NCBI GenBank assembly: GCA_002787695.1
Contig: PCXL01000011.1
Span: 61,155 to 125,154 of the forward strand
DNA length: 64,000 bases
Source: Candidatus Zambryskibacteria bacterium CG10_big_fil_rev_8_21_14_0_10_42_12
GTDB lineage: Bacteria > Patescibacteriota > Minisyncoccia > Phycocordibacterales > 1-14-0-10-42-12
Direction: 5' to 3'
Each line of letters begins with the position of its first letter. Position 1 is the stretch's first letter. The notes under the pieces are model-generated. The model worked only from the letters and a program-made list of their open reading frames with translations. It was not told the DNA's origin and did not search any database. Shown in pieces: positions 1-64,000 of this stretch. A program made the position numbers and the translations under genes.

Positions 1-1082
1 GATCCTGCTTCCGCTACTTTTTCTGCAAGCTTTTCTCGAAGATACTTGCTTGCCATAACACCTCCACCAAATGCACATGATTGTGCACCAGATTCGACCA
101 AAGCCTTGAAGAGCTTTGTGGTGAGCACATCGGCGACAGCTTCTTCAAATTCTCTCGCAAGACCCGCCTGCCATTCGGCTTGAGCCGTCAGGCGATTGGC
201 GGGCAGGCCCGCTTTTTCATCCTCACTAAATTCATTATCTCTCACTGCATAGAGCACTGCTGTCTTGAGTCCAGAAAAAGAAAAGTCTAGATCAGGTGTA
301 CCAATCATAGGTCGAGGAAGTTCTACGGGTGAAGGAATCTGTTCTACCCGTGCTCGTTCGGCGAGGCGTCCGATTTCCGGACCGCCGGGATATGAAAGAC
401 CCAAGAGGCGCGCAGTCTTGTCATAGGCTTCACCGACCGCATCGTCGCGTGTTTTGCCGACTATAGTATATGAACCCCAAGAATCCATGTGAATAATCTC
501 TGTGTGTCCACCAGAGACGAGGAGAGTTGTCATGGGGAAGTTTGGTGTCTTGATGACATTATTTTCAAACAGGGCAGAGACGAGGTGTCCCTCCATGTGA
601 TTCACCGGAATAACTTCGACATGAGGCCAGAGCACTTTGAGTGCATGGGCAAAATTGATACCGACCCAAAGCGCCGGTTCGAGCCCTGGGCCTTGCGTGA
701 TGGCAATCACATCAATTCCCTCACCACTTACCCCGAGTAAGTGTTGCACAATATGTTCATAGAGATCAGGTTCACGTTCGAGCACTTTCTGAATTTTTTC
801 TTTTGTCTCGATGCTTGCTTCGATCTGTGTTTTAAAGAGTTCATTTTCTTTTTCTTTACTCTCCGCAATCACTTTCAGCATTACTGGAACCAGGTTCAAT
901 CCATGCTCGCGTTTTGCAAGTGCTGGAAATACTCCCCCGAATTCGGCGTGTAGATTTGCTTGTGAATGCACGATATGTGCCAAAACATCGACAGATATGC
1001 CCGTATCTGTTTTGTGCGTTCGTATGAGTGCAATCGAAGTTTCGTCACAGCTTGTCTCTATAGATAGAATAGTTTTTTGCAT
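1..1082 (-). CDS. tsaD: tRNA N6-threonylcarbamoyltransferase TsaD (3' end outside window), with a 15-codon repeat insertion
   Basis: Manual translation from ATG at 1082 gives MQKTILSIETSCDETS..., with NHMEGH, LLVSGGHTE and TRDDAVGEAYDK motifs. Absent from the ORF track because it is truncated. Confidence 0.95.
   Translation of the reverse strand, partial: MQKTILSIETSCDETSIALIRTHKTDTGISVDVLAHIVHSQANLHAEFGGVFPALAKREHGLNLVPVMLKVIAESKEKENELFKTQIEASIETKEKIQKVLEREPDLYEHIVQHLLGVSGEGIDVIAITQGPGLEPALWVGINFAHALKVLWPHVEVIPVNHMEGHLVSALFENNVIKTPNFPMTTLLVSGGHTEIIHMDSWGSYTIVGKTRDDAVGEAYDKTARLLGLSYPGGPEIGRLAERARVEQIPSPVELPRPMIGTPDLDFSFSGLKTAVLYAVRDNEFSEDEKAGLPANRLTAQAEWQAGLAREFEEAVADVLTTKLFKALVESGAQSCAFGGGVMASKYLREKLAEKVAEAG
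163..207. mobile_element. 45-bp palindromic element inserted in frame in tsaD
   Basis: CCCGCCTGCC-ATTCGGCTTGAGCCGTCAGGCGATT-GGCGGGCAGG; same ends as the copies at 1108, 1195 and 62636. Confidence 0.85.
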
Positions 1083-1107
1083 ACTTTTTGTGCGCGGTGA
1101 GGGACTC

Positions 1108-1149
1108 CCCGCCTGCCAACGCCTGAAGTCGTAGACAATAGCGGGCAGG
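1108..1149. mobile_element. 42-bp palindromic element in the T-loop of the outer tRNA-Val
   Basis: CCCGCCTGCC-AACGCCTGAAGTCGTAGACAAT-AGCGGGCAGG; no target-site duplication. Confidence 0.85.
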
Positions 1150-1194
1150 GAACCCCCGGCATCAACAACGTCAATGTTGCGCTCTACCAACTGA

Positions 1195-1301
1195 CCCGCC
1201 TGCCAACGCCTGGTGATCCTTGGTGGGATCGAACCACCGACCTTTTCGATGTCAACGAAACGCTCTACCACTGAGCTAAAGGATCGTATGCATGGCGGGC
1301 A
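1195..1301. mobile_element. 107-bp copy of the same element in the D-stem, carrying a whole tRNA gene
   Basis: First 18 bp (CCCGCCTGCCAACGCCTG) are identical to the 1108 copy; it ends ATGGCGGGCA; the interior is tRNA 1211-1285. Confidence 0.85.
1211..1285 (-). tRNA. tRNA-Val(GAC), intact, CCA encoded, nested
   Basis: GATCCTT TA GCTC AGTGGTA GAGC G TTTCG TT GAC AT CGAAA AGGTC GGTGG TTCGATC CCACC AAGGATC A CCA; all stems pair. Confidence 0.96.
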
Positions 1302-1358
1302 GCTAACCGCGCAGAACGGGGCTATAGTATCGTTTCTGGCTGTATATTTCAAATGGTA

Positions 1359-1769
1359 TTAATCTTCGTACGCAAGTACCACAAGTGCTGAAAACGCGAG
1401 AGTGAGGTTCTTTACAACAAATTCTCCGGCGAGTGAAAGCACGGGGAAATATGGATCAAATACGACGTGCCAGCCGTAGAGAAACGTTGAGAATGTCCCG
1501 GCAAGGTGCGCGACAAGAAGTACATGAGTAAGGCTGCGCGCTTTGTTGATGAGGATCATGATTCCCAAAATAGTTTCTATGATGCCGAGCGTGATGAGGC
1601 CTGCACCGTCTGAAAACCAGGGCACCATAGAGTGGTAAACCAAATCAAAGACAGGATTGAATCCAAATATTTTAAGCAATCCAAACCATATGAAAATAAT
1701 AGCGAGCGTGAGCCTCAGAGCGGTTAATAGATGGTGTTTATGCGGAGATGTTTTTAACATTTTTTCCAT
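1359..1769 (-). CDS. DoxX-like membrane protein
   Basis: LRLTLAIIFIWFGLLK, GIIETILG and GEFVVKN motifs; several hydrophobic helices. Confidence 0.7.
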   Translation of the reverse strand: MEKMLKTSPHKHHLLTALRLTLAIIFIWFGLLKIFGFNPVFDLVYHSMVPWFSDGAGLITLGIIETILGIMILINKARSLTHVLLVAHLAGTFSTFLYGWHVVFDPYFPVLSLAGEFVVKNLTLAFSALVVLAYED

Positions 1770-1850
1770 AAGAAATATTATATCAATTTAAAGGGTCGCT
1801 ATTTGGGGATTTGTCCCAACATTTCTGTCTAACATAAATCTCACCTTCAT

Positions 1851-1898
1851 CCTGTATACGTTTATTTTATGCTATAGCATAAAATAAACGTATACAGG
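1851..1898. repeat. 48-bp perfect palindrome with no loop
   Basis: CCTGTATACGTTTATTTTATGCTA|TAGCATAAAATAAACGTATACAGG. Confidence 0.95.
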
Positions 1899-1915
1899 TG
1901 AAAGAATGTGACCAG

Positions 1916-2218
1916 TTACTTCTTTGATTTTCTGGAGAGTACAAATTTTTGCGAGGGGCTTGCCGGCTTGTCTCTGCGATGAATGCAGCCGGCCCAACAG
2001 CAGGGGCGACGCTTACCTTTGGCAAGGTCACTGACCGCGCGTTTTATATGCTGTGTGCGTGTTTCTGCTTTTTTGACCGATATTACCCAACAGATCCATT
2101 CATTTCGTGCGAGCGGTGTAATATCTTCCCATACCCTTTGTGCTTTTGCTGAAGCAGAAAGTGCTTTCTGGAGATCGGCAGGGAGTTTGTGAGCTACGCC
2201 ATCTGAGAGTTTAGGCAT
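1916..2218 (-). CDS. YdeI/OmpD-associated family protein
   Basis: LPADLQKAL...WEDITPLARNEWICWVISVKKAETR...RPCCWAGC pattern. Confidence 0.8.
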   Translation of the reverse strand: MPKLSDGVAHKLPADLQKALSASAKAQRVWEDITPLARNEWICWVISVKKAETRTQHIKRAVSDLAKGKRRPCCWAGCIHRRDKPASPSQKFVLSRKSKK

Positions 2219-2336
2219 ATATTGATTTTAGCAAATATACAAGCCGTCTCGAGTTGGAACTGTGGGAGGCCTTGTCCAGCTTGGTGGATTCAACGACATT
2301 GTAAACTCAATTTGATAGTGTCTCGTGCGTAACTCT

Positions 2337-2693
2337 CTAGATGATAGTTTCAGGATTTATAATTGCTTTAGATGGCACACCTTTCTTTTTTAATTCTTCC
2401 ATAATGATTGATATGACAGACATTTGCATACTCATGCCCATTTCTTTTGTTTTTATAGCACCTTCTGTTTGTAATATTGAAAAAGTGAAGTCAGTGAGAT
2501 TATCCAAGTAAGATATACGTTCATTCATTACCTCTTTTGCTCCATTTGGATTAAATGTTGCATACCTAATTTTAAGCATCTCATTCATAACATCTTGGAT
2601 AGTTTTCTCAGAAGAACTTAGTTTAAGATAGTTTTTTGCTACCCATCGTGCGGTTGAGCCAGTAGCTCCAAATTTAAGGATGAATTTCAACAT
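2337..2693 (-). CDS. Hypothetical protein (low GC)
   Basis: 118-aa ORF with no competing ORF. Confidence 0.6.
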   Translation of the reverse strand: MLKFILKFGATGSTARWVAKNYLKLSSSEKTIQDVMNEMLKIRYATFNPNGAKEVMNERISYLDNLTDFTFSILQTEGAIKTKEMGMSMQMSVISIIMEELKKKGVPSKAIINPETII

Positions 2694-2731
2694 AATCTTA
2701 TTGTATCACTAGCATCTCATGCTATCTGTTA

Positions 2732-2911
2732 ATGCGGAGAGGGAGGGAATTTCTCCCTCGACTTAAAACTTTTTCGTCAAAAAGTTTTAGTCTGGGCACC
2801 GGCTCGCGTACAGGCACTACTGTGCCTGACTTCGTACGCTCCGCCGTTCGAATCCCACCTCATCCGTAAAACAAAAGTCGCCCGATGCTACGCATCGGAC
2901 TCCTTTGTTTT
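2732..2911 (-). mobile_element. Structured element downstream of tRNA-Ser, bounded by tRNA 3'-end copies
   Basis: 17-bp direct repeat 2732-2748 = 2912-2928; degenerate inverted copy of the T-arm/acceptor at 2846-2875; several hairpins. Confidence 0.75.
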
Positions 2912-2914
2912 ATG

Positions 2915-3001
2915 CGGAGAGGGAGGGATTCGAACCCTCGGTACGGTTTCCCGTACACCGCGTTTCGAGTGCGGCACATTCGACCACTCTGTCACCTCTC
3001 C
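2915..3001 (-). tRNA. tRNA-Ser(CGA)
   Basis: GGAGAGG/CCTCTCC acceptor stem, CT CGA AA loop, long variable arm, GGTTCGAATCC. Confidence 0.93.
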
Positions 3002-3070
3002 GTGCAATCTAGAACACTATCATATCTTTTGCATTTTTGGTCAAAAATGATATAGTTTCTGCCGTATTTT

Positions 3071-3142
3071 GGCCCTATCGTCTAACGGTTAGGACATCGG
3101 CTTTTCAAGCCGGTAATCGGGGTTCGATTCCCCGTAGGGTCA
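3071..3142 (+). tRNA. tRNA-Glu(TTC)
   Basis: GGCCCTA/TAGGGTC acceptor stem, TCGGC TT TTC AA GCCGG anticodon arm, GGTTCGATTCC. Confidence 0.95.
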
Positions 3143-3145
3143 CAT

Positions 3146-3348
3146 GAAAAATGAAGAGGCTCCCGCAAGGGAGCTTTTTCATGTGACCCTACGGGCAGAA
3201 AGGGGTCGGGGAAACTGGGTGTTTCCCCGTGGAGGAAGGCAGTGAGTCCTCGAACGTTGGAAAACCGTGGGTTTCCAAGGTCTCGTAAGGGTCAATGAAA
3301 AATTATCTGTGACCGAAAGTGTATTCACGTTTCCCCGTAGGGTCACAT
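3146..3348 (+). mobile_element. Structured element downstream of tRNA-Glu, bounded by tRNA 3'-end copies
   Basis: 21-bp perfect inverted copy 3175-3195 of 3131-3151; 18-bp direct copy 3331-3348 of 3128-3145. Confidence 0.75.
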
Positions 3349-3391
3349 CAGGACTGATATTCTCGATAGATAATTATGATATATTTTCTTC

Positions 3392-4222
3392 ATGAAAATA
3401 TATCGCTATGTTATAGATGGGCTTGTGATACTCCTGGCACTCTTTGTTTTTGGTCCACATTTGTATTATCTCTTGCCGTATGACTACGTAGACACAACTC
3501 TTCCGGACGATGTTGCCGATTATAATATTGCGATGTATACGTACCTGGAAAGTTTACCTCAAGATTTCCAGACATTACTCGCAGAGCCAACTGGTCTCAC
3601 TGGTACGCAGCGCTTTCGCACACAGGAAAATCGAAGCTTATTATCGGCAGAAGAAGTGTATGAACAGAGCAAGGACAGTGTGGTGATTATCGAGACGATG
3701 GATATGTATGGAGACCCATATAGTGGCGGCGGTGTTGTGCTGTCATCTGATGGGCTGATTGTCACGAGTTATCATCAATTGCAGGATGCAGAAAAAGTTG
3801 CAGTTTCACTTTATGATGGCAGCATTGTCAAAGTCACCGATGTGGTTGCATACGACGAAGCGCTCGATATTGCATTTATAAAGATCGATAGTGTCGATCT
3901 GCAGCCGATGCCGATAGGAGACAGTGCGCTACTTTCGATCGGTGAGCGAGTCTACTCCATCGGGCATCCTGAAGGATTTCATCACTCGTTTGCAGAGGGT
4001 GTGGTCAGTGGTATCCGTGACTATTCGTCTAGAGGTGAAGGGATACAGATCCAGATGACGAATCCGATTTCAGCAGGGAATAGTGGTGGCGCGTTGCTCA
4101 ATACCTATGGCGAGCTTGTGGGTATTCCATCGTGGTCTCTTGAATACGAAGACAATATCGTCTCTATCCAAAACCTCAATTTCTCCATCCCGATCAGGGA
4201 GGCGCTCGGAATTTTAGAATAA
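3392..4222 (+). CDS. Membrane-anchored trypsin-like (S1C) serine protease
   Basis: N-terminal TM; GGGVV..DGLIVTSYH, DIAFIK and GNSGGAL triad motifs. Confidence 0.9.
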   Translation: MKIYRYVIDGLVILLALFVFGPHLYYLLPYDYVDTTLPDDVADYNIAMYTYLESLPQDFQTLLAEPTGLTGTQRFRTQENRSLLSAEEVYEQSKDSVVIIETMDMYGDPYSGGGVVLSSDGLIVTSYHQLQDAEKVAVSLYDGSIVKVTDVVAYDEALDIAFIKIDSVDLQPMPIGDSALLSIGERVYSIGHPEGFHHSFAEGVVSGIRDYSSRGEGIQIQMTNPISAGNSGGALLNTYGELVGIPSWSLEYEDNIVSIQNLNFSIPIREALGILE

Positions 4223-4348
4223 GTCCAAACCTTGAAAATACGGCTTTATAAAAGAAAATTTTGTTTTTATATATTATAAAGAGCTTAAATCAGGAGTCGT
4301 CTTTTTTATTGATAAAGTTTATTTTTTGGACTAATATCCATAATACAG

Positions 4349-5671
4349 ATGAATACCAATCAACATCAAAAAAATTATGAGGTGAAACTACCCAGAATAA
4401 TGACGATCGTTTTAAGCATTGCTTCTTATTATAGAAAAACATATTTTAATACTAATGACTTAGCTATATTAGGAAACAAATATAAGCAGGATATAATACG
4501 CACCAGGAAAGATAAGGAGCACTATGCTTTTGCGAATGACACGAATTTCGGCGGAATTAGAGGTAATCTCGCTACTTTGTTGACTTGGAAGGGGGTTATT
4601 AAAAAAGATAATAGATTAGTTAATGCGTATTCTGTTGGCAGAAATGAACAAATAGTTAATGCTGTTGCTAGTGGAAAAATTATGCTTGATCTGACAAACG
4701 ACAAAGCTCATACACAGAATGAGAATCTTTTAAAATTATTGAAGGCTGAGATTTACTTAAGGTCAGTCAGGGAAGGTCAGGCACATATAAAAACATTTAT
4801 AAAGAACAATAACCATATTGGTTTTGGGAGAGATCTTGAGTTTCCAAAAACTTCTGTAGTAAAGACCAGTAAAGGTGTATGTTTTTTGAGGGCAATTGTT
4901 AATAATTTTGTAGATAGTAAAAATGAAGTTCTTAGTTATAGAATAGTCGATTTATGGTCTTCTAAAAAAATTTTAAAAGCTAATATTCATGTCTTATTTG
5001 TTGTTCCTAGAGGTAGTGACTATTGGTGTTCTATCTATGCTTTGTCTTTGGAGGAACTGTGGATCAATAAACCTGCAATTATAAATATAAACTTACTAAA
5101 CAAAAAATGTTTTGATGACATTGGAAAAGAGTATGAATTAAGAAAATTAGATTATGCGATAAATAATTTTACGAAAAGAGATGCAAATATAAATTTGCGT
5201 ATAGGGTATGATCCAAGAGAATTTTTAATTAGATATGTTATTGATGAAACAAAAAATAAGAGAATAAGGGAAAGTGAATTTAGTTTGTTTACCAAGAATT
5301 TCTTGAATTGGAATCCGAGAATAAAAATTAATAATGTGGAGGTGTGTAACATTATTGAATCAAGTTCTGGTGGTGTTGATCTGACACTCCAGTTTGTTAA
5401 TGGATCTGAGGCAAAGGTTGAGCTTGAGCATAATTGGAAAAATTATATTGATCATGGTCATCATACTAGTAACGCATGGTCAAAATGTTGGTTGTATGCT
5501 GATGAGCAGTGGGATTTCGATAATATAAAAAATATTTTTCAAACACATTTTAAAAAGCACGGAGACCGTGTTCCAACAACATTTCTAACTAAAATAGATG
5601 GTAAACAAAAGATATTTAGAGTTGATTGGCATACTCTTGATGTTTCGGAAATCGATATTACAAATTATTGA
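4349..5671 (+). CDS. Putative restriction endonuclease
   Basis: Low-GC 440-aa ORF convergent with two DNA MTases; C-terminal GGVD...KVELE..W.NY..HGH resembles a PD-(D/E)XK-type core (inference). Confidence 0.55.
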   Translation: MNTNQHQKNYEVKLPRIMTIVLSIASYYRKTYFNTNDLAILGNKYKQDIIRTRKDKEHYAFANDTNFGGIRGNLATLLTWKGVIKKDNRLVNAYSVGRNEQIVNAVASGKIMLDLTNDKAHTQNENLLKLLKAEIYLRSVREGQAHIKTFIKNNNHIGFGRDLEFPKTSVVKTSKGVCFLRAIVNNFVDSKNEVLSYRIVDLWSSKKILKANIHVLFVVPRGSDYWCSIYALSLEELWINKPAIININLLNKKCFDDIGKEYELRKLDYAINNFTKRDANINLRIGYDPREFLIRYVIDETKNKRIRESEFSLFTKNFLNWNPRIKINNVEVCNIIESSSGGVDLTLQFVNGSEAKVELEHNWKNYIDHGHHTSNAWSKCWLYADEQWDFDNIKNIFQTHFKKHGDRVPTTFLTKIDGKQKIFRVDWHTLDVSEIDITNY

Positions 5672-6414
5672 TTTGTGATTTTCTTTATGTTTTTCAATTC
5701 TTTTAGTCTATTGATCATAATTGCGTAGTATTCACTATCTTTTTCTATACTTATACTATTTCTCTCTAGGTCATTTGCAACTTTTGTTATTGTTCCACTA
5801 CCAGCAAAACAGTCTAAAATCAGATCGTTTTTATTGGTGAAAATTTTAATTAGAAATTCAATAACTTTCTCAGGTTTTTGTGTAGGGTGTTTTGTTCTTT
5901 CTTTTCCCATACATATCGGTGTTTCTATAAAATTATGCATCTCTCTTTGGTTGCTAAAGTTGAAAGTGTAGCTGATTTTTTTATTATCGAAACCGTTCGT
6001 TGCCCATACAATTGCCTCATTGGAAGACAAAAAACCATTTTTTCTAATTTGTGGTGCCGGATTTGTTTTATGCCAAATTATTGTTGCATGATGTGAAAAA
6101 CCTAACGATTCGTAGATCCGCTTAATATCACTTATATATTCTAACTTACAGAATAAAACTAAATTACCATTTTCCTTTAAAACTTTTTTAATCTCACTTA
6201 CCCACTTTCTGGTAAAAACCAAGAATTCATCATCTTTAAAATAGTCCCATTCTCCAAAATCAGAAGAAAGAGCTTTTCTACCTTTCAATAATTTCGTATT
6301 TTTATTGGCAGTATTGTAGGGAGGATCCACAATAACGGCATCAACTTTTCTTTTGATTTTACCTAGGGAGTTAAAAACATCTCCAAGGATTAGTGTGTGT
6401 TTGTTCTTTTTCAT
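5665..6414 (-). CDS. N4-C/N6-A DNA methyltransferase (beta class)
   Basis: DPPYN, HPTQKP and LDCFAGSGT in beta order. Confidence 0.93.
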   Translation of the reverse strand: MKKNKHTLILGDVFNSLGKIKRKVDAVIVDPPYNTANKNTKLLKGRKALSSDFGEWDYFKDDEFLVFTRKWVSEIKKVLKENGNLVLFCKLEYISDIKRIYESLGFSHHATIIWHKTNPAPQIRKNGFLSSNEAIVWATNGFDNKKISYTFNFSNQREMHNFIETPICMGKERTKHPTQKPEKVIEFLIKIFTNKNDLILDCFAGSGTITKVANDLERNSISIEKDSEYYAIMINRLKELKNIKKITNQ

Positions 6415-7343
6415 TAGGTTTTATTTTTTATTCTATCAATCGACATCTTGTAGAACGCGTTGTCTATTTCGCATCCAGAGTAAAACCTGTTCATTCTTTT
6501 GGCTACCACAGCAGTGGTACCAGATCCGAGAAAAGGGTCGAAAACAATGTCACCGCTGTTTGTTGTTGATTTAATAATTCTTTCTAGTAACCACTCAGGT
6601 TTCTGTGTTGGGTGTATCTTCTTTCCTCCAAAAGTTTTACCTTTTGGCCAAATAGATCTCATTTGCTTGCCATCATTGTCTTTTTTCATTAAATCATAAT
6701 TGAAAATATTCCCCTTTCCTTTTCTGGCCCAAATAAAATTTTCGTGATCTGCTACGAATCTAGTACAAGACAAATTGGGTGTCGCATCTGTTTTATGCCA
6801 CAAGATTTCATTTAATAATTCAAAGCCAGTTTTTTCTAATAAATAACCGGTCGTATAAATACTGTGATAAGTTCCTGCCACCCATATTGCTCCATTTTTT
6901 TTCAAAATACGGAATGCCTCGTCTATCCATTTTTTCGTAAATAGTTCATAATTATCGATTATGTCCCAAAGACCTTTATTAGTATATAGGTCTTTGCCAC
7001 CTGATTTTGTAAATTTAATTTTAAAATTGCTTTTACTGAGATTATAAGGGGGGTCTGCAAAAATGAGGTCTATAGACTCGTCTTCTATTGAGCTCATTAT
7101 CTTTATGCAGTCATCGTTAAAAATCTTATTCTTGAGCCCGTCTTTTGTTATTTTATCTCTCGCCTCTTTTTTAGGTTTTTTAGAGAGGGTAAGTAGATAT
7201 GCTAATGAATCTTTTTCAATTCTTCTGGCACCTCCAATTTTAATAGAAGGAATTATATTTTTAGATATGTATCTTTTTATAGTTATTTCAGACACATTTA
7301 AAAAATCAGAAGCTTCTTTTATTGTGTAAAAATTTGGCTGCAT
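6414..7343 (-). CDS. Beta-class DNA methyltransferase with N-terminal excisionase-like HTH
   Basis: YTIKEASDFLNVSEITIKRYI...IPSIKIGGARRI, then IFADPPYNL, HPTQKP and DPFLGSGTT. Confidence 0.93.
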   Translation of the reverse strand: MQPNFYTIKEASDFLNVSEITIKRYISKNIIPSIKIGGARRIEKDSLAYLLTLSKKPKKEARDKITKDGLKNKIFNDDCIKIMSSIEDESIDLIFADPPYNLSKSNFKIKFTKSGGKDLYTNKGLWDIIDNYELFTKKWIDEAFRILKKNGAIWVAGTYHSIYTTGYLLEKTGFELLNEILWHKTDATPNLSCTRFVADHENFIWARKGKGNIFNYDLMKKDNDGKQMRSIWPKGKTFGGKKIHPTQKPEWLLERIIKSTTNSGDIVFDPFLGSGTTAVVAKRMNRFYSGCEIDNAFYKMSIDRIKNKT

Positions 7344-7581
7344 TGTTTTTATCTAAGCTCGTAAAAGTATCAATTGGTATCAATTTTAGCAGTAATGGGT
7401 ATTTTGGTATGGGGATAACGTTTGTAGGTTAAAACCAAGTATAAATTTAGGGGAGGTTTTAGCAGTGGTGTAAAAATATTGGTGGTACATATCTTTGGCA
7501 TGAACAAATTCGCGATAGGAGGTCTTTATATTGTGATCCTACGAAGCATTTAACGGAGAATTGTGATATAACGCTTATATT

Positions 7582-8523
7582 ATGCCAGCAAATAATCTTG
7601 GGAAAATTTCAAAAGTGGAGTTTAGGAAAGCGTGGAATCATGAGGCTTCTGATTTTACAAATTGGCTCGCGGAGGAAGAAAACCTACGCCTCTTGAGTGA
7701 TGAAATCGGTATTGATATTAAACTTATTCAAACAGAAGCAAGTGTGGGGAAATTTAATGTTGATATTCTGGCAGAAGAGGAAAACACAGGAAAGAAGATT
7801 GTCATTGAAAATCAACTCGAAGCGACAAACCATGACCATCTTGGGAAAATTATTACCTATGCGTCTGGCTACGAGGCAAATATTGTCATTTGGGTTGTGA
7901 AGGAAGCGAGAGAGGAACATCGACAAGCGGTCGACTGGCTCAATGAGCATACTGATGAGGATCTTGCATTCTTTTTGATACAAATAGAATTGTGGCAGAT
8001 CGGGATGTCTCCGTTTGCACCTAAGTTTGAAATGATTTCTAAGCCAAATGATTGGGCTAAAACAATAAAGCAATCAGTCGGAAGTAATAAAGTAACCGAA
8101 ACAAAGGCGCAGCAATTGCAATTTTGGGAACAGTTTAAGAATTATGCAAAGGACCATAATACAAATTTGAGATTGCAGAAAGCTTATCCACATCACTGGA
8201 TGAACGTCAGTATTGGGAGTAGCCATGCACATATGGCACTTTCTATGAGTTCATTTGATGAGGTGATGCGAACAGAGCTGTATATACCAGATAATAAAGA
8301 AATATATAATTTTTTGTATAAGCAAAGAGATAAGATTGAAAAAGAATTTGGCATGAAGCTCGAGTGGATGGAATTACCAGAAAGAAAAGCGAGTCGTATA
8401 AAAGTAGAAACTTCAGGCCTTATAGATAATACGGACGAATGGGAAACATATTTTGCATGGCTTCAAAAAACCGCCGAAGATTTTCAACGAGTTTTTTCAA
8501 AAATTTTAAAAAAGTATAAATAA
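7582..8523 (+). CDS. DUF4268-type protein with N-terminal NucS-like nuclease domain
   Basis: WNHEASDFTNWL, VDILA, VIENQL..TNHDHLGKIITYA and LEWMELPERKASRI. Confidence 0.8.
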   Translation: MPANNLGKISKVEFRKAWNHEASDFTNWLAEEENLRLLSDEIGIDIKLIQTEASVGKFNVDILAEEENTGKKIVIENQLEATNHDHLGKIITYASGYEANIVIWVVKEAREEHRQAVDWLNEHTDEDLAFFLIQIELWQIGMSPFAPKFEMISKPNDWAKTIKQSVGSNKVTETKAQQLQFWEQFKNYAKDHNTNLRLQKAYPHHWMNVSIGSSHAHMALSMSSFDEVMRTELYIPDNKEIYNFLYKQRDKIEKEFGMKLEWMELPERKASRIKVETSGLIDNTDEWETYFAWLQKTAEDFQRVFSKILKKYK

Positions 8524-8527
8524 TCCC

Positions 8528-8671
8528 ATGAACTCATCTAAAACTCTCTATATCATGTGTGGTGTGGGATTTGCGGGGAAATCTACCCTTGCGAAAAAGA
8601 TCGCGGAATATACCGGGGCGACTTTGGTCAGTCAGGATGCTATGTATTTTGAAAAAGAAGAGGTAAGTTGA
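8528..8671 (+). pseudogene. Truncated P-loop kinase (AAA_33-like) fragment
   Basis: MNSSKTLYIMCGVGFAGKSTLAKKIAEYTGATLVSQDAM... stops after 47 aa. Confidence 0.75.
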
Positions 8672-8714
8672 CACATTACGTGTTAAGTAGTATTAAGTAG
8701 ATGGAGGGCAGAGG

Positions 8715-9362
8715 ATGCCGAATCATACGAAGTGGACTGATGACAGGTTGGCTGTGGTTCGAGAACTTGCGAGTGAGCAAGGTCTTACTGCACGTGCAAT
8801 ATTTGCCCTGCAAAGACCAGAGCTTACTGGATTCACCGAGCGTGCGATCCAAAATACGATGGCTCGGTTTGGGTACACGGATCCAAGGCGGAGCGCGCAA
8901 CGAAAGCGTGCGCGTCGCCTAACGAAGGACGAGAAGGAACGACTGATCGAATATCTCGAAGGTGACGGCGCAAAGAAATCGAACAAGCTCGTGGCAAAGA
9001 AGCTCAAAGTGCCGCTTGCTAGTGTCGAGTACTGGCGTAAGCAACTAGGTCAACGGGTCGATCGTAACAAGATTTTCAAATCTGCTGTGTATCGGCGGAG
9101 CGCGTCACGTCGGGCAACTCTGTATGGCCAAGAGATCAGAGAGGCGCGTCGAGCGCAATTTCGGGCGAGGCGCACACGTCTTATCCAACAACTGAGGAAG
9201 CAACCGGACAAGGTTTGTAGGACCTGTAAGGAGCCTTGGTTTGAAGATGAATTCTTCTTTTATCGCGCTTCGACGCGAAGCAAAGACAACAAGCGCTTAT
9301 TGTTTGCGACGTGCAAGGCGTGCGTCAGTGAACAGAGGGCGCGACAACGACGTCATGTCTGA
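8715..9362 (+). CDS. Basic putative DNA-binding protein with HTH-like segments and a C-terminal CxxC..CxxC zinc ribbon
   Basis: GGAGG RBS, TTGACA at 8668, KVCRTCKE...CKAC, terminator-like hairpin after the stop. Confidence 0.65.
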   Translation: MPNHTKWTDDRLAVVRELASEQGLTARAIFALQRPELTGFTERAIQNTMARFGYTDPRRSAQRKRARRLTKDEKERLIEYLEGDGAKKSNKLVAKKLKVPLASVEYWRKQLGQRVDRNKIFKSAVYRRSASRRATLYGQEIREARRAQFRARRTRLIQQLRKQPDKVCRTCKEPWFEDEFFFYRASTRSKDNKRLLFATCKACVSEQRARQRRHV

Positions 9363-9525
9363 AAATGGGGGTCACCTGAAACACGGGTGACCCTTGTTCT
9401 TTTTTGTCTGAGCATTCTATATAATGTACACGCATAGGTAGACTCGCCGGTTTTCAGGCTCTCAGTTTTTGAAAGAAGATCATCTTCTGAACATGACGCA
9501 TTCTTACATGCAGTTTTTGTATTGC

Positions 9526-9597
9526 AAAAACCCAGAACGGAGCGTTTGGGGAAACAACCCTTAAAAAGGATTGACAAACGCTCCGTTCTGGGTTTTT
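9526..9597. repeat. Long inverted repeat (23-bp arms)
   Basis: AAAAACCCAGAACGGAGCGTTTG ... CAAACGCTCCGTTCTGGGTTTTT. Confidence 0.85.
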
Positions 9598-9702
9598 AAC
9601 GTGCTTTCACCTTCATGAATGCCTTGCGGGCATTTTAATGATTTACAAGCTAAAGTCAAATATATGGCTCTGTTGGGTTTGACACTCAAAAAAATGTATC
9701 TC

Positions 9703-9757
9703 TTGTCCACAAAATGTGGATAAAGTTCGTTGACTCTTCATGGTCACGTCGTACCAT
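9703..9757 (+). promoter_or_regulatory. sigma70-like promoter preceded by an inverted pair of DnaA-box-like 9-mers
   Basis: TTGTCCACA-AAA-TGTGGATAA (9703-9723), then TTGACT-N16-TACCAT (9730-9757). Confidence 0.5.
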
Positions 9758-10078
9758 TAGAAGTACGAGAACTGATGGGAAACCAGTACTCGGTCGCCGA
9801 CTATGCAATACAACTGGTTTCCAAAATTTTTCATAGCAGTATAAAACCGACAAACCCGGGGAAGAGGTATGTCGGTTTTTCGTAAAATTTGAAACCAGTT
9901 AGTCGAGAACCTCGACAATCCAAATGACAGAGCACAGAACGTGTTTGTGTTTTGATATTTGGATTGCCATTACGTATATCCCTTACACGGAGTATGCGTA
10001 TCGCAATTCAAAGTTAATGGTCGATATCATTCTCGTACGAGAAATTTATTACAAGAATTAATTAATCAAAGTAAAGAT

Positions 10079-10714
10079 ATGAAGAAAGTAACAGCAATTA
10101 TTGCTACAGTAGCATTTCTCGCAAGTGTGAACGTAGCAAACGCATGGTACTGGGGCGGATGGAATGATGATGACAATACGGTAAACATCAATACTACAAA
10201 TTCTGCAACAGTTTCAAATACAGTAACTACAAAGGCAAACACTGGCTCAAACACAACAGTTGGCGGTAGTGCTGGTAACACAGTATCTGGGTATGGCAAC
10301 AACGGTGGTAATGATGCTACTGGAGGAGATGCAGATGTTGATACTGGTGATGCAACAGCAGTTAGTGATGTTCTCAACAATGTGAACGGAACTGACATTA
10401 ACGTTGTTGGTCCAGACTGTGGTTGTGAAGGTGACAACGAAGTAAACGTAAACGTTAGAAATAGCGCAACGGTTACAAACGATGTTTACACCAAAGCAAA
10501 CACGGGCTACAACACAACAGTTGGCGGCAGTGCAGGTAATGATGTAGACGGCGCTACTCGCCCATGGTGGAGAAGACATCATGTGGTAAATGGTGGCAAC
10601 AACGGTGGTAATGATGCTACTGGAGGAGATGCAGATGTTGATACTGGAGAAGCAGTAAGTGGTACGGTGGTATCTAATTACGTAAACCAGACAATAGTTC
10701 GCGTACGACGATAA
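10079..10714 (+). CDS. Secreted Asn/Thr/Gly/Val-rich protein with two NTGxN...TGDA repeats
   Basis: Signal peptide MKKVTAIIATVAFLASVNVANA; two internal repeats 100 aa apart. True start taken as 10079. Confidence 0.85.
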   Translation: MKKVTAIIATVAFLASVNVANAWYWGGWNDDDNTVNINTTNSATVSNTVTTKANTGSNTTVGGSAGNTVSGYGNNGGNDATGGDADVDTGDATAVSDVLNNVNGTDINVVGPDCGCEGDNEVNVNVRNSATVTNDVYTKANTGYNTTVGGSAGNDVDGATRPWWRRHHVVNGGNNGGNDATGGDADVDTGEAVSGTVVSNYVNQTIVRVRR

Positions 10715-10740
10715 TCGTACAAGGTGAGGAAGGTTCCCTT

Positions 10741-10780
10741 CCTCCCGCAAAATCCCATATTTTCGGGATTTTGCGGGAGG
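10741..10780 (+). terminator. Intergenic hairpin (terminator or mRNA stabiliser)
   Basis: CCTCCCGCAAAATCCC ... GGGATTTTGCGGGAGG. Confidence 0.55.
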
Positions 10781-10793
10781 AACACCGAAAATT

Positions 10794-11285
10794 ATGAAAA
10801 GAAACATCGTGTACATACTCTATATGGGAATATTATGGGCACTCGCACTCCCTGCGCAGGCTTATACAGAGGTGACAAATACGGTGACAACAGAGGCAAA
10901 TACAGGAGGCGGAGGTGGTACGGCGACGGTCAACACAAAGATCTACACAGAGGTAAATGGGGAGGTGATAACTGATATCGATGAGACAAAGACAAGCACA
11001 GACGGTTCTCCTGTAGTGATAGAAAAGGAAATCACATATTCAGATAATTGGAGAGATATACCAACGGACATAGACATGGTTTCAGAAACTCGTACGGAGA
11101 CATCTGTACAGGTTAAAGAGGATTCAGTAATGATGAATGAAGATGATGTCGATGCTATGGAAGAAGTAATGGAGGAGATGACGGAGGAGCGTCTAGAAGA
11201 TGTTGAGGCAAGATCAGAGGCACAGGTAACCGTGTTTGCACGCATTAAAGTATTTTTCAAAACATATGTATTTTGGTGGCTATAA
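10794..11285 (+). CDS. Secreted/anchored acidic protein with one ANTGG repeat
   Basis: Signal peptide ending AQA; VTNTVTTEANTGG; amphipathic aromatic C-terminus. Confidence 0.75.
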   Translation: MKRNIVYILYMGILWALALPAQAYTEVTNTVTTEANTGGGGGTATVNTKIYTEVNGEVITDIDETKTSTDGSPVVIEKEITYSDNWRDIPTDIDMVSETRTETSVQVKEDSVMMNEDDVDAMEEVMEEMTEERLEDVEARSEAQVTVFARIKVFFKTYVFWWL

Positions 11286-13938
11286 AAAAGACCCAATATG
11301 TGAACAAGTGCTAGCGATATGGATCGCGCTTGTGCTTGTATGTGTTCCTGGTGCACCACTGTATGCTGAAGAAGGTGGAGATGCGGAGATAAACACTGGA
11401 GACGCGACTGTTTCGGTTGAAGCAACAAATAGTGCGAACAACAATGTTGTAGACACTGAACCAGAACCAGATCCAGCAGAGGAAGAAGAACAACCTGAAT
11501 CTGTAGAGGAACAAAGTGCTGGCGAGTCAGATGGATCAACAGAAGAAGGTGGGGACGACGAAGGTGCCACATCATCGCCGAGTTTATTGAGTCAGGAACA
11601 GCATGAATTGGCAACGAGTACGGCAACATCGACAGACCCAGTTGCTCAAACGGAGGTCGCTTCAACAACGGGCACGACTACTACACACACAACTATAGAT
11701 ATTGATAATGAAGCACATCTGGAATCAGGTGCCGATTTACTTGCACAGACAGGCGAGAATACTGCGACAAGCACAGGAACGACCACGATAGAAACGGGTG
11801 ATGCATATGCAAACGTAAATATTTTGAATATTGCGAATACAAATATTATTGATTCCTACGGTTTCATGTTGCTCCTTAATAGTTTTATGGGAGATATTGG
11901 AACGATAGATTTTAGAGATTTTATAGCACCATTACTTTTTAATAATAATCAGCAGTCATCTTGTGGTACCGGAGTTTGTGGAGGAGATGATACGCTCGAT
12001 ATTTCTGGAACCAGTACAACAACCATAAACAATGCCGTTATCGTGCGTTCGCAGACTGGTGGCAACTCTGCTTCTGGTGGTGATGCGTCAATACAAACAG
12101 GAGATGCATATGCGGGTGCTAATGTGGTCAATATCGCGAATACTAATATTGTTGATTCGAACTATATGTTGCTTGCCCTCAACAATTTTGGAGATTGGTC
12201 GGGGGATTTGGTGTTGCCTGGAAAAGATTTCTTTATCAATATGCTCTATGGCATGGGTACGACTGGCGCAGGAACAGTGACGGTGAATACAGAAAACAAT
12301 GCGAACATTGAAAACGGAGTTTCTACAGTTGCCGATACAGGAGGTAACACTGCAACAAGTACAGAGAGTGGAGCCAATATTGAAACAGGAAATGCTACAG
12401 CTCAAACAAACGTAACGAATGTAGTAAACCAAAATTTCTTTAATCAGGATTCACTATTTATTATCTTTAAAGTGCATGGCACATGGTCGGGAAATGTATT
12501 TGGACTACCGCCAGGGCTTTCATGGCGCGAGACACCGCATGGTATTGAAGTATTTGGAAGTGGACAGACGCAGACAGGTTCATCTGGTACTGGCTTGAAT
12601 AATCTCTCGATAAACCAACAGAACAATGCCGACATTAAAAACAACGTAGAACTGTATGCTCTTACGGGAGAAAATGAAGCAGGGGGAGGTAATACATCTA
12701 TTCAAACAGGTAATGCGTACGCCGGTGCCAATGTGGTTAATATGGCAAACACTAATATCATTGGCCGCAACTGGATACTTGCCATCGTAAACATCTTTGG
12801 TGACTGGAATGGAAACTTGGCCTTTGGACGACCTGACCTCTGGATAGGTGGCAAAATAGAGCCCGTAAACCCAATGAGTCCTATTGGACCCGGTTCTGAA
12901 CTTCGATATAAAGTTGTTGTGGTAAATAGAGGAGATTCTGATGCGACAGATGTTGTGCTTAAACATCGTTTTGATGTGCCATTTGTCTCATTTGTAGACA
13001 CAAGTAATCCTCAGAAGGTGAATGAGAGAGATACACTATGGAATATTGGCACGATCGCTGTTGGCGAACATGTTGAAATAACATTGCCTGCAGTGGTAAA
13101 AAGTGCACGTGAAATTGTAAGTGGTACAACTCGTATTGAGAGCATGTTTGAGGTTACGTCGTTTGAAACGGATGCTGACAGTGGTGACAACAAAGAGCAT
13201 CTTTCTGTTGTTATAGATAACTATGATGCAAACCTATCTCCAGTAAATCTAAATCCAAACATAGAAGAACCGGTCGTGCCGGTATTACCAGACTTTAGTG
13301 TAGTGAAGACGAGCAGTACTCATACAACAGTGGCAAGCAGTACAGTGGAATATACCGTGACGCTTAAAAATAATGGTGGGTTTGCGCCTGATGCGGTAGT
13401 GATCGATGCACTCAAAGATGAGAACGGAAATATTGTTTTTGAGCAGGTATGGCAACTCGGTCCCGTCTATGAGAATGAGGAAATTACCATTACATACGGA
13501 ACTATCTTTAGTGGTGATATGGAACCGGGATTATACACAAACACTGCAGAAGTCATTGCAAAAGTATCTACCGATAGCGAAGATGTTATCCGATCTTCCG
13601 CCGATGCGATCGTCGCACTGGAAGCAGGTGTAGTGGTAGAACCGCCAGTGATTCCTGCACCAGTGGTACAGCCTGTCAGACGACAGATTGTGGCGATGAA
13701 TGATACATACGGTATAACCCTGATCCCTCCGATGTGTAGCCTCTACAGTTGCTTAATAGATACGGATGATGAGGCTTCTACTCAATTTGGGTTCGGTAAC
13801 ATGTTTCTCGCATCAGCCTTTGGTAGCGGATTCCCGCCAAGTGACGATAGATCACTCAAACTCTTTATTTTGGCAGCAGTCATGTATGCGGTTGGCAGAC
13901 CAAGAGAGAATCGTCATGGCATGTCACTGTTCTTCTAA
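11266..13938 (+). CDS. Large surface protein with NTGxN/TGDA repeats, two DUF11-like Ig domains and a C-terminal anchor
   Basis: Repeated I(E/Q)TG(D/N)A(Y/T)A..NVVN..NTN; YKVVVVNRG.S.ATDV and YTVTLKNNGG..YTNTA; hydrophobic C-terminus. Start uncertain. Confidence 0.85.
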   Translation: MYFGGYKKDPICEQVLAIWIALVLVCVPGAPLYAEEGGDAEINTGDATVSVEATNSANNNVVDTEPEPDPAEEEEQPESVEEQSAGESDGSTEEGGDDEGATSSPSLLSQEQHELATSTATSTDPVAQTEVASTTGTTTTHTTIDIDNEAHLESGADLLAQTGENTATSTGTTTIETGDAYANVNILNIANTNIIDSYGFMLLLNSFMGDIGTIDFRDFIAPLLFNNNQQSSCGTGVCGGDDTLDISGTSTTTINNAVIVRSQTGGNSASGGDASIQTGDAYAGANVVNIANTNIVDSNYMLLALNNFGDWSGDLVLPGKDFFINMLYGMGTTGAGTVTVNTENNANIENGVSTVADTGGNTATSTESGANIETGNATAQTNVTNVVNQNFFNQDSLFIIFKVHGTWSGNVFGLPPGLSWRETPHGIEVFGSGQTQTGSSGTGLNNLSINQQNNADIKNNVELYALTGENEAGGGNTSIQTGNAYAGANVVNMANTNIIGRNWILAIVNIFGDWNGNLAFGRPDLWIGGKIEPVNPMSPIGPGSELRYKVVVVNRGDSDATDVVLKHRFDVPFVSFVDTSNPQKVNERDTLWNIGTIAVGEHVEITLPAVVKSAREIVSGTTRIESMFEVTSFETDADSGDNKEHLSVVIDNYDANLSPVNLNPNIEEPVVPVLPDFSVVKTSSTHTTVASSTVEYTVTLKNNGGFAPDAVVIDALKDENGNIVFEQVWQLGPVYENEEITITYGTIFSGDMEPGLYTNTAEVIAKVSTDSEDVIRSSADAIVALEAGVVVEPPVIPAPVVQPVRRQIVAMNDTYGITLIPPMCSLYSCLIDTDDEASTQFGFGNMFLASAFGSGFPPSDDRSLKLFILAAVMYAVGRPRENRHGMSLFF

Positions 13939-14156
13939 ACTTCTACAATAAGAGCAAGCGCCCCGTGATGGGGCGCCTTGGTTAGGAATACGGCCTGTCC
14001 GTTACTGTCCAGAACGGCGATGACATGTTTCAGTTTTTCCTCGAGCTGCTTCAGCTCATCAGGATTTGCAAGTTCGATTTCTTTTTTCAAACTTTCCTCC
14101 AGGGGTATTGATTCTGCCTGTAATAATACGCTATTTTCCTGTTTTTTTAAAAGGAC

Positions 14157-14185
14157 ACCTTACAAAGGTTGAACCTTTGTAAGGT
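14157..14185. repeat. REP-like palindrome with AAGGTTSAACCTT core
   Basis: 14-bp arms and 1-nt centre; same core at 24438-24460. Confidence 0.7.
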
Positions 14186-14195
14186 TGGGATATGG

Positions 14196-15119
14196 TTACT
14201 TTCCAGCTTTCAAAAAGAGGTAAATGTCTTCAAGAGCTTTTACCGCATCGCCTGCAGCGATGTTGTTTTGGTGGTACTTTACATTCGTACAGTCGCCCGC
14301 AGCCCAGATACCAAGGGTACTCGTGCGCTGATTCCATGGATCGATCTCAATTTGTCCGTAGTCGTTGAGCTTCACCACATCCTTGGTGATGTTTGTTGCG
14401 GGTATTAATCCGATTTCTACAAAGATACCCGGCGCTGCAAGTTCTATGTCTTTGTTTTCTTTTGTGTCAGTGTATACGATGCTTGAGACGAATTTATCTC
14501 CTTTGATTTCTTTAGGTTGTGCGTTTAAAACGAGTTTGAAGTTTGGATGTTTTTTAACTTCATCGATGGTCACGGGATCTGCCTTGAGTGTCTCGCTTCT
14601 GTTGAGGAGGGTGACACTTTTTGCATAGGCGAGGAGCTGCGCCGCTGTTTCAAATGCTGCATTTCCACCACCCACGACCACCGTATCTTGACCTGCAAAC
14701 AGAGGGCCGTCACACGATGCGCAGTAGGTAAGTCCTTTATGTTCGAATGTGTCCGCACCAGGGACTTCGAGACGACGACGTTTGCTGCCGGATGTAATCA
14801 AAACCGTTTTTGTTCCGTAGCTACCCTTATCGGTTTCTACGGTAAAACCATTTCCACTTTGTGAAATATTTTTTACCCACTCGGGTACTTTTACATCCAC
14901 AATATCGCCTGCATATTGCTTTACGTGTGTTTCAAATGATTTAGCGAGATCTGCTCCTGAAATTGTAGGAGTTCCGATCCAGTTTTCAATGCCTTCTGAT
15001 ACATTGCTCTGTCCACCCCATTCTCCGGCAATAATAGCGCTCTTGAGGCGTTTTCGGGCCGCATAGACGGCTGCGGCGGCACCTGCAGGCCCGCCACCAA
15101 TAATGATTAAATCGTACAT
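14196..15119 (-). CDS. trxB: Thioredoxin reductase / AhpF-like disulfide reductase
   Basis: GGGPAG, YCASCDG, VVGGGNAA and WAAGD. Confidence 0.9.
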   Translation of the reverse strand: MYDLIIIGGGPAGAAAAVYAARKRLKSAIIAGEWGGQSNVSEGIENWIGTPTISGADLAKSFETHVKQYAGDIVDVKVPEWVKNISQSGNGFTVETDKGSYGTKTVLITSGSKRRRLEVPGADTFEHKGLTYCASCDGPLFAGQDTVVVGGGNAAFETAAQLLAYAKSVTLLNRSETLKADPVTIDEVKKHPNFKLVLNAQPKEIKGDKFVSSIVYTDTKENKDIELAAPGIFVEIGLIPATNITKDVVKLNDYGQIEIDPWNQRTSTLGIWAAGDCTNVKYHQNNIAAGDAVKALEDIYLFLKAGK

Positions 15120-15185
15120 GGAACTCAGTATATAGTACTTGGTACGTAGTATCTAGTATGAGATATGAGGTATACTGACTCTAGC

Positions 15186-15488
15186 ATGAAGTACTATAAG
15201 CTCGTACGGGACAAGATTCCCGCCATCATCCAAGATAAAGGGCAAACCTGCACATTTCATGTTGCAGAAGAGGAAGAGTATGAGGTAAAACTCAAGGAAA
15301 AACTACGAGAAGAGATAGAGGAGTTTTTAGCGAAGTTACATGAGGAAGAACTCGCGGACGTGATGGAGGTTATTGAAGCGTTGATGAAGTTTAAGGGCAT
15401 AGATCGCGATCGTCTTGAACGCATCAAGCAACAGAAAAGAGATGAGCGAGGAGGATTTGATGCGCGATGTATTCTTGACGAGGCGTAA
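15186..15488 (+). CDS. Nucleoside triphosphate pyrophosphohydrolase (MazG/PRA-PH-like)
   Basis: YKLVRDKIP, KLREEIEEF, EELADVMEV and KRDERGGF. Confidence 0.85.
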   Translation: MKYYKLVRDKIPAIIQDKGQTCTFHVAEEEEYEVKLKEKLREEIEEFLAKLHEEELADVMEVIEALMKFKGIDRDRLERIKQQKRDERGGFDARCILDEA

Positions 15489-15517
15489 CATGCGCGCGAC
15501 CTCTGGTCGCGCGCATG
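15489..15517. terminator. Bidirectional terminator
   Basis: CATGCGCGCGAC-CTCTG-GTCGCGCGCATG between convergent genes. Confidence 0.7.
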
Positions 15518-15531
15518 TTCTTTGTTATTGA

Positions 15532-16773
15532 TTATTTAAGTTTCGATCGTCTGAGAAATGCGGGTACAGCTCCCCAGTCGTCATCATCGTCCTCGTCTTC
15601 TTCATCGACGGGTTGTGGCTCAGGTTGTTTTGGTTGAGGTTTTGGTTCAGCAGGTCTTTGAGGCTGTTGTTGAGGTGCCTCTGTTCTTGGCTGAGAAACA
15701 GTATTAAAGATGCGTCCAATGCCTCTTGGTTCTTCTGAATCAGTCACTTCTTGTTGTTGAGGACGGACGACAGGGGTTGCTGGTTTAGATTCGTGAAAGA
15801 GTGTCTTTTTGAGAGCAGTTTCGGGGAATCCTGTCGCAATGACAGTAACTTTAACCTCACCTTTTTTAAGTTTATCGTCTCTTACTGTTCCAAAGATAAT
15901 TTTTGCTTCAGGATCTGCTGATTCAGTGATAACGCGGGCAGCGTCTTGGATCTCAAACATAGTGAGATCTTCACCGCCTGCAATAGAGAAGAGAACTCCA
16001 CGTGCTCCGTTTACTGAAAGTTCAAGTAGGGGAGAATTAATCGCGTTGCGTGCAGCTTCTTCCGCACGTTTCTCACCACTGGCTTTGCCGATACCCATGA
16101 GTGCAGGTCCTGCATTGGCCATAACTGCTCGTATGTCAGCAAAGTCGATGTTAATGATACCAGGTGTAGTGATAAGATCTGAGATGCCTTCTACTGCAGA
16201 TTTGAGCACATCATCGCACATAGCAAATGCGTTGCGGGCTGATGTGTCTTTGTCGATAGTGGCAAGGAGTCTGTCGTTTGGAATGACAATAATGGCATCA
16301 ACTGATTTTGAAAGTTCTTCAAGGCCTTTTTCAGCAAGGCGCATGCGCTGAGTTCCTTCAAATGAAAATGGTTTTGTCACAACGGCTACTGTCAGTGCGT
16401 CGAGTTCGTGTGCTGTCTTTGCAACTACTGGTGCAGCACCAGTACCAGTACCACCACCGAGGCCACTCGCGATAAACACCATGTCTGCACCTTTGATTGT
16501 TTCCTGGATTTCTTCTTTGGTTTCTTCGGCTGCGCGTTTACCCATGTCAGGGTTCATACCGGTACCGAGACCGCGGGTAAGATTTTTACCAATATGGATT
16601 TTCTTTTTAGCAAAAGAATTGTGAAGGTCTTGTGCATCAGTGTTTACAACGATAAATTCAACCCCTTTCACTTTTGAATTCACCATGTGGTTGACTGCGT
16701 TTTTTCCAGAACCACCAACACCGAGTACTTTGATTCGTGCAAATGTTTCAACATCCGGTTTAATTTGAGGCAT
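15532..16773 (-). CDS. ftsZ: Cell division protein FtsZ
   Basis: GLGGGTGTG, NIDFAD and C-terminal VPAFLRR. Confidence 0.99.
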   Translation of the reverse strand: MPQIKPDVETFARIKVLGVGGSGKNAVNHMVNSKVKGVEFIVVNTDAQDLHNSFAKKKIHIGKNLTRGLGTGMNPDMGKRAAEETKEEIQETIKGADMVFIASGLGGGTGTGAAPVVAKTAHELDALTVAVVTKPFSFEGTQRMRLAEKGLEELSKSVDAIIVIPNDRLLATIDKDTSARNAFAMCDDVLKSAVEGISDLITTPGIINIDFADIRAVMANAGPALMGIGKASGEKRAEEAARNAINSPLLELSVNGARGVLFSIAGGEDLTMFEIQDAARVITESADPEAKIIFGTVRDDKLKKGEVKVTVIATGFPETALKKTLFHESKPATPVVRPQQQEVTDSEEPRGIGRIFNTVSQPRTEAPQQQPQRPAEPKPQPKQPEPQPVDEEDEDDDDDWGAVPAFLRRSKLK

Positions 16774-16980
16774 AGCTTGTGTAGATTATATGTTCTAACT
16801 AGGGCCAGATATAAGGGAATTTTACTGTTATAAAGACAGAAAAACCGCTAGTTATGACCATAGTACCAAAGAAATAGGGCTTTACCATATTGACATCTTT
16901 TCAATACGGGTTGATGTACATGCTTTGTATGAGAAAGAGAACAGCCCGTCGCGTACGCGACGGGCTGGCGAAATTCATGG

Positions 16981-17253
16981 TCAGGGCAGGCTAATGACCT
17001 GAAGATCTTCTGAGATATTGACCAGAGGCACGAGGCCTCCTTGTGGTTTTCCACTAGAAGTTTGAATTCTGCGGAGACCCTTGTGAACCAACTCGTACGT
17101 AGCGATGTCTTCGCCTATGTGAACGAGGGCTCCATGAGGGAGTCGCCGTGTACCTTCGCTGGTCGAAAAATTTGCACCCCACCAGAACCCTTGAAAAGAA
17201 CCGAGGATCATACCGGGAGAAGCAGTTCTCACTGCTCCTTGAAATCGTGACAT
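16981..17253 (-). CDS. Small orphan protein between ftsA and ftsZ
   Basis: 90-aa ORF with AAGGAG upstream, followed by a 26-bp perfect palindrome at 16942-16967. Confidence 0.45.
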   Translation of the reverse strand: MSRFQGAVRTASPGMILGSFQGFWWGANFSTSEGTRRLPHGALVHIGEDIATYELVHKGLRRIQTSSGKPQGGLVPLVNISEDLQVISLP

Positions 17254-17309
17254 CTTACTTTTGCTCCTTGAACTACTGTATATTTATTAACACAAAAATA
17301 TAGAAAAGT

Positions 17310-18497
17310 CTACGGTAAAAATTGTTTGACCCAGGAGAGGAATTTGCCCCAGATTTTCTTTGCGATTTTACCGACACCAATACCAGCGAGTGTTGACTCG
17401 TCTTCAGAGAGTAGGCCGGCGAGTGCTAAGCCATGGGCAACTGACCAAGAAGAATCTTGTATTTTTCCACCATTTGCAACCTCGAGCCTACCAATTTTTG
17501 AAGGGAGCTTCAGAGCATCACGCGCAATGTCTTCAATACGACCGACACCAGATCCACCGCCGGTAATAATGATTCCAGCAGGCAACATGCCACTCCTTCC
17601 GATTTTTTGGAGATGAGAGTCAATGAGTTCAAATATGTCTGAGAGTCGTGCACTCACAATTTCGTCTAACTTTTTGCGTGGGTATGTGGCACCGGTGATA
17701 CCTCCTCGTTTAATACTCTCCGCTTCTTCAAGTGGCACCTTGAGACCAAGGGCGATATCGTTCGTGATATCTGTTGAACCAATCGGAAATACTTCAAGTG
17801 AAATTGGTATGCCATTTTCGTACACAATAATAGATACGGTTTCTGAGCCTATGTTTGCAAGGACACAACCGGCAATCTTTTGTGTCTTCGTGAGTGTTAC
17901 AAAACTGCCCGCGATTGGACTTGCCATAACATCTGCTACCAAAATACCTGCATCCTCAACTGCTTCAATAAGATCGTTTAAGTGGTTCTCCAAACACATG
18001 ACGAACAGGACACGAGATTCGAGCTTGGTTCCCTTGAGTCCTTCGGGACTGCCAAGCGTAGGCTTTCCATCAATGCGATAGCCGATGGGGATTGAGTGCA
18101 CTATTTTTTTATTAATAGAGATTGATTGAGGAATGGCTTTTTCCGCTTCAATCATGGATTCTTTTACATCTTCTTCGGTGATTTCAAGATCGGCTCGTCC
18201 GATAACGACGGTACCAACAGAAACGAAGCTGCCGACACCTACACCACCAATAGAGATATATGCCCGTTTAATCGGATATCCATTTGCTGCTTTGGAAGCC
18301 TGACTAGCCGCGAGACGAATGCTGTGTGCTACCTCGTTTTTATTTATGATATAGCCATGACGAAGTCCTTTTGATTCCGCAATGCCCGTACCGATGATTC
18401 GTGTATTACGTTTGCCACCAGTTTCTGATGCCAGTGTGATTACAACTTTAACTTCGTATGTTCCGACATCTATGCCGACTGCTATTTCTTGTGCCAT
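17310..18497 (-). CDS. ftsA: Cell division protein FtsA
   Basis: GIDVGT, SKGLRHG, NIGSETVS, ITNDIA and IITGGGS. Confidence 0.97.
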   Translation of the reverse strand: MAQEIAVGIDVGTYEVKVVITLASETGGKRNTRIIGTGIAESKGLRHGYIINKNEVAHSIRLAASQASKAANGYPIKRAYISIGGVGVGSFVSVGTVVIGRADLEITEEDVKESMIEAEKAIPQSISINKKIVHSIPIGYRIDGKPTLGSPEGLKGTKLESRVLFVMCLENHLNDLIEAVEDAGILVADVMASPIAGSFVTLTKTQKIAGCVLANIGSETVSIIVYENGIPISLEVFPIGSTDITNDIALGLKVPLEEAESIKRGGITGATYPRKKLDEIVSARLSDIFELIDSHLQKIGRSGMLPAGIIITGGGSGVGRIEDIARDALKLPSKIGRLEVANGGKIQDSSWSVAHGLALAGLLSEDESTLAGIGVGKIAKKIWGKFLSWVKQFLP

Positions 18498-18616
18498 CCC
18501 GTTAGAAGCAGATCACGATCACTCGTTTTCTACTAGATGTGTTAGTTGTTAAGTGCGTGTCGACCATATAGCTATACATTTCTTAATTATACACGTGATC
18601 GTGGCTTCTCACGGGA
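18497..18616. mobile_element. 120-bp MITE at the ftsA start codon
   Basis: TCCCGTTAGAAGC..CACGATCAC / GTGATCGTG.GCTTCTCACGGGA terminal IRs; flanked by a CCA direct repeat. Confidence 0.8.
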
Positions 18617-18663
18617 CCATGTTTTAAAATTTCAAACAAAAAATGCCCGAGGGTGGGCAACTT

Positions 18664-19056
18664 TTATCGCATCTGAAAAAACTTCATTATGCGCCGTTCC
18701 TCAGTCTCCATTGTACTACCGTGGTCTAACCCCTTCAAATGAAGTAAACCGTGGATAAACAAAAATGCGACATGCTGCGTGTATGAATGGTTAAATTTTT
18801 TTGCTTCCTTTTTTATTCTTTCGAGACATAATGTAATTTCTCCTGTCGTTTTTGTAAGGGGAAATGACAGAACGTCAGCTGGTTTATTTTTTCCACGAAG
18901 TTTCATGTTGAGATCTTTTGATCGATCGCGACCGATAAAAGCCAAAGAGAGTTCGTAACGGGCACCGAGTACGTGGCGCACCATATCAGAATACGGCAGG
19001 GCGGGAGCCCTGCTGCGTGTCATATTTCGTATTGAACATGTCAAACCTACGTCCAT
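18664..19056 (-). CDS. ybeY: rRNA maturation RNase YbeY
   Basis: RGKNKPADVLSF and HGLLHLKGLDH. Confidence 0.95.
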   Translation of the reverse strand: MDVGLTCSIRNMTRSRAPALPYSDMVRHVLGARYELSLAFIGRDRSKDLNMKLRGKNKPADVLSFPLTKTTGEITLCLERIKKEAKKFNHSYTQHVAFLFIHGLLHLKGLDHGSTMETEERRIMKFFQMR

Positions 19057-19059
19057 GTT

Positions 19060-19305
19060 TTATTTTGAGTCTCGTGTCTTCTCGGTGATCTTGCCGAGTT
19101 TGATCATCTTTTGAATCTCTGCGCGGCGTGCAATCACCTTGAGAGCACCTTTTTTCTTGGTGTATGCAGACGGACTGCGCTTTGCATATCGACGACCACG
19201 CACAGCCTGTAAGAGGCCTGATCGTTGCACTTTTTTGGTAAAGCGACGCATTACACTTCCGTTATGTTCGCTACCTGTTTTTACGACTTCTACGTTTACT
19301 GCCAT
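19060..19305 (-). CDS. rpsU: 30S ribosomal protein S21-like
   Basis: Small basic protein; SVMRRFTKKVQRSGLL...RRY. Confidence 0.7.
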   Translation of the reverse strand: MAVNVEVVKTGSEHNGSVMRRFTKKVQRSGLLQAVRGRRYAKRSPSAYTKKKGALKVIARRAEIQKMIKLGKITEKTRDSK

Positions 19306-19424
19306 CCCGTTAGAGACAGGTCGCGGTCACCCGAGACCTGTAGATTAATTTTATAACTTACTGATTTAATTATTTTAGATTCTCATGTCCTATTTCCCGA
19401 GAGCGACCGCGGTCTCTAACGGGA
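19305..19424. mobile_element. 120-bp MITE at the rpsU start codon
   Basis: TCCCGTTAGAGAC..CGCGGTC / GACCGCGGTCTCTAACGGGA terminal IRs; flanked by a CCA direct repeat. Confidence 0.8.
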
Positions 19425-19473
19425 CCATAGTGGCAAAGATAGTACCACAAGGCTCTGTTTTGGGCAATATCGT

Positions 19474-20619
19474 TTATTTATACTGCTTAATGAGCTTCGA
19501 AATCTCAGAAACAGGGATATTTTCTTGTTTCCAGGTAGCAATATTTCGAACCACTATCGAGTTTTCGCAGGCTTCTTTTTGTCCCATGATAATGAGGTAT
19601 TTTGCTCCGGATTTTTGCGCATGCTGCATTTGACCACTGATCTTGTCGTAGGTAAGTGCATGCTGAACAGGTACCCGCGCTTCGCGAAGTGTTTCGATAA
19701 TGCGAAGGCCCTTGAGACGTGCACTTGGTCCCAAATGTACAAAATAGAACAGTGGTTTGCTTTTCTTATTTATCACGAGACTGATCTTTGGCTTTGGTTT
19801 TTCGTAAGAAACAGAGGCACTGATCACGGGTACGTCTTTCTTTACACCAAATTTCTTACTGATTTTGCCATATCTGAATCCTCGCGCGAGTTGAGTGCCT
19901 GTATCTTCGTTGGTGATTTCAAAAACTGTATGGTTAGCGACGTTTTTATTAGCAAGCAGGTTGTAATTTATCGTGTAAGGGATGTTTACTGATTCGAGAT
20001 ATTCGAGCACTTCTTTAAAATGTTTTCTCGCAGGTTCTGAAAGATAATTCACTATTGCAGGTGCTGTTGTGACAAATGATTCACAAAGGACATCAGTGCA
20101 CCGAGTAATTTCAAGTGTATTTTTTTGGAATACCGCTCGCCATTTATCGGGTACGGTGTGAATGTGTTTACGCAAGTAGTTTCCTAATTCTTTTTCAAAG
20201 CGCATCAGTGTATCGCGCTCACCCATGCTATTTATATGCACGGTGAGATTTTTAAAGCCTTCTGCTTGAAGTGTCGCGCGAACTGTTTGAATCAGAAGTG
20301 CGTCAGCAATACTCTCGTTTGATCCTAAAATATCGAGAGAAAAATTGTGGCCGGACGTTTTTTTGCGAGTAGATTTGCTGTAATAAAATAATCGTGGCTC
20401 GTCTTGCTCATGAAATTTTTGGTTAATGAAGAAGCGCATCAGAGCAATTTTTTCAGAAATGGGATCTTTAAAATCAATATGTTCCAACGCCTCAGAGAGC
20501 GCGGTGTCATCTTTTGTAATTCGCGGAGTTTTTATAGGTATAAAGCCGTAATGAATTGGAACTTCGGCTATTTTTTCATACTCAGTCGCAGAATATGACG
20601 CATGTTTTTGTATGTTCAT
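19474..20619 (-). CDS. Divergent histidyl-tRNA synthetase-like protein
   Basis: YGF.PIKTP, HFKEVLEYL and HTVFEI; C-terminal anticodon-binding domain (IIMGQKE...IVVRNI.TWKQE). Motif 2 is not recognisable. Confidence 0.75.
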   Translation of the reverse strand: MNIQKHASYSATEYEKIAEVPIHYGFIPIKTPRITKDDTALSEALEHIDFKDPISEKIALMRFFINQKFHEQDEPRLFYYSKSTRKKTSGHNFSLDILGSNESIADALLIQTVRATLQAEGFKNLTVHINSMGERDTLMRFEKELGNYLRKHIHTVPDKWRAVFQKNTLEITRCTDVLCESFVTTAPAIVNYLSEPARKHFKEVLEYLESVNIPYTINYNLLANKNVANHTVFEITNEDTGTQLARGFRYGKISKKFGVKKDVPVISASVSYEKPKPKISLVINKKSKPLFYFVHLGPSARLKGLRIIETLREARVPVQHALTYDKISGQMQHAQKSGAKYLIIMGQKEACENSIVVRNIATWKQENIPVSEISKLIKQYK

Positions 20620-21233
20620 GAGGAAGTTGTGTGTCCAGGTTTAATGTCAATTACGTTAAAAGGAAAAAGTCTAACAAGTGGTTCGCCAACGAGTAGGTCC
20701 TCAGAGAGAGGTCCCCATTGACGTGAATCGTAACTACCTGATCTGTTGTCTCCCATTACGAAATAATCGTGTTCGCCAAGTGTTACGGTATGTGAATCCT
20801 TAAGTTCATGTGTGATATAAGGTTCATCAAGTTTGATACCGTTAGGAAATTCATCATTGACGATGCTCACTACACCATTTTCGATGACAACTGTTTCTCC
20901 TGGAAGACCAATGATGCGTTTGATGAGATAACGGCTCTTTTGGAAGGGAAATTTGAATACAACTACATCAAAACGTTGCCAACCTGAACCGATTTTAGGG
21001 CTGATTTGGTCCACAATTAGGTAATCACCCGAATGAAATGTTGGATCCATAGATGCGCCAGAGACCACAAAGGGTTGTGCTACAAAAAGTCGGAAAGGAA
21101 CAATGATGACGAGAAAAATAAAAGCAAACCGAATAACGTCTTCGCGAAAAGAAGGAGCCTTTTTCATTTCGCTGTGAGGTTTGAGAGGCGCATGCTGATG
21201 AATGTTTTGTGTGCTGTCTTTTTCATCGTGCAT
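20616..21233 (-). CDS. lepB: Signal peptidase I
   Basis: SGASMDPT, IKRIIGLPGE and MGDNR..SYDSR.WG. Confidence 0.97.
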   Translation of the reverse strand: MHDEKDSTQNIHQHAPLKPHSEMKKAPSFREDVIRFAFIFLVIIVPFRLFVAQPFVVSGASMDPTFHSGDYLIVDQISPKIGSGWQRFDVVVFKFPFQKSRYLIKRIIGLPGETVVIENGVVSIVNDEFPNGIKLDEPYITHELKDSHTVTLGEHDYFVMGDNRSGSYDSRQWGPLSEDLLVGEPLVRLFPFNVIDIKPGHTTSS

Positions 21234-21314
21234 AGTAGATACATTTTATACGTCTCTGTTGTTTGACACAAGTTATTTTTCGTAGACGAAGTTAAAAAAT
21301 GTTTTTGAGAGAGT

Positions 21315-21499
21315 AGAACCTGTTTAGAATCTAGTGCCTTGATAAAATTTTCAAATTTCGAGCGAGCACCACGAAGTCCGACGAAACATATCGAGATACG
21401 TTGAGAAGGGATGAGTGATGTGTAGCCGAAATTTGAAAATTTTTGCAGGCAAGCTCTCTGAATCCGTATTATTATGTGGCTAGATTCTAAACAGGTTCT
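21315..21499. mobile_element. 185-bp MITE
   Basis: Perfect 20-bp TIR AGAACCTGTTTAGAATCTAG; inner IR AAAATTTTCAAATTTCG. Confidence 0.8.
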
Positions 21500-21508
21500 T
21501 GGTGTACT

Positions 21509-22114
21509 ATGAAAGTTATGGTTACAGTAGTGGGACTTGGAAATCCTGGAAAAGAATATGAGCAGACGCGGCACAATGTTGGGCGCATGATTGTTGAAGA
21601 CGTGGCTCTGTATTTTGGTGTGAGGGAATGGAAGGAAGATAAGAAAAAAGTTGCACTGGTTGCATCTGGTGGCACTGGAAAAGAAAAGATTGAATACATA
21701 TTGCCAGAAACATTTATGAATAAGAGTGGCAAGAGTCTTGCGCACCTTAAAGGGGGCGTGAAAAAGATAGAAAACACTATTGTGATACATGATGACCTCG
21801 ATATGCCAGTGGGAAGCGCTAAAATGCTCTTCAACAGAGGAGATGGAGGACACAAAGGGGTGATTTCGATCAATAAATCGATCGGTAGCAAAGCATATGT
21901 GCGTATTAAAATCGGAATTTCAAAAACTACACCTGCAGGAAACATAAAAAAACCAAAAGGGGAAGAGGCGGTACAGAAACATGTGCTCGGAGAATTCTCT
22001 CTGGATGAACTAAAAATAATAAAAAAAATCAGCAAAGGCGTTGCTGAAGCACTGGAATTGTTTATGGGGGATGGACGAGCGAAAGCGCAGACGATATTTA
22101 ATAGTAGGTACTAG
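21509..22114 (+). CDS. pth: Peptidyl-tRNA hydrolase
   Basis: VGLGNPG, TRHNVG, FMNKSG, HDDLD and GGHKG. Confidence 0.97.
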   Translation: MKVMVTVVGLGNPGKEYEQTRHNVGRMIVEDVALYFGVREWKEDKKKVALVASGGTGKEKIEYILPETFMNKSGKSLAHLKGGVKKIENTIVIHDDLDMPVGSAKMLFNRGDGGHKGVISINKSIGSKAYVRIKIGISKTTPAGNIKKPKGEEAVQKHVLGEFSLDELKIIKKISKGVAEALELFMGDGRAKAQTIFNSRY

Positions 22115-22169
22115 GGAGATACGAAGAGGCGCGGAGCAAAGCTCCGCGCCGGATGTTGGTCTGGGTCAA

Positions 22170-22502
22170 CTACGCCGGCTGTACCGGCCACTCATCTTGG
22201 GTTTCGGAAGTGGGAGGACGCCCAGGCGCGAATCGCCTGCAGAGGTCCTCGAGCTCGTCCGTCTCTTCGGGGGACAATTGTCCTGCAAAGAGATCATGAG
22301 AGAGCTGTTGAAAGCGCATTGTGCCATGGCCTCCCCAAAGGCCCGCTTTGTGCAAGGTTCCGACAGTTGTCGCATCGATGAGCGTCTTGAGCGAATCTTG
22401 CTTTTCGGAGACGGATCTTGGTGTGCGTCGACGAGAAGCCATCTTTTTTCTTGCCATGGTTTCCTCCGGTATTGGTACAAGACCAATGGTGATTTTACTC
22501 AT
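22170..22502 (-). CDS. Hypothetical protein
   Basis: Higher-GC ORF, probably starting at MARKK after GGAG; hairpin at 22128-22150 downstream. Confidence 0.45.
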   Translation of the reverse strand: MSKITIGLVPIPEETMARKKMASRRRTPRSVSEKQDSLKTLIDATTVGTLHKAGLWGGHGTMRFQQLSHDLFAGQLSPEETDELEDLCRRFAPGRPPTSETQDEWPVQPA

Positions 22503-22584
22503 TTAAGAACTTTTGTCTAATTGCTTTTCAAACTATAAAGAAGTATAAAGATTCTAGCGGTTCTTACGCTGAGGAGATTTACAC

Positions 22585-22998
22585 ATGGGTAATAAGATGA
22601 CTGTGGATCTGGAAGAGGGTAATTGCAAGGTTAAGATCAAGGCAGGTGGGGGCGAGATTTACGTTGGCGGCGGGATACTACGGATGCATGTCGAGTACTT
22701 TGTTGATCCACTAAACGGATTCGGCGTAATCTCGGCTCCTTGCCCAGATGCAATAAGTCGAGTGGAGTGTTTCCTTGAGCCAACGCATACCCTCATAGAT
22801 CCGAAGAGGGGACTGAAGGTGCGGATTTTGACTCGGGTACGGGGTGAGAATGGAAAGTGGGTCATGCAGGAAGGCAAACTACTCATCCTTCCTGTGTTTG
22901 AACCACTCACCGACGAACTCTTGGGCTACGAGATGGAAACGGACGAACTCTTTCCGAAGCCGGTGTTCGAGAAGAATCTTGTGGAGGAACAAGAGTAA
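22585..22998 (+). CDS. Hypothetical protein
   Basis: GAGGAG RBS; terminator-like hairpin at about 23017-23042. Confidence 0.65.
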   Translation: MGNKMTVDLEEGNCKVKIKAGGGEIYVGGGILRMHVEYFVDPLNGFGVISAPCPDAISRVECFLEPTHTLIDPKRGLKVRILTRVRGENGKWVMQEGKLLILPVFEPLTDELLGYEMETDELFPKPVFEKNLVEEQE

Positions 22999-23083
22999 AT
23001 ACCGGCTCACAAAACAAGGGCGCGACGTAATCGTCGCGCCCTCGCTCTTTTCCGAATTCCACTATTGACTAATGACTGTGGAC

Positions 23084-24235
23084 TTATGACTTGTCATCAT
23101 CTTTATCCGCAAACGAGAGTGTCATTTTCATTTCATTTGGCTCAAAGAGATTGATCTTGAATTTATATGTCTTGCCGAGTTCGAGTGTCTTTCTGAGTTT
23201 CTCATCGCTTCCGAATTCAGATACGTGTACGAGTCCTGCAACACCTTCTTCAATAGAAGCGAGTGCGCCGTGTTTATTGAATTTGATGATCACGCCATCA
23301 ACAACATCGTCTTTCTTGTATTTTTTGGCTGCGTCTGCCCATGGATTTTCCTTGAGTTGTTTGATAGAAAGAGAAATCTTGCCGTCTTTAACATCAATGA
23401 CGCGGACTTTTACCTTGTCTCCAATCTTGTAGAGTTGTTTTGGATCTTCAACGAGCCCCCAATCCATTTCTGAAATGTGCACGAGTCCTTCAAGTCCTTC
23501 TTCTACTTTTACGAATACTCCAAATTCAACAACGCCAGTAACTTCACCATCGAGCACATCGCCAACTGCGTATTTCTCCACGATCTCACCCTTACCTTTC
23601 TCTTCCATACCCTTTTCAGAGAATATAAGTTTTCCTTCTCGGGGAAGTGCAGTGATGATAGATACGGTGATTTTTTCACCGATAAGTTTCTTGAGTTCAT
23701 CAAGAATTTTGTCTTTGTCTCCATCCTGTACGCGTGGATAGTGTTCAGGTTTTAGCTGGGATGCTGGAAGGAATCCAGTAATACCCTGCCAATTGATGAG
23801 AAGACCTCCTTTGTTTGCATCAGTAATAGGGAGTTCGAAGACCTTAGAGTCGCGAACTGCTTCTTCTGCTTCACCCCAGATGAGCGCCTGACGAGCCTCT
23901 TTGATAGAGATCTCGATATATCCCTCTTCGTTATCAAATGAAATAACTTTTGCAGAGATTGTGTCACCGATATTCATCTTGCGGATAATGTCTCGCGCAT
24001 TGATGAATTCACGACCATAGATAATACCTGTTCCGTATGGAGGCAAATCTACGTACACTGCTTTGTTGTCGAGTCCGATCACGGTACCTTCTACAAGGCT
24101 TTCAAGTTCGGGCGGGTTGGTAATTGCTGCAAACAGCTTGCCCATCTCGCTATCTTTTTTGTTTTGACGAGCTGCCTCTTCGGCACCTTCCATCTCGTCT
24201 GTTTTAGAAACCACTTCTTTTTCTTTTGTTGTCAT
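23084..24235 (-). CDS. rpsA: 30S ribosomal protein S1 (four S1 domains)
   Basis: NKGGL...GFLPASQL and FGVFV...EGLVHISEMDW. Start taken at MTTKEK. Confidence 0.92.
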   Translation of the reverse strand: MTTKEKEVVSKTDEMEGAEEAARQNKKDSEMGKLFAAITNPPELESLVEGTVIGLDNKAVYVDLPPYGTGIIYGREFINARDIIRKMNIGDTISAKVISFDNEEGYIEISIKEARQALIWGEAEEAVRDSKVFELPITDANKGGLLINWQGITGFLPASQLKPEHYPRVQDGDKDKILDELKKLIGEKITVSIITALPREGKLIFSEKGMEEKGKGEIVEKYAVGDVLDGEVTGVVEFGVFVKVEEGLEGLVHISEMDWGLVEDPKQLYKIGDKVKVRVIDVKDGKISLSIKQLKENPWADAAKKYKKDDVVDGVIIKFNKHGALASIEEGVAGLVHVSEFGSDEKLRKTLELGKTYKFKINLFEPNEMKMTLSFADKDDDKS

Positions 24236-24437
24236 AATTTTATTGACGAGCCTTTTTGAGAAAAGCCCAAAATACAAAAAGCGACAAGTTCCTCTGCTCA
24301 TTTCTCTTACATCCGCCAAGGCGGAATGGCCGTAATCGCGCAAAAGGTGTCAGCTTGTCTCCAAAGCTAATAATATGTTCATTTGCCTCAGGCAAAAGAA
24401 CGGCTTATTTATACCTTAAAATTATAATTTTGCCAAT

Positions 24438-24460
24438 TTACCAAGGTTCAACCTTGGTAA
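24438..24460. repeat. REP-like palindrome with AAGGTTSAACCTT core
   Basis: TTACCAAGGTT-C-AACCTTGGTAA. Confidence 0.7.
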
Positions 24461-24549
24461 ACCGTAGTCCAACAAACTCCGAAACTTCGTATTGTCTATT
24501 GTTCAAATGACTATGGACGAGTGGTGAGTTACTAGGTTACACTAGTCCC

Positions 24550-25179
24550 ATGGTTATCACATATCACGGCGGACAGGCATTCAGAGTCAGTTTTGGCGAT
24601 CTCACACTCGCCTTTAATCCTGTATCTAAAGAGTCAAAGCTCAAAACAGCAAGCTTTGGTGCTGATGTGGTGCTTATCACTACGAAGCACCCGGATATGA
24701 ATGGAGCTGAGCAGGCATCTCGGGGAGACAAGGATGCATTTGTGATAGATGGTCCAGGAGCGTATGAAATAAAGGATGTGATCGTCAAAGGTTTCCAGAC
24801 AGAATCTACCTATGATAATGAAGAGCGACTCAACACGGTATATCTGGTTGATCTTGAAGGTATGACTATTTGTTTTGCTGGTGCACTTAAGAGTCCGTCT
24901 ATCGGACCAGAAGCCAGTGAAGAAGTAAACCAAGTAGATATTCTCTTTGTACCAATCGATGGTGAAGGAGAGCTTGGTCCGAGCGACGCGTATAAGTTGG
25001 CGGTAGGACTTGAGGCAAAAGTGGTTATTCCTATGGGTGCTCACATGACTGCTGAACATATCAAGCAATTTTTGAAAGAAGGTGGCAGCGAAAGTGTAAA
25101 ACCGGTTGATAAGCTCACCATTAAACCAAAAGATGTGGCAGACAAGACAGGAGAGATTATCGTACTTGATGCTCAATAA
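24550..25179 (+). CDS. MBL-fold metallo-hydrolase-like protein
   Basis: ITYHG, ADVVLIT.KHPDMN, IDGPGAYEI and VVIPM; metal ligands partly lost. Confidence 0.8.
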   Translation: MVITYHGGQAFRVSFGDLTLAFNPVSKESKLKTASFGADVVLITTKHPDMNGAEQASRGDKDAFVIDGPGAYEIKDVIVKGFQTESTYDNEERLNTVYLVDLEGMTICFAGALKSPSIGPEASEEVNQVDILFVPIDGEGELGPSDAYKLAVGLEAKVVIPMGAHMTAEHIKQFLKEGGSESVKPVDKLTIKPKDVADKTGEIIVLDAQ

Positions 25180-25187
25180 TACGTCGT

Positions 25188-25487
25188 ATGTTTGCAAGAA
25201 TTAAAGAGTCTTCAGAAAGGACCAAAAACATATTTGTATGGATTTTCTCAGGAGGAGTCACGCTGACCATTTTTGCTCTGTGGGCTATATTTGCTTTACC
25301 CGGAATTTTGGGAACGAGTGATGAATCTGCACAAAAAGCAGCTGCATCACCTTCTGTTTTTGGTGTGCTCCGAGATCAAATTTCATCGTTACCAGCAAAT
25401 GCAATTAATGCGCTCGAGCGTTGGGGAACGGAAGTAAACTCGAGTGATTTGTTAGACTCAAAATTGGAATATAAGGCAGAAAGTTAG
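25188..25487 (+). CDS. Small single-TM protein
   Basis: One hydrophobic helix; operon spacing with its neighbours. Confidence 0.65.
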   Translation: MFARIKESSERTKNIFVWIFSGGVTLTIFALWAIFALPGILGTSDESAQKAAASPSVFGVLRDQISSLPANAINALERWGTEVNSSDLLDSKLEYKAES

Positions 25488-25539
25488 GCGTAATTTGGCT
25501 ACCCAAAAGGACTCAAATATGCTAAAATAGAAGGGATTT

Positions 25540-28014
25540 ATGGCAAAAAAGAACGAGGAATATAACCCTGAAGGAGAAGGCTTGATAGAGGCGAGTCGTG
25601 TCATTTCGCAGAGTATTGTCGATGAGATGAAGGCATCTTTTATCGACTATGCAATGTCCGTTATTACTGACCGTGCTCTGCCGGATGTGCGCGACGGATT
25701 AAAGCCGGTGCATCGTCGTATTCTTTTTGCAATGCAAGAAATGAATTTGACCTCAAGCGCAAAAACCAAAAAATCTGCTGCTGTTGTTGGTGAAGTGCTC
25801 GGTAAATATCACCCTCATGGAGATACTTCTGTATACGACGCGATGGTTAAGATGGCACAACCGTTCACTATGCGTTACCCACTTGTTATTGGGCAGGGAA
25901 ACTTCGGGTCTGTTGATGGTGATAGTCCGGCCGCTATGCGTTATACCGAAGCTAAGATGTCCAAACTGGCTGGGGAATTACTACGAGATATCGAAAAAAA
26001 GACTGTCGATACACGTCCAAACTATGACGGTACAAAACGAGAACCAGTCGTTCTTCCAACTGCTGTACCGAACTTATTGTTGAATGGCGGTCTTGGTATT
26101 GCGGTTGGTATGGCAACAAACATTCCGCCACATAACCTTACTGAAGTACTCGATGCGACGACACATTTGGTAGATAATCCGGATGCATCATCGGAAGACC
26201 TTATGCAATTTATAAAAGGTCCCGATTTTCCAACTGGAGGTGTGATTTTTAATGAAAAAGATATTCACCATGCGTATTCAACTGGGCGAGGTGGTATCGT
26301 GGCGCGCGGCGTAGCGGATATTGTTGAAACGAAAGGTGGCATGTTCCAGATTGTGATTTCTGCTATTCCATACCGTGTCAACAAACAGGATATGGTTATT
26401 AAAATTGCGGATTTGGTTCGCGAGAAAAAACTCGAAGGTATCAAAGGGCTTCGCGATGAATCAACAAAAGATATTCGAGTGGTTATTGATCTCAAGACAG
26501 GCGCACAGCCTCAAAAAGTGCTCAACTATTTGTATAAACACACACAGCTCGAAGACACATTCCATTTAAATCTCGTGGCACTTGTAGATGGTGTGCCGAA
26601 GACGCTTTCAGTCAAAGGTGTGCTCGAAGAATTTGTCGGACACCGTAAAGAGGTTATTCGTCGTCGCACAGAGTACGACCTCGAAAAAGCGCTCGATAGA
26701 GAGCATATCTTAATTGGTCTCAAAAAGGCACTTGATCATATAGATGAAATCATTGCGCTTATTAAGAAATCTAAGGATGTAGAAACAGCGCGCGCAGGTC
26801 TCATAAAGACATTTAAGTTCTCAGAGCGACAAGCAAACGCCATTCTTGAGATGAGACTTCAGAAGCTTTCCGGACTTGAACGCAAGAAGATTGAGGATGA
26901 ATTGAAGAGTGTACAAGCATTGATCAAAGAACTTAAATCAATTCTTGAAAGCCCAAAGAAGGTAATTCAGATCATCAAAGACGAGCTTGGGGAGATAAAA
27001 GAAAAATACGGAGATGAACGCCAAACGAAGGTTATGAAGGGAGGCGTAAAGAATATTTCTGTTGAAGACATGATTCCTGATGTTGAAAATGTGTTGGTGA
27101 TGACTGCTGGAGGGTATATCAAACGCACTAATCCTGAAGAATTTAAGCGACAAAAAAGAGGTGGTGTTGGTGTGATTGATCTCAATACCAAGGAGGAAGA
27201 TTTTGTAACACGACTTATTTCTGCTGGTACTCATGATAATGTGCTCTTCTTTACAGATAAGGGCAAAGTGTATCAGATAAAAATGTATGAATTGCCGGAA
27301 GGAAAAAGAGCAACAAAAGGTAAATCTGTTATGAATTTCTTGCCACTTGCTCAGGATGAACATATTACGTCTGTGCTCCCAGTTTCAAAAGAAGAAAAAG
27401 CTCAAAAAGACATGTCTATCATTATGGTAACAGAGGACGGCACCTCAAAGCGTGTATCCGCAGATGCATTTTCTGATGTGCGTACATCTGGAATCATTGC
27501 TATCAAGCTTGCACCGAATGACCGACTTATTGCAGCTTCACTGTTGGCTGAGAAGGATTCGGTGTTGGTAACTACACAGAAAGGCCAATCGATTCATTTC
27601 AAAGCAAATGATATTCGAGAGATGGGACGAACTGCTGGCGGTGTACGTTCTATTAAGCTCGGTAAGGGAGATAAAGTTATTGCAGCCCAAGTGGCACCGG
27701 CCGGCATGAAAGATGCAACACTTTTGATAGTTACAAAGAATGGATATGGCAAGAAAACACTACTCAAGGAATATAAAATACAAAAACGTGGCGGTTCTGG
27801 CATTAAGACAGTAAAACTTACGTCAAAAACAGGAGATCTGATCGCATCTATGATTATTACTGACCCAGAAACTGAAGTTGTGGCAATGTCTACAAAGGGC
27901 CAGGTGATTCGCACAGGAGTAGACGAAATCGCGCAGCTCGGAAGGCAAACTCAGGGAGTCCGTGTAATGAAACTTCGTGAAGGGGACGCCATTGCATCGT
28001 TTACGTGCCTGTAA
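25540..28014 (+). CDS. gyrA: DNA gyrase subunit A
   Basis: [22 protein letters not shown] and GyrA-box QKRGGVG. Confidence 0.99.
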
Positions 28015-28166
28015 TAGGAATTGAAAATTAAAGATTGAAGATTGAAAATTAAGCAGTGCGCCCGAAAGGTGTACTGCTTTGTGTATAACTTCAGTCATAT
28101 ATTATCGTATAATGCATGTATTGGATAAATCTAATACCTAGTACCTGACACCTAATATCTATCTTT

Positions 28167-28700
28167 ATGTTTTCAAATCCTATACAAAATGTACCGCGCT
28201 TTGGGTTGAAGCCCGGTATGAAAGTTGCAGATTTTGGTTCTGGTTCAGGTACTTATGCGAGAGAGCTCGCCCATTTCTTGGGGCCCGATGGCAAAGTGTA
28301 CGCCGTTGATATTCAGCGTGAGCTTCTCAATAATTTGGTTGCAGAAGCGGGCAGAGAGGGATTAAGAAATATTGAGCCAGTCTGGGCAGATCTTGAAAAA
28401 GTTGAGGGTAGTAACATTCCCAGCAATACACTTGATGCAGTAGTTATTTCTAACATTCTGTTTCAGGTCGGTAACAAAGAAGGACTCTTGCGTGAAGCCG
28501 TGCGTGTTACTCACCCGTATGGAAAAGTGATTTTAATCGACTGGATTGATTCATTTGGAAATCTTGGGCCACACCAAGGGAGTGTGGTGACACGAGATGA
28601 TGCTGTAGTACTGGCGGACAAAGTTGGGCTCTCGCTTCGATCAGAATTTGAGGCGGGGAGCAATCATTATGGTCTGATTTTTGAGAAGAAGTCTCAATAA
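28167..28700 (+). CDS. Class I SAM-dependent methyltransferase
   Basis: VADFGSGSG and VYAVDIQ. Confidence 0.9.
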   Translation: MFSNPIQNVPRFGLKPGMKVADFGSGSGTYARELAHFLGPDGKVYAVDIQRELLNNLVAEAGREGLRNIEPVWADLEKVEGSNIPSNTLDAVVISNILFQVGNKEGLLREAVRVTHPYGKVILIDWIDSFGNLGPHQGSVVTRDDAVVLADKVGLSLRSEFEAGSNHYGLIFEKKSQ

Positions 28701-28844
28701 GCTTCATTTTATAAACATGCCAGTCCCACGAGTTATCGTATAATGAAGCCACATGTTTACCGAGCACTTAGAAGTAGAATGTTTTAATAAAATACTGTAT
28801 CGAGGACTAAGTGCTTGGCTTATTAAATTATTCTGTCTATCCGT

Positions 28845-30134
28845 ATGAACCGTTTTCAGATCATTCTCATCGCAGCCTTCGCCTTTTTTGCTGTGTTTGG
28901 TGTATTTCTGTTTGCAACGTTCCGAGGTGCAGGTGAAAACCAACAGATCTCTGTCACGATGTGGGGTACTCTGCCACAGGTTGATTTCTATAGCTGGTAT
29001 AGCAGTACACCACTTAGTAAAAATAATAATATTACGGTCACATATGTGTATAAGAATCCGGATACATTTGACCAAGATTTTGTTGAAGCGCTTGCAGACG
29101 GAAGAGGTCCAGATATCATCTTTTTGCCTCATGAGAAAATTTTAGAACACGGCAACAGGATCTATCCGATTCCGTACGATACCCTTTCAGAACGCAATTT
29201 CAGAGATTTGTTCGTTGAAGGGACAGAGATTTTTCTTGGACCAAATGGATCTTACGCACTTCCGATCATCATTGATCCTTTAGTTATGTATTGGAATCGA
29301 GATATATTCCGAAATGCAGGCATTGCACAAGTACCACAATATTGGGATGAATTTCCATCACTTGCGCTGAGCTTGGTAGAACGTGATTCACTCAAAAATA
29401 TTACGCAAAGCGCTGTTGCTCTTGGAGAATACGGCAATGTATATCGGGCACGAGATATTATCTCCGTATTACTCATGCAAGCCGGTACGCCTATTACGCA
29501 ACAATCTTCATTGGGTCTCCAGTCCGTGTTGGGTAGTACGTTTAATTTTGCAACTATGCCTGCAGATGCGGCACTGACGTTTTATACACAGTTTGCAAAT
29601 CCGGCAAAAGATATTTACTCATGGAATCGCTCATTTAATAATTCATTAAACATTTTTGCATCAGGCGATCTGGGAATCCTGTTTGCACGTTCGTCAGATT
29701 TGTTTGCAATTCAATCACGTAATCCAAATTTAAACTTTGACGTAGCTCTTCTTCCTCAACCGCGTGAAGCGACAAATAAAATGACATATGGATACATGGA
29801 AGGTTTGGCGCTTGTAAAGCAGTCGCAAAAACTCTCTGGCGCATATCGTGTGATACAAGAGCTTACTAGTAAAGAGTCGGTGACTGCACTATCAAACATA
29901 CTCAAACTGCCTCCTGTTCGCCGAGATGTGCTGGTGAGCCGTCCGTCGGATGCATATCTCTCTGTGTTCTACGAGAGTGCTTTAATCTCTCAGGCGTGGC
30001 TTTCGCCACATCCTGCTACCACTGATAGTATTTTTAGAGATATGGTGGAATCTATTACAAGTGGGCGGTTGCGAATGGGTGAAGCGATTCGTGCTGCGAG
30101 TGATGCACTTAATCGTGCGCTCGGACGCAACTAA
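28845..30134 (+). CDS. Extracellular solute-binding protein (family 1)
   Basis: N-terminal TM; GRGPDI, YALP..IDPLVMYWNRDIF and NLNFDVALLPQ. Confidence 0.85.
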   Translation: MNRFQIILIAAFAFFAVFGVFLFATFRGAGENQQISVTMWGTLPQVDFYSWYSSTPLSKNNNITVTYVYKNPDTFDQDFVEALADGRGPDIIFLPHEKILEHGNRIYPIPYDTLSERNFRDLFVEGTEIFLGPNGSYALPIIIDPLVMYWNRDIFRNAGIAQVPQYWDEFPSLALSLVERDSLKNITQSAVALGEYGNVYRARDIISVLLMQAGTPITQQSSLGLQSVLGSTFNFATMPADAALTFYTQFANPAKDIYSWNRSFNNSLNIFASGDLGILFARSSDLFAIQSRNPNLNFDVALLPQPREATNKMTYGYMEGLALVKQSQKLSGAYRVIQELTSKESVTALSNILKLPPVRRDVLVSRPSDAYLSVFYESALISQAWLSPHPATTDSIFRDMVESITSGRLRMGEAIRAASDALNRALGRN

Positions 30135-30138
30135 CAAT

Positions 30139-30519
30139 ATGAAATTTCTAAACATAGCAGTTACAACCCTTATCACCGCGTCTCCTCTTTTATTGTATGC
30201 TCAAGAACAAGACGCAATGAGAGGAGAGATAACCGATGAGCGCTGTGAAGGATTTAGCTGTGATTATGGTGATTTAATAAATCTCATACAGGATATTTTA
30301 TTGTTTATGTTGAAGCTTTCAATACCGATCGCAGCTATCGCCCTTGCGGTTGCTGGGTTCAAGATTTTGACAGCACGAGATTCAGTCACAGAACGTAGTG
30401 AAGCTAAAACCATGATGCTTAAAATAGTAGGTGGCGTTATGATTATGTTGGCAGCAGGACTGATTGTGAATACGATTGTTGGTGCGTTATTGCAAGGCGA
30501 CTTTAATTTTTTGGATTAA
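30139..30519 (+). CDS. TrbC/VirB2-like pilin
   Basis: Signal peptide plus two TMs joined by AG...TARD......AK; Cys pair before TM1. Confidence 0.75.
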   Translation: MKFLNIAVTTLITASPLLLYAQEQDAMRGEITDERCEGFSCDYGDLINLIQDILLFMLKLSIPIAAIALAVAGFKILTARDSVTERSEAKTMMLKIVGGVMIMLAAGLIVNTIVGALLQGDFNFLD

Positions 30520-30523
30520 CATT

Positions 30524-30973
30524 ATGAAATATATCTTCATTACCGTGATACAGGCTGTTTTCATAGGAATGTTTATGATATCCAGTGTAAGTTTTGCGGA
30601 AACAGGTATTGAACCGGGCACCCCTAGTGGAGGTGGTACAGGTATTGAACCGGGCACCCCAGGTGGCAGTCCTGCGTCCCATCAAATCAACTTTCAAAAC
30701 CCGCTCTCGCTTGGAGAAAATGCAACCATCTCAACATTTATTGAGTCAATCCTTAGAAATATTGTTGTTCCGATAGGAGCAGTCGTATCTGTGTTCTTTA
30801 TTATCTATGCAGGCTTCCTGTTTGTGACAGCGCGCGGAAGCGAAGACAAAGTGACAAAAGCAAAAACTGCACTCCTCAATGCGGTTATTGGTACAGTTAT
30901 TATTTTAGGATCATGGGTGATTGCCCAGGCAATTTCAGGCACTGTCTCACAACTAGGAGGCCCAACGTTATAA
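30524..30973 (+). CDS. TrbC/VirB2-like pilin with duplicated TGIEPGTP
   Basis: FQNPL and IIYAGFLFVTARGSEDKVTKAK...AVIG. Confidence 0.85.
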   Translation: MKYIFITVIQAVFIGMFMISSVSFAETGIEPGTPSGGGTGIEPGTPGGSPASHQINFQNPLSLGENATISTFIESILRNIVVPIGAVVSVFFIIYAGFLFVTARGSEDKVTKAKTALLNAVIGTVIILGSWVIAQAISGTVSQLGGPTL

Positions 30974-30980
30974 ACGTATT

Positions 30981-31319
30981 ATGAAAAAAATCGTCTTACT
31001 TTCTACACTTTTTGCACCTCACCTGCTATTTGCCCAACTAATTACATCAGACTTTAAAAGTTTTGTTACGAGCCTGGTGAATGCGTTTTTACCGACACTG
31101 TTGGGTATCATTGCTCTTATTTTGTTTTTGTATTTCGTCTGGCGTGTAGCACAGTTTATTTTGCATGCAGACAGTAAAGAAACACGTTCATCTGCGAGTC
31201 GAGTGTTTCTCTGGGGTATTCTCGCTCTGTTTGTTGCAGCATCACTTGTTGCCATAATTTCATTTTTACTGGGAGAGTTTGGTTTTGGCGTACCGGTTAT
31301 TCCTAAATTGCCACAATAA
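30981..31319 (+). CDS. TrbC/VirB2-like pilin
   Basis: FVW..AQFI...WGILALFV two-TM hairpin. Confidence 0.75.
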   Translation: MKKIVLLSTLFAPHLLFAQLITSDFKSFVTSLVNAFLPTLLGIIALILFLYFVWRVAQFILHADSKETRSSASRVFLWGILALFVAASLVAIISFLLGEFGFGVPVIPKLPQ

Positions 31320-31378
31320 CAGTGGGTTGTTGATAAATAGTAGTCATTTGAGCATTAAACATATTACAATTAAAAATT

Positions 31379-31753
31379 ATGAAAAAAAGTATATATATAA
31401 GTTTGCTAGCATTATCACCACTCATTGTATTGGCACAACCATCTAGTGGTTATTTAACACAATCACAAGGTTTATTGGATGGAGTTTTAAATACGATTAC
31501 ATTACTTATTGGTATTGCAATTGTGCTCGCGTTTCTATTTTTTGTGTGGGGTATTGCAGAATTTATCCGTAAGGCAGATGATGCTGGCAATAGAGCAGAA
31601 GGTCGCCAGAGAATGATCTGGGGTATTGTTGCGCTCGCTGTTCTTGCAACTGTCTGGGGTATTGTGAGATGGCTACAGATTGAACTTGGTCTTTCTGCAA
31701 ACGAAGCTGCGCCGGGAATATTCCAATTCTTCCAGCTTTGGAGTGGTAACTAA
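31379..31753 (+). CDS. TrbC/VirB2-like pilin
   Basis: FFVWGIAEFI...RAEGRQRMIWGIVAL....VWGIV. Confidence 0.8.
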   Translation: MKKSIYISLLALSPLIVLAQPSSGYLTQSQGLLDGVLNTITLLIGIAIVLAFLFFVWGIAEFIRKADDAGNRAEGRQRMIWGIVALAVLATVWGIVRWLQIELGLSANEAAPGIFQFFQLWSGN

Positions 31754-31838
31754 TCCACATTGTATCCTTGCCACTTCCGTAGTAGCATTGTCTCATAGGT
31801 GCTAAACGCCCTTAATTATAAAGTTTTATTTACTCAAA

Positions 31839-32189
31839 ATGAAAAAAGCAGTTATTACTTCTTTGATGCTTGGCGCAATGCCGTTTATTGCAAGTGCCCA
31901 GCTTGAAAACATTGAAGACATTGTTGTATCAATTGGTGATATTATCGACCTTTTGGTACCTATTGTGTTTGCACTCGCTATCCTCTATTTCTTCTGGGGA
32001 CTTGCACAATTTATCTTGGCTTCAGGAGACGAAACCGCACGTGCAGAAGGCCGCCAGAAGATGATCTGGGGTATTGTAGCAATTGCAGTAATGGCATCTA
32101 TCTGGGGACTTGTGTTCTTCTTGCAAGATGCTGTTGGTGTAAGTCGAGTAGACGCACCGTCTATCGATGTTATTCCGACTGTCAACTAA
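31839..32189 (+). CDS. TrbC/VirB2-like pilin
   Basis: FFWGLAQFI...RAEGRQKMIWGIVAI....IWGLV. Confidence 0.8.
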   Translation: MKKAVITSLMLGAMPFIASAQLENIEDIVVSIGDIIDLLVPIVFALAILYFFWGLAQFILASGDETARAEGRQKMIWGIVAIAVMASIWGLVFFLQDAVGVSRVDAPSIDVIPTVN

Positions 32190-32209
32190 CGAGAGTGCTA
32201 TAAGATTCC

Positions 32210-32485
32210 ATGGATAGCTTCGGAACATTGCTTGGTAAGATAAACGAGTTCATTATCAATCCGATTATCTACGTCCTCTTTGCGGTTGCATTTATCTTCT
32301 TCTTTATCGGACTTATACAGGTTGTCAAAGGATCAAAAGAAGGTGGAGATGATTTTGCAAAAGGGAAGAGAAACATGCTCTATGGACTTATCGGATTTGT
32401 CGTGATGTTTGGAGTTTACGGCATTATCAACCTGCTCTTAGGAACATTTGGAATCGATACACCGGAATATCTGCAAGGGTTGTAG
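32210..32485 (+). CDS. TrbC/VirB2-like pilin (no leader)
   Basis: IINPII...KGKRNMLYGLIGF.VM.GVYGII. Confidence 0.75.
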   Translation: MDSFGTLLGKINEFIINPIIYVLFAVAFIFFFIGLIQVVKGSKEGGDDFAKGKRNMLYGLIGFVVMFGVYGIINLLLGTFGIDTPEYLQGL

Positions 32486-32510
32486 AAAAATAAGATTCAG
32501 ATAACGAAAG

Positions 32511-32547
32511 ACCGCCTGACGGATCCCTTGCGGGACCGTCAGGCGGT
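32511..32547. terminator. Bidirectional terminator
   Basis: ACCGCCTGACGG...CCGTCAGGCGGT followed by Ts. Confidence 0.7.
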
Positions 32548-32566
32548 TTTGGTTGTGGAGGCGACA

Positions 32567-34765
32567 TCAGTCTACCTCCGGAAACAGAACCCATAGTCGA
32601 TTGACATATGGCTCTGCATTTTCGGTCATGATCCGGATGGTCCTGAAATTACTTCGCAGGACAGTTCCGGACTGACCGACTCTAAACGGTTCTCCGCCGT
32701 CTAGAGAGATGAGAAGTCGATCATCAACCATCATCAGTCGCTCGAGATTTGTGTATTTCGAGCGCGCTATGATGCTGTCGACTTGCGCCTTACCGTTCTC
32801 CATACCGAGCCGTTCGAGCTCGGAGGAGACATAGGAGCGGAGCTCTTCGACAACATCTATCGTTTCTCCCCAGACGCCATTGCCTGGGGCGGCAAACATG
32901 ATTCCTCTTTTTCTTTGGAATCCCCCTGCTCGAGCTTTTGCCTCGAGCTTGTCGATTGTTCGTTGCCAAGGAGAAAAACTCCTCCCGGCAGCAACATAGA
33001 CGGCATGTGCCCAGCGTACGTGCTCCTCGATGTCATGCTCATACGGGTCAATGCCCATATTGCGAGCAATTCCACCATGGAACCCGGCGTTGACTTGGCA
33101 TAAGCCTATGTCTTCATTGTCCGAACCGCGCAAGATCGTGCCGTCGTCATTGTAGTGACGTAAGCCCGACTCTTCGCGACAAATGGCGAGCATCCACCGG
33201 ACTGCTTCCGGACCTTCGCTGTCGAAGACTTGTTGGATAATCGCCTCTGCTTGAGCGGCAGGTATGAGATTGTGCTGCTCAAGGGCTTGTTCAGTTTGTT
33301 TCGGAGCATCGTCAGATCCTCCAAACCAGTCCAACCAACCTCCTTTATTCTCAGAGCGCTCGAGCTGCTGCTTGTACTGCAGCCAGCGGATACCTTCCTC
33401 CGAGGTTAACGGTTTTCCTGGAACTCCAATTCTCGAAGAACCAGGATTGTTGGCAACGCACGCATAGACGTGCACCATCCACCAATCTCCGTCTTCACCT
33501 GTAGGAGACGTATCTCCCTCAGGGCGACAGTACAGGGCAACCCCCTCTTTTGTGAAGAGGATATTGTCCTCAAAATCCTGCCTCATCTGCTTTGCCGTAT
33601 GGATTACTCCAGGAAGCGAAGTGATAAAGGAGGGAGTGAGAATGGTGAGTACCGTTCCCACAGTGGCTAGTGATGCCAGTGTGGTAAACCATGAACCTAC
33701 AACGCGAGAACCGGTTATCCGGTGGTACACTCCGTTAAAGGTCAGAATAGCGATACCGACCGCCATTATGGTGTGAAGTGTCGAGTGGTCTTTGAGCGGT
33801 AAGTGTGCAAGCATTCCGCTCATGAGACCAACGACCATCAGAAATCCGAGAACGGCCCAATACTTCTGCCGTGCGGGTTTGAAACCCATGAGGCGAAGCA
33901 TGAGTGCTCCTATTCCGAAGAGGAGCACGAGGGGGATTGCATACATAAGCAATTGCCCCAAAATAGATTCCGCTCCACTACCACTCACAACGAGTCCTAG
34001 TGCCAATTTATACCCAAAGTATACGATAAGCGCAGGACCCACGATGAAGATGATGATGGAGAAAGCGAAAACGGTGCATGCCAAGTACCACAGTGCTCGG
34101 GCAACTCTGTCTGCAGGTGCTTCTTCCTGCATCACAAACGGCACTGGGCCGTTTGGCGTGAACACGGGAACCATTCTCCCAGAACCGGCCATTCGTCCGA
34201 GTGACGCTAATCCGGGTCGTCGAGCGATTAAGCTCTCTGCGAACCGGGTGAATTTTTGCCAGCGAGTGGCTTGGTAGAGGAACTCGAGCTGGGACGTAAC
34301 CCACGCATCGTATTCTTGTACCGTTTCACCCTCTTTCATCTTCCGAAAAATACGCCGGAAGATGTTTACGAAAAGCTTTACCGGATCTCCAGCAGAAATC
34401 CAGGTAATGGTTCCATCGGGATTGCGTGTTGCCACGTCAAACCCATTTTTGGCCGCACGCCACGCCTGGCCGATCGCGTTCTCGCGATCGTCGGATGGGT
34501 TGCGGTGGAAATAGTCTTGGGCACGTGTCCAGCCGCTCTTGAGTTGATCGGCCAGGATCATCTTGGCTTCCTTGGCGTATTCGCCGCGGAAGGTTTTGAT
34601 GACGATATTGGCGATGACTTCGGCGGCTTTGTCAGGGTCGCCCCCGAAGCCGCCAACCACCTTTTTCCCCACGCTGATGATGATGTCGTACAGGACTTCA
34701 TCTTTCACCGCAGAGAACATGCCTTTTGCTGCGGATTTGATATTCCGCAGTATGTTTCGTAACAT
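32567..34765 (-). CDS. Multi-pass membrane protein with a lytic transglycosylase/lysozyme-like domain
   Basis: About 5-6 TMs, then AICREESG...DIGLCQVN...H...FSPW. Start taken at MLRNI after AGGAG. Confidence 0.7.
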   Translation of the reverse strand: MLRNILRNIKSAAKGMFSAVKDEVLYDIIISVGKKVVGGFGGDPDKAAEVIANIVIKTFRGEYAKEAKMILADQLKSGWTRAQDYFHRNPSDDRENAIGQAWRAAKNGFDVATRNPDGTITWISAGDPVKLFVNIFRRIFRKMKEGETVQEYDAWVTSQLEFLYQATRWQKFTRFAESLIARRPGLASLGRMAGSGRMVPVFTPNGPVPFVMQEEAPADRVARALWYLACTVFAFSIIIFIVGPALIVYFGYKLALGLVVSGSGAESILGQLLMYAIPLVLLFGIGALMLRLMGFKPARQKYWAVLGFLMVVGLMSGMLAHLPLKDHSTLHTIMAVGIAILTFNGVYHRITGSRVVGSWFTTLASLATVGTVLTILTPSFITSLPGVIHTAKQMRQDFEDNILFTKEGVALYCRPEGDTSPTGEDGDWWMVHVYACVANNPGSSRIGVPGKPLTSEEGIRWLQYKQQLERSENKGGWLDWFGGSDDAPKQTEQALEQHNLIPAAQAEAIIQQVFDSEGPEAVRWMLAICREESGLRHYNDDGTILRGSDNEDIGLCQVNAGFHGGIARNMGIDPYEHDIEEHVRWAHAVYVAAGRSFSPWQRTIDKLEAKARAGGFQRKRGIMFAAPGNGVWGETIDVVEELRSYVSSELERLGMENGKAQVDSIIARSKYTNLERLMMVDDRLLISLDGGEPFRVGQSGTVLRSNFRTIRIMTENAEPYVNRLWVLFPEVD

Positions 34766-34967
34766 TTCTTCTCTCCTTGGCGCGAGATGCGCCGATACTC
34801 TAGATTGTGATAGACCTAAGTCCTCATATATTATAACAAAAAATGGTGAATTGTCAATGTAATTATTTGACAAATAACTTAAATTATGATAATAAAGTGC
34901 TAGAACGGCTCTCTAAAGCCATTCGACCTTTTACATAGAGAATGTGGGTGAGGCCCACAGGGAGAAA

Positions 34968-36341
34968 ATGATGAGGAAACTTATCGTATTGGCGAGCGTG
35001 CTCGCCATGATGTGCACGATGCTGGCTTCGGGCCAGACGTTGTTCGAGGGTGTCATTCAGACGAACGACAACCGCGAGGAGGTCGTCAAAATCACGGAGC
35101 AACCAGCGGTGCAGCCGCAGAAGCAAATCCAGGCTGTTGCGCCACAGGCGCAGCAGATCGAAGAGACTCAGGTGGCGGCACCTGTCGATCAGTCGGCGGT
35201 GACTCCTGAACCGACTGCGCCGGCTCAGGATGTCGCGGTTCAGACAGGCATACCTGACAACCCGACAAGCGAGTGGTTGGTCGAGTACATGCTCGGTGGT
35301 CTCTACTGGATAGTCAGAGCCGCATCAGATCTGACATTCTGGCAGATTTTGCTCATTATCCTGGCTGTATTGGCGGTAGCGGGGTTAGGGTATGGATGGT
35401 CGCAATTTCCGCACCCAGTAGCAGATCTGAAATCAAGAATGCGATCGGTATGGCGCAAGTTGCGGGTAGTGTTCGGTGATCATAAGTATCACCGTACCGA
35501 AACTTCCGGCGGACCGTATCGTAAACTGACGCTACTCGAGGATGTATTACGCCAAGGTTCAAAGTCAGGACCTCAACTGGTCTTGTTCTTGGGACTTTAC
35601 GCTGGTGTAGCGTCGGCGGCAGTGCTGACCAACGAGCCTGTGCTTCACCCACAAAACATCGAGCCGGTTGCCGTTGTTGAGAACACGACGTCGACTGTCA
35701 CGATCAGTTGCACGGCGAACATGTCGTGCAACAAGGTGAAGTCTGCGCGACTGGGTACGTCTGACCACGTGTCTGTAACTGCAACATCCAAAGACAAACT
35801 GGTGTTGCAGGTGAAAACTGGTCCTCGTTCGCACATTCAGGAGGACCGTATCGTTCTCCACTACGGTGATGGGGTGGAAAGGCGAATCGCCGGATTCTTC
35901 ACGCTGCCACGTCAGGCAGCTGAGACGATCGAATTCATGATGCGGTTGCATCCTGGTGAGCAGGAGGCTGGAGGTGCACACAGTGCAATCACTGCGGTCC
36001 TCCAAGCTGAGATCGACCGGATCGACCAGCACAAAGTTGACCCGCTCCGTGAGGAGGTAGAGAAACTCAAAGCTCGTGTCCAAGAAAACGAGCAACGAGT
36101 CAGGACAAATACCGGTCTCATGGCCGAGGTGCGCGACGAAGTCGTTGCTCTTCGTGACAGGGTCGGCGAGACAGAAGAGCGACTCGGCAAGCTCGAGCAC
36201 ACCGAGCGCTCACAGGTACTCTACGCCTGTGCCGGTTTCGGCACACGGCAAGAAAATGGCGCCGCACTTGCTGCGGTTGCCAAACGAGAAGGGAAGACAC
36301 CGAAGCAAGTCTGCGAAGACATGCAAACGGATCCTTTCTGA
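34968..36341 (+). CDS. Exported/membrane coiled-coil protein
   Basis: Signal peptide, P/Q/A linker, TM segments, long heptad region, C-terminal AC...P...CE. Confidence 0.75.
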   Translation: MMRKLIVLASVLAMMCTMLASGQTLFEGVIQTNDNREEVVKITEQPAVQPQKQIQAVAPQAQQIEETQVAAPVDQSAVTPEPTAPAQDVAVQTGIPDNPTSEWLVEYMLGGLYWIVRAASDLTFWQILLIILAVLAVAGLGYGWSQFPHPVADLKSRMRSVWRKLRVVFGDHKYHRTETSGGPYRKLTLLEDVLRQGSKSGPQLVLFLGLYAGVASAAVLTNEPVLHPQNIEPVAVVENTTSTVTISCTANMSCNKVKSARLGTSDHVSVTATSKDKLVLQVKTGPRSHIQEDRIVLHYGDGVERRIAGFFTLPRQAAETIEFMMRLHPGEQEAGGAHSAITAVLQAEIDRIDQHKVDPLREEVEKLKARVQENEQRVRTNTGLMAEVRDEVVALRDRVGETEERLGKLEHTERSQVLYACAGFGTRQENGAALAAVAKREGKTPKQVCEDMQTDPF

Positions 36342-36496
36342 TCTGATCAGTTTCCAAATCCAGACCGAGTAGTACCACGTTGTACTGCTCGGCCTGTTTT
36401 AATTTCGAAAAATGTTTAAAATTAGCCATAAAAATGCTCATGGTATTATTAATAAGGAACACAGCTCTGCAATATATATAGGTATAGGAGGCTCAC

Positions 36497-37156
36497 ATGC
36501 GGAAAGGGGTAGTACTGGTTATCTTGTTGTCTCTTGTCGCAACCATTGTTTTTGGATGGTTGTGGTGGAAGACGACCAAGGTCACGCAGGAAGTCGACAG
36601 AGAGATACGTAGGTTGAGAGAGGATATACAACAATCGGAACAGGAATCACGTATAGAAGCTTTTGTCTCGTCGCAGACACAGGCTTTGACGGAAGCACAC
36701 ACGACCGATATGCGTGGACTGCGACAAGAGTTGGCTCAGAATCGACAAGAACTAGAGCGGATAGTGAAGGAGGTGGAAACTCAGAAGGCACTGATTGCCG
36801 AGCGCACTACTCGACAGGAAGTCCAAAAGGAAATAGACGCAAGAGCGAGTATCTTGGCAGATCGTCTCAAGCAGCTCGCTATACGTGTGCTCGATCTCAG
36901 TCGTCGTGTGCAAGAAAATCTGCAACTTGCTCTTGAAGCCAAAGGTGCTTTGGCGGAATTGCAAGACCATGTGCGACGTATAAAACAGGTGACCGATGAC
37001 AACACGCATGAGATACAGGAATTAAATCAAATGCATACATACCGGATTCGGACTGCCTGTGTGCTTGGATACAGCAATGATCCGGATCTTGTGCTGCGTG
37101 CGGAGCGTGTTCGCCTGTCACCTGCGGAGTTTTGTGAACAATTTTTGTCGCAATAG
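36497..37156 (+). CDS. Single-TM coiled-coil protein
   Basis: AGGAGG RBS, N-terminal TM, long heptad region, C-terminal AC...SP...CE. Confidence 0.8.
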   Translation: MRKGVVLVILLSLVATIVFGWLWWKTTKVTQEVDREIRRLREDIQQSEQESRIEAFVSSQTQALTEAHTTDMRGLRQELAQNRQELERIVKEVETQKALIAERTTRQEVQKEIDARASILADRLKQLAIRVLDLSRRVQENLQLALEAKGALAELQDHVRRIKQVTDDNTHEIQELNQMHTYRIRTACVLGYSNDPDLVLRAERVRLSPAEFCEQFLSQ

Positions 37157-37339
37157 CGACTTTCGTCGAGGAGAAGCGCTCCTCGACGAGTTTTTAATGT
37201 TTGTCAAAAAAGCAAAAATAAGCATACAATAGGGACTGCTTGTCCGGGTGATGGAATCCCAAGTAGCAAAGCGAAGCTTACTACGGGACGGGTTGGTAAC
37301 ATAGGAAAAATTACTGAGTGTTGTTTAATAATTTGGAAT

Positions 37340-37421
37340 GCCCGGGTGGCGGAACTGGTATACGCGCACGACTTAAAATCGTGTTCCGAAAGGGGTGCGG
37401 GTTCGATTCCCGCCCCGGGCA
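37340..37421 (+). tRNA. tRNA-Leu(TAA)
   Basis: GCCCGGG/CCCGGGC acceptor stem, CACGA CT TAA AA TCGTG, variable arm. Confidence 0.96.
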
Positions 37422-37628
37422 CAAGAATAAAAGAACTGGGCACGAATGTGTCTCGTGATTTTTATTCTCGCCTCGGGCGGGAATCGAAAGCCGGAGCGCG
37501 CGAAGCCGACCGTAGGTCGTGTGCGAGGCGGGGTCGCGACCTCCGTCGTGAAGATTTACCCAGCACTTATAACATAAGTGCTGGGTTTATCGAAACAGGA
37601 GAGTTGTGACCGATTCCCGCCCCGGGCA
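37422..37628 (+). mobile_element. Structured element downstream of tRNA-Leu(TAA), bounded by tRNA 3'-end copies
   Basis: Degenerate inverted copy at 37460-37488; 18-bp direct copy 37611-37628 of 37404-37421. Confidence 0.75.
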
Positions 37629-37677
37629 TCATATAAAAAGGAAATGCCCTCGCGGATGCGAGGGGCTTTATGGGGGA

Positions 37678-37851
37678 CTATGCAGCGTTGGCTGTCTCTC
37701 GGGCCAAAATAAGTTTTGGCCCGACTGGCTTGAGTTCACCACGTTTACCTATTTCAACATGGGTGAAATTTGCGAGCGTGATTAGGGCTCCTGGATTCAT
37801 GGCGACCAGGACGTCAATGACATCGTTAACAGGATAGACGCCAGGTTTCAT
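37678..37851 (-). CDS. Small hypothetical protein (57 aa)
   Basis: Manual translation MKPGVYPVNDVIDV...ETANAA*; GGAG upstream; hairpin downstream. Confidence 0.4.
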   Translation of the reverse strand: MKPGVYPVNDVIDVLVAMNPGALITLANFTHVEIGKRGELKPVGPKLILARETANAA

Positions 37852-37988
37852 TTATATTGTTACTCCATACGAAAGATCGGGCCGAGAGTATTTTTATCAT
37901 ATCCTCGTATATATGCAACATAACGCATTCATGCATGCTTCATATGTAGACTGGGGGCGTCCTTTTTGTTATATTTCTTTTGTTTTAA

Positions 37989-38061
37989 CCGCCCATAGCT
38001 CAGTTGGTAGAGCAGTCGCCTCTTAAGCGAACGGTCGTAGGTTCGAATCCTACTGGGCGGA
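37989..38061 (+). tRNA. tRNA-Lys(CTT)
   Basis: CCGCCCA/TGGGCGG acceptor stem, TCGC CT CTT AA GCGA, GGTTCGAATCC. Confidence 0.92.
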
Positions 38062-38115
38062 TGTAATTTAACTCTCGTGCTAATGTTTTTTATATTAATA
38101 TATGGTATACGCTAT

Positions 38116-38784
38116 ATGCCTTACAATATTAAATACTACAAAACATATCAGTGGAGTAAAAAGTTGGCATATATAATTGGACTTATTGCAACAGATGGAA
38201 GTCTGTCTGTTGACGAGCGTCATATTGATTTTACATCTAAAGATTTAGAGCTTATCAAAATTTTTAAAGATTGTCTGAAACTTTCAAATAAAATAGGTAT
38301 TAAGAAGAGCGGCACAAACAGAGTTTGTTTTTGTATACAATTTGGTAACAAGAATTTTTACAACTTTCTAAATTCTATAGGGATTTATAAGGCTAAATCC
38401 AAAACTATAAAAAGGATTGATATACCTAATAAATATTTTCCACATTTTTTACGTGGCTGTTTGGATGGCGATGGTAATATTGATTTATACAAACATGCAC
38501 AAAGTCAATATATGCAAATTAGATTTAGATTTGCATCTGCGAGTAAACCATTTCTAGAATGGATATTACAGGTATTAAAAATAAAATATAGTATTGAAGG
38601 AGGTTGGATTTATAGTCAAAAAAATAAATCAACCCATGTTTTAGTCTTTGGTAAGACAGACACTTTGAAAATTGGAAAAATCATGTATCATGACCATGCG
38701 AACTTATGCTTACAAAGGAAGTTTGCAAAATATAAACAATGGGCAAGTGGCGGAATTGGTATACGCGCTAGTCTTAGGAACTAG
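38116..38784 (+). CDS. Free-standing double-motif LAGLIDADG endonuclease
   Basis: LAYIIGLIATDGSL and FLRGCLDGDGNI; low GC; last 44 nt lie inside tRNA-Leu(TAG). Confidence 0.9.
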   Translation: MPYNIKYYKTYQWSKKLAYIIGLIATDGSLSVDERHIDFTSKDLELIKIFKDCLKLSNKIGIKKSGTNRVCFCIQFGNKNFYNFLNSIGIYKAKSKTIKRIDIPNKYFPHFLRGCLDGDGNIDLYKHAQSQYMQIRFRFASASKPFLEWILQVLKIKYSIEGGWIYSQKNKSTHVLVFGKTDTLKIGKIMYHDHANLCLQRKFAKYKQWASGGIGIRASLRN

Positions 38785-38822
38785 TGCCGCAAGGCTTGGG
38801 AGTTCGAGTCTCCCCTTGCCCA
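38741..38822 (+). tRNA. tRNA-Leu(TAG)
   Basis: GGGCAAG/CTTGCCC acceptor stem, CTAGT CT TAG GA ACTAG. Confidence 0.96.
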
Positions 38823-38825
38823 CAG

Positions 38826-38974
38826 TGAGTTTTCGAACGAGGACAAGGACTAGCTTGTGATAACAAGCGTTAGTCTGACTCGAAGCCTGTTTGAGATATT
38901 TTGTGAGCTGGCGAAACAAAATATCCAAACACGGGTACTGAACCTGTAAGGTTCGAGTCTCCCCTTGCCCACAG
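38826..38974 (+). mobile_element. 149-bp structured unit ending in a direct copy of the tRNA-Leu(TAG) 3' end
   Basis: 24-bp repeat GTTCGAGTCTCCCCTTGCCCACAG at 38802-38825 and 38951-38974. Confidence 0.7.
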
Positions 38975-38984
38975 AAATATTAAT

Positions 38985-39059
38985 TGGAGGCGTAGAGGGG
39001 AATCGAACCCCTGCATAACGGTTTTGCAGACCGTCGTGTTACCACTTCACCACTACGCC
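38985..39059 (-). tRNA. tRNA-Cys(GCA)
   Basis: GGCGTAG/CTACGCC acceptor stem, ACGGT CT GCA AA ACCGT, T discriminator plus CCA. Confidence 0.95.
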
Positions 39060-39430
39060 ATTGTATCTGTATCGGACTCCAGATTATCATGTTCTTTAGA
39101 AAGAAGCATGTCGATACGCTGTCTATTTTTCTCTCCTTGATCGATATGAAAATCAATAGAAGGGAGTCTCGCAACTTTATATTTTGATTTGAGAAATGTG
39201 ACAAAATCTCTCCTGTTTCTATTCGCAAATAATGAGGCTTGCTCTTCGTATGATTCAGGAAAGACGGTAAACATGACAGAAGCCTTTTTCTTATCGCTTG
39301 ATAAGAGTACGCGCGTCACGGTAATGAGAGATTTACGATTTGATTCTTGTTCAAAGAAAAGGGCTGCACTTTTTCTAATTGCTTCAGTCAGCTGTTCATC
39401 CTTTTTTGCTTTTTGTTCAGGTGTGAGCAT
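39053..39430 (-). CDS. rbfA: Ribosome-binding factor A
   Basis: LITVTRV.LSSD.KKA and RLPSIDF.ID; directly after infB. Confidence 0.85.
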   Translation of the reverse strand: MLTPEQKAKKDEQLTEAIRKSAALFFEQESNRKSLITVTRVLLSSDKKKASVMFTVFPESYEEQASLFANRNRRDFVTFLKSKYKVARLPSIDFHIDQGEKNRQRIDMLLSKEHDNLESDTDTMA

Positions 39431-40935
39431 TACTTTATTTCAATGGTAAACCCTTCGAGCGTGTCACCTGTTGCAACTTCAACACGAGATTCGAGCATGA
39501 GGCCGCATTCGTCTCCAGTCTCTGCCTTGCTTGCTTTTTGCTTGGCCTTTTGAAGTTCTTTGATGACTCCTGTGCCTAGTTTATTATCTCTTCGGTAGAT
39601 GTTTACTCTTCCTCCCAATAGAATCTCGCCTTCTTCTACACGACCGCCAATCACCTGCTTTTCTTTAGTTTTGCTAAACAGTTTGAGAATTTTGAGTTTG
39701 CCAGAAGCGACCTCAGTTTCGCTACGAGGAATACGCTTGTTCAGTATTTCATCGAGGCGTTCTGCGAGTTTGTATATGATATCAAAGCTTTCAGTTATGA
39801 TACCGTATTGTTCCGCAGTTCTTTTGGCTGCCTGATCAATTGCTACATTAAAGCCAATGACGATACCAGGAACTTTGCCAGTTACGAGACGTATGTCATT
39901 TTCAGTGATTGTGCCGATACCTGTGTGAACTATTTTTGGGAACAGACGTTCTTCATCCCATTTTGAAATTTCAAACATCACTGCATCGATACTGCCCGCA
40001 GTGTCTGCTTTGATGGCAATCGGAACTTGCAATGCATCTGCCATTTTTTCGGTTGATTCCGAACGTATATCATGTGGTTTGGCTTTGTGTGACTCTGCTG
40101 CGACAAGGGCTTCTTTTTTAGAATCAAACGTTGTAAATGTGCTTCCAACCTGTGGTAATTCAGACCAGCCAACAATACGGACAGGACTCGAGAATGTCGC
40201 TTCATCAATTGTTTTGCCTAAAAAGTTTTCAATACGCCGAACGGGCACAAAGCTGTTGCCAGACTGAATCGCCTGACCTGTTTTGAGGGTGCCGTTTTTA
40301 ATGATGAGTGTTGCACTGATGCCCTTTTTGGGATCAAGGTTGGTTTCGATTATGGCACCTGTTGCTGGTATAGATGTATCACCGGACAAATCTTCCATCT
40401 CTGCAGTGAGGAGCACTAGATCTAAGAGATCCGAAATACCTTCTCCTGTTTTAGCAGATATCGCTGCATAAGAAATATTTCCACCGTAGCCCTCGACGTA
40501 GACGTTATGTTCAGCGAGTGACTGCTTTGTGTTATCTATGTTTGCGCCCGGTTTATCAATTTTGTTGATTGCAACAATAAAGGTCAGTCCTGCTTCTTGT
40601 ATACAATTGAGTGCGTCCAATGTCTGACGTTTTACACCGTCGTCAGCTGCGACAACAAGAATGGCAATATCGGCAGCCTTGGCTCCACGTGTGCGGACAG
40701 AAGAAAATGCTTCGTGACCTGGTGTATCTAAAAAGGTGATTCGCTCGGTCTTCCCGTGCTGATCCGTGTGTTCGACTTCGTAGCTTGAAATATGTTGTGT
40801 GATACCACCTGCTTCGGTTTCAGTGATATTGGTTTTGCGGATATGGTCAAGAAGCGTCGACTTGCCATGGTCGATGTGTCCAAAAATGCCAACTACAGGC
40901 GGTCGTTTTGATTTGTGTGCGGGTTCTGTTGTCAT
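39430..40935 (-). CDS. infB: Translation initiation factor IF-2 (short form)
   Basis: RPPVV..FGHIDHGKSTLLD, EAGGITQHI, DTPGHEAF and NKID. Confidence 0.98.
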   Translation of the reverse strand: MTTEPAHKSKRPPVVGIFGHIDHGKSTLLDHIRKTNITETEAGGITQHISSYEVEHTDQHGKTERITFLDTPGHEAFSSVRTRGAKAADIAILVVAADDGVKRQTLDALNCIQEAGLTFIVAINKIDKPGANIDNTKQSLAEHNVYVEGYGGNISYAAISAKTGEGISDLLDLVLLTAEMEDLSGDTSIPATGAIIETNLDPKKGISATLIIKNGTLKTGQAIQSGNSFVPVRRIENFLGKTIDEATFSSPVRIVGWSELPQVGSTFTTFDSKKEALVAAESHKAKPHDIRSESTEKMADALQVPIAIKADTAGSIDAVMFEISKWDEERLFPKIVHTGIGTITENDIRLVTGKVPGIVIGFNVAIDQAAKRTAEQYGIITESFDIIYKLAERLDEILNKRIPRSETEVASGKLKILKLFSKTKEKQVIGGRVEEGEILLGGRVNIYRRDNKLGTGVIKELQKAKQKASKAETGDECGLMLESRVEVATGDTLEGFTIEIK

Positions 40936-41005
40936 AAAAGATCAATTCGGAGGTTACCATAAAACAGCAGCTAATGCCACGTAATATATATGTTTTATGT
41001 TTGAT

Positions 41006-41518
41006 TTATGAGAGTTTTGCGCGGGCTTCTTTGATTGCCTGCTTCTCTTCATTGGTGAGTTCAAACGTCGAAGAAAACTTTGAAAGTGGTTTGCCAAAGA
41101 GACTGACTCGTTCTCTAGAATAGAGGCTAGAAACAACAACGCCAGTACCTTCTTCGTCTACGAAGGCTGCAGCAAAACTCTGGTTGCCACCGGACCCTGT
41201 TCCTTTAAATGGATTGAAGCGGACAAGGGAGGTGCCACGCATACTACCTTTCATGCGCGCATCTAAGTTGTTAAACATGTCAGTTGCTGAATCGCGCCAG
41301 TCATCTAGTTCGTTTACGGCTTCACAGAGATCGACAATTGTTTTTTCAAGAGATACTGCACCTTTGCCTCGAACAAGGCGCGAAACACGACGAGATAGAT
41401 ATATTACAAATCCGATGAGAATGATATTTATAATAATCAAAAGCGTCACCGCTAGTGTTAGGGGATTGTTTAGAATCTCAGATCCATAGAATGTTGCTGT
41501 GTCAGTAAATGAGTTCAT
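41006..41518 (-). CDS. DUF4446-like membrane protein
   Basis: TM, then VRFNPF..GSGGNQSF...GVVVSSLYSRE and LTNEEKQAI. Confidence 0.75.
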   Translation of the reverse strand: MNSFTDTATFYGSEILNNPLTLAVTLLIIINIILIGFVIYLSRRVSRLVRGKGAVSLEKTIVDLCEAVNELDDWRDSATDMFNNLDARMKGSMRGTSLVRFNPFKGTGSGGNQSFAAAFVDEEGTGVVVSSLYSRERVSLFGKPLSKFSSTFELTNEEKQAIKEARAKLS

Positions 41519-41593
41519 CGTGAAGATTATGGCAAATCCCTTGACCTTTTACAAATGTGGTGTGGAGAAAAATATCGTGTATACTCCTTACGT

Positions 41594-42790
41594 ATGAAAT
41601 TCCCGTTTTTTCGTGGAGATAAAAAAAGGGTATATCTCGATTATGCATCGAGCACACCAATCGACCCTTCTGTGACTCGCATACTCACAGAGTCGTTTGC
41701 AGTGTTTTATAATCCCTCATCAATTCATAAAGAAGGTGTTCTCGCTCGAAACAAAATTGAGTTAGCACGAAGTGAGGCTGTCCGTTTTATCGACGCACAG
41801 CCGGATGAAATTATTTTTACTGGAAGCGGAACTGAATCGTGCGTACTTGCAATTCGAGGTGTGGTAGAGCAGGCGCGTTCTGTTGTGGGGAAGCCACATG
41901 TCATTACATCAATGATAGAACATGCATCAGTGCTCGAAACGATTAAAGATCTTGAAAGACGAGCTGTTATTCGCGCTACATATCTGCAACCAGATCATGA
42001 AGGAAGAATATCGGTAGATGACATAAAAGAGTCTATACAGGAAGACACTGTACTCATTTCTGTGATGATGGTAAATAATGAAGTGGGTACAATCGAGCCT
42101 ATAAAGGATATTGGATTGCTTGTGAGAAAGCATAAAAATGAAAAAGGATATCCGTTGTTCCATACGGACGCGTCTCAGGCGGTACTCTATAACGAAATAT
42201 CAGTATTGAAACTCCATACAGACCTGTTGACTCTCGATGGTATAAAGTGTCGCGGACCACGCGGTATAGGTTTGTTGTATGTTAAGCGCGGCATTCGACT
42301 CGCACCCGTGTTAACGGGAGGGGGACAAGAAAAAGGATTACGTTCAGGTACAGAAAATATTTCTGCAATATGTGGATTTGCGCATGCACTCACACAAGCA
42401 AAGCAAGAGAGAGAAGTGGAGACAAATCGTGTCGAGGAGGTGCGTGCATACGCAAAAATAAAGATAAAAAACGTGATTCCAAACGTTGTGTTTAATGAAA
42501 GCAAAACACACCATAGTCCTCATATCTTGAGTGTTTGTTTTCCTGCATGCGATGCTGAGTTCGTTGTTATTTCACTAGACGCTCTTGGTATTGCAGCTGC
42601 GTGGGGAAGTGCATGTAAAAGTATTCACGGAGACACGTCGTCATACGTTCTTGCCGCTATGGGCAAAGATGATTGTATGCAGTCATCAGTCCGCTTTTCC
42701 TTTGGAAAAGAAACGACAAAGAAAGATATTGATGCACTTTGTGATGCACTTGTAGAACTTGTCCACCGAAAAGTTATTACAACAACATAA
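41594..42790 (+). CDS. iscS: Cysteine desulfurase (IscS/NifS type)
   Basis: YLDYASSTP, FHTDASQA, GGGQE.GLRSGTEN and GSAC. Confidence 0.9.
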   Translation: MKFPFFRGDKKRVYLDYASSTPIDPSVTRILTESFAVFYNPSSIHKEGVLARNKIELARSEAVRFIDAQPDEIIFTGSGTESCVLAIRGVVEQARSVVGKPHVITSMIEHASVLETIKDLERRAVIRATYLQPDHEGRISVDDIKESIQEDTVLISVMMVNNEVGTIEPIKDIGLLVRKHKNEKGYPLFHTDASQAVLYNEISVLKLHTDLLTLDGIKCRGPRGIGLLYVKRGIRLAPVLTGGGQEKGLRSGTENISAICGFAHALTQAKQEREVETNRVEEVRAYAKIKIKNVIPNVVFNESKTHHSPHILSVCFPACDAEFVVISLDALGIAAAWGSACKSIHGDTSSYVLAAMGKDDCMQSSVRFSFGKETTKKDIDALCDALVELVHRKVITTT

Positions 42791-42810
42791 TATTGTTATA
42801 ATACATACAC

Positions 42811-43620
42811 ATGGAAGAACTTAATCAACACCAACTTATTTTACTTGTACTCTTAGTGAGTTTTGTCACCTCTATAGGTACAGGAATCATTACGGTCTCT
42901 CTGCTCCAAGAAGCACCTCCGGTTGTGACATCTACCGTTAATCGCGTGGTTGAAAAAACAATTGAGACAGTCGTACAAGGTCCGTCAGAAAATAATGGAA
43001 ATAATAATACTGAAACGGTACGAGAGGTTACGGTAGTGGTAAACCAAGAAGATCTGGTAACTGAGTCAATTGCACAAAATTCTAAAAGTTTGGTACGCAT
43101 TTATGAGACACGACCACTTGGGAGCGAGCGTTTTTATGGTGTAGGAATTATGGTTCCGGGCGGAGTTATTTCCGGCATATCTTCACCGTATGATGGGTCA
43201 GCAAATTATAGAATCGAATATCCAGATGGTACCGAAACGCTTGTTACAAGGGTGCAAAATACAGCAGAAGAACAATTGGCTGCTTTTAAAATAACTGATG
43301 ATACGACTCATGCACCAGTGACGTTTGGTAATTCAGCTGCACTTAAACTCGGACAGACACTTATAACGATTGGTGGAGAATCGCAAAACGTGATATCTAT
43401 TGGCACGCTTTCGTCTCTCGTCACAGATGCAAGTGGTGTGCCAACAAGACTCGATCTTTCTATTGATGAAAAAGACTCTATAGCGGGTGCTCCTGTTATT
43501 ACATTACAGGGTAATATTGTAGGTATTCGTACACGCGAAACTCTCGCAGATGGAACGGTACGCGTGCGCTATATTCCTGCTCACGTTATTCAAAGTACGA
43601 TAGCTAAAATATCCAGTTAG
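42811..43620 (+). CDS. Membrane-anchored trypsin-fold pseudoprotease
   Basis: FGNSAALKLGQ..I.IG and AGAPVITLQGNIVGI; no catalytic GNSGG or His motif. Confidence 0.65.
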   Translation: MEELNQHQLILLVLLVSFVTSIGTGIITVSLLQEAPPVVTSTVNRVVEKTIETVVQGPSENNGNNNTETVREVTVVVNQEDLVTESIAQNSKSLVRIYETRPLGSERFYGVGIMVPGGVISGISSPYDGSANYRIEYPDGTETLVTRVQNTAEEQLAAFKITDDTTHAPVTFGNSAALKLGQTLITIGGESQNVISIGTLSSLVTDASGVPTRLDLSIDEKDSIAGAPVITLQGNIVGIRTRETLADGTVRVRYIPAHVIQSTIAKISS

Positions 43621-43744
43621 AAGGTTAGAATCCTATTGCATTTTATCAATTTTTGAAGTATAATTTGCCCATCAGTTGGTGCACATTGACTGTTTTTCAT
43701 CATTTCTACACGGGACAACTGGATAATTTAAAACGTATACATAT

Positions 43745-46423
43745 ATGCCACCATTTGGAAATTTCACAACTAAAGCAAAAGAAGCAATTAAACGAGCTCA
43801 TGAGCTTGCTATTGAACGTGGACAAAACCACGTAAACCAGCTTCATCTCCTAGCCTCATTATTGCTCCAGGATGAAAGCATGGTTATTTCTGTTCTTGAT
43901 CGATTAGAAATAGACACGGTACTACTCTCTGATGTAACGGTAGAAAGTATTGAGACACCAGATGCGGGTGGAACGCTGTCTCCTTCATACCAGATTTATC
44001 TCACGCCAGAACTGGCACACACGATCGAACATTCAGCAAAGGTGGCGCGCGAGATGGGAGATGAGTTTGTCTCAACCGAGCACTTGTTCCTCGCTATCCT
44101 TGATGTGAAAGGTCCTGCTACAGAAGTTCTTGCAAAGTTTAAGATCGAACGATCTGATGTACTTCGTCTCATCAATGAGATCAAGCATAGTCGCGAAGCA
44201 GAGGTTCCTCAGCAAAAGAAATTTAAATTTCTTGCAAAATTCACACGAAATCTTACGAAGCTTGCATTGCAAAACAAACTTGATCCGGTCATTGGTCGCG
44301 ATGAAGAAATTTCTCGTATCATTCAGATTCTTTCTCGTCGTACCAAAAACAATCCTATTTTAATTGGTGAAGCTGGTGTTGGAAAAACAGCAATTGTTGA
44401 AGGGCTCGCTATTCGCATGGCGACAGGCGACGTGCCAGAGTCACTCAAAAATAAAGAACTCGTTTCTCTCGATCTCGGACTTTTGATTGCTGGAACAAAA
44501 TATCGTGGAGAATTTGAAGAGCGACTCAAAAATATCTTGAAAGAAATCGAACGCGCTGACGGCAACATCATCATATTTATCGATGAGATTCATACGATTG
44601 TTGGTGCAGGATCTGCAGAAGGGTCAATCGATGCTTCAAATATGCTCAAACCGCCACTGGCTCGTGGAGAACTCCGAGCTATTGGTGCAACAACTATAAA
44701 AGAATATCAGCAACACATCGAAAAGGATCCGGCGCTCACGCGTCGTTTTCAGCCCGTGTTTGTCGAGGAACCTTCTCTTGATGACGCAGTGACAATCATG
44801 CGTGGTCTCAAAGAACGATACGAGCTCTATCATGGTGTACGTATTACAGATGATGCAATTGTCGCTTCCGTACATCTTTCCAGTCGTTACATCGCAGACC
44901 GATTCTTGCCTGATAAAGCAGTTGATCTTATTGATGAAGCAGCATCTCACCTCAAGATCTCTCTTGAGAGTATGCCCGCTGAACTTGAAGAAACGCACTC
45001 AAAGATTGTGAAGCTTGAAATAGAAAGAGAAGCTTTGAATCAGGAAGTGAGTGCATCTACGCGTAACGCAAAAGCAAAAAAACGCATTAAAGAAATCGAA
45101 CAAGAAATCGCTGATCTCCGAGAAACGACGAGTGAGCTTGAGATGCGTTGGAAAACAGAAAAAGAAATCGTAACTGATATTAAGTCTGTAAAAAAACAAC
45201 TTGATGAACTTCGCATTGAAGCTGAGGGGGCAGAAGCGCAGGCTGATCTTTCACGCGCCGCAGAGATTCGTTATGGAAAAATTCCAACCCTCGAGAAAGA
45301 ACTTGATCAAAATACCAAACGTCTTAAAACACTTCAGAAATCACGTCGCATTTTGAAAGAAGAAATTACGGAACAAGATATTGCGGACATTGTCTCACGA
45401 TGGACCGGGATTCCTGTTTCTCGCATGCTCGAAGAAGAAGCTGAGCGACTTCAAAAAATGGAAGACGAACTCAAGAAGCGCGTTGTAGGACAAGGTGAGG
45501 CCGTGTCGCGAATCGCGGATACTATCCGACGTTCACGTGTGGGAATTTCTGATCCAAATAGACCAATCGGCTCATTCATCTTCCTGGGACCAACTGGTGT
45601 TGGTAAAACAGAACTCACGAAAGCACTTGCCGAGTTTATGTTTGACGACGAAAAAGCACTTGTCCGCGTAGACATGTCTGAGTTTATGGAGAAGCATTCG
45701 GTTTCTAAACTGATTGGTTCACCTCCTGGATATGTGGGACATGACGAAGGAAGTGCGTTTGCAGAGAAGATTCGCCATCGACCATATTCTGTCGTTCTCT
45801 TTGATGAGATCGAAAAAGCTCATCCTGAAGTATTCAATGTATTGCTTCAAGTTCTTGATGACGGTCGTCTTACCGATGGAAAGGGACGTGTGATTAACTT
45901 CAAAAACGCTATCATCATTATGACCTCAAATATTGGTGCACAGTATATTGATAAAATGGAAAAGATTGGGTTCCATGGTGGCAGTGAAGCTGAAAAATAT
46001 GCAGACATGAAGGAGAAGGTGCTTGAAGCGCTCAAAGACCATTTCCGTCCAGAATTCATTAACCGTCTCGATGAAGTCATTGTCTTTGATGTCCTCGCAC
46101 CAGAGGTGATTAGCGATATCGTACATATTCAGATTGATGAAGTGAAGAAGCGATTGCTCGAAAAAGAAATTACATTGAAGCTTACTGATGAAGCACTCAA
46201 GGAACTCGGTAAGCAAGGATACAACCCAGAGTTCGGTGCACGTCCCTTGAAACGATTGATTCAGACAAAGATTCTCAATCATGCTGCGTCACTTATTATT
46301 TCAAAAGGAATTCAGCGCGGTGGTGAGATTATGGTTGATTGGAAAAATAATGAGTTTGTCTTTGAAGTGAAGAAGGGGAGGAAGGGGAGTATCTTGAAGA
46401 AGGCATTGGTGGAGACGGTGTAA
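43745..46423 (+). CDS. clpB: Chaperone ClpB
   Basis: GEAGVGKT and GPTGVGKT Walker A motifs; long M-domain containing RAAEIRYG. Confidence 0.96.
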
Positions 46424-46464
46424 AATTCATACGAAGTAACGAATAAATACACAAATTGCTACGA

Positions 46465-46497
46465 AAAAACAAAAACCGCCTGAGGCGGTTTTTGTTT
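46465..46497. terminator. Bidirectional intrinsic terminator
   Basis: AAAACAAAAACCGCC-TGA-GGCGGTTTTTGTTTT. Confidence 0.75.
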
Positions 46498-46522
46498 TGG
46501 TGCGCCGGGAAGGACTGCGAAC
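46498..46522 (-). repeat. tRNA 3'-end fragment (Tyr-like), inverted relative to tRNA-Tyr
   Basis: Minus strand reads GTTCGCAGTCCTTCCCGGCGCACCA; tRNA-Tyr ends GTTCGAGTCCCTCCTGGCGCA. Confidence 0.6.
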
Positions 46523-46624
46523 ACCTTGGAAACCCACAAACCGGGAAGGATTCGCCCCACATTTTATTTATAGAAACAAAACTGTTAACATTAATACTCA
46601 ACAGGTCAATTGTGAAATATAAGA

Positions 46625-47431
46625 ATGGCTAGACGCTGGACAAAAGAAGAAGAGAAGTATTATCGAGATGAATTAGTAAATTTATATTACTCCAAAAACT
46701 TGAGCATGCATGAGGTAGCAAAGGTTTTGAATATAAAATCAGCTACGGTTTTTGATAGATTGCGCCGGTTACGTATTAACACGGTGCCTCATCTTAAGAA
46801 GGGTTATCGAAACGTTCGCAAAGATATTCGTATCCCAGATTGTCATGATGCAAATTTGGCAGAATTTTTTGGCATCATGTTGGGCGACGGCCACCTTTCT
46901 CATTTTCAAGTAACCGTAACATTGGGAACAAAAGAATATGTGTATGTGCAATATGTAAAAAAGTTAATGGAAAAAATTTTTAAAGTGCCAGTTAAAATCT
47001 CAGAAAGGAAGTTTAAGCGAACGGATAATAAGCATTATACTGTTTATTTTGGTTCAACCGTAACGAGTCAGTGGTTAAAAACTGAGGGTTTAGTAGAAAA
47101 TAAAGTGAAAAATCAAGTCGATGTTCCAAAGTGGATATTTGAAAATAATATATTCATGGAAAGATTTTTAAGAGGGTTTTTTGATACTGATGGATCGGTT
47201 TATAAATTGAGGCACGGCATACAAATTGGACTAACAAACCGTTCACTACCGATGCTGAAATCTTTACAATTGATGCTAAAAACACTAGAATACAGGACGT
47301 CTGAAATCAGTGGTTTTCGCTTGTATATAACAAAGAAGCAGGATCTAAAAAGGTTTTTTAAAGAGATTAAACCGAAAAATCCAAAACATACTGCCAGATT
47401 TCAGGAATATCTCAATGCGTCAGTCGCATAG
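46625..47431 (+). CDS. Free-standing LAGLIDADG endonuclease with N-terminal HTH
   Basis: LY....LSMHEVAK.L; LAEFFGIMLGDG and FLRGFFDTDGS; stop codon lies inside tRNA-Tyr. Confidence 0.9.
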   Translation: MARRWTKEEEKYYRDELVNLYYSKNLSMHEVAKVLNIKSATVFDRLRRLRINTVPHLKKGYRNVRKDIRIPDCHDANLAEFFGIMLGDGHLSHFQVTVTLGTKEYVYVQYVKKLMEKIFKVPVKISERKFKRTDNKHYTVYFGSTVTSQWLKTEGLVENKVKNQVDVPKWIFENNIFMERFLRGFFDTDGSVYKLRHGIQIGLTNRSLPMLKSLQLMLKTLEYRTSEISGFRLYITKKQDLKRFFKEIKPKNPKHTARFQEYLNASVA

Positions 47432-47500
47432 TGGCAATTGCACGAGACTGTAAATCTCGCGGCCTTTTGGCCTACGGGGGTTCGAGTCCCTCCTGGCGCA
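47417..47500 (+). tRNA. tRNA-Tyr(GTA)
   Basis: GCGTCAG/CTGGCGC acceptor stem, CGAGA CT GTA AA TCTCG, variable arm; terminator follows. Confidence 0.94.
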
Positions 47501-47568
47501 CAATAAAGTAAAACAGCTCGCAAGGAGCTGTTTTACTTTGTATTGCTCTGTTTGGTATATTTAATCCT

Positions 47569-48435
47569 ATGTCAGAATCATACTGTTTTCTAAACGGAAA
47601 GATTATCCCTGAAAAGGATGCATCACTACCTCTTTCAGACATCGGAATTTTGCGGGCATTTTCTGTCTATGACGGCATTGCGTCATTTGAGGGTAAACCA
47701 TTTCTTTTTCAAAATCATTACGAAAGGTTTGTGCGATCGGCTACTGCGCTCGGTATAGCTATTCCATACAGTAATGAAGAACTCTATGAGGCACTCTGCG
47801 AAATGCTACAAAAGTCTCACCTAACTGAGCGTGCAAATATTCGCGCGGTTGCAACTGGAGGTACGACTATCGCGGGTATTGAATTTAAACCAGAAAACAG
47901 CACTATATTTTTTACAGCAGTAAATTTTGTACCATTGCCGAAAGAATTTTACGAGACGGGTGCAAAACTTATCACCCATGAGTACAAACGAGAATTTCCA
48001 GAATATAAAACAGTAAACTATATCACTGGTGTACTTCTACAAAAACGAAGAAAGGAAGCGGGAGCAGTGGAAATACTTTATGTGAAAGACGGACACGTAT
48101 ACGAATGTGCAACCAGCAATATTTTTATTGTGAAGAATGGCGAACTCGTTACTCCGCACAAAGACGTGCTTCCGGGGATTACAAAGAAACTTGTCTGTGT
48201 ATTAGCGATGAAAGAAGGGATTGTTTGTAGAGAAGGAGACGTATCGGTCGATGATCTATTTGCTGCTGAAGAGGTATTTATTACCTCCAGTTTCAAAGAT
48301 ATTGTGCCTATTGTGGAGATAGATGGAAAGATGATTAAAGACGGAAAAAAAGGTTTAAAAACGAGGCAGATTATGAGTTTGGTTCAGAATTATCTTGATT
48401 CGCGACAGGGACTTGATCTCCAAACCAGAGTGTAG
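47569..48435 (+). CDS. Class IV aminotransferase (BCAT/DAT-like)
   Basis: FLNGK, EYKTVNY, ECATSNIF, LPGIT and EVFITSS. Confidence 0.9.
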   Translation: MSESYCFLNGKIIPEKDASLPLSDIGILRAFSVYDGIASFEGKPFLFQNHYERFVRSATALGIAIPYSNEELYEALCEMLQKSHLTERANIRAVATGGTTIAGIEFKPENSTIFFTAVNFVPLPKEFYETGAKLITHEYKREFPEYKTVNYITGVLLQKRRKEAGAVEILYVKDGHVYECATSNIFIVKNGELVTPHKDVLPGITKKLVCVLAMKEGIVCREGDVSVDDLFAAEEVFITSSFKDIVPIVEIDGKMIKDGKKGLKTRQIMSLVQNYLDSRQGLDLQTRV

Positions 48436-48446
48436 TAAAGTATGCG

Positions 48447-48618
48447 AGAACTTTTTTCGAAAATAATAGGCTAAGCAAGTCTGAAAATTTTGAGAAAAAA
48501 ATAGAGGATGAGGAGGGAGTTCTAGCACCGCTAAAACAACTGACGAAACACGATTTTTTGCCAAAATTTTCAGGTTTGATTGTCTAAGATTTATTTGGTT
48601 ATTTTCGAGAGAAGTTCT
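48447..48618. mobile_element. 172-bp MITE related to 21315-21499
   Basis: 18/20 TIR AGAACTTTTTTCGAAAATAA; inner IR CTGAAAATTTTG; shared GACGAAACA motif. Confidence 0.7.
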
Positions 48619-48630
48619 AAACACAAAATT

Positions 48631-48804
48631 ATGTCACAGGATAGACTCATAAAACTTGTTACGAAAGGCGACGAAAAAGGCGTGGGCAAAGGTCACACGT
48701 ACTATACCTTTAAGAATAAGAAAAAAGTTGAACGCAAAATCGAGCTCAAAAAATATAACCCAATCGCTCGAAAGCACACCGTTTACAAGGAAGCAAAGAA
48801 ATAA
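48631..48804 (+). CDS. rpmG: 50S ribosomal protein L33 (zinc-free type)
   Basis: YYTFKNKK...[17 protein letters not shown]. Confidence 0.95.
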
Positions 48805-48839
48805 ACAAAACCCCAGACATGGGGTTTTGTTTATACTAG

Positions 48840-48911
48840 CGGGTCCACGAGGACTCGAACCTCGAACTTCGGTTTTGGAGACCGACGTTTTACCATTGAA
48901 ACTATAGACCC
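48840..48911 (-). tRNA. tRNA-Trp(CCA)
   Basis: GGGTCTA/TGGACCC acceptor stem, TCGGT CT CCA AA ACCGA. Confidence 0.94.
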
Positions 48912-48927
48912 TGACGGCCCGAGTATA

Positions 48928-49824
48928 TCACAAACGGATTAGATTGAGGATCTTGGCGATTTCATTTTTTTCAATCCATTTAATCTCCTTATTCCTCTTA
49001 AACCACGTCATTTGGCGCTTGGCATAATCGACAATAGCTTTTTCAAGCTGAACAATCATTTTTTCTTTTGATATTTTGTTTTGAAGATAATCGGCGAGGT
49101 ACCTGTATTCAAGCCCGAGTTCACGCATGCGTTTGTATGACAATCTATTCTCATGAAGTCGTTGTGCTTCAGTAACCATACCCTTTTTCATACGAGAAAT
49201 GAGGCGATCGTGGATGCGTTTTTTGAGTTCTTCTGGTTCCGACTTAATACCAATCCATGTGACATCATAAGGAACGTTATTTTTTTGCTTGGGAACTTTA
49301 CCAAGAGATTTTACTATCTCAATAGCACGTATGAGGCGTACTTTATTATGGTGGTCTATTGTTTGTGCGCGCTCCGGATCAAGTTTTTTGAGTGTTTCAA
49401 AAAGTTTTTCAGTACTTTGTTTTTGTAGTTCGTTGCGCAGTTTTTTGTTCGGCAAGACTTCGGGGAATGTTTGACCTAAAAGGAGTGCATCAATATAAAA
49501 ACCAGTGCCTCCGCACACAATTGGTGCCTTACTACGATCAAGAATATTCGTAATGGTTTTGTTTGCATCACGCGTAAACTGTGCAACGGTGTATGTTTTT
49601 TTGGGATCTGTCACATCAAGTAGGTGGTGTGGAACGCCTCGCATTTCGCGTTTTGTTATTTTTCCAGTGCCAATATCAAGTCCTTTGTATACTTGGCGAG
49701 AGTCTGCAGAAATTACCTCACCTCCAATTTTTTGAGCAAGCAAAACCGCGAGATCACTCTTGCCGGATGCAGTCGGTCCGACAATCGCAATTACTCGCGG
49801 TCTTGTTTTTTTCTTGAGAGCCAT
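48928..49824 (-). CDS. miaA: tRNA dimethylallyltransferase
   Basis: GPTASGKS, SADSRQVY, GGTGFY and YAKRQMTWF. Confidence 0.98.
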   Translation of the reverse strand: MALKKKTRPRVIAIVGPTASGKSDLAVLLAQKIGGEVISADSRQVYKGLDIGTGKITKREMRGVPHHLLDVTDPKKTYTVAQFTRDANKTITNILDRSKAPIVCGGTGFYIDALLLGQTFPEVLPNKKLRNELQKQSTEKLFETLKKLDPERAQTIDHHNKVRLIRAIEIVKSLGKVPKQKNNVPYDVTWIGIKSEPEELKKRIHDRLISRMKKGMVTEAQRLHENRLSYKRMRELGLEYRYLADYLQNKISKEKMIVQLEKAIVDYAKRQMTWFKRNKEIKWIEKNEIAKILNLIRL

Positions 49825-49831
49825 TTAGGAA

Positions 49832-50770
49832 TTAATTATATGTGGGTGCAGGCGCGTATGTGGGAGCAGATGTATAAGCTGGTGCATCTCCGTAACTTGG
49901 TGCGGACGTATATGCAGGAGCGCTACCGTACGCTGGTGCTGACTGATAGTCCGGAGTAGATCCATATGTAGGTGCGCCACTGTATGTTGGGGCATTATCG
50001 GACGTTCGCGCATTGCTGTATGCTGGCGCATCTCCATATGTTGGCGCGGTGCCATAGTTGGGAGCATCATCGTATGTAGAAGCATTTCCGTAGGTTGGAG
50101 CAGTATTGTATGTTGGACCGTCTGAATAAGATGGTGCTTCGCCGTATGCTGGAGCACTACCATAACGAGGAGTATTGCCGTAACTCGGTGCTGATTGGTA
50201 GGATGGAGCGTTGCCATAAGAAGGCGCATTTCTATAGTCTGGTGCGTTATCATATGATGGTGCACGACGGTACGATCCGCTATTTCGATACGATGATGTA
50301 CGTGAATATTGCACATTCTTGTATCGAGGCGCTGACTCATAAGCCGGAGCGTCTTCATACGCAATTGATTCGTACGAGTCTACTTTTTCGTATGTTTGTG
50401 TTCGTGTTTCATTTCCTTCACGATTTGTTGCTTCATCGAATGCAGCAACTGCTTCTTCTCTGAAATAGCCGTCTGCTATAAAACGAGGATCAAGAGATTG
50501 TTTCGCCCAAAATTCTGGACAGTCTGGGTCGTCCATATCAATAAGGCCGTCGCCGTCGTTGTCTGATGCATCGGCGCATTTTGGACAGTCGATATCTTCA
50601 AGGTCGGCATATCCATCGCCGTCGTTGTCTATACCATCAAAACACATAGCATAAAGTGGGGCAGGATAGGGCAGTGTGTCGTTTGGAATTTCGGCAATAA
50701 CTAAAGACGGCACTATGACAGAAAGTGCTAAAAATGAGCTAAAAACCTTATTCTTTAGGCTTAATTTCAT
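49832..50770 (-). CDS. Secreted protein with Cys/Asp calcium-binding repeats and a hexapeptide repeat tail
   Basis: Signal peptide; two C.D..DNDGDG..D..D.DC units; about 25 YxxAPx repeats. Confidence 0.85.
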   Translation of the reverse strand: MKLSLKNKVFSSFLALSVIVPSLVIAEIPNDTLPYPAPLYAMCFDGIDNDGDGYADLEDIDCPKCADASDNDGDGLIDMDDPDCPEFWAKQSLDPRFIADGYFREEAVAAFDEATNREGNETRTQTYEKVDSYESIAYEDAPAYESAPRYKNVQYSRTSSYRNSGSYRRAPSYDNAPDYRNAPSYGNAPSYQSAPSYGNTPRYGSAPAYGEAPSYSDGPTYNTAPTYGNASTYDDAPNYGTAPTYGDAPAYSNARTSDNAPTYSGAPTYGSTPDYQSAPAYGSAPAYTSAPSYGDAPAYTSAPTYAPAPTYN

Positions 50771-50831
50771 ATTAGTATATTATAACACTTAATATTATGA
50801 AAATCAAGTGAATCAGGATTTGTATTGTATG

Positions 50832-50875
50832 TGCCACGCGAGGGAATTGAACCCTCATGGATCACTCCACACGAT
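50832..50875 (-). pseudogene. Orphan 3' half of a different tRNA-Leu
   Basis: ATCGTG TGGAGTGATCCAT GAGGG TTCAATT CCCTC GCGTGGC A. Confidence 0.7.
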
Positions 50876-50899
50876 CTGCTTCAGGCTTTGAAAACACGG

Positions 50900-50981
50900 T
50901 GCTGGGAGGGAGAATCGAACTCCCATGGATTGCTCCACACGATTTTGAGTCGTGCGCGTCTACCAATTCCGCCACCCCAGC
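50900..50981 (-). tRNA. tRNA-Leu(CAA)
   Basis: GCTGGGG/TCCCAGC acceptor stem, CACGA CT CAA AA TCGTG. Confidence 0.95.
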
Positions 50982-51075
50982 ATGCGCGTTTAGTCTAGCG
51001 CAGAAGGATATTCTTCTCAACATTTTTGAGTCTAGAGATCTTTCCCGTATAATGACAGAGTAACTTAAAACAGGC

Positions 51076-52071
51076 ATGTCACATTTCTTTCAAGATTCAG
51101 TATTTTGGGTTGAGCTCGATAAGATAAAACCCAATCCATATCAGCCGCGTCGTGAATTTGATGAAGCGGAACTCAAGAGTCTCGCAGACTCTATTCGTCA
51201 GTACGGTCTTTTGCAAGCGCTTGTGGTAACGCGTACAGAGGTTCCGCGTGAAGATGGTGGACTTGCAGTTGAATACGAACTTATTGCTGGCGAGCGACGA
51301 CTCCGGGCTTCTAAAATTGCAGGACTTTCTCAGGTTCCGGTTCTTATTAAATCTGGTGAAGAGAGCGGACTCATGAAGCTTGAGCTTGCCATTATTGAAA
51401 ACGTACAACGAGAAGATCTGAATGCAGTTGATCGAGCACGCGCTTTTGATCGGTTGGCTTCAGAATTTGGACTAAAACATGTCGATATTGCAAAAAAGAT
51501 TGGTAAAAGTCGAGAATATGTATCAAACACGATGCGCATCTTGGCTCTTCCAGATGACATGCTCTCAGCACTTGCAGAAGGACAGATTGCAGAAGGTCAC
51601 ACGCGGCCACTCTTGATGCTCATTGAGCGTCCTGATGAACAAAGAACATTGTTTAAAGAAATTATTCACAAAAAAATGCCGGTGCGTGAAGCGGAACTTA
51701 TAGCGCGCGGTATTGCGTTTGAACGTGCACGAAAAAGAGAGTCTCTTAATGACCCGGAGATTGCAACGCTGGAACATCAGCTCTCAGAGTCACTCGGGAC
51801 ACGTGTTAAAATTGAAGCAAAAGAGAAAGGGGGCAAGATTCATATCGACTATTTTTCACCAGATGATCTGCGATTTATTCTTGAGGCACTTAAAAATCGA
51901 GAAAAAAGAGGAGAACACGGCATGCTCAACGACCATATTGCAAAAGTTGGAGATCAGGAATCACAAAGTGACGGCGAGCATCCACGGAATGTTTCTTTTG
52001 AACCTGAAGAGAAAAAAGAACAGGATTTTGACACCGATGATATGTATTCAATCTCGAATTTTTCTGTATAA
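51076..52071 (+). CDS. parB: ParB/Spo0J partition protein
   Basis: PNPYQPRR.F, IAGERRLRA, ENVQREDLN and HTH. Confidence 0.96.
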   Translation: MSHFFQDSVFWVELDKIKPNPYQPRREFDEAELKSLADSIRQYGLLQALVVTRTEVPREDGGLAVEYELIAGERRLRASKIAGLSQVPVLIKSGEESGLMKLELAIIENVQREDLNAVDRARAFDRLASEFGLKHVDIAKKIGKSREYVSNTMRILALPDDMLSALAEGQIAEGHTRPLLMLIERPDEQRTLFKEIIHKKMPVREAELIARGIAFERARKRESLNDPEIATLEHQLSESLGTRVKIEAKEKGGKIHIDYFSPDDLRFILEALKNREKRGEHGMLNDHIAKVGDQESQSDGEHPRNVSFEPEEKKEQDFDTDDMYSISNFSV

Positions 52072-52228
52072 TATATGAGGATCAACAGATTCGCGCTTCC
52101 TTCATGGGTGGTGGCAAGTTGTCGGGGGACGCTTGCCACCTATTTTTAATGAGTGATATGATAAATCAGTCGGTGCAATGCCGACCATTAGGTCCGGGTC
52201 CCGCGCTACGCTCCACACACCCCCGGAC

Positions 52229-53749
52229 CTATTTTTTATAGTGATTATTATTTTCTTGAATTGCTGATCGTATTTTTCTTCGGGCACTTGCAGTTTTTGC
52301 GTATTCGAGCCACTTAGAAGACGGTTTTGCATTTTTTTTAGTAACAATTTCTACGATATCTCCATTGTGCAATGTGGTGCCAAGGGAAATCATTTTTCCA
52401 TTTATGCGAGCACCAGAAATATGACCACCAATTTCAGAATGAATTGCATATGCAAAATCAATTGGGGTAGAATCGATCGGCAGATCGATTACATCACCTT
52501 CCGGAGTAAAGACAAAAATGCGATGACTGAAAAAATCAGATTTGATTTGGTCTCCCCATTCGTCTTCTCCGTCGGATTCATGTTTTTGATAGTCGACTAA
52601 ATCTCTTATCCAATTCGGCACATCTTCGACGCCATCTTCTTTGGTGGCACCATGTTGTATTGGTTGTGGAGTAATTAGTCGTTTGATCCAGTCGAGTCCT
52701 GGAAGTGGTAACGTGCGGCCGGCTATTTTGGCTTTGTATCGGAGGTGGGACGCAATACCGTACTCTGATTCGCGATGCATTTCTTCTGTTTTTATTTGAA
52801 TTTCTACGATATTTCGATCTCCTGTAAACACAGTGGTGTGAATCGCTCGGTAGCCATTTGGTTTTGGAAAAGCGATAAAGTCTTTGATACGACCTGGGAG
52901 CGGTCTCCACGTCGAGTGGATTGCTCCAAGTGCACGGTAACAATCGCCAACAGTTGGGACAACAACGCGGAGTGCTAAAATATCGTAAATATTCTCGATC
53001 TCTTTTTTACGTCGTAACTTTCGATATAACGAGAATAGACCTTTGATGCGATAATCAGTTTTTATTTGTGTAATACCGGATGTCCCTAAAGTTTTTTTCA
53101 AATTTCTTAAAAATTTCTCGAGACTTTCTTCCATTTCTTTACGCTTTCGCTTGAGTAGACTTTCTGTTTCTCTGTGAGCTTCTGGGTCAATAAAAGGAAA
53201 GCAGAGGTCTTCCAGTTCACGATGCAGTTTCCTAATACCAAGTCTATAAGCAATCGGTACGTATACTTCCATAGTTTCGCGCGCGATGCGTTCCTGTTTT
53301 TCTTTTGGAACATACGAGAGTGTGCGCATGTTATGGAGTCGGTCGGCGAGCTTTACGATAAGTACTCGAATGTCTTTTGACATTGCAACAAAAAGTTTAC
53401 GCAGACTTTCGTTGTGTCTGTCTGATCCACGATATCGTACGTGACCCAGTTTAGTAACACCATCGACAATGAACAAAATGTCTTTGCCGAATTCTTTTTC
53501 GATGGTTTCTGGTGTGACTCCTGCGTCTTCGATAGAATCGTGAAGTAGTCCTGCGGCAACTGTGGTGGCACTCATGCCAAGTTCAGCAAGTGTTTTGGCA
53601 GTTTCGTAGAGATGTACAAAATATGGTTCACCGGAGTTTCTTTTATGCTCTTTGTGAGCGCCTTCTGCGAAATAGTATGCTTTTTCAACAAGTGCAACGT
53701 CTTGAGGTGTGGCGTTTAAAAGTTTGTCTGTAATATCTTTTGGCAACAT
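52229..53749 (-). CDS. rel: RelA/SpoT (p)ppGpp hydrolase-synthetase (HD-SYNTH-TGS)
   Basis: RNSGEPY..H, LLHDSIED, KLADRLHNMRTL, PKPNGY and DFAYAIHS. Confidence 0.93.
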   Translation of the reverse strand: MLPKDITDKLLNATPQDVALVEKAYYFAEGAHKEHKRNSGEPYFVHLYETAKTLAELGMSATTVAAGLLHDSIEDAGVTPETIEKEFGKDILFIVDGVTKLGHVRYRGSDRHNESLRKLFVAMSKDIRVLIVKLADRLHNMRTLSYVPKEKQERIARETMEVYVPIAYRLGIRKLHRELEDLCFPFIDPEAHRETESLLKRKRKEMEESLEKFLRNLKKTLGTSGITQIKTDYRIKGLFSLYRKLRRKKEIENIYDILALRVVVPTVGDCYRALGAIHSTWRPLPGRIKDFIAFPKPNGYRAIHTTVFTGDRNIVEIQIKTEEMHRESEYGIASHLRYKAKIAGRTLPLPGLDWIKRLITPQPIQHGATKEDGVEDVPNWIRDLVDYQKHESDGEDEWGDQIKSDFFSHRIFVFTPEGDVIDLPIDSTPIDFAYAIHSEIGGHISGARINGKMISLGTTLHNGDIVEIVTKKNAKPSSKWLEYAKTASARRKIRSAIQENNNHYKK

Positions 53750-53814
53750 ATCCTCATTGTACTCGGCTTTATATTTTTAACAAAGACTGTCGTTAGCGAC
53801 AGTCTTTGTTGCGG

Positions 53815-56010
53815 TTATTTTTTCTTGGTACGTCCTCGTCTTGTTTTCTTTGGTTCCTTTAATATTTCAAGGGCACGAGGAAGTTCTATCTTATAGACGT
53901 CATCTTCCTTAAGAGATCGGAAGTCGCCGTCATGGACAATATATGGTCCAAAGCGTCCGTTGTTCGCAACAATTTCCTTTCCCGTATCTGGATGATTGCC
54001 AAGTATACGAGGGAGGGAGAGGTAGGTGAGCGCATCGTCGAGAGTGACTTCGTCCATTTTTTTATCTTTGGGAAGGCTGGCGCGTTTTGGTTTTGTTTTC
54101 TTTCCTTTTTCAAGTTCACCCAGTTGCACATATGGTCCAAACCGTCCATCAAGTACAAAGACAGGGAGCTCTGATTCTGGATCAGTGCCAAGCGGTTCTG
54201 CATCCTTAATCTCTTCTCCGGTAATGGTCCGTGCACCTTCACAATCTGGGAAACGTTCACAGCTCATAAATTTACCACCACGGCCGAGCTTAATAATCAT
54301 AGGACTACTACATTTTGGACATTTCCATTTACTGTCTGCTTTACCAAGGTCAGTAATCTTTGGACTATTTTCTTTAGCTTCTACATCTTTGGTGAATGGT
54401 TTGTAAAAGTCGGTAAGTGTTTTGGTGTAATCTCTTTTACCTTCGGCAATTTCGTCCAATTCATTTTCCATTTCAGCCGTAAAAGAGTCGCTGATATATT
54501 TCATAAAATTGTTTTCGAGGAAGGTAGATACCACATCTCCTGTATCTGTTGGAATAAGTGTTCGTCCGTTTTTTTCTACATATCCTCGATCGACAATAGT
54601 TTTAATGATTGATGCATATGTTGAAGGGCGACCGATATCTCTTTTTTCAAGTTCTTTCACGAGACCTGCTTCGGTATACCGATGAGGTGGCTCTGTTTGT
54701 TTTTCTTCGGAATCAAGAGAAAGTAGGGCGAGTGGTTCGCCAGAGGTTACCTTAGGAAGTTCAACATCTTCACCACGTGCTTGTGGGTCGGCGAGCAGCC
54801 AACCAGGAGAAATGACACGAGATCCGGTAATGGCAAAATGAGGAATAGAAGTATCTGTGATGTTTGCTTCTATGCGAGTGCGCATGATCTTTGCGTCCTG
54901 CATCTGTGAAGAAACCGTGCGTTGCCAAATAAGTCTGTAAAGACGCTTTTGTTCGTCAGTGTTACCGGCACCCGTCTTGAGACAATTTGTCGGCCGAATT
55001 GCTTCGTGGGCTTCTTGAGCATTCTTACTTTTAGTTTTATATGCACGGTTTTGATAGAGTTCGCTTCCAAATTCTTCCTCAACGTATTTTTTTATTTGAC
55101 TATACGCAAGACCAGACAGGTTTGTGCTGTCTGTACGCATATAGGTGATATGACCTGCTTCGTAGAGTTTTTGTGCAATACCCATGGTACGAGATGGAGA
55201 AAAGCCGAGGCGAGAACTCGCTGCTTGCTGGAGCGTTGATGTGGTAAACGGTGGACGAGGACTACGTTTCGCTTCGGTTTCTTTTACGTCTGTGATTGAC
55301 CAATCATGCGTCTTACCTTTCTCTAGGATCTCCTCTGCTTGTTTTTTGTCTCTAGGCTCTTCAGAACAGGTGAGCTTTATGTCATCTCCTGATTTAGTTT
55401 TAAATAACCCCTCGATAACATAAAACGTTTCTGGAATGAATGCGCGGATTTCTCGTTCGCGCTCCATCAAAATACGAAGTGCAGGAGATTGCACACGTCC
55501 TGCTGAAAGTCCGTAGCGAACTTTCTTCCAGATAAGACCAGAAAGGTCGTAGCCGACGAGTCGGTCGAGAACGCGGCGTGCTTCTTGGGCACGGCGGAGA
55601 TTTTCATCTATATCACGTGGATGTTTGATAGCTTCTGCTACCGCGTCTTTGGTGATTTCGTGAAAAACTACGCGCTTTGGATGCGAGAGTTTTGCCGCCT
55701 CTGCAATATGCCAAGCGATCGCTTCGCCTTCTCGGTCGGGGTCGGTTGCGAGGTAGACTTCGCTTGCATTTTTTGCGAGTGCTTTGATATCAGAAACTAC
55801 CTTCTCTTTGCCTTTAGAAATTTCGTAGTGGGGGAGAAATCCTTTTTCAATATCAACTGCTTTTTTGTTGCTTTTAGGAAGATCACGAATGTGGCCGACA
55901 GACGCGGTTACAAGAAAATCTCCACCGAGATATTTACCGATTGTTTTTGCTTTAGCAGGGGACTCAACTATTAAAAGTTTCTTGCCCGTTGCGTTTTTTG
56001 TAGAAGTCAT
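53815..56010 (-). CDS. topA: DNA topoisomerase I
   Basis: IVESPAKAKTI, ATDPDREGE, SAGRVQS and ITYMRTDS. Confidence 0.99.
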   Translation of the reverse strand: MTSTKNATGKKLLIVESPAKAKTIGKYLGGDFLVTASVGHIRDLPKSNKKAVDIEKGFLPHYEISKGKEKVVSDIKALAKNASEVYLATDPDREGEAIAWHIAEAAKLSHPKRVVFHEITKDAVAEAIKHPRDIDENLRRAQEARRVLDRLVGYDLSGLIWKKVRYGLSAGRVQSPALRILMEREREIRAFIPETFYVIEGLFKTKSGDDIKLTCSEEPRDKKQAEEILEKGKTHDWSITDVKETEAKRSPRPPFTTSTLQQAASSRLGFSPSRTMGIAQKLYEAGHITYMRTDSTNLSGLAYSQIKKYVEEEFGSELYQNRAYKTKSKNAQEAHEAIRPTNCLKTGAGNTDEQKRLYRLIWQRTVSSQMQDAKIMRTRIEANITDTSIPHFAITGSRVISPGWLLADPQARGEDVELPKVTSGEPLALLSLDSEEKQTEPPHRYTEAGLVKELEKRDIGRPSTYASIIKTIVDRGYVEKNGRTLIPTDTGDVVSTFLENNFMKYISDSFTAEMENELDEIAEGKRDYTKTLTDFYKPFTKDVEAKENSPKITDLGKADSKWKCPKCSSPMIIKLGRGGKFMSCERFPDCEGARTITGEEIKDAEPLGTDPESELPVFVLDGRFGPYVQLGELEKGKKTKPKRASLPKDKKMDEVTLDDALTYLSLPRILGNHPDTGKEIVANNGRFGPYIVHDGDFRSLKEDDVYKIELPRALEILKEPKKTRRGRTKKK

Positions 56011-56134
56011 TGGACTACATTAATACTCTAAATGAAAATGAATTGCAATTCACAAGTGAAATTTAGAAAAAAGAAAACGCCCCGGCACGGTCGCGAATGG
56101 AACACATTCGCGACCGTGCGCCGGTGCGGGCAAC

Positions 56135-56230
56135 TCAACTCCATTTTCTGTTGGTGAGCCAGCGTCCCGTAGGGACGGCGACAAGCACCAGCAGACAAAA
56201 AAAGCCGATGCAGTATAGCAATGGCGGCAT
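56135..56230 (-). CDS. 31-aa hydrophobic peptide
   Basis: GGAGGAGAG-ATG; MPPLLYCIGFFCLLVLVAVPTGRWLTNRKWS*; strong hairpin at about 56082-56124 downstream. Confidence 0.5.
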   Translation of the reverse strand: MPPLLYCIGFFCLLVLVAVPTGRWLTNRKWS

Positions 56231-56300
56231 CTCTCCTCCAAAAGGTCCATGGATGGTACCTGATTAAAATAATAATATATTTATATAAAAAAGTCAAGTA

Positions 56301-57170
56301 TCAAAATTTGAGGGAAATTTCACTAGATATTTCTTTGATGAATCCTTTTATTTCTAGACTCATAAGGGCGATTTGTGCTCGGGATATTTCGAGACCTGAA
56401 TTTTGAATGAGTAAATCTTTTTCAAGCGATCTTTGTCCTAATGTTTTTACGATTTTTTGCTCGTCTTCGCTTAAGGCACTCATATCAATTTCTTTTTGTG
56501 ATTGTGCTTCTGCTTCAATGCTAAGTGCTTCTAATATGTCTTCTGGTTTTGTCACTGGCGTTGCACCAAGACGGATAAGCATATGTGGTCCGGCACTTTG
56601 TGATGAGAAAATTGATCCAGGCACGGTGAGTACTTCGCGATTGTATTCCGTGGCGAGACGTGAGGTTATAAGTGTTCCTGATTTTTCTTCTGCTTCTACT
56701 ACAAGCACAGCGTGGCTCATTCCTGCCATAATTCTGTTTCTTTGTGGAAATGACCATTTGGTTGCATCAAAGTCTGGTTCAAATTCAGATAATAATCCAC
56801 CACCACTTTCGGTAATTTCTTCTGCGAGGTGTACGTGTGATTTCGGGTAGAGTACCTTTGGTGATAAACCAGAACCGGGAACTGCGATAGTTTGTAAACC
56901 ATGTTTAAGTGCAGATTTGTGTGCAATAGAATCAATGCCGAGTGCGAGGCCGGAGACAATAGTAATGGGGTATCCTTTAAGGCCTTCCAGTAAAGATTCA
57001 CAGACTTCTTTTCCATACGGACTATACTTTCGTGAGCCGACAACGGTGAGAATTTTATTGTTTTTATGAGGAAGAGATCCAGCTAGAAAAAGCTTCTTGG
57101 GTTTGTCTGGTATCTCATGAAGAAGTTCTGGCCAGTCTGTTTGTGGTAGTTCTCTGATCTCGTATGCCAT
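56301..57170 (-). CDS. dprA: DNA-processing protein DprA
   Basis: VVGSRK, IVSGLALGID, FPQRNRI and SGTLIT; next to topA. Confidence 0.97.
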   Translation of the reverse strand: MAYEIRELPQTDWPELLHEIPDKPKKLFLAGSLPHKNNKILTVVGSRKYSPYGKEVCESLLEGLKGYPITIVSGLALGIDSIAHKSALKHGLQTIAVPGSGLSPKVLYPKSHVHLAEEITESGGGLLSEFEPDFDATKWSFPQRNRIMAGMSHAVLVVEAEEKSGTLITSRLATEYNREVLTVPGSIFSSQSAGPHMLIRLGATPVTKPEDILEALSIEAEAQSQKEIDMSALSEDEQKIVKTLGQRSLEKDLLIQNSGLEISRAQIALMSLEIKGFIKEISSEISLKF

Positions 57171-57227
57171 ACATATATTGTATCAATAACAGTTTACACA
57201 TATAATGGCTTTACATAACGCAGAAAT

Positions 57228-58499
57228 ATGCTCGATATAAAATTCATTAGAGAGAATAAGGACATTATTAAAGAAGCGGCTCGCAAGAAGCATGTGAAGT
57301 TTGAAGTGGACGAGCTGTTGAAGGTGGACGAGGAACGCCGAGAGGTGTTGCAGGTAGTTGAAGAGCTTCGTTTTAAGCAAAACGATGTGTCTCGCAGAAT
57401 CAATAATGTGTCTGAACCAGAGCGTCCTTTTGTTATCAAAGAGATGCAAGGTGTAAAGGAAGAACTTAAGGAAAAAGAAGAAAAACTAAAGGGAATCATG
57501 AAAGACTGGCAGACACTCATGCTTCAGGTGCCGAATATTCCGGATATGTCTGTGCCCGAAGGAAAAACTGATGAAGAAAATAAAGAAGTGAAAGACTGGG
57601 GGGAGAAAAAAGAATTTTCATTCAAACCAAAAAACCATATCGAACTCTGTGAACTGCATGACTTGGCAGATTTCGAGCGTGGCACTAAGATCGCAGGATT
57701 TCGTGGATATGTTTTAAAAAATGAAGGTGCAGCGTTGTCGTTTGCACTGTGGCAACTGGCATTTAAACACTTTACCCAAAAAGGATTTGAACCAATGGTT
57801 GTACCGTCTCTTGTACGTAAAGAGCTTCTGTATGGAAGTGGATATTTGCCACAAGGCGAAGACGATCTCTATAAAACGCAGGACGAAGATTACTTGGCTG
57901 GAACCGGTGAAGTTTCTACGATGGGTTACTACATGAATGAGGTGCTACCAAAAGACATGTTGTCAAAAAAAATGTTGGCATTTTCACCGTGTTTTAGGCG
58001 TGAAGCTGGAAGCCATAGTAAAGACACAAAAGGATTGATGCGTGTGCATGAATTTTTCAAACTAGAACAAGTAGTGCTTTGTGAAGCGAGTCATGAAGTG
58101 TCGGTTAAACTGCATGAAGAAATCAATCGAAACACTGAAGAGCTTATTGAAATACTCGGTATTCCGTATCGTACGGTTGTAAATTGTGGCGGTGACCTAG
58201 GGCTTGGTCAGGTTAAAAAATACGACATCGAGTTATGGGTACCTTCGCAGGATACCTATAGGGAAATTAGTTCAGCATCATACTTTCATGATTTTCAGAC
58301 ACGGAGACTTAATATCAAATATAAAGATGATGATGGCACTATGCGATTTGCGCACTCTCTTAACTGCACAGGATTACCTAGTCCGCGTATACTGATTGCG
58401 CTTTTAGAAAACAATCAAAACGAAGATGGTTCGATTACTATTCCAGAAGTACTGCGTCCATATCTTGGTGGTCAAGAGATCATAAATAAAAAACAATAA
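57228..58499 (+). CDS. serS: Serine-tRNA ligase
   Basis: MLDIKFIREN, CFRREAGS, RVHEF.K.E and EISSAS. Confidence 0.98.
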   Translation: MLDIKFIRENKDIIKEAARKKHVKFEVDELLKVDEERREVLQVVEELRFKQNDVSRRINNVSEPERPFVIKEMQGVKEELKEKEEKLKGIMKDWQTLMLQVPNIPDMSVPEGKTDEENKEVKDWGEKKEFSFKPKNHIELCELHDLADFERGTKIAGFRGYVLKNEGAALSFALWQLAFKHFTQKGFEPMVVPSLVRKELLYGSGYLPQGEDDLYKTQDEDYLAGTGEVSTMGYYMNEVLPKDMLSKKMLAFSPCFRREAGSHSKDTKGLMRVHEFFKLEQVVLCEASHEVSVKLHEEINRNTEELIEILGIPYRTVVNCGGDLGLGQVKKYDIELWVPSQDTYREISSASYFHDFQTRRLNIKYKDDDGTMRFAHSLNCTGLPSPRILIALLENNQNEDGSITIPEVLRPYLGGQEIINKKQ

Positions 58500-58503
58500 G
58501 TAT

Positions 58504-59343
58504 ATGATGTTGGGAAGAGACGCCCTGCACTCTCGCTCTTATGCGAGAAAATATAAAAAAAGGTCAAAGATTTTTCTGTGGCTTGCCGGTATCCTATTTC
58601 TGCTCGGTATTCTTTTTTCATGGTGGGTCACCGATAAGTCACCACTGGTTATAAAACATGTAGAAGTTGTTGGTGCTCGCGCACTGTCGGTTAGCAGTAT
58701 ACAAGATGTGGCTCAAAACGAATTACAACATAGGTATCTCATGTGGCACGTTGGAAATGCAATCTTGGCGCCGAGAAAACGTATTGAAGAGCAGCTCAAA
58801 GAGAAATTCTCACTTATTAAAACAGTCGATGTGGAAGTGAAAGGTATTTCGAATTTAGAAATATCTATTGAAGAATACGAGTCTACATATCTCATATGCT
58901 CTCAAACAGACCCTTCTCGATGTTATTTGGCTGATGGAACAGGATATGTGTTTGCGCCAGCTATTCTTTCGGAGGAAACGCGTGCGTATATACGATTTAA
59001 TGTAACATTTGGTGATGAGGTGGTAGGTAGTCGTGTTATCTCTCGAAATAATTTTGAAAAAATAATTTTGTTTAAAGAAGCGCTTGCTGACAGTGGATTG
59101 TCTGTACAAGAGATTACGGTCGTTAGTGATCAAGAAGTAAAACTTCGAATCATAGAAGGAGCCAATATTGTGATAGATATGCAAAGTAATATAGATGAAA
59201 TGCTCGGAAACTTCCTATTATTGCTTGCAGAAGAAACGGAAAAAAATTCGAGTCGGGAGGTGTTTTTAGAGAATACAGAGTACATTGATGTACGTCATGG
59301 AAATAAAGTTTTCTACAAGGCACGTGGAGAGAATGCTTTATAA
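58504..59343 (+). CDS. ftsQ: FtsQ/DivIB-like protein
   Basis: TM, POTRA-like region and C-terminal EYIDVRHGNKVFYK. Confidence 0.7.
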   Translation: MMLGRDALHSRSYARKYKKRSKIFLWLAGILFLLGILFSWWVTDKSPLVIKHVEVVGARALSVSSIQDVAQNELQHRYLMWHVGNAILAPRKRIEEQLKEKFSLIKTVDVEVKGISNLEISIEEYESTYLICSQTDPSRCYLADGTGYVFAPAILSEETRAYIRFNVTFGDEVVGSRVISRNNFEKIILFKEALADSGLSVQEITVVSDQEVKLRIIEGANIVIDMQSNIDEMLGNFLLLLAEETEKNSSREVFLENTEYIDVRHGNKVFYKARGENAL

Positions 59344-59351
59344 TATACATC

Positions 59352-59741
59352 ATGACACAGGCGCTGCTTTTAGCAGATTACATGAGGTGGCACTATACGC
59401 GCGCATTCTCTTCAATGTGGCGTGTCACCAATAATTTTGTTTATTTTTTTTATAATCTTTTTTCAATTTCATTATTGCTCCATACGTTTTTTGCGCCATG
59501 GAAAATGATGACAGAACAAAAAACAAAAGGATTTACATCACTGAGTTCATTATTTGAAAGAATTTTTGGAAATTTTTTGGTGCGTGTGATAGGTGCGATC
59601 ATTCGCTTTGTGACGATAACTATCGGTCTTATCTTTTGTGTGGGTACGTTTTTATGTGGGTTGGTATTTACGATCTTTTGGGTTGTCGCACCATTAGTGA
59701 TGGTCTTTTCTCTAATTGTTGGTATTCGTTTGATTATATAA
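59352..59741 (+). CDS. Small membrane protein coupled to the Clp-like gene
   Basis: WHY...FSISLLLHTFFAPWK...R.IGAIIR plus TMs. Confidence 0.8.
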   Translation: MTQALLLADYMRWHYTRAFSSMWRVTNNFVYFFYNLFSISLLLHTFFAPWKMMTEQKTKGFTSLSSLFERIFGNFLVRVIGAIIRFVTITIGLIFCVGTFLCGLVFTIFWVVAPLVMVFSLIVGIRLII

Positions 59742-59743
59742 AT

Positions 59744-62146
59744 ATGACGTGGAACGACTTAGCACAAAAAGTACATAAATGGCGAGGAGTTTTGTGGCTT
59801 AATCACATATTTCCTCATGCCATACGAAAAATCCTATTTTTTATAAGTGCAGTGGCATTGCTCATTTCCGTAACACTCTCATTGCCGGTAGTGAATATGG
59901 GAAATGAATTTATTTACGGTGTGTTTTTTGTAGGTGCGAGTATCTGGCTTTTCGTGTTTATGCTCGAGGCCTATTATAAATCATATTATTTTGCTGGAAT
60001 TATTGATCGAAAAGGTAAGGCGGATCTTTATACTTATGAAATTGCAGACATTCTCATGGTGGGGGCAGGTACGGATGTTGCGCGCGGTATATTCTTTTCT
60101 GAACTTGGAAAAGAAAGAATAATTCGACTCGGAATCAAGACGCAAGATGTAGACATGTTTTTCAAAAGTCGCCATCGACCGATTGGTTCGCATATTCTTG
60201 AATATACAGGAGACAATGTAACAGCGAGAGAGCTCGCAAAAGCTGTTATTGAATATGATGCTGAACTCAAGGAATTTCTTGCGGGATATGGTATTACACC
60301 GCAAACATTTGTCGGTGCAGTAGATTGGGTTTCAAAAACTCATATGATCACCTTGCAAGAAGAAGCATGGTGGACGAGACAAAAGCTCTCGAGAATACCA
60401 GGTATTGGCAAGAGTTGGTCCCTTGGATATGTATCTGAACTTTCTCGTTTAGGCAATCCACTTTCAGAGAGTCCAGAATATAAAGTAGTAACGATAACAT
60501 CGACTTCAGAAAAGACAGTTGATGAAATTGAGTCAATTCTCTCGAGAACAAACAACGCAAACGTACTCGTGGTAGGAGAGAATCAACACAACATGATGGG
60601 TCTGGTAGCGTCTCTCGGTAGGCGTATCGAACAAGGTAGCGCATATCCGGAGATTGAACACAAACGCATGTATGTGCTGTATCATGATCGTATTTTTGCA
60701 GAAGCAAAAGATACACAAACTCTTGAATCGTTGCTTCATAAAATGTTTAAAGAAGCTGTCAGATCAGAAGAAGTGATAATCGTGATTCGGGATCTCAATG
60801 GATTTATAGAAACTGCTCGAAGCTATTCAGTCGATCTTATTGAGTTTATGAGACCGTATATTTCTTCACCCTTGGTGCAGATTATTGGTTTGGTTGAGAA
60901 GTCTGTGTTCGAGTCATCTATGAGAACGAATCACAATATACTTGGTCTATTTGATCATGTCTCGTATGACGAAAAAGAAACAAACGATTCGTTACTCCAG
61001 ATAGTTGAGCAGGAGGTACTCACGATAGAACATGACGTTGATGTTCGTTTTACCTATGCTGCAGTACATGTGGCATCGGAACAAATCGGCAGATTGTTTG
61101 CAACAGGCGAGCAATTGACACGTGTTCATACGATTCTATCTGAATTAGCACTCAAGGCGAAAAATGAAAAACACGGTTTTGTTACAAAGAATGATGTTGA
61201 GGATTTGCTTCACGTAAAAACTGGAGTACCAGGTAGTCATGTCTCAAAAGAAGAAAAGGCGATACTATTGGAACTTGAATCGTTACTCCATAATCGTGTC
61301 GTGGGACAAGATGATGCGATTCGTGCGATTGGTGATGCTCTGCGGAAAAAACGATCTGGTATTGGGAACCCTAACAAACCAATCGGTTCATTCCTGTTTT
61401 TGGGCTCAACGGGTGTGGGAAAGACGGAAACAGCGCGGACACTTGCAGATGTATTTTTTGGTAGTGAAAGCGATATGGTTCGGTTTGACATGACTGAATT
61501 CAGTGGTGCAGACGCACTCGTACGGTTGTTGGGTGATTTTAAAACTGGTAAGCCAGGATTACTTGTGTCAAAACTTCGTGAAAAACCATACAGCATTATT
61601 TTGTTAGACGAGTTTGAAAAAGCACATAAAGATGTGCACGATTTGTTTCTTCAGATCCTTGATGAGGGAGTATTTTCAGATATGAAAGGGGAACAGGTGA
61701 ATGCGCGCAACACGATCATTGTTGCCACATCAAATGCAGGAAGCGATCTTATTTGGAATTTGATGGCGAAACAGACACCGCCCGCACATATGCGTGAGAC
61801 AGTGATAGATCATATTATTGATGAGGCAATATTTCGCCCAGAATTACTCAATCGATTTGACGGGGTCATTGTCTTTCACCCTCTTGAGAAATCTCATTTG
61901 AGCCAAGTTGCAGAGAGAATGCTTGCAAAACTTTCAGAACGTTTGCGAGATCAAGGGTATCATTTTTCATACAGCAAGGACCTCGTAGATCGATTGGTGC
62001 AAATAGGTAGTGATCCAAAATTTGGTGCACGCCCTATTGCACGTGCTATATCTGAACGGGTAGAAGGTGCTATTGCACGACATATTCTCCAAGGGAAAAT
62101 AAAGACGGGGGACACCATACATATTTCTGCTAAGGATCTTTTGTAG
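59744..62146 (+). CDS. Membrane-anchored ClpA/B-like AAA+ ATPase with a degenerate first NBD
   Basis: Two N-terminal TMs; NBD1 Walker A eroded (VVGENQHNMM); NBD2 has GSTGVGKT, LLDEFEKAH and FGARP. Confidence 0.88.
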   Translation: MTWNDLAQKVHKWRGVLWLNHIFPHAIRKILFFISAVALLISVTLSLPVVNMGNEFIYGVFFVGASIWLFVFMLEAYYKSYYFAGIIDRKGKADLYTYEIADILMVGAGTDVARGIFFSELGKERIIRLGIKTQDVDMFFKSRHRPIGSHILEYTGDNVTARELAKAVIEYDAELKEFLAGYGITPQTFVGAVDWVSKTHMITLQEEAWWTRQKLSRIPGIGKSWSLGYVSELSRLGNPLSESPEYKVVTITSTSEKTVDEIESILSRTNNANVLVVGENQHNMMGLVASLGRRIEQGSAYPEIEHKRMYVLYHDRIFAEAKDTQTLESLLHKMFKEAVRSEEVIIVIRDLNGFIETARSYSVDLIEFMRPYISSPLVQIIGLVEKSVFESSMRTNHNILGLFDHVSYDEKETNDSLLQIVEQEVLTIEHDVDVRFTYAAVHVASEQIGRLFATGEQLTRVHTILSELALKAKNEKHGFVTKNDVEDLLHVKTGVPGSHVSKEEKAILLELESLLHNRVVGQDDAIRAIGDALRKKRSGIGNPNKPIGSFLFLGSTGVGKTETARTLADVFFGSESDMVRFDMTEFSGADALVRLLGDFKTGKPGLLVSKLREKPYSIILLDEFEKAHKDVHDLFLQILDEGVFSDMKGEQVNARNTIIVATSNAGSDLIWNLMAKQTPPAHMRETVIDHIIDEAIFRPELLNRFDGVIVFHPLEKSHLSQVAERMLAKLSERLRDQGYHFSYSKDLVDRLVQIGSDPKFGARPIARAISERVEGAIARHILQGKIKTGDTIHISAKDLL

Positions 62147-62196
62147 GCTTTGCTAAATTTAAGTTTTAGTTTACCTTGTTATCCATGTCTTACTAT

Positions 62197-63315
62197 ATGG
62201 GATTTTGGGAAAAACTGAAAAAACCGATTTATGCATTGGCGCCGATGGCGGATGTTACTGATGCAGCTTTCAGGCAACTCATCGCACGAAAAAGTAAATT
62301 TGATAAAAAAGGCGGTAATACAGGTGCGGAGTATGTCTCATGGACAGAATTTGTTTCAGCAGACGGTCTTGCACTTGCTCCCGAAGAAGGGAGACAGAAA
62401 CTGATGAAAGCGTTACTGTATTCCGAGATTGAACGGCCCATTGTCGCACAATTTTTTGGAAGCAATCCGGATCATATGGAAGCAGCGGCACGCCTTGCGT
62501 TAGAGCTCGGTTTTGATGGAGTAGATATCAATATGGGTTGCCCAGATCGCTCTATTGAGAAACAAGGTGCAGGTGCTGCGATGATAAAAACTCCTGAGGT
62601 GGCACGTGAGATTATTCGTGCTGTAAAACGAGGTGCCCGCCTGCCATCGTCTACGACTTCAGTCAATGGCGGGCAGGCTACACAGGGAGACAAACAAATC
62701 CCTGTTTCTGTAAAAACGCGTCTTGGGTACAACAAAGATGAACTCGATACATGGCTTCTTGTACTTCTGGAAGAAAAGCCGGCAGCTGTAACAATTCATG
62801 CGAGAACAAGAAAGGAGATGTCTAAAGTTCCTGCACACTGGAACAGGATTAAAGATGCGGTAGATATCAGAAACGAGATGGGAAGTAAAACTTTGATTAT
62901 TGGTAATGGAGATTTGGGGACACTTAGTGATGGGGATCAGAAAATACAAGAGACTGGTGCAGATGGGGTCATGTTTGGTCGTGGAGTTTTTGGTAATCCA
63001 TGGTTTTTTAATAAAGAATTAGTTTCAGATGATGAAGTTGCTTTACCAGTTCGTGGTCAGACAGAAGGAGATAAGGTGCGATACAGTAATACTAAAATTT
63101 CCCAGGAAGACAGATTGAAAACTTTGTTAGAACATGCAGAATTGTTTGATGAATTTTTGGGAGACACTAAAAGTTTTGCTGTCATGAAAAAACATGTGAA
63201 GGCATATATCTCCGGTTTCCTCGGCGCAAAGGAAATCCGTGATCAACTTATGCAGACAAAAGATCTTCAAGAATTTCGCAACTCTCTTAAAATTTATAAA
63301 CTTGCTACCGACTGA
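62197..63315 (+). CDS. dus: tRNA-dihydrouridine synthase (Dus family), with a 14-codon repeat insertion
   Basis: LAPMADVTD, DINMGCP, VSVKTRLG, IHART and GNGD. Confidence 0.95.
   Translation: MGFWEKLKKPIYALAPMADVTDAAFRQLIARKSKFDKKGGNTGAEYVSWTEFVSADGLALAPEEGRQKLMKALLYSEIERPIVAQFFGSNPDHMEAAARLALELGFDGVDINMGCPDRSIEKQGAGAAMIKTPEVAREIIRAVKRGARLPSSTTSVNGGQATQGDKQIPVSVKTRLGYNKDELDTWLLVLLEEKPAAVTIHARTRKEMSKVPAHWNRIKDAVDIRNEMGSKTLIIGNGDLGTLSDGDQKIQETGADGVMFGRGVFGNPWFFNKELVSDDEVALPVRGQTEGDKVRYSNTKISQEDRLKTLLEHAELFDEFLGDTKSFAVMKKHVKAYISGFLGAKEIRDQLMQTKDLQEFRNSLKIYKLATD
62636..62677. mobile_element. 42-bp palindromic element in frame in dus
   Basis: CCCGCCTGCC-ATC-GTCTACGACTTCAG-TCAAT-GGCGGGCAGG; the 14-bp core is the reverse complement of 1123-1136. 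Confidence 0.85.
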
Positions 63316-63490
63316 TATTGCTAATAAATTTAGTATTGGCTATGATAAGGAGAGTATCAAACTGTTTGCGAGAATTGTCTCGCAACACTCTGCTCTTTAC
63401 TCTACCTTGTAGAGTGTACCCTCGATATCAACCCCACGCCGTCCATCCTCAGGTGGACGGCGTAACCCTTTTTTGCGAAAATAGACAGAC

Positions 63491-64000
63491 ATGCAGGAAA
63501 CAGATGGTTCTAAAAAATTTTCTACCATATTGCTCGCCCTTATCCTTATGGTTGGATCCTACTCAGTGGGATATTCTCGTGGACACACGAGTGGCGAAAT
63601 AGAAGGTTCTACGCAACATATTTTAAACAGAGACCCAGAGGCTCTTTCCGTTGACTTTGCGCCATTTTGGAAGGCGTGGGGGATTCTTGAAGAGAAATAT
63701 GTATCGACCTCAACCACTACTACTGAGGTGACGGATCAGCAAAAAATCTGGGGTTCTATTGCAGGCCTTGCATCATCGCTCGGAGATCCATATACCGTCT
63801 TCTTCCCACCTCAAGAAGCAAAGACATTTGCAGAAGATATTAGCGGCAATTTTCAGGGTGTAGGCATGGAAATGACCGTGCGCGACGGTGTGTTGACTGT
63901 CATTGCGCCCCTCAAGGGTATGCCTGCTGATAGGGCTGGAATCATGGCGGGTGATAAAGTGATCGGTATTGATGGAGAATCAACTGGCAATATGACAATC
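63491..64000 (+). CDS. S41 family carboxy-terminal protease (3' end outside window)
   Basis: Manual translation: TM, DFAPFWKAW, SLGDPYT.FF, GNFQGVGME and PDZ VIAPLKGMPADRAGI. Confidence 0.92.
   Translation, partial: MQETDGSKKFSTILLALILMVGSYSVGYSRGHTSGEIEGSTQHILNRDPEALSVDFAPFWKAWGILEEKYVSTSTTTTEVTDQQKIWGSIAGLASSLGDPYTVFFPPQEAKTFAEDISGNFQGVGMEMTVRDGVLTVIAPLKGMPADRAGIMAGDKVIGIDGESTGNMTI

Follow-up and report, generated by a model that had tools for sequence, protein, structure and literature searches.

Hairpin elements holding complete tRNA genes inside tRNA genes of the same anticodon in Patescibacteria: probable rescue of the genes they interrupt

Introduction

The gene for tRNA-Val(GAC) upstream of tsaD in a Candidatus Zambryskibacteria genome is interrupted by two small hairpin elements, and one of these holds a second, complete gene for tRNA-Val(GAC) in place of its loop. 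Elements of the same build, each with a whole tRNA gene between two short arms, recur at many other loci and usually, where the outer gene can be rebuilt, lie inside a gene of the same anticodon. We think it quite probable that the outer gene in such nests is a dead shell rescued by the cargo of a mobile hairpin. At the locus described here, the inner tRNA would likely be the one that now supplies Val(GAC).

The stretch of DNA that was analyzed, hereafter the window, comprises 64,000 nucleotides (C9:61155-125154) of an assembly (G000) of 675 kb in 26 contigs. Coordinates without a contig name refer to the window. The nest was first noticed by a reading of these letters without database searches, which is called the original prediction below.

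Results and Discussion

Anatomy of the nest

ARAGORN calls a single tRNA-Val(GAC) in the native window, the inner gene, which also has the top tRNA score of the window (71.9 bits, Rfam). When 1108-1149 (42 nt) and 1195-1301 (107 nt) are deleted in silico, ARAGORN finds a second tRNA-Val(GAC) cloverleaf, as the original prediction had proposed, and its three pieces (1302-1312, 1150-1194 and 1091-1107) rejoin base-perfectly. The common ends claimed for the two inserts amount to 18 identical bases at one end, and the intact 75-nt tRNA said to occupy the place of the loop on the same strand is the gene called at 1211-1285. ARAGORN prints no scores, so the highest threshold still giving a call was used as a proxy; by this measure outer and inner tRNAs are equal (120 and 120). 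The parts of the locus are as follows.

3..1082, minus strand: tsaD (PF00814), the downstream neighbor, which runs off the window
163..207, minus strand: third hairpin copy of the window, 45 nt, in frame inside tsaD, where it adds about 15 residues
1091..1107, minus strand: 3′ piece of the outer tRNA, positions 57-73
1108..1149, minus strand: empty hairpin element, 42 nt, at the T-loop site TTC^GA
1150..1194, minus strand: middle piece of the outer tRNA, positions 12-56 (D-loop, anticodon arm GAC, 5′ strand of the T-stem)
1195..1301, minus strand: cargo-bearing hairpin element, 107 nt, in the 5′ strand of the D-stem at TAGC^TCAG, without target duplication
1195..1210, minus strand: 3′ stalk and arm of the cargo element, a 16-nt trailer; the same part of the empty copy is identical
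1211..1285, minus strand: inner tRNA-Val(GAC), 75 nt with CCA (ARAGORN; Rfam, 71.9 bits)
1286..1301, minus strand: 5′ arm and lower stalk of the cargo element, a 16-nt leader of the inner tRNA
1302..1312, minus strand: 5′ piece of the outer tRNA-Val(GAC), positions 1-11 (in-silico deletion; orthologue at L002)
1324..1352, minus strand: sigma-70-like promoter match, 9/12, ending 12 nt before the outer tRNA

Outer and inner tRNAs are identical at 49 of 76 positions; they agree near the D-stem site and little elsewhere. The outer tRNA matches, at 72 of 74 positions, an uninterrupted tRNA-Val(GAC) upstream of tsaD in a relative (G032, locus L002), where the neighboring Ser(CGA) and Glu(TTC) genes are also present. 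The best match of the inner tRNA among the loci compared is 62 of 75. To judge from these sequences (72/74 against 49/76), the outer tRNA is the resident gene of the host and the inner one is foreign. Local duplication of the host gene, which the original prediction had already discounted, is rejected on the same identity of 49/76.

Among the 34 tRNA calls that ARAGORN makes for the assembly, no intact Val(GAC) other than the inner gene appears. A Val(TAC) gene is also present, so Val(GAC) may be dispensable and the necessity of a rescue is unproven. The promoter search found two sites where 0.5 were expected from shuffles, and the sigma-70-like match listed above would drive the inner tRNA. 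Within the cargo element, whose DNA folds with a z-score of -3.4, the 5′ arm is two bases short unless those bases are common to element and target. The resident tRNA (piece 1150-1194) has G37, as do many relatives, and the cargo gene has A37; the swap may change the modification that the tRNA requires. A reading frame that starts at a TTG (1352) runs uninterrupted across the nest into tsaD (3-1352, minus strand, 450 aa), but it is probably due to chance, with the real tsaD start at 1082.

The hairpin and its empty copies

The element consists of 11-base arms with a fixed mismatch and a variable loop, without an ORF. A search of G000 with the arms gave 31 raw matches compared with 4-6 in shuffles, and 12 credible copies were picked by eye from 19 rows. 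Two of the 12 are those in tRNA-Val, three lie in frame in ORFs, three occupy duplicated 5′ ends of tRNA genes next to an intact gene for Phe, Ile(TAT) or Thr(TGT), and the remaining four are elsewhere. The copy inside tsaD sits where three homologues (L004, L012 and L013) have a gap of about 14 residues. The copy in the T-loop is identical at 39 of 42 positions to one beside a GIY-YIG gene at the Thr locus (see below).

Beyond this genome, empty copies 36-45 nt long were found in 14 of 251 genomes of the order, with one to about thirty in each and none in the control. Thirty sampled loci yielded 29 distinct empty sites, 15 of them in long ORFs; one further sampled row was a spurious frame over the tRNA locus of the window. 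Among the 15 copies in ORFs, 14 have a length divisible by three, and six lie sense, eight antisense and one in both orientations. These lengths and mixed orientations indicate that the element acts at the DNA level, in the manner of Rickettsia palindromic elements (RPEs). The arms are invariant in 16 copies and accordingly show no covariation, an invariance for which the search pattern itself selects.

Several individual copies deserve mention. The loop of the copy at C9:123790-123831 is the reverse complement of that of the T-loop copy (local score 14 inverted versus 6 direct) and the arms keep their polarity, which suggests that the loop can flip. At C9:51793-51960 (tRNA-Phe) and C11:35000-35177 (tRNA-Ile(TAT)), the intact gene follows a dead copy of its 5′ end, which has an empty element at TAGC^TCAG. 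Four stretches in viral contigs match the empty pattern, and in two viral contigs (L339 and L341, 280-350) one arm pair is nested within another.

Cargo-bearing hairpins form a family

The layout of the cargo copy was turned into a search pattern (arm, 50-80 nt, T-loop, 5-30 nt, arm), which itself fixes the arms. This pattern was found at no fewer than 120 metagenome loci and at least 119 genome loci. The original prediction had been prepared to regard the nest as a one-off if no other copy carried cargo, and the arm-tRNA-arm layout is instead present at a minimum of 239 loci. Viral contigs contain no match to the cargo pattern and none to a 5′ motif of the inner tRNA, and a phage donor or carrier was rejected on that basis. 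Full flanks were obtained for 80 metagenome and 80 genome loci; the 80 genome titles are mostly Patescibacteria, with some given as 'uncultured Gammaproteobacteria' or 'bacterium'. In an even sample of the class, 8 of 401 genomes contain the pattern and none its reversed control, so the layout is not a product of chance.

The matches listed, 240 with the window copy, reduce to 200 distinct ones. A complete tRNA lies between the arms in 198 of these 200 listed matches, and 25 anticodon types are represented. With the element taken out, an outer tRNA can be reassembled in 107 of the 198 listed cases; in the other 91 it cannot be rebuilt. Where rebuilding succeeds among the matches listed, the outer tRNA has the anticodon of its cargo in 93 of 107 cases and the amino acid in 94 of 107; permutation gives a mean of 6.6 (maximum 16) for anticodons and of 18.6 (maximum 32) for amino acids. 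Among the 14 of 107 listed outers without the anticodon of their cargo, six are unassignable and eight receive another call. All 104 of the listed outers that are singly rebuilt are on the strand of their cargo. Cargo copies thus lie, as a pattern, on the sense strand of a tRNA gene with the same anticodon, in keeping with the cargo slot and rescue that the original prediction had envisaged.

Elements with cargo are 100-128 nt long and have no ORF. Without the tRNA, the scaffolds of the listed matches have a median length of 37 nt, close to the size of an empty copy, which indicates that the tRNA replaces the loop of an empty hairpin. When the listed elements are folded as RNA, 169 of 198 show arm-to-arm pairing at nine or more of 11 bases. 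Among 104 cargo sites, 55 are on the D-loop side, 43 in the anticodon arm, five in the T-arm and one within the first 13 positions, so that the site of the window locus, in the 5′ strand of the D-stem, is a rare one for cargo (1/104 at position 13 or below). Target duplications of two bases or more were found at 5 of 193 listed sites, versus 19 of 193 in a shifted control.

Cargo elements that are at least 90% identical form 62 pairs among the matches listed, and 35 of these pairs have flanks less than 70% alike, where neither element pairs nor genomes are independent. Near-identical elements in unlike flanks fit movement as a unit. Nests reach a depth of up to four layers (L261). Other loci depart from the common form: one has a tRNA-Arg cargo between arms of reversed polarity (L124), one is a 102-nt element with a cargo that is not a tRNA (L240), and in one, several cargo elements sit one within another as a stack (L026).

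The original prediction had drawn attention to the CCA encoded by the inner gene. The inner gene does encode CCA, but the last two bases are also element sequence, since the empty copy has CA at that place; the CCA is thus partly element stalk and weaker evidence than first supposed. Nor is it a trait of the family, with CCA encoded by 27 of 198 cargo tRNAs compared with 45 of 116 free tRNAs of the same loci, among the matches listed. On these counts, capture of mature tRNA by way of RNA was rejected as the mechanism of the family. The flush ends of the cargo would still fit an intermediate that lacks CCA.

Targeting and the anticodon match

The cargo sites of the listed matches have no sequence word in common across isotypes. 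Within 10 nt of the site, the likeness of an outer tRNA to its own cargo is 0.80, compared with 0.74 to other cargo of the same anticodon, and elsewhere in the tRNA the corresponding values are 0.73 and 0.69 (n = 81 for both comparisons). For hosts with unrelated far flanks, the 18-nt flanks of similar elements are 0.71-0.86 alike and those of dissimilar elements 0.51-0.72, in 21 similar and 52 dissimilar element pairs that are not independent. These figures hint at homology-assisted insertion or at co-transfer of flanks. We judge it moderately probable that the anticodon match has two sources, homology of cargo or flank with the target and selection against insertions that are not rescued.

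A candidate mobilizer

A gene for a 78-residue GIY-YIG protein (PF01541, E 2.7e-14) is located at C9:139371. Its start lies 21 nt behind an empty copy of the element, and its stop is followed directly by tRNA-Thr. The locus as a whole (C9:139308-139790) contains a duplicated tRNA-Thr 5′ end with hairpin, the GIY-YIG gene, an intact tRNA-Thr(TGT) and a second hairpin downstream. The protein has no NCBIfam match, and its only PDB match is the UPF0213 protein 1ZG2 (E 4.5e-05).

The closest relatives of this gene, defined by E ≤ 1e-26, were found in 8 of the 251 genomes from the order. In 7 of these 8 the hairpin described here lies just upstream, inside a duplicated tRNA 5′ end, and the tRNA behind the stop of those seven genes is complete in five and cut by a contig end in two. 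Those of the eight that were found by protein alone have the hairpin upstream in 4 of 5 cases, and more distant GIY-YIG genes have both arms upstream in only 2 of 19. Empty copies matching a strict pattern occur in 4 of 7 genomes with a close gene versus 9 of 243 without (Fisher p 1.4e-4, with kin that are not independent), and a close nuclease gene is missing from nine of the 13 genomes besides G000 that have empty copies. GIY-YIG genes are near 5 of the 239 cargo loci listed and never between the arms.

On balance the evidence tips slightly toward movement that is started in trans by this stand-alone nuclease, which would recognize the arms. The hairpin could also be a passenger in the dead tRNA ends beside GIY-YIG genes. 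An autonomous element with the nuclease between its arms was looked for and not found: a pattern of arm plus nuclease start has no match in 301 genomes, and no arm-enclosed ORF occurs in the loci examined, whose flanks are short. Shared protein neighbors of cargo loci other than GIY-YIG were set aside, the large ORF clusters being translations of the tRNA and the element themselves. Two other GIY-YIG genes were observed in a tRNA or rRNA setting. A second small ORF of G000 (C2:6971-7168, 55% identical) lies inside what appears to be the 5′ part of a 16S rRNA gene, and a more distant gene (L084:226-620) stops immediately ahead of a tRNA-Leu(TAA) shell with a cargo element inside.

The same anatomy and rescue could also arise if a Y1 (HUH, REP-associated) transposase or host repair moved the hairpins, with the anticodon match produced by selection alone. 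Insertion without duplication beside a hairpin is the mode of IS200/IS605-type Y1 enzymes, and the insertions described here resemble it. Two Y1 genes (PF01797) are present in G000, and the absence of a common word from the listed sites across isotypes would suit this account. Y1 insertion next to a hairpin is also mentioned in a study of Ssn nucleases (PMC11893778). However, no element lies within 5.3 kb of either Y1 gene (the nearest is about 5.4 kb away, or there is none on the contig), compared with 21 nt for the GIY-YIG start, and the hairpin tracks the closest GIY-YIG subfamily (7/8 versus 2/19). Selection alone would also not be expected to yield an excess of homology over other cargo of the same anticodon, though kinship of donor and host could give such an excess. 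We rate a Y1 or host-repair origin as rather unlikely and prefer the GIY-YIG nuclease as candidate. The two Y1 genes are at C9:46400-46657, adjoining an RNase P RNA candidate (C9:46978-47414), and at C15:49142-49438.

Copies of the inner tRNA elsewhere

Two short contigs from other studies contain the inner tRNA. One, from X4 (151 nt, depth 3), includes 1205-1297 with two differences and both stalk halves in other flanks, and continues into an arm and the apparent 3′ end of another tRNA, as read from a loose end of 30 letters; that X4 is RNA is only a guess. The other, from a third study (X3; 157 nt, depth 5), has the inner tRNA unchanged in flanks that are not the element. Together these contigs lend weak but independent support to the view that the foreign tRNA would have been loaded once and then moved.

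A different history is that of a one-off capture, in which an empty hairpin first entered the D-stem and a foreign tRNA-Val then entered its loop by short-homology repair. The inner tRNA begins and ends on GA and CA words that are found at the same places in empty copies, and in G000 the 5′ fragments of Phe and Ile have empty copies at this very TAGC^TCAG site. Moreover, a second Val(GAC) cargo element is present neither in the 200 distinct matches listed nor in 300 genomes of the phylum, where the arm-bearing matches are Val(CAC) elements, and the same tRNA occurs free in X3. Against this history, the X4 contig has the tRNA with both stalk halves in other flanks, near-identical cargo elements are found in unlike flanks in 35 of 62 listed pairs, and capture in this order requires a stage without Val(GAC). 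We find a one-off capture quite unlikely, and arrival of the tRNA within a mobile cargo hairpin is our preferred reading.

The orthologous tsaD-tRNA-Val locus, whose comparison the original prediction had recommended, was found uninterrupted in G032 as described above. Two further relatives (L003 and L004) have at this locus a broken start of a Val gene followed by a different intact Val(GAC), so replacement of Val at the tsaD locus has happened more than once. The breaks there (L003:1420-1570 and L004:1450-1640) are due to other hairpins, a 20-nt palindrome and another family. The only genome of the same genus (G001, 59% complete) gives no match, and no empty allele was obtained from a close relative.

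Fate of the outer gene

Across the matches listed, outer tRNAs score below their cargo in 74 of 104 cases, equal to it in 21 and above it in nine, by the ARAGORN proxy. Median scores among the listed matches are 114 for outers, 120 for cargo and 118 for free tRNAs. Rebuilt outers still score at least 104 in 82 of the 104 listed cases, which indicates that many events are recent, as at the window locus. The original prediction had noted the undecayed stems of the outer tRNA and considered either a recent event or continued function; since outers decay relative to cargo across the family, the stems here point to a recent event.

Shells that could not be rebuilt are also informative. Another GC hairpin lies no more than 60 nt away in 31 of 94 unrebuilt shells compared with 11 of 104 rebuilt ones, and the junction 16-mer of unrebuilt shells fits their own cargo over cargo for other amino acids in 84 of 90, in both cases among the matches listed. 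In four genomes (G071, G289, G571 and G701) the nested copy is the sole tRNA-like match for its anticodon, and in G189 it probably is; a second Thr(TGT)-like match exists beside the nested copy in G286. The same search missed the Gln(TTG) of G000 itself, so this test for sole copies is imperfect.

The original prediction had offered, as its second possibility, that the hairpins are removed from RNA as introns or intervening sequences and that one transcript yields two tRNAs. The undecayed outer cloverleaf with its score of 120, the 82 of 104 listed outers at or above 104, and the folding of both inserts that brings their ends together (z -5.0) would all be compatible with removal. Yet the splicing endonuclease PF01974 and the ligase RtcB (PF01139) have no match in G000, which is 98% complete by markers (control searches match in 4 of 14 and 10 of 14, respectively), and Rfam finds only tRNAs in the window and no intron. 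In addition, outers decay and gather further inserts, the copies in ORFs, with lengths divisible by three and either orientation, are consistent with inserts that are translated, and every nested case has a second copy of the tRNA, which would be needless if the first were spliced. RNA-level removal is thus very unlikely. Decay of outers, insertion without target duplication and in-frame empty copies in both orientations together make a DNA-level element that replaces tRNA genes, and not splicing, the most likely reading.

Support from independent contigs

Run X1 may represent the source sample, and its contigs agree with 700-1189 and 1251-1700 at every position. They cross the two junctions of the T-loop insert and, of the cargo insert, the 5′ one, so that the junctions of the original prediction are supported at three of four, with 1190-1250 unbridged by any of the 23 contig pieces listed. 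An assembly artefact, in which two tRNA-Val loci of different organisms were joined via the hairpin arms, is extremely improbable: the tRNA draws contigs of many organisms and one interval is unbridged, but exact contigs cross three junctions, the outer pieces rejoin without error, and the layout recurs at 198 distinct listed sites including one in a single-contig genome (G571, L273). X1, a DNA run, also contains a joint of 1106 to 1150 with one other base between (depth 7.6), which we read as the uninterrupted tRNA of another organism and not as a product of splicing.

Proposed mechanism

The element is a pair of fixed 11-base arms around a loop that varies. It leaves the target unduplicated on insertion and comes either empty or with a whole tRNA in the loop's place. 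We propose that the cargo copy moves as one DNA unit, and that its insertion into a single-copy tRNA gene would be survivable because a working copy arrives behind the promoter of the host. RNase P and the 3′ nucleases of the cell would release the tRNA from the paired stalk; the RNase P RNA candidate of G000 scores 57.6 bits, below the Rfam cut-off. The outer gene would then be free to decay and to take further inserts, such as the T-loop copy at this locus, where the event would be recent. By analogy with Ssn nucleases, the GIY-YIG protein may act on the arm sequence, probably in single-stranded DNA.

Taken as a whole, these steps would describe a new, minimal form of mobile DNA that supplies its own rescue: a hairpin with 11-base arms whose loop can be exchanged, served in trans by a 78-residue GIY-YIG nuclease, with a tRNA as both homology guide and rescue, by which tRNA genes of Patescibacteria are repeatedly overwritten. 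We advance this complete scheme tentatively, as something a little short of probable.

Comparison with known systems

Our literature search found no published description of tRNA-carrying hairpin elements, in accord with the original prediction, which knew of no bacterial example; most subscription papers were beyond its reach. According to a review, RPEs and prokaryotic MITEs are small palindromic repeats that lie in frame in unrelated protein genes and disperse in bursts, with RPEs of about 150 bp (PMC10969869). The empty element likewise lies in frame within unrelated protein genes, among them tsaD and two further ORFs of G000, but it is only 36-45 nt long and does not duplicate its target, and the loaded form brings complete tRNA genes into cognate ones. 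It resembles MITEs in its 11-nt imperfect inverted arms and in having neither transposase nor ORF of its own, and differs from them in the absence of a target site duplication. The words 'tRNA' and 'cargo' do not occur in the review (PMC10969869).

Ssn nucleases, as presented by Chenal et al. 2025, are encoded by small single-domain GIY-YIG genes beside a short hairpin repeat (NTS/SRM) that is scattered genome-wide; they cut single-stranded DNA beside their hairpin, and a mobile-element origin is proposed for the pair (PMC11893778). The 78-aa single-domain GIY-YIG gene and its adjacent hairpin are comparable. However, the SRM motif is absent from the three window copies and from the ends of the 198 cargo elements listed, the hairpin is on one side only and inside a duplicated tRNA end, and the NTS is rarely inside genes (PMC11893778). 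The study does not contain the word 'tRNA' and shows no transposition or cargo (PMC11893778).

T4 SegB, a free-standing GIY-YIG enzyme that recognizes tRNA-gene sequence, spreads tRNA genes non-reciprocally, but it moves a region between phages by double-strand breaks, with neither nesting nor hairpin (PMC2330249). Archaeal bulge-helix-bulge introns and bacterial group I and II introns interrupt tRNA genes at one position or several, including non-canonical ones, and 'nested' does not appear in the review concerned (PMC4390854). The inserts described here, at 42 and 107 nt, differ from group I and II introns in having no ribozyme core (Rfam, window). They differ from introns of the archaeal type in that no splicing endonuclease or ligase match was found in G000, an assembly that may be incomplete, and in that the interrupted genes decay. 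REP and IS200/IS605 systems differ as well, since the Y1 genes of the one genome considered are not flanked by the repeat.

Integrative elements and prophages that enter tRNA genes encode an integrase and bring part of the gene, which rebuilds the original. There, as in the nests, the insertion is made harmless by sequence that the element brings. The nests differ in that the unit is 100-128 nt long, has no integrase ORF and no att duplication, and brings a whole different gene, with the two halves of the old gene remaining around the insert. The empty element thus behaves like an RPE, the loaded one like a tRNA-restoring integrative element, and the likely partner resembles an Ssn nuclease, while each of these is departed from in a defining feature. 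Single parts resemble known systems (RPE-like repeats, Ssn nucleases, SegB); the combination fits none of them.

If this reading is correct, selfish DNA can invade essential single-copy genes by neither splicing nor integrase-type restoration, and a unit of roughly 100-125 bases carries the whole gene that its insertion breaks. tRNA genes, usually deemed the most vertical of genes, would turn out to be swapped rapidly within a major bacterial phylum, with 25 anticodons represented. The consequences would extend to tRNA counts, to pseudogene calls and possibly to escape from nucleases that target tRNA. Should a 78-residue nuclease and an 11-base arm drive insertion, without duplication, of any content of the loop, they would make a very small system for inserting cargo.

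Other tRNA genes of the genome

Three further observations on tRNA genes were made in G000. A tRNA-His(GTG) at C6:5854-6551 has a 612-nt insert at position 38 (ARAGORN with introns). Gly and Pro tRNA genes are uncalled, Lys(TTT) and Trp(CCA) are each called twice, and N gaps occur at some tRNA loci. Finally, a degenerate Gln-like tRNA remnant lies at C9:159890-159945, about 250 nt after tRNA-Gln(TTG).
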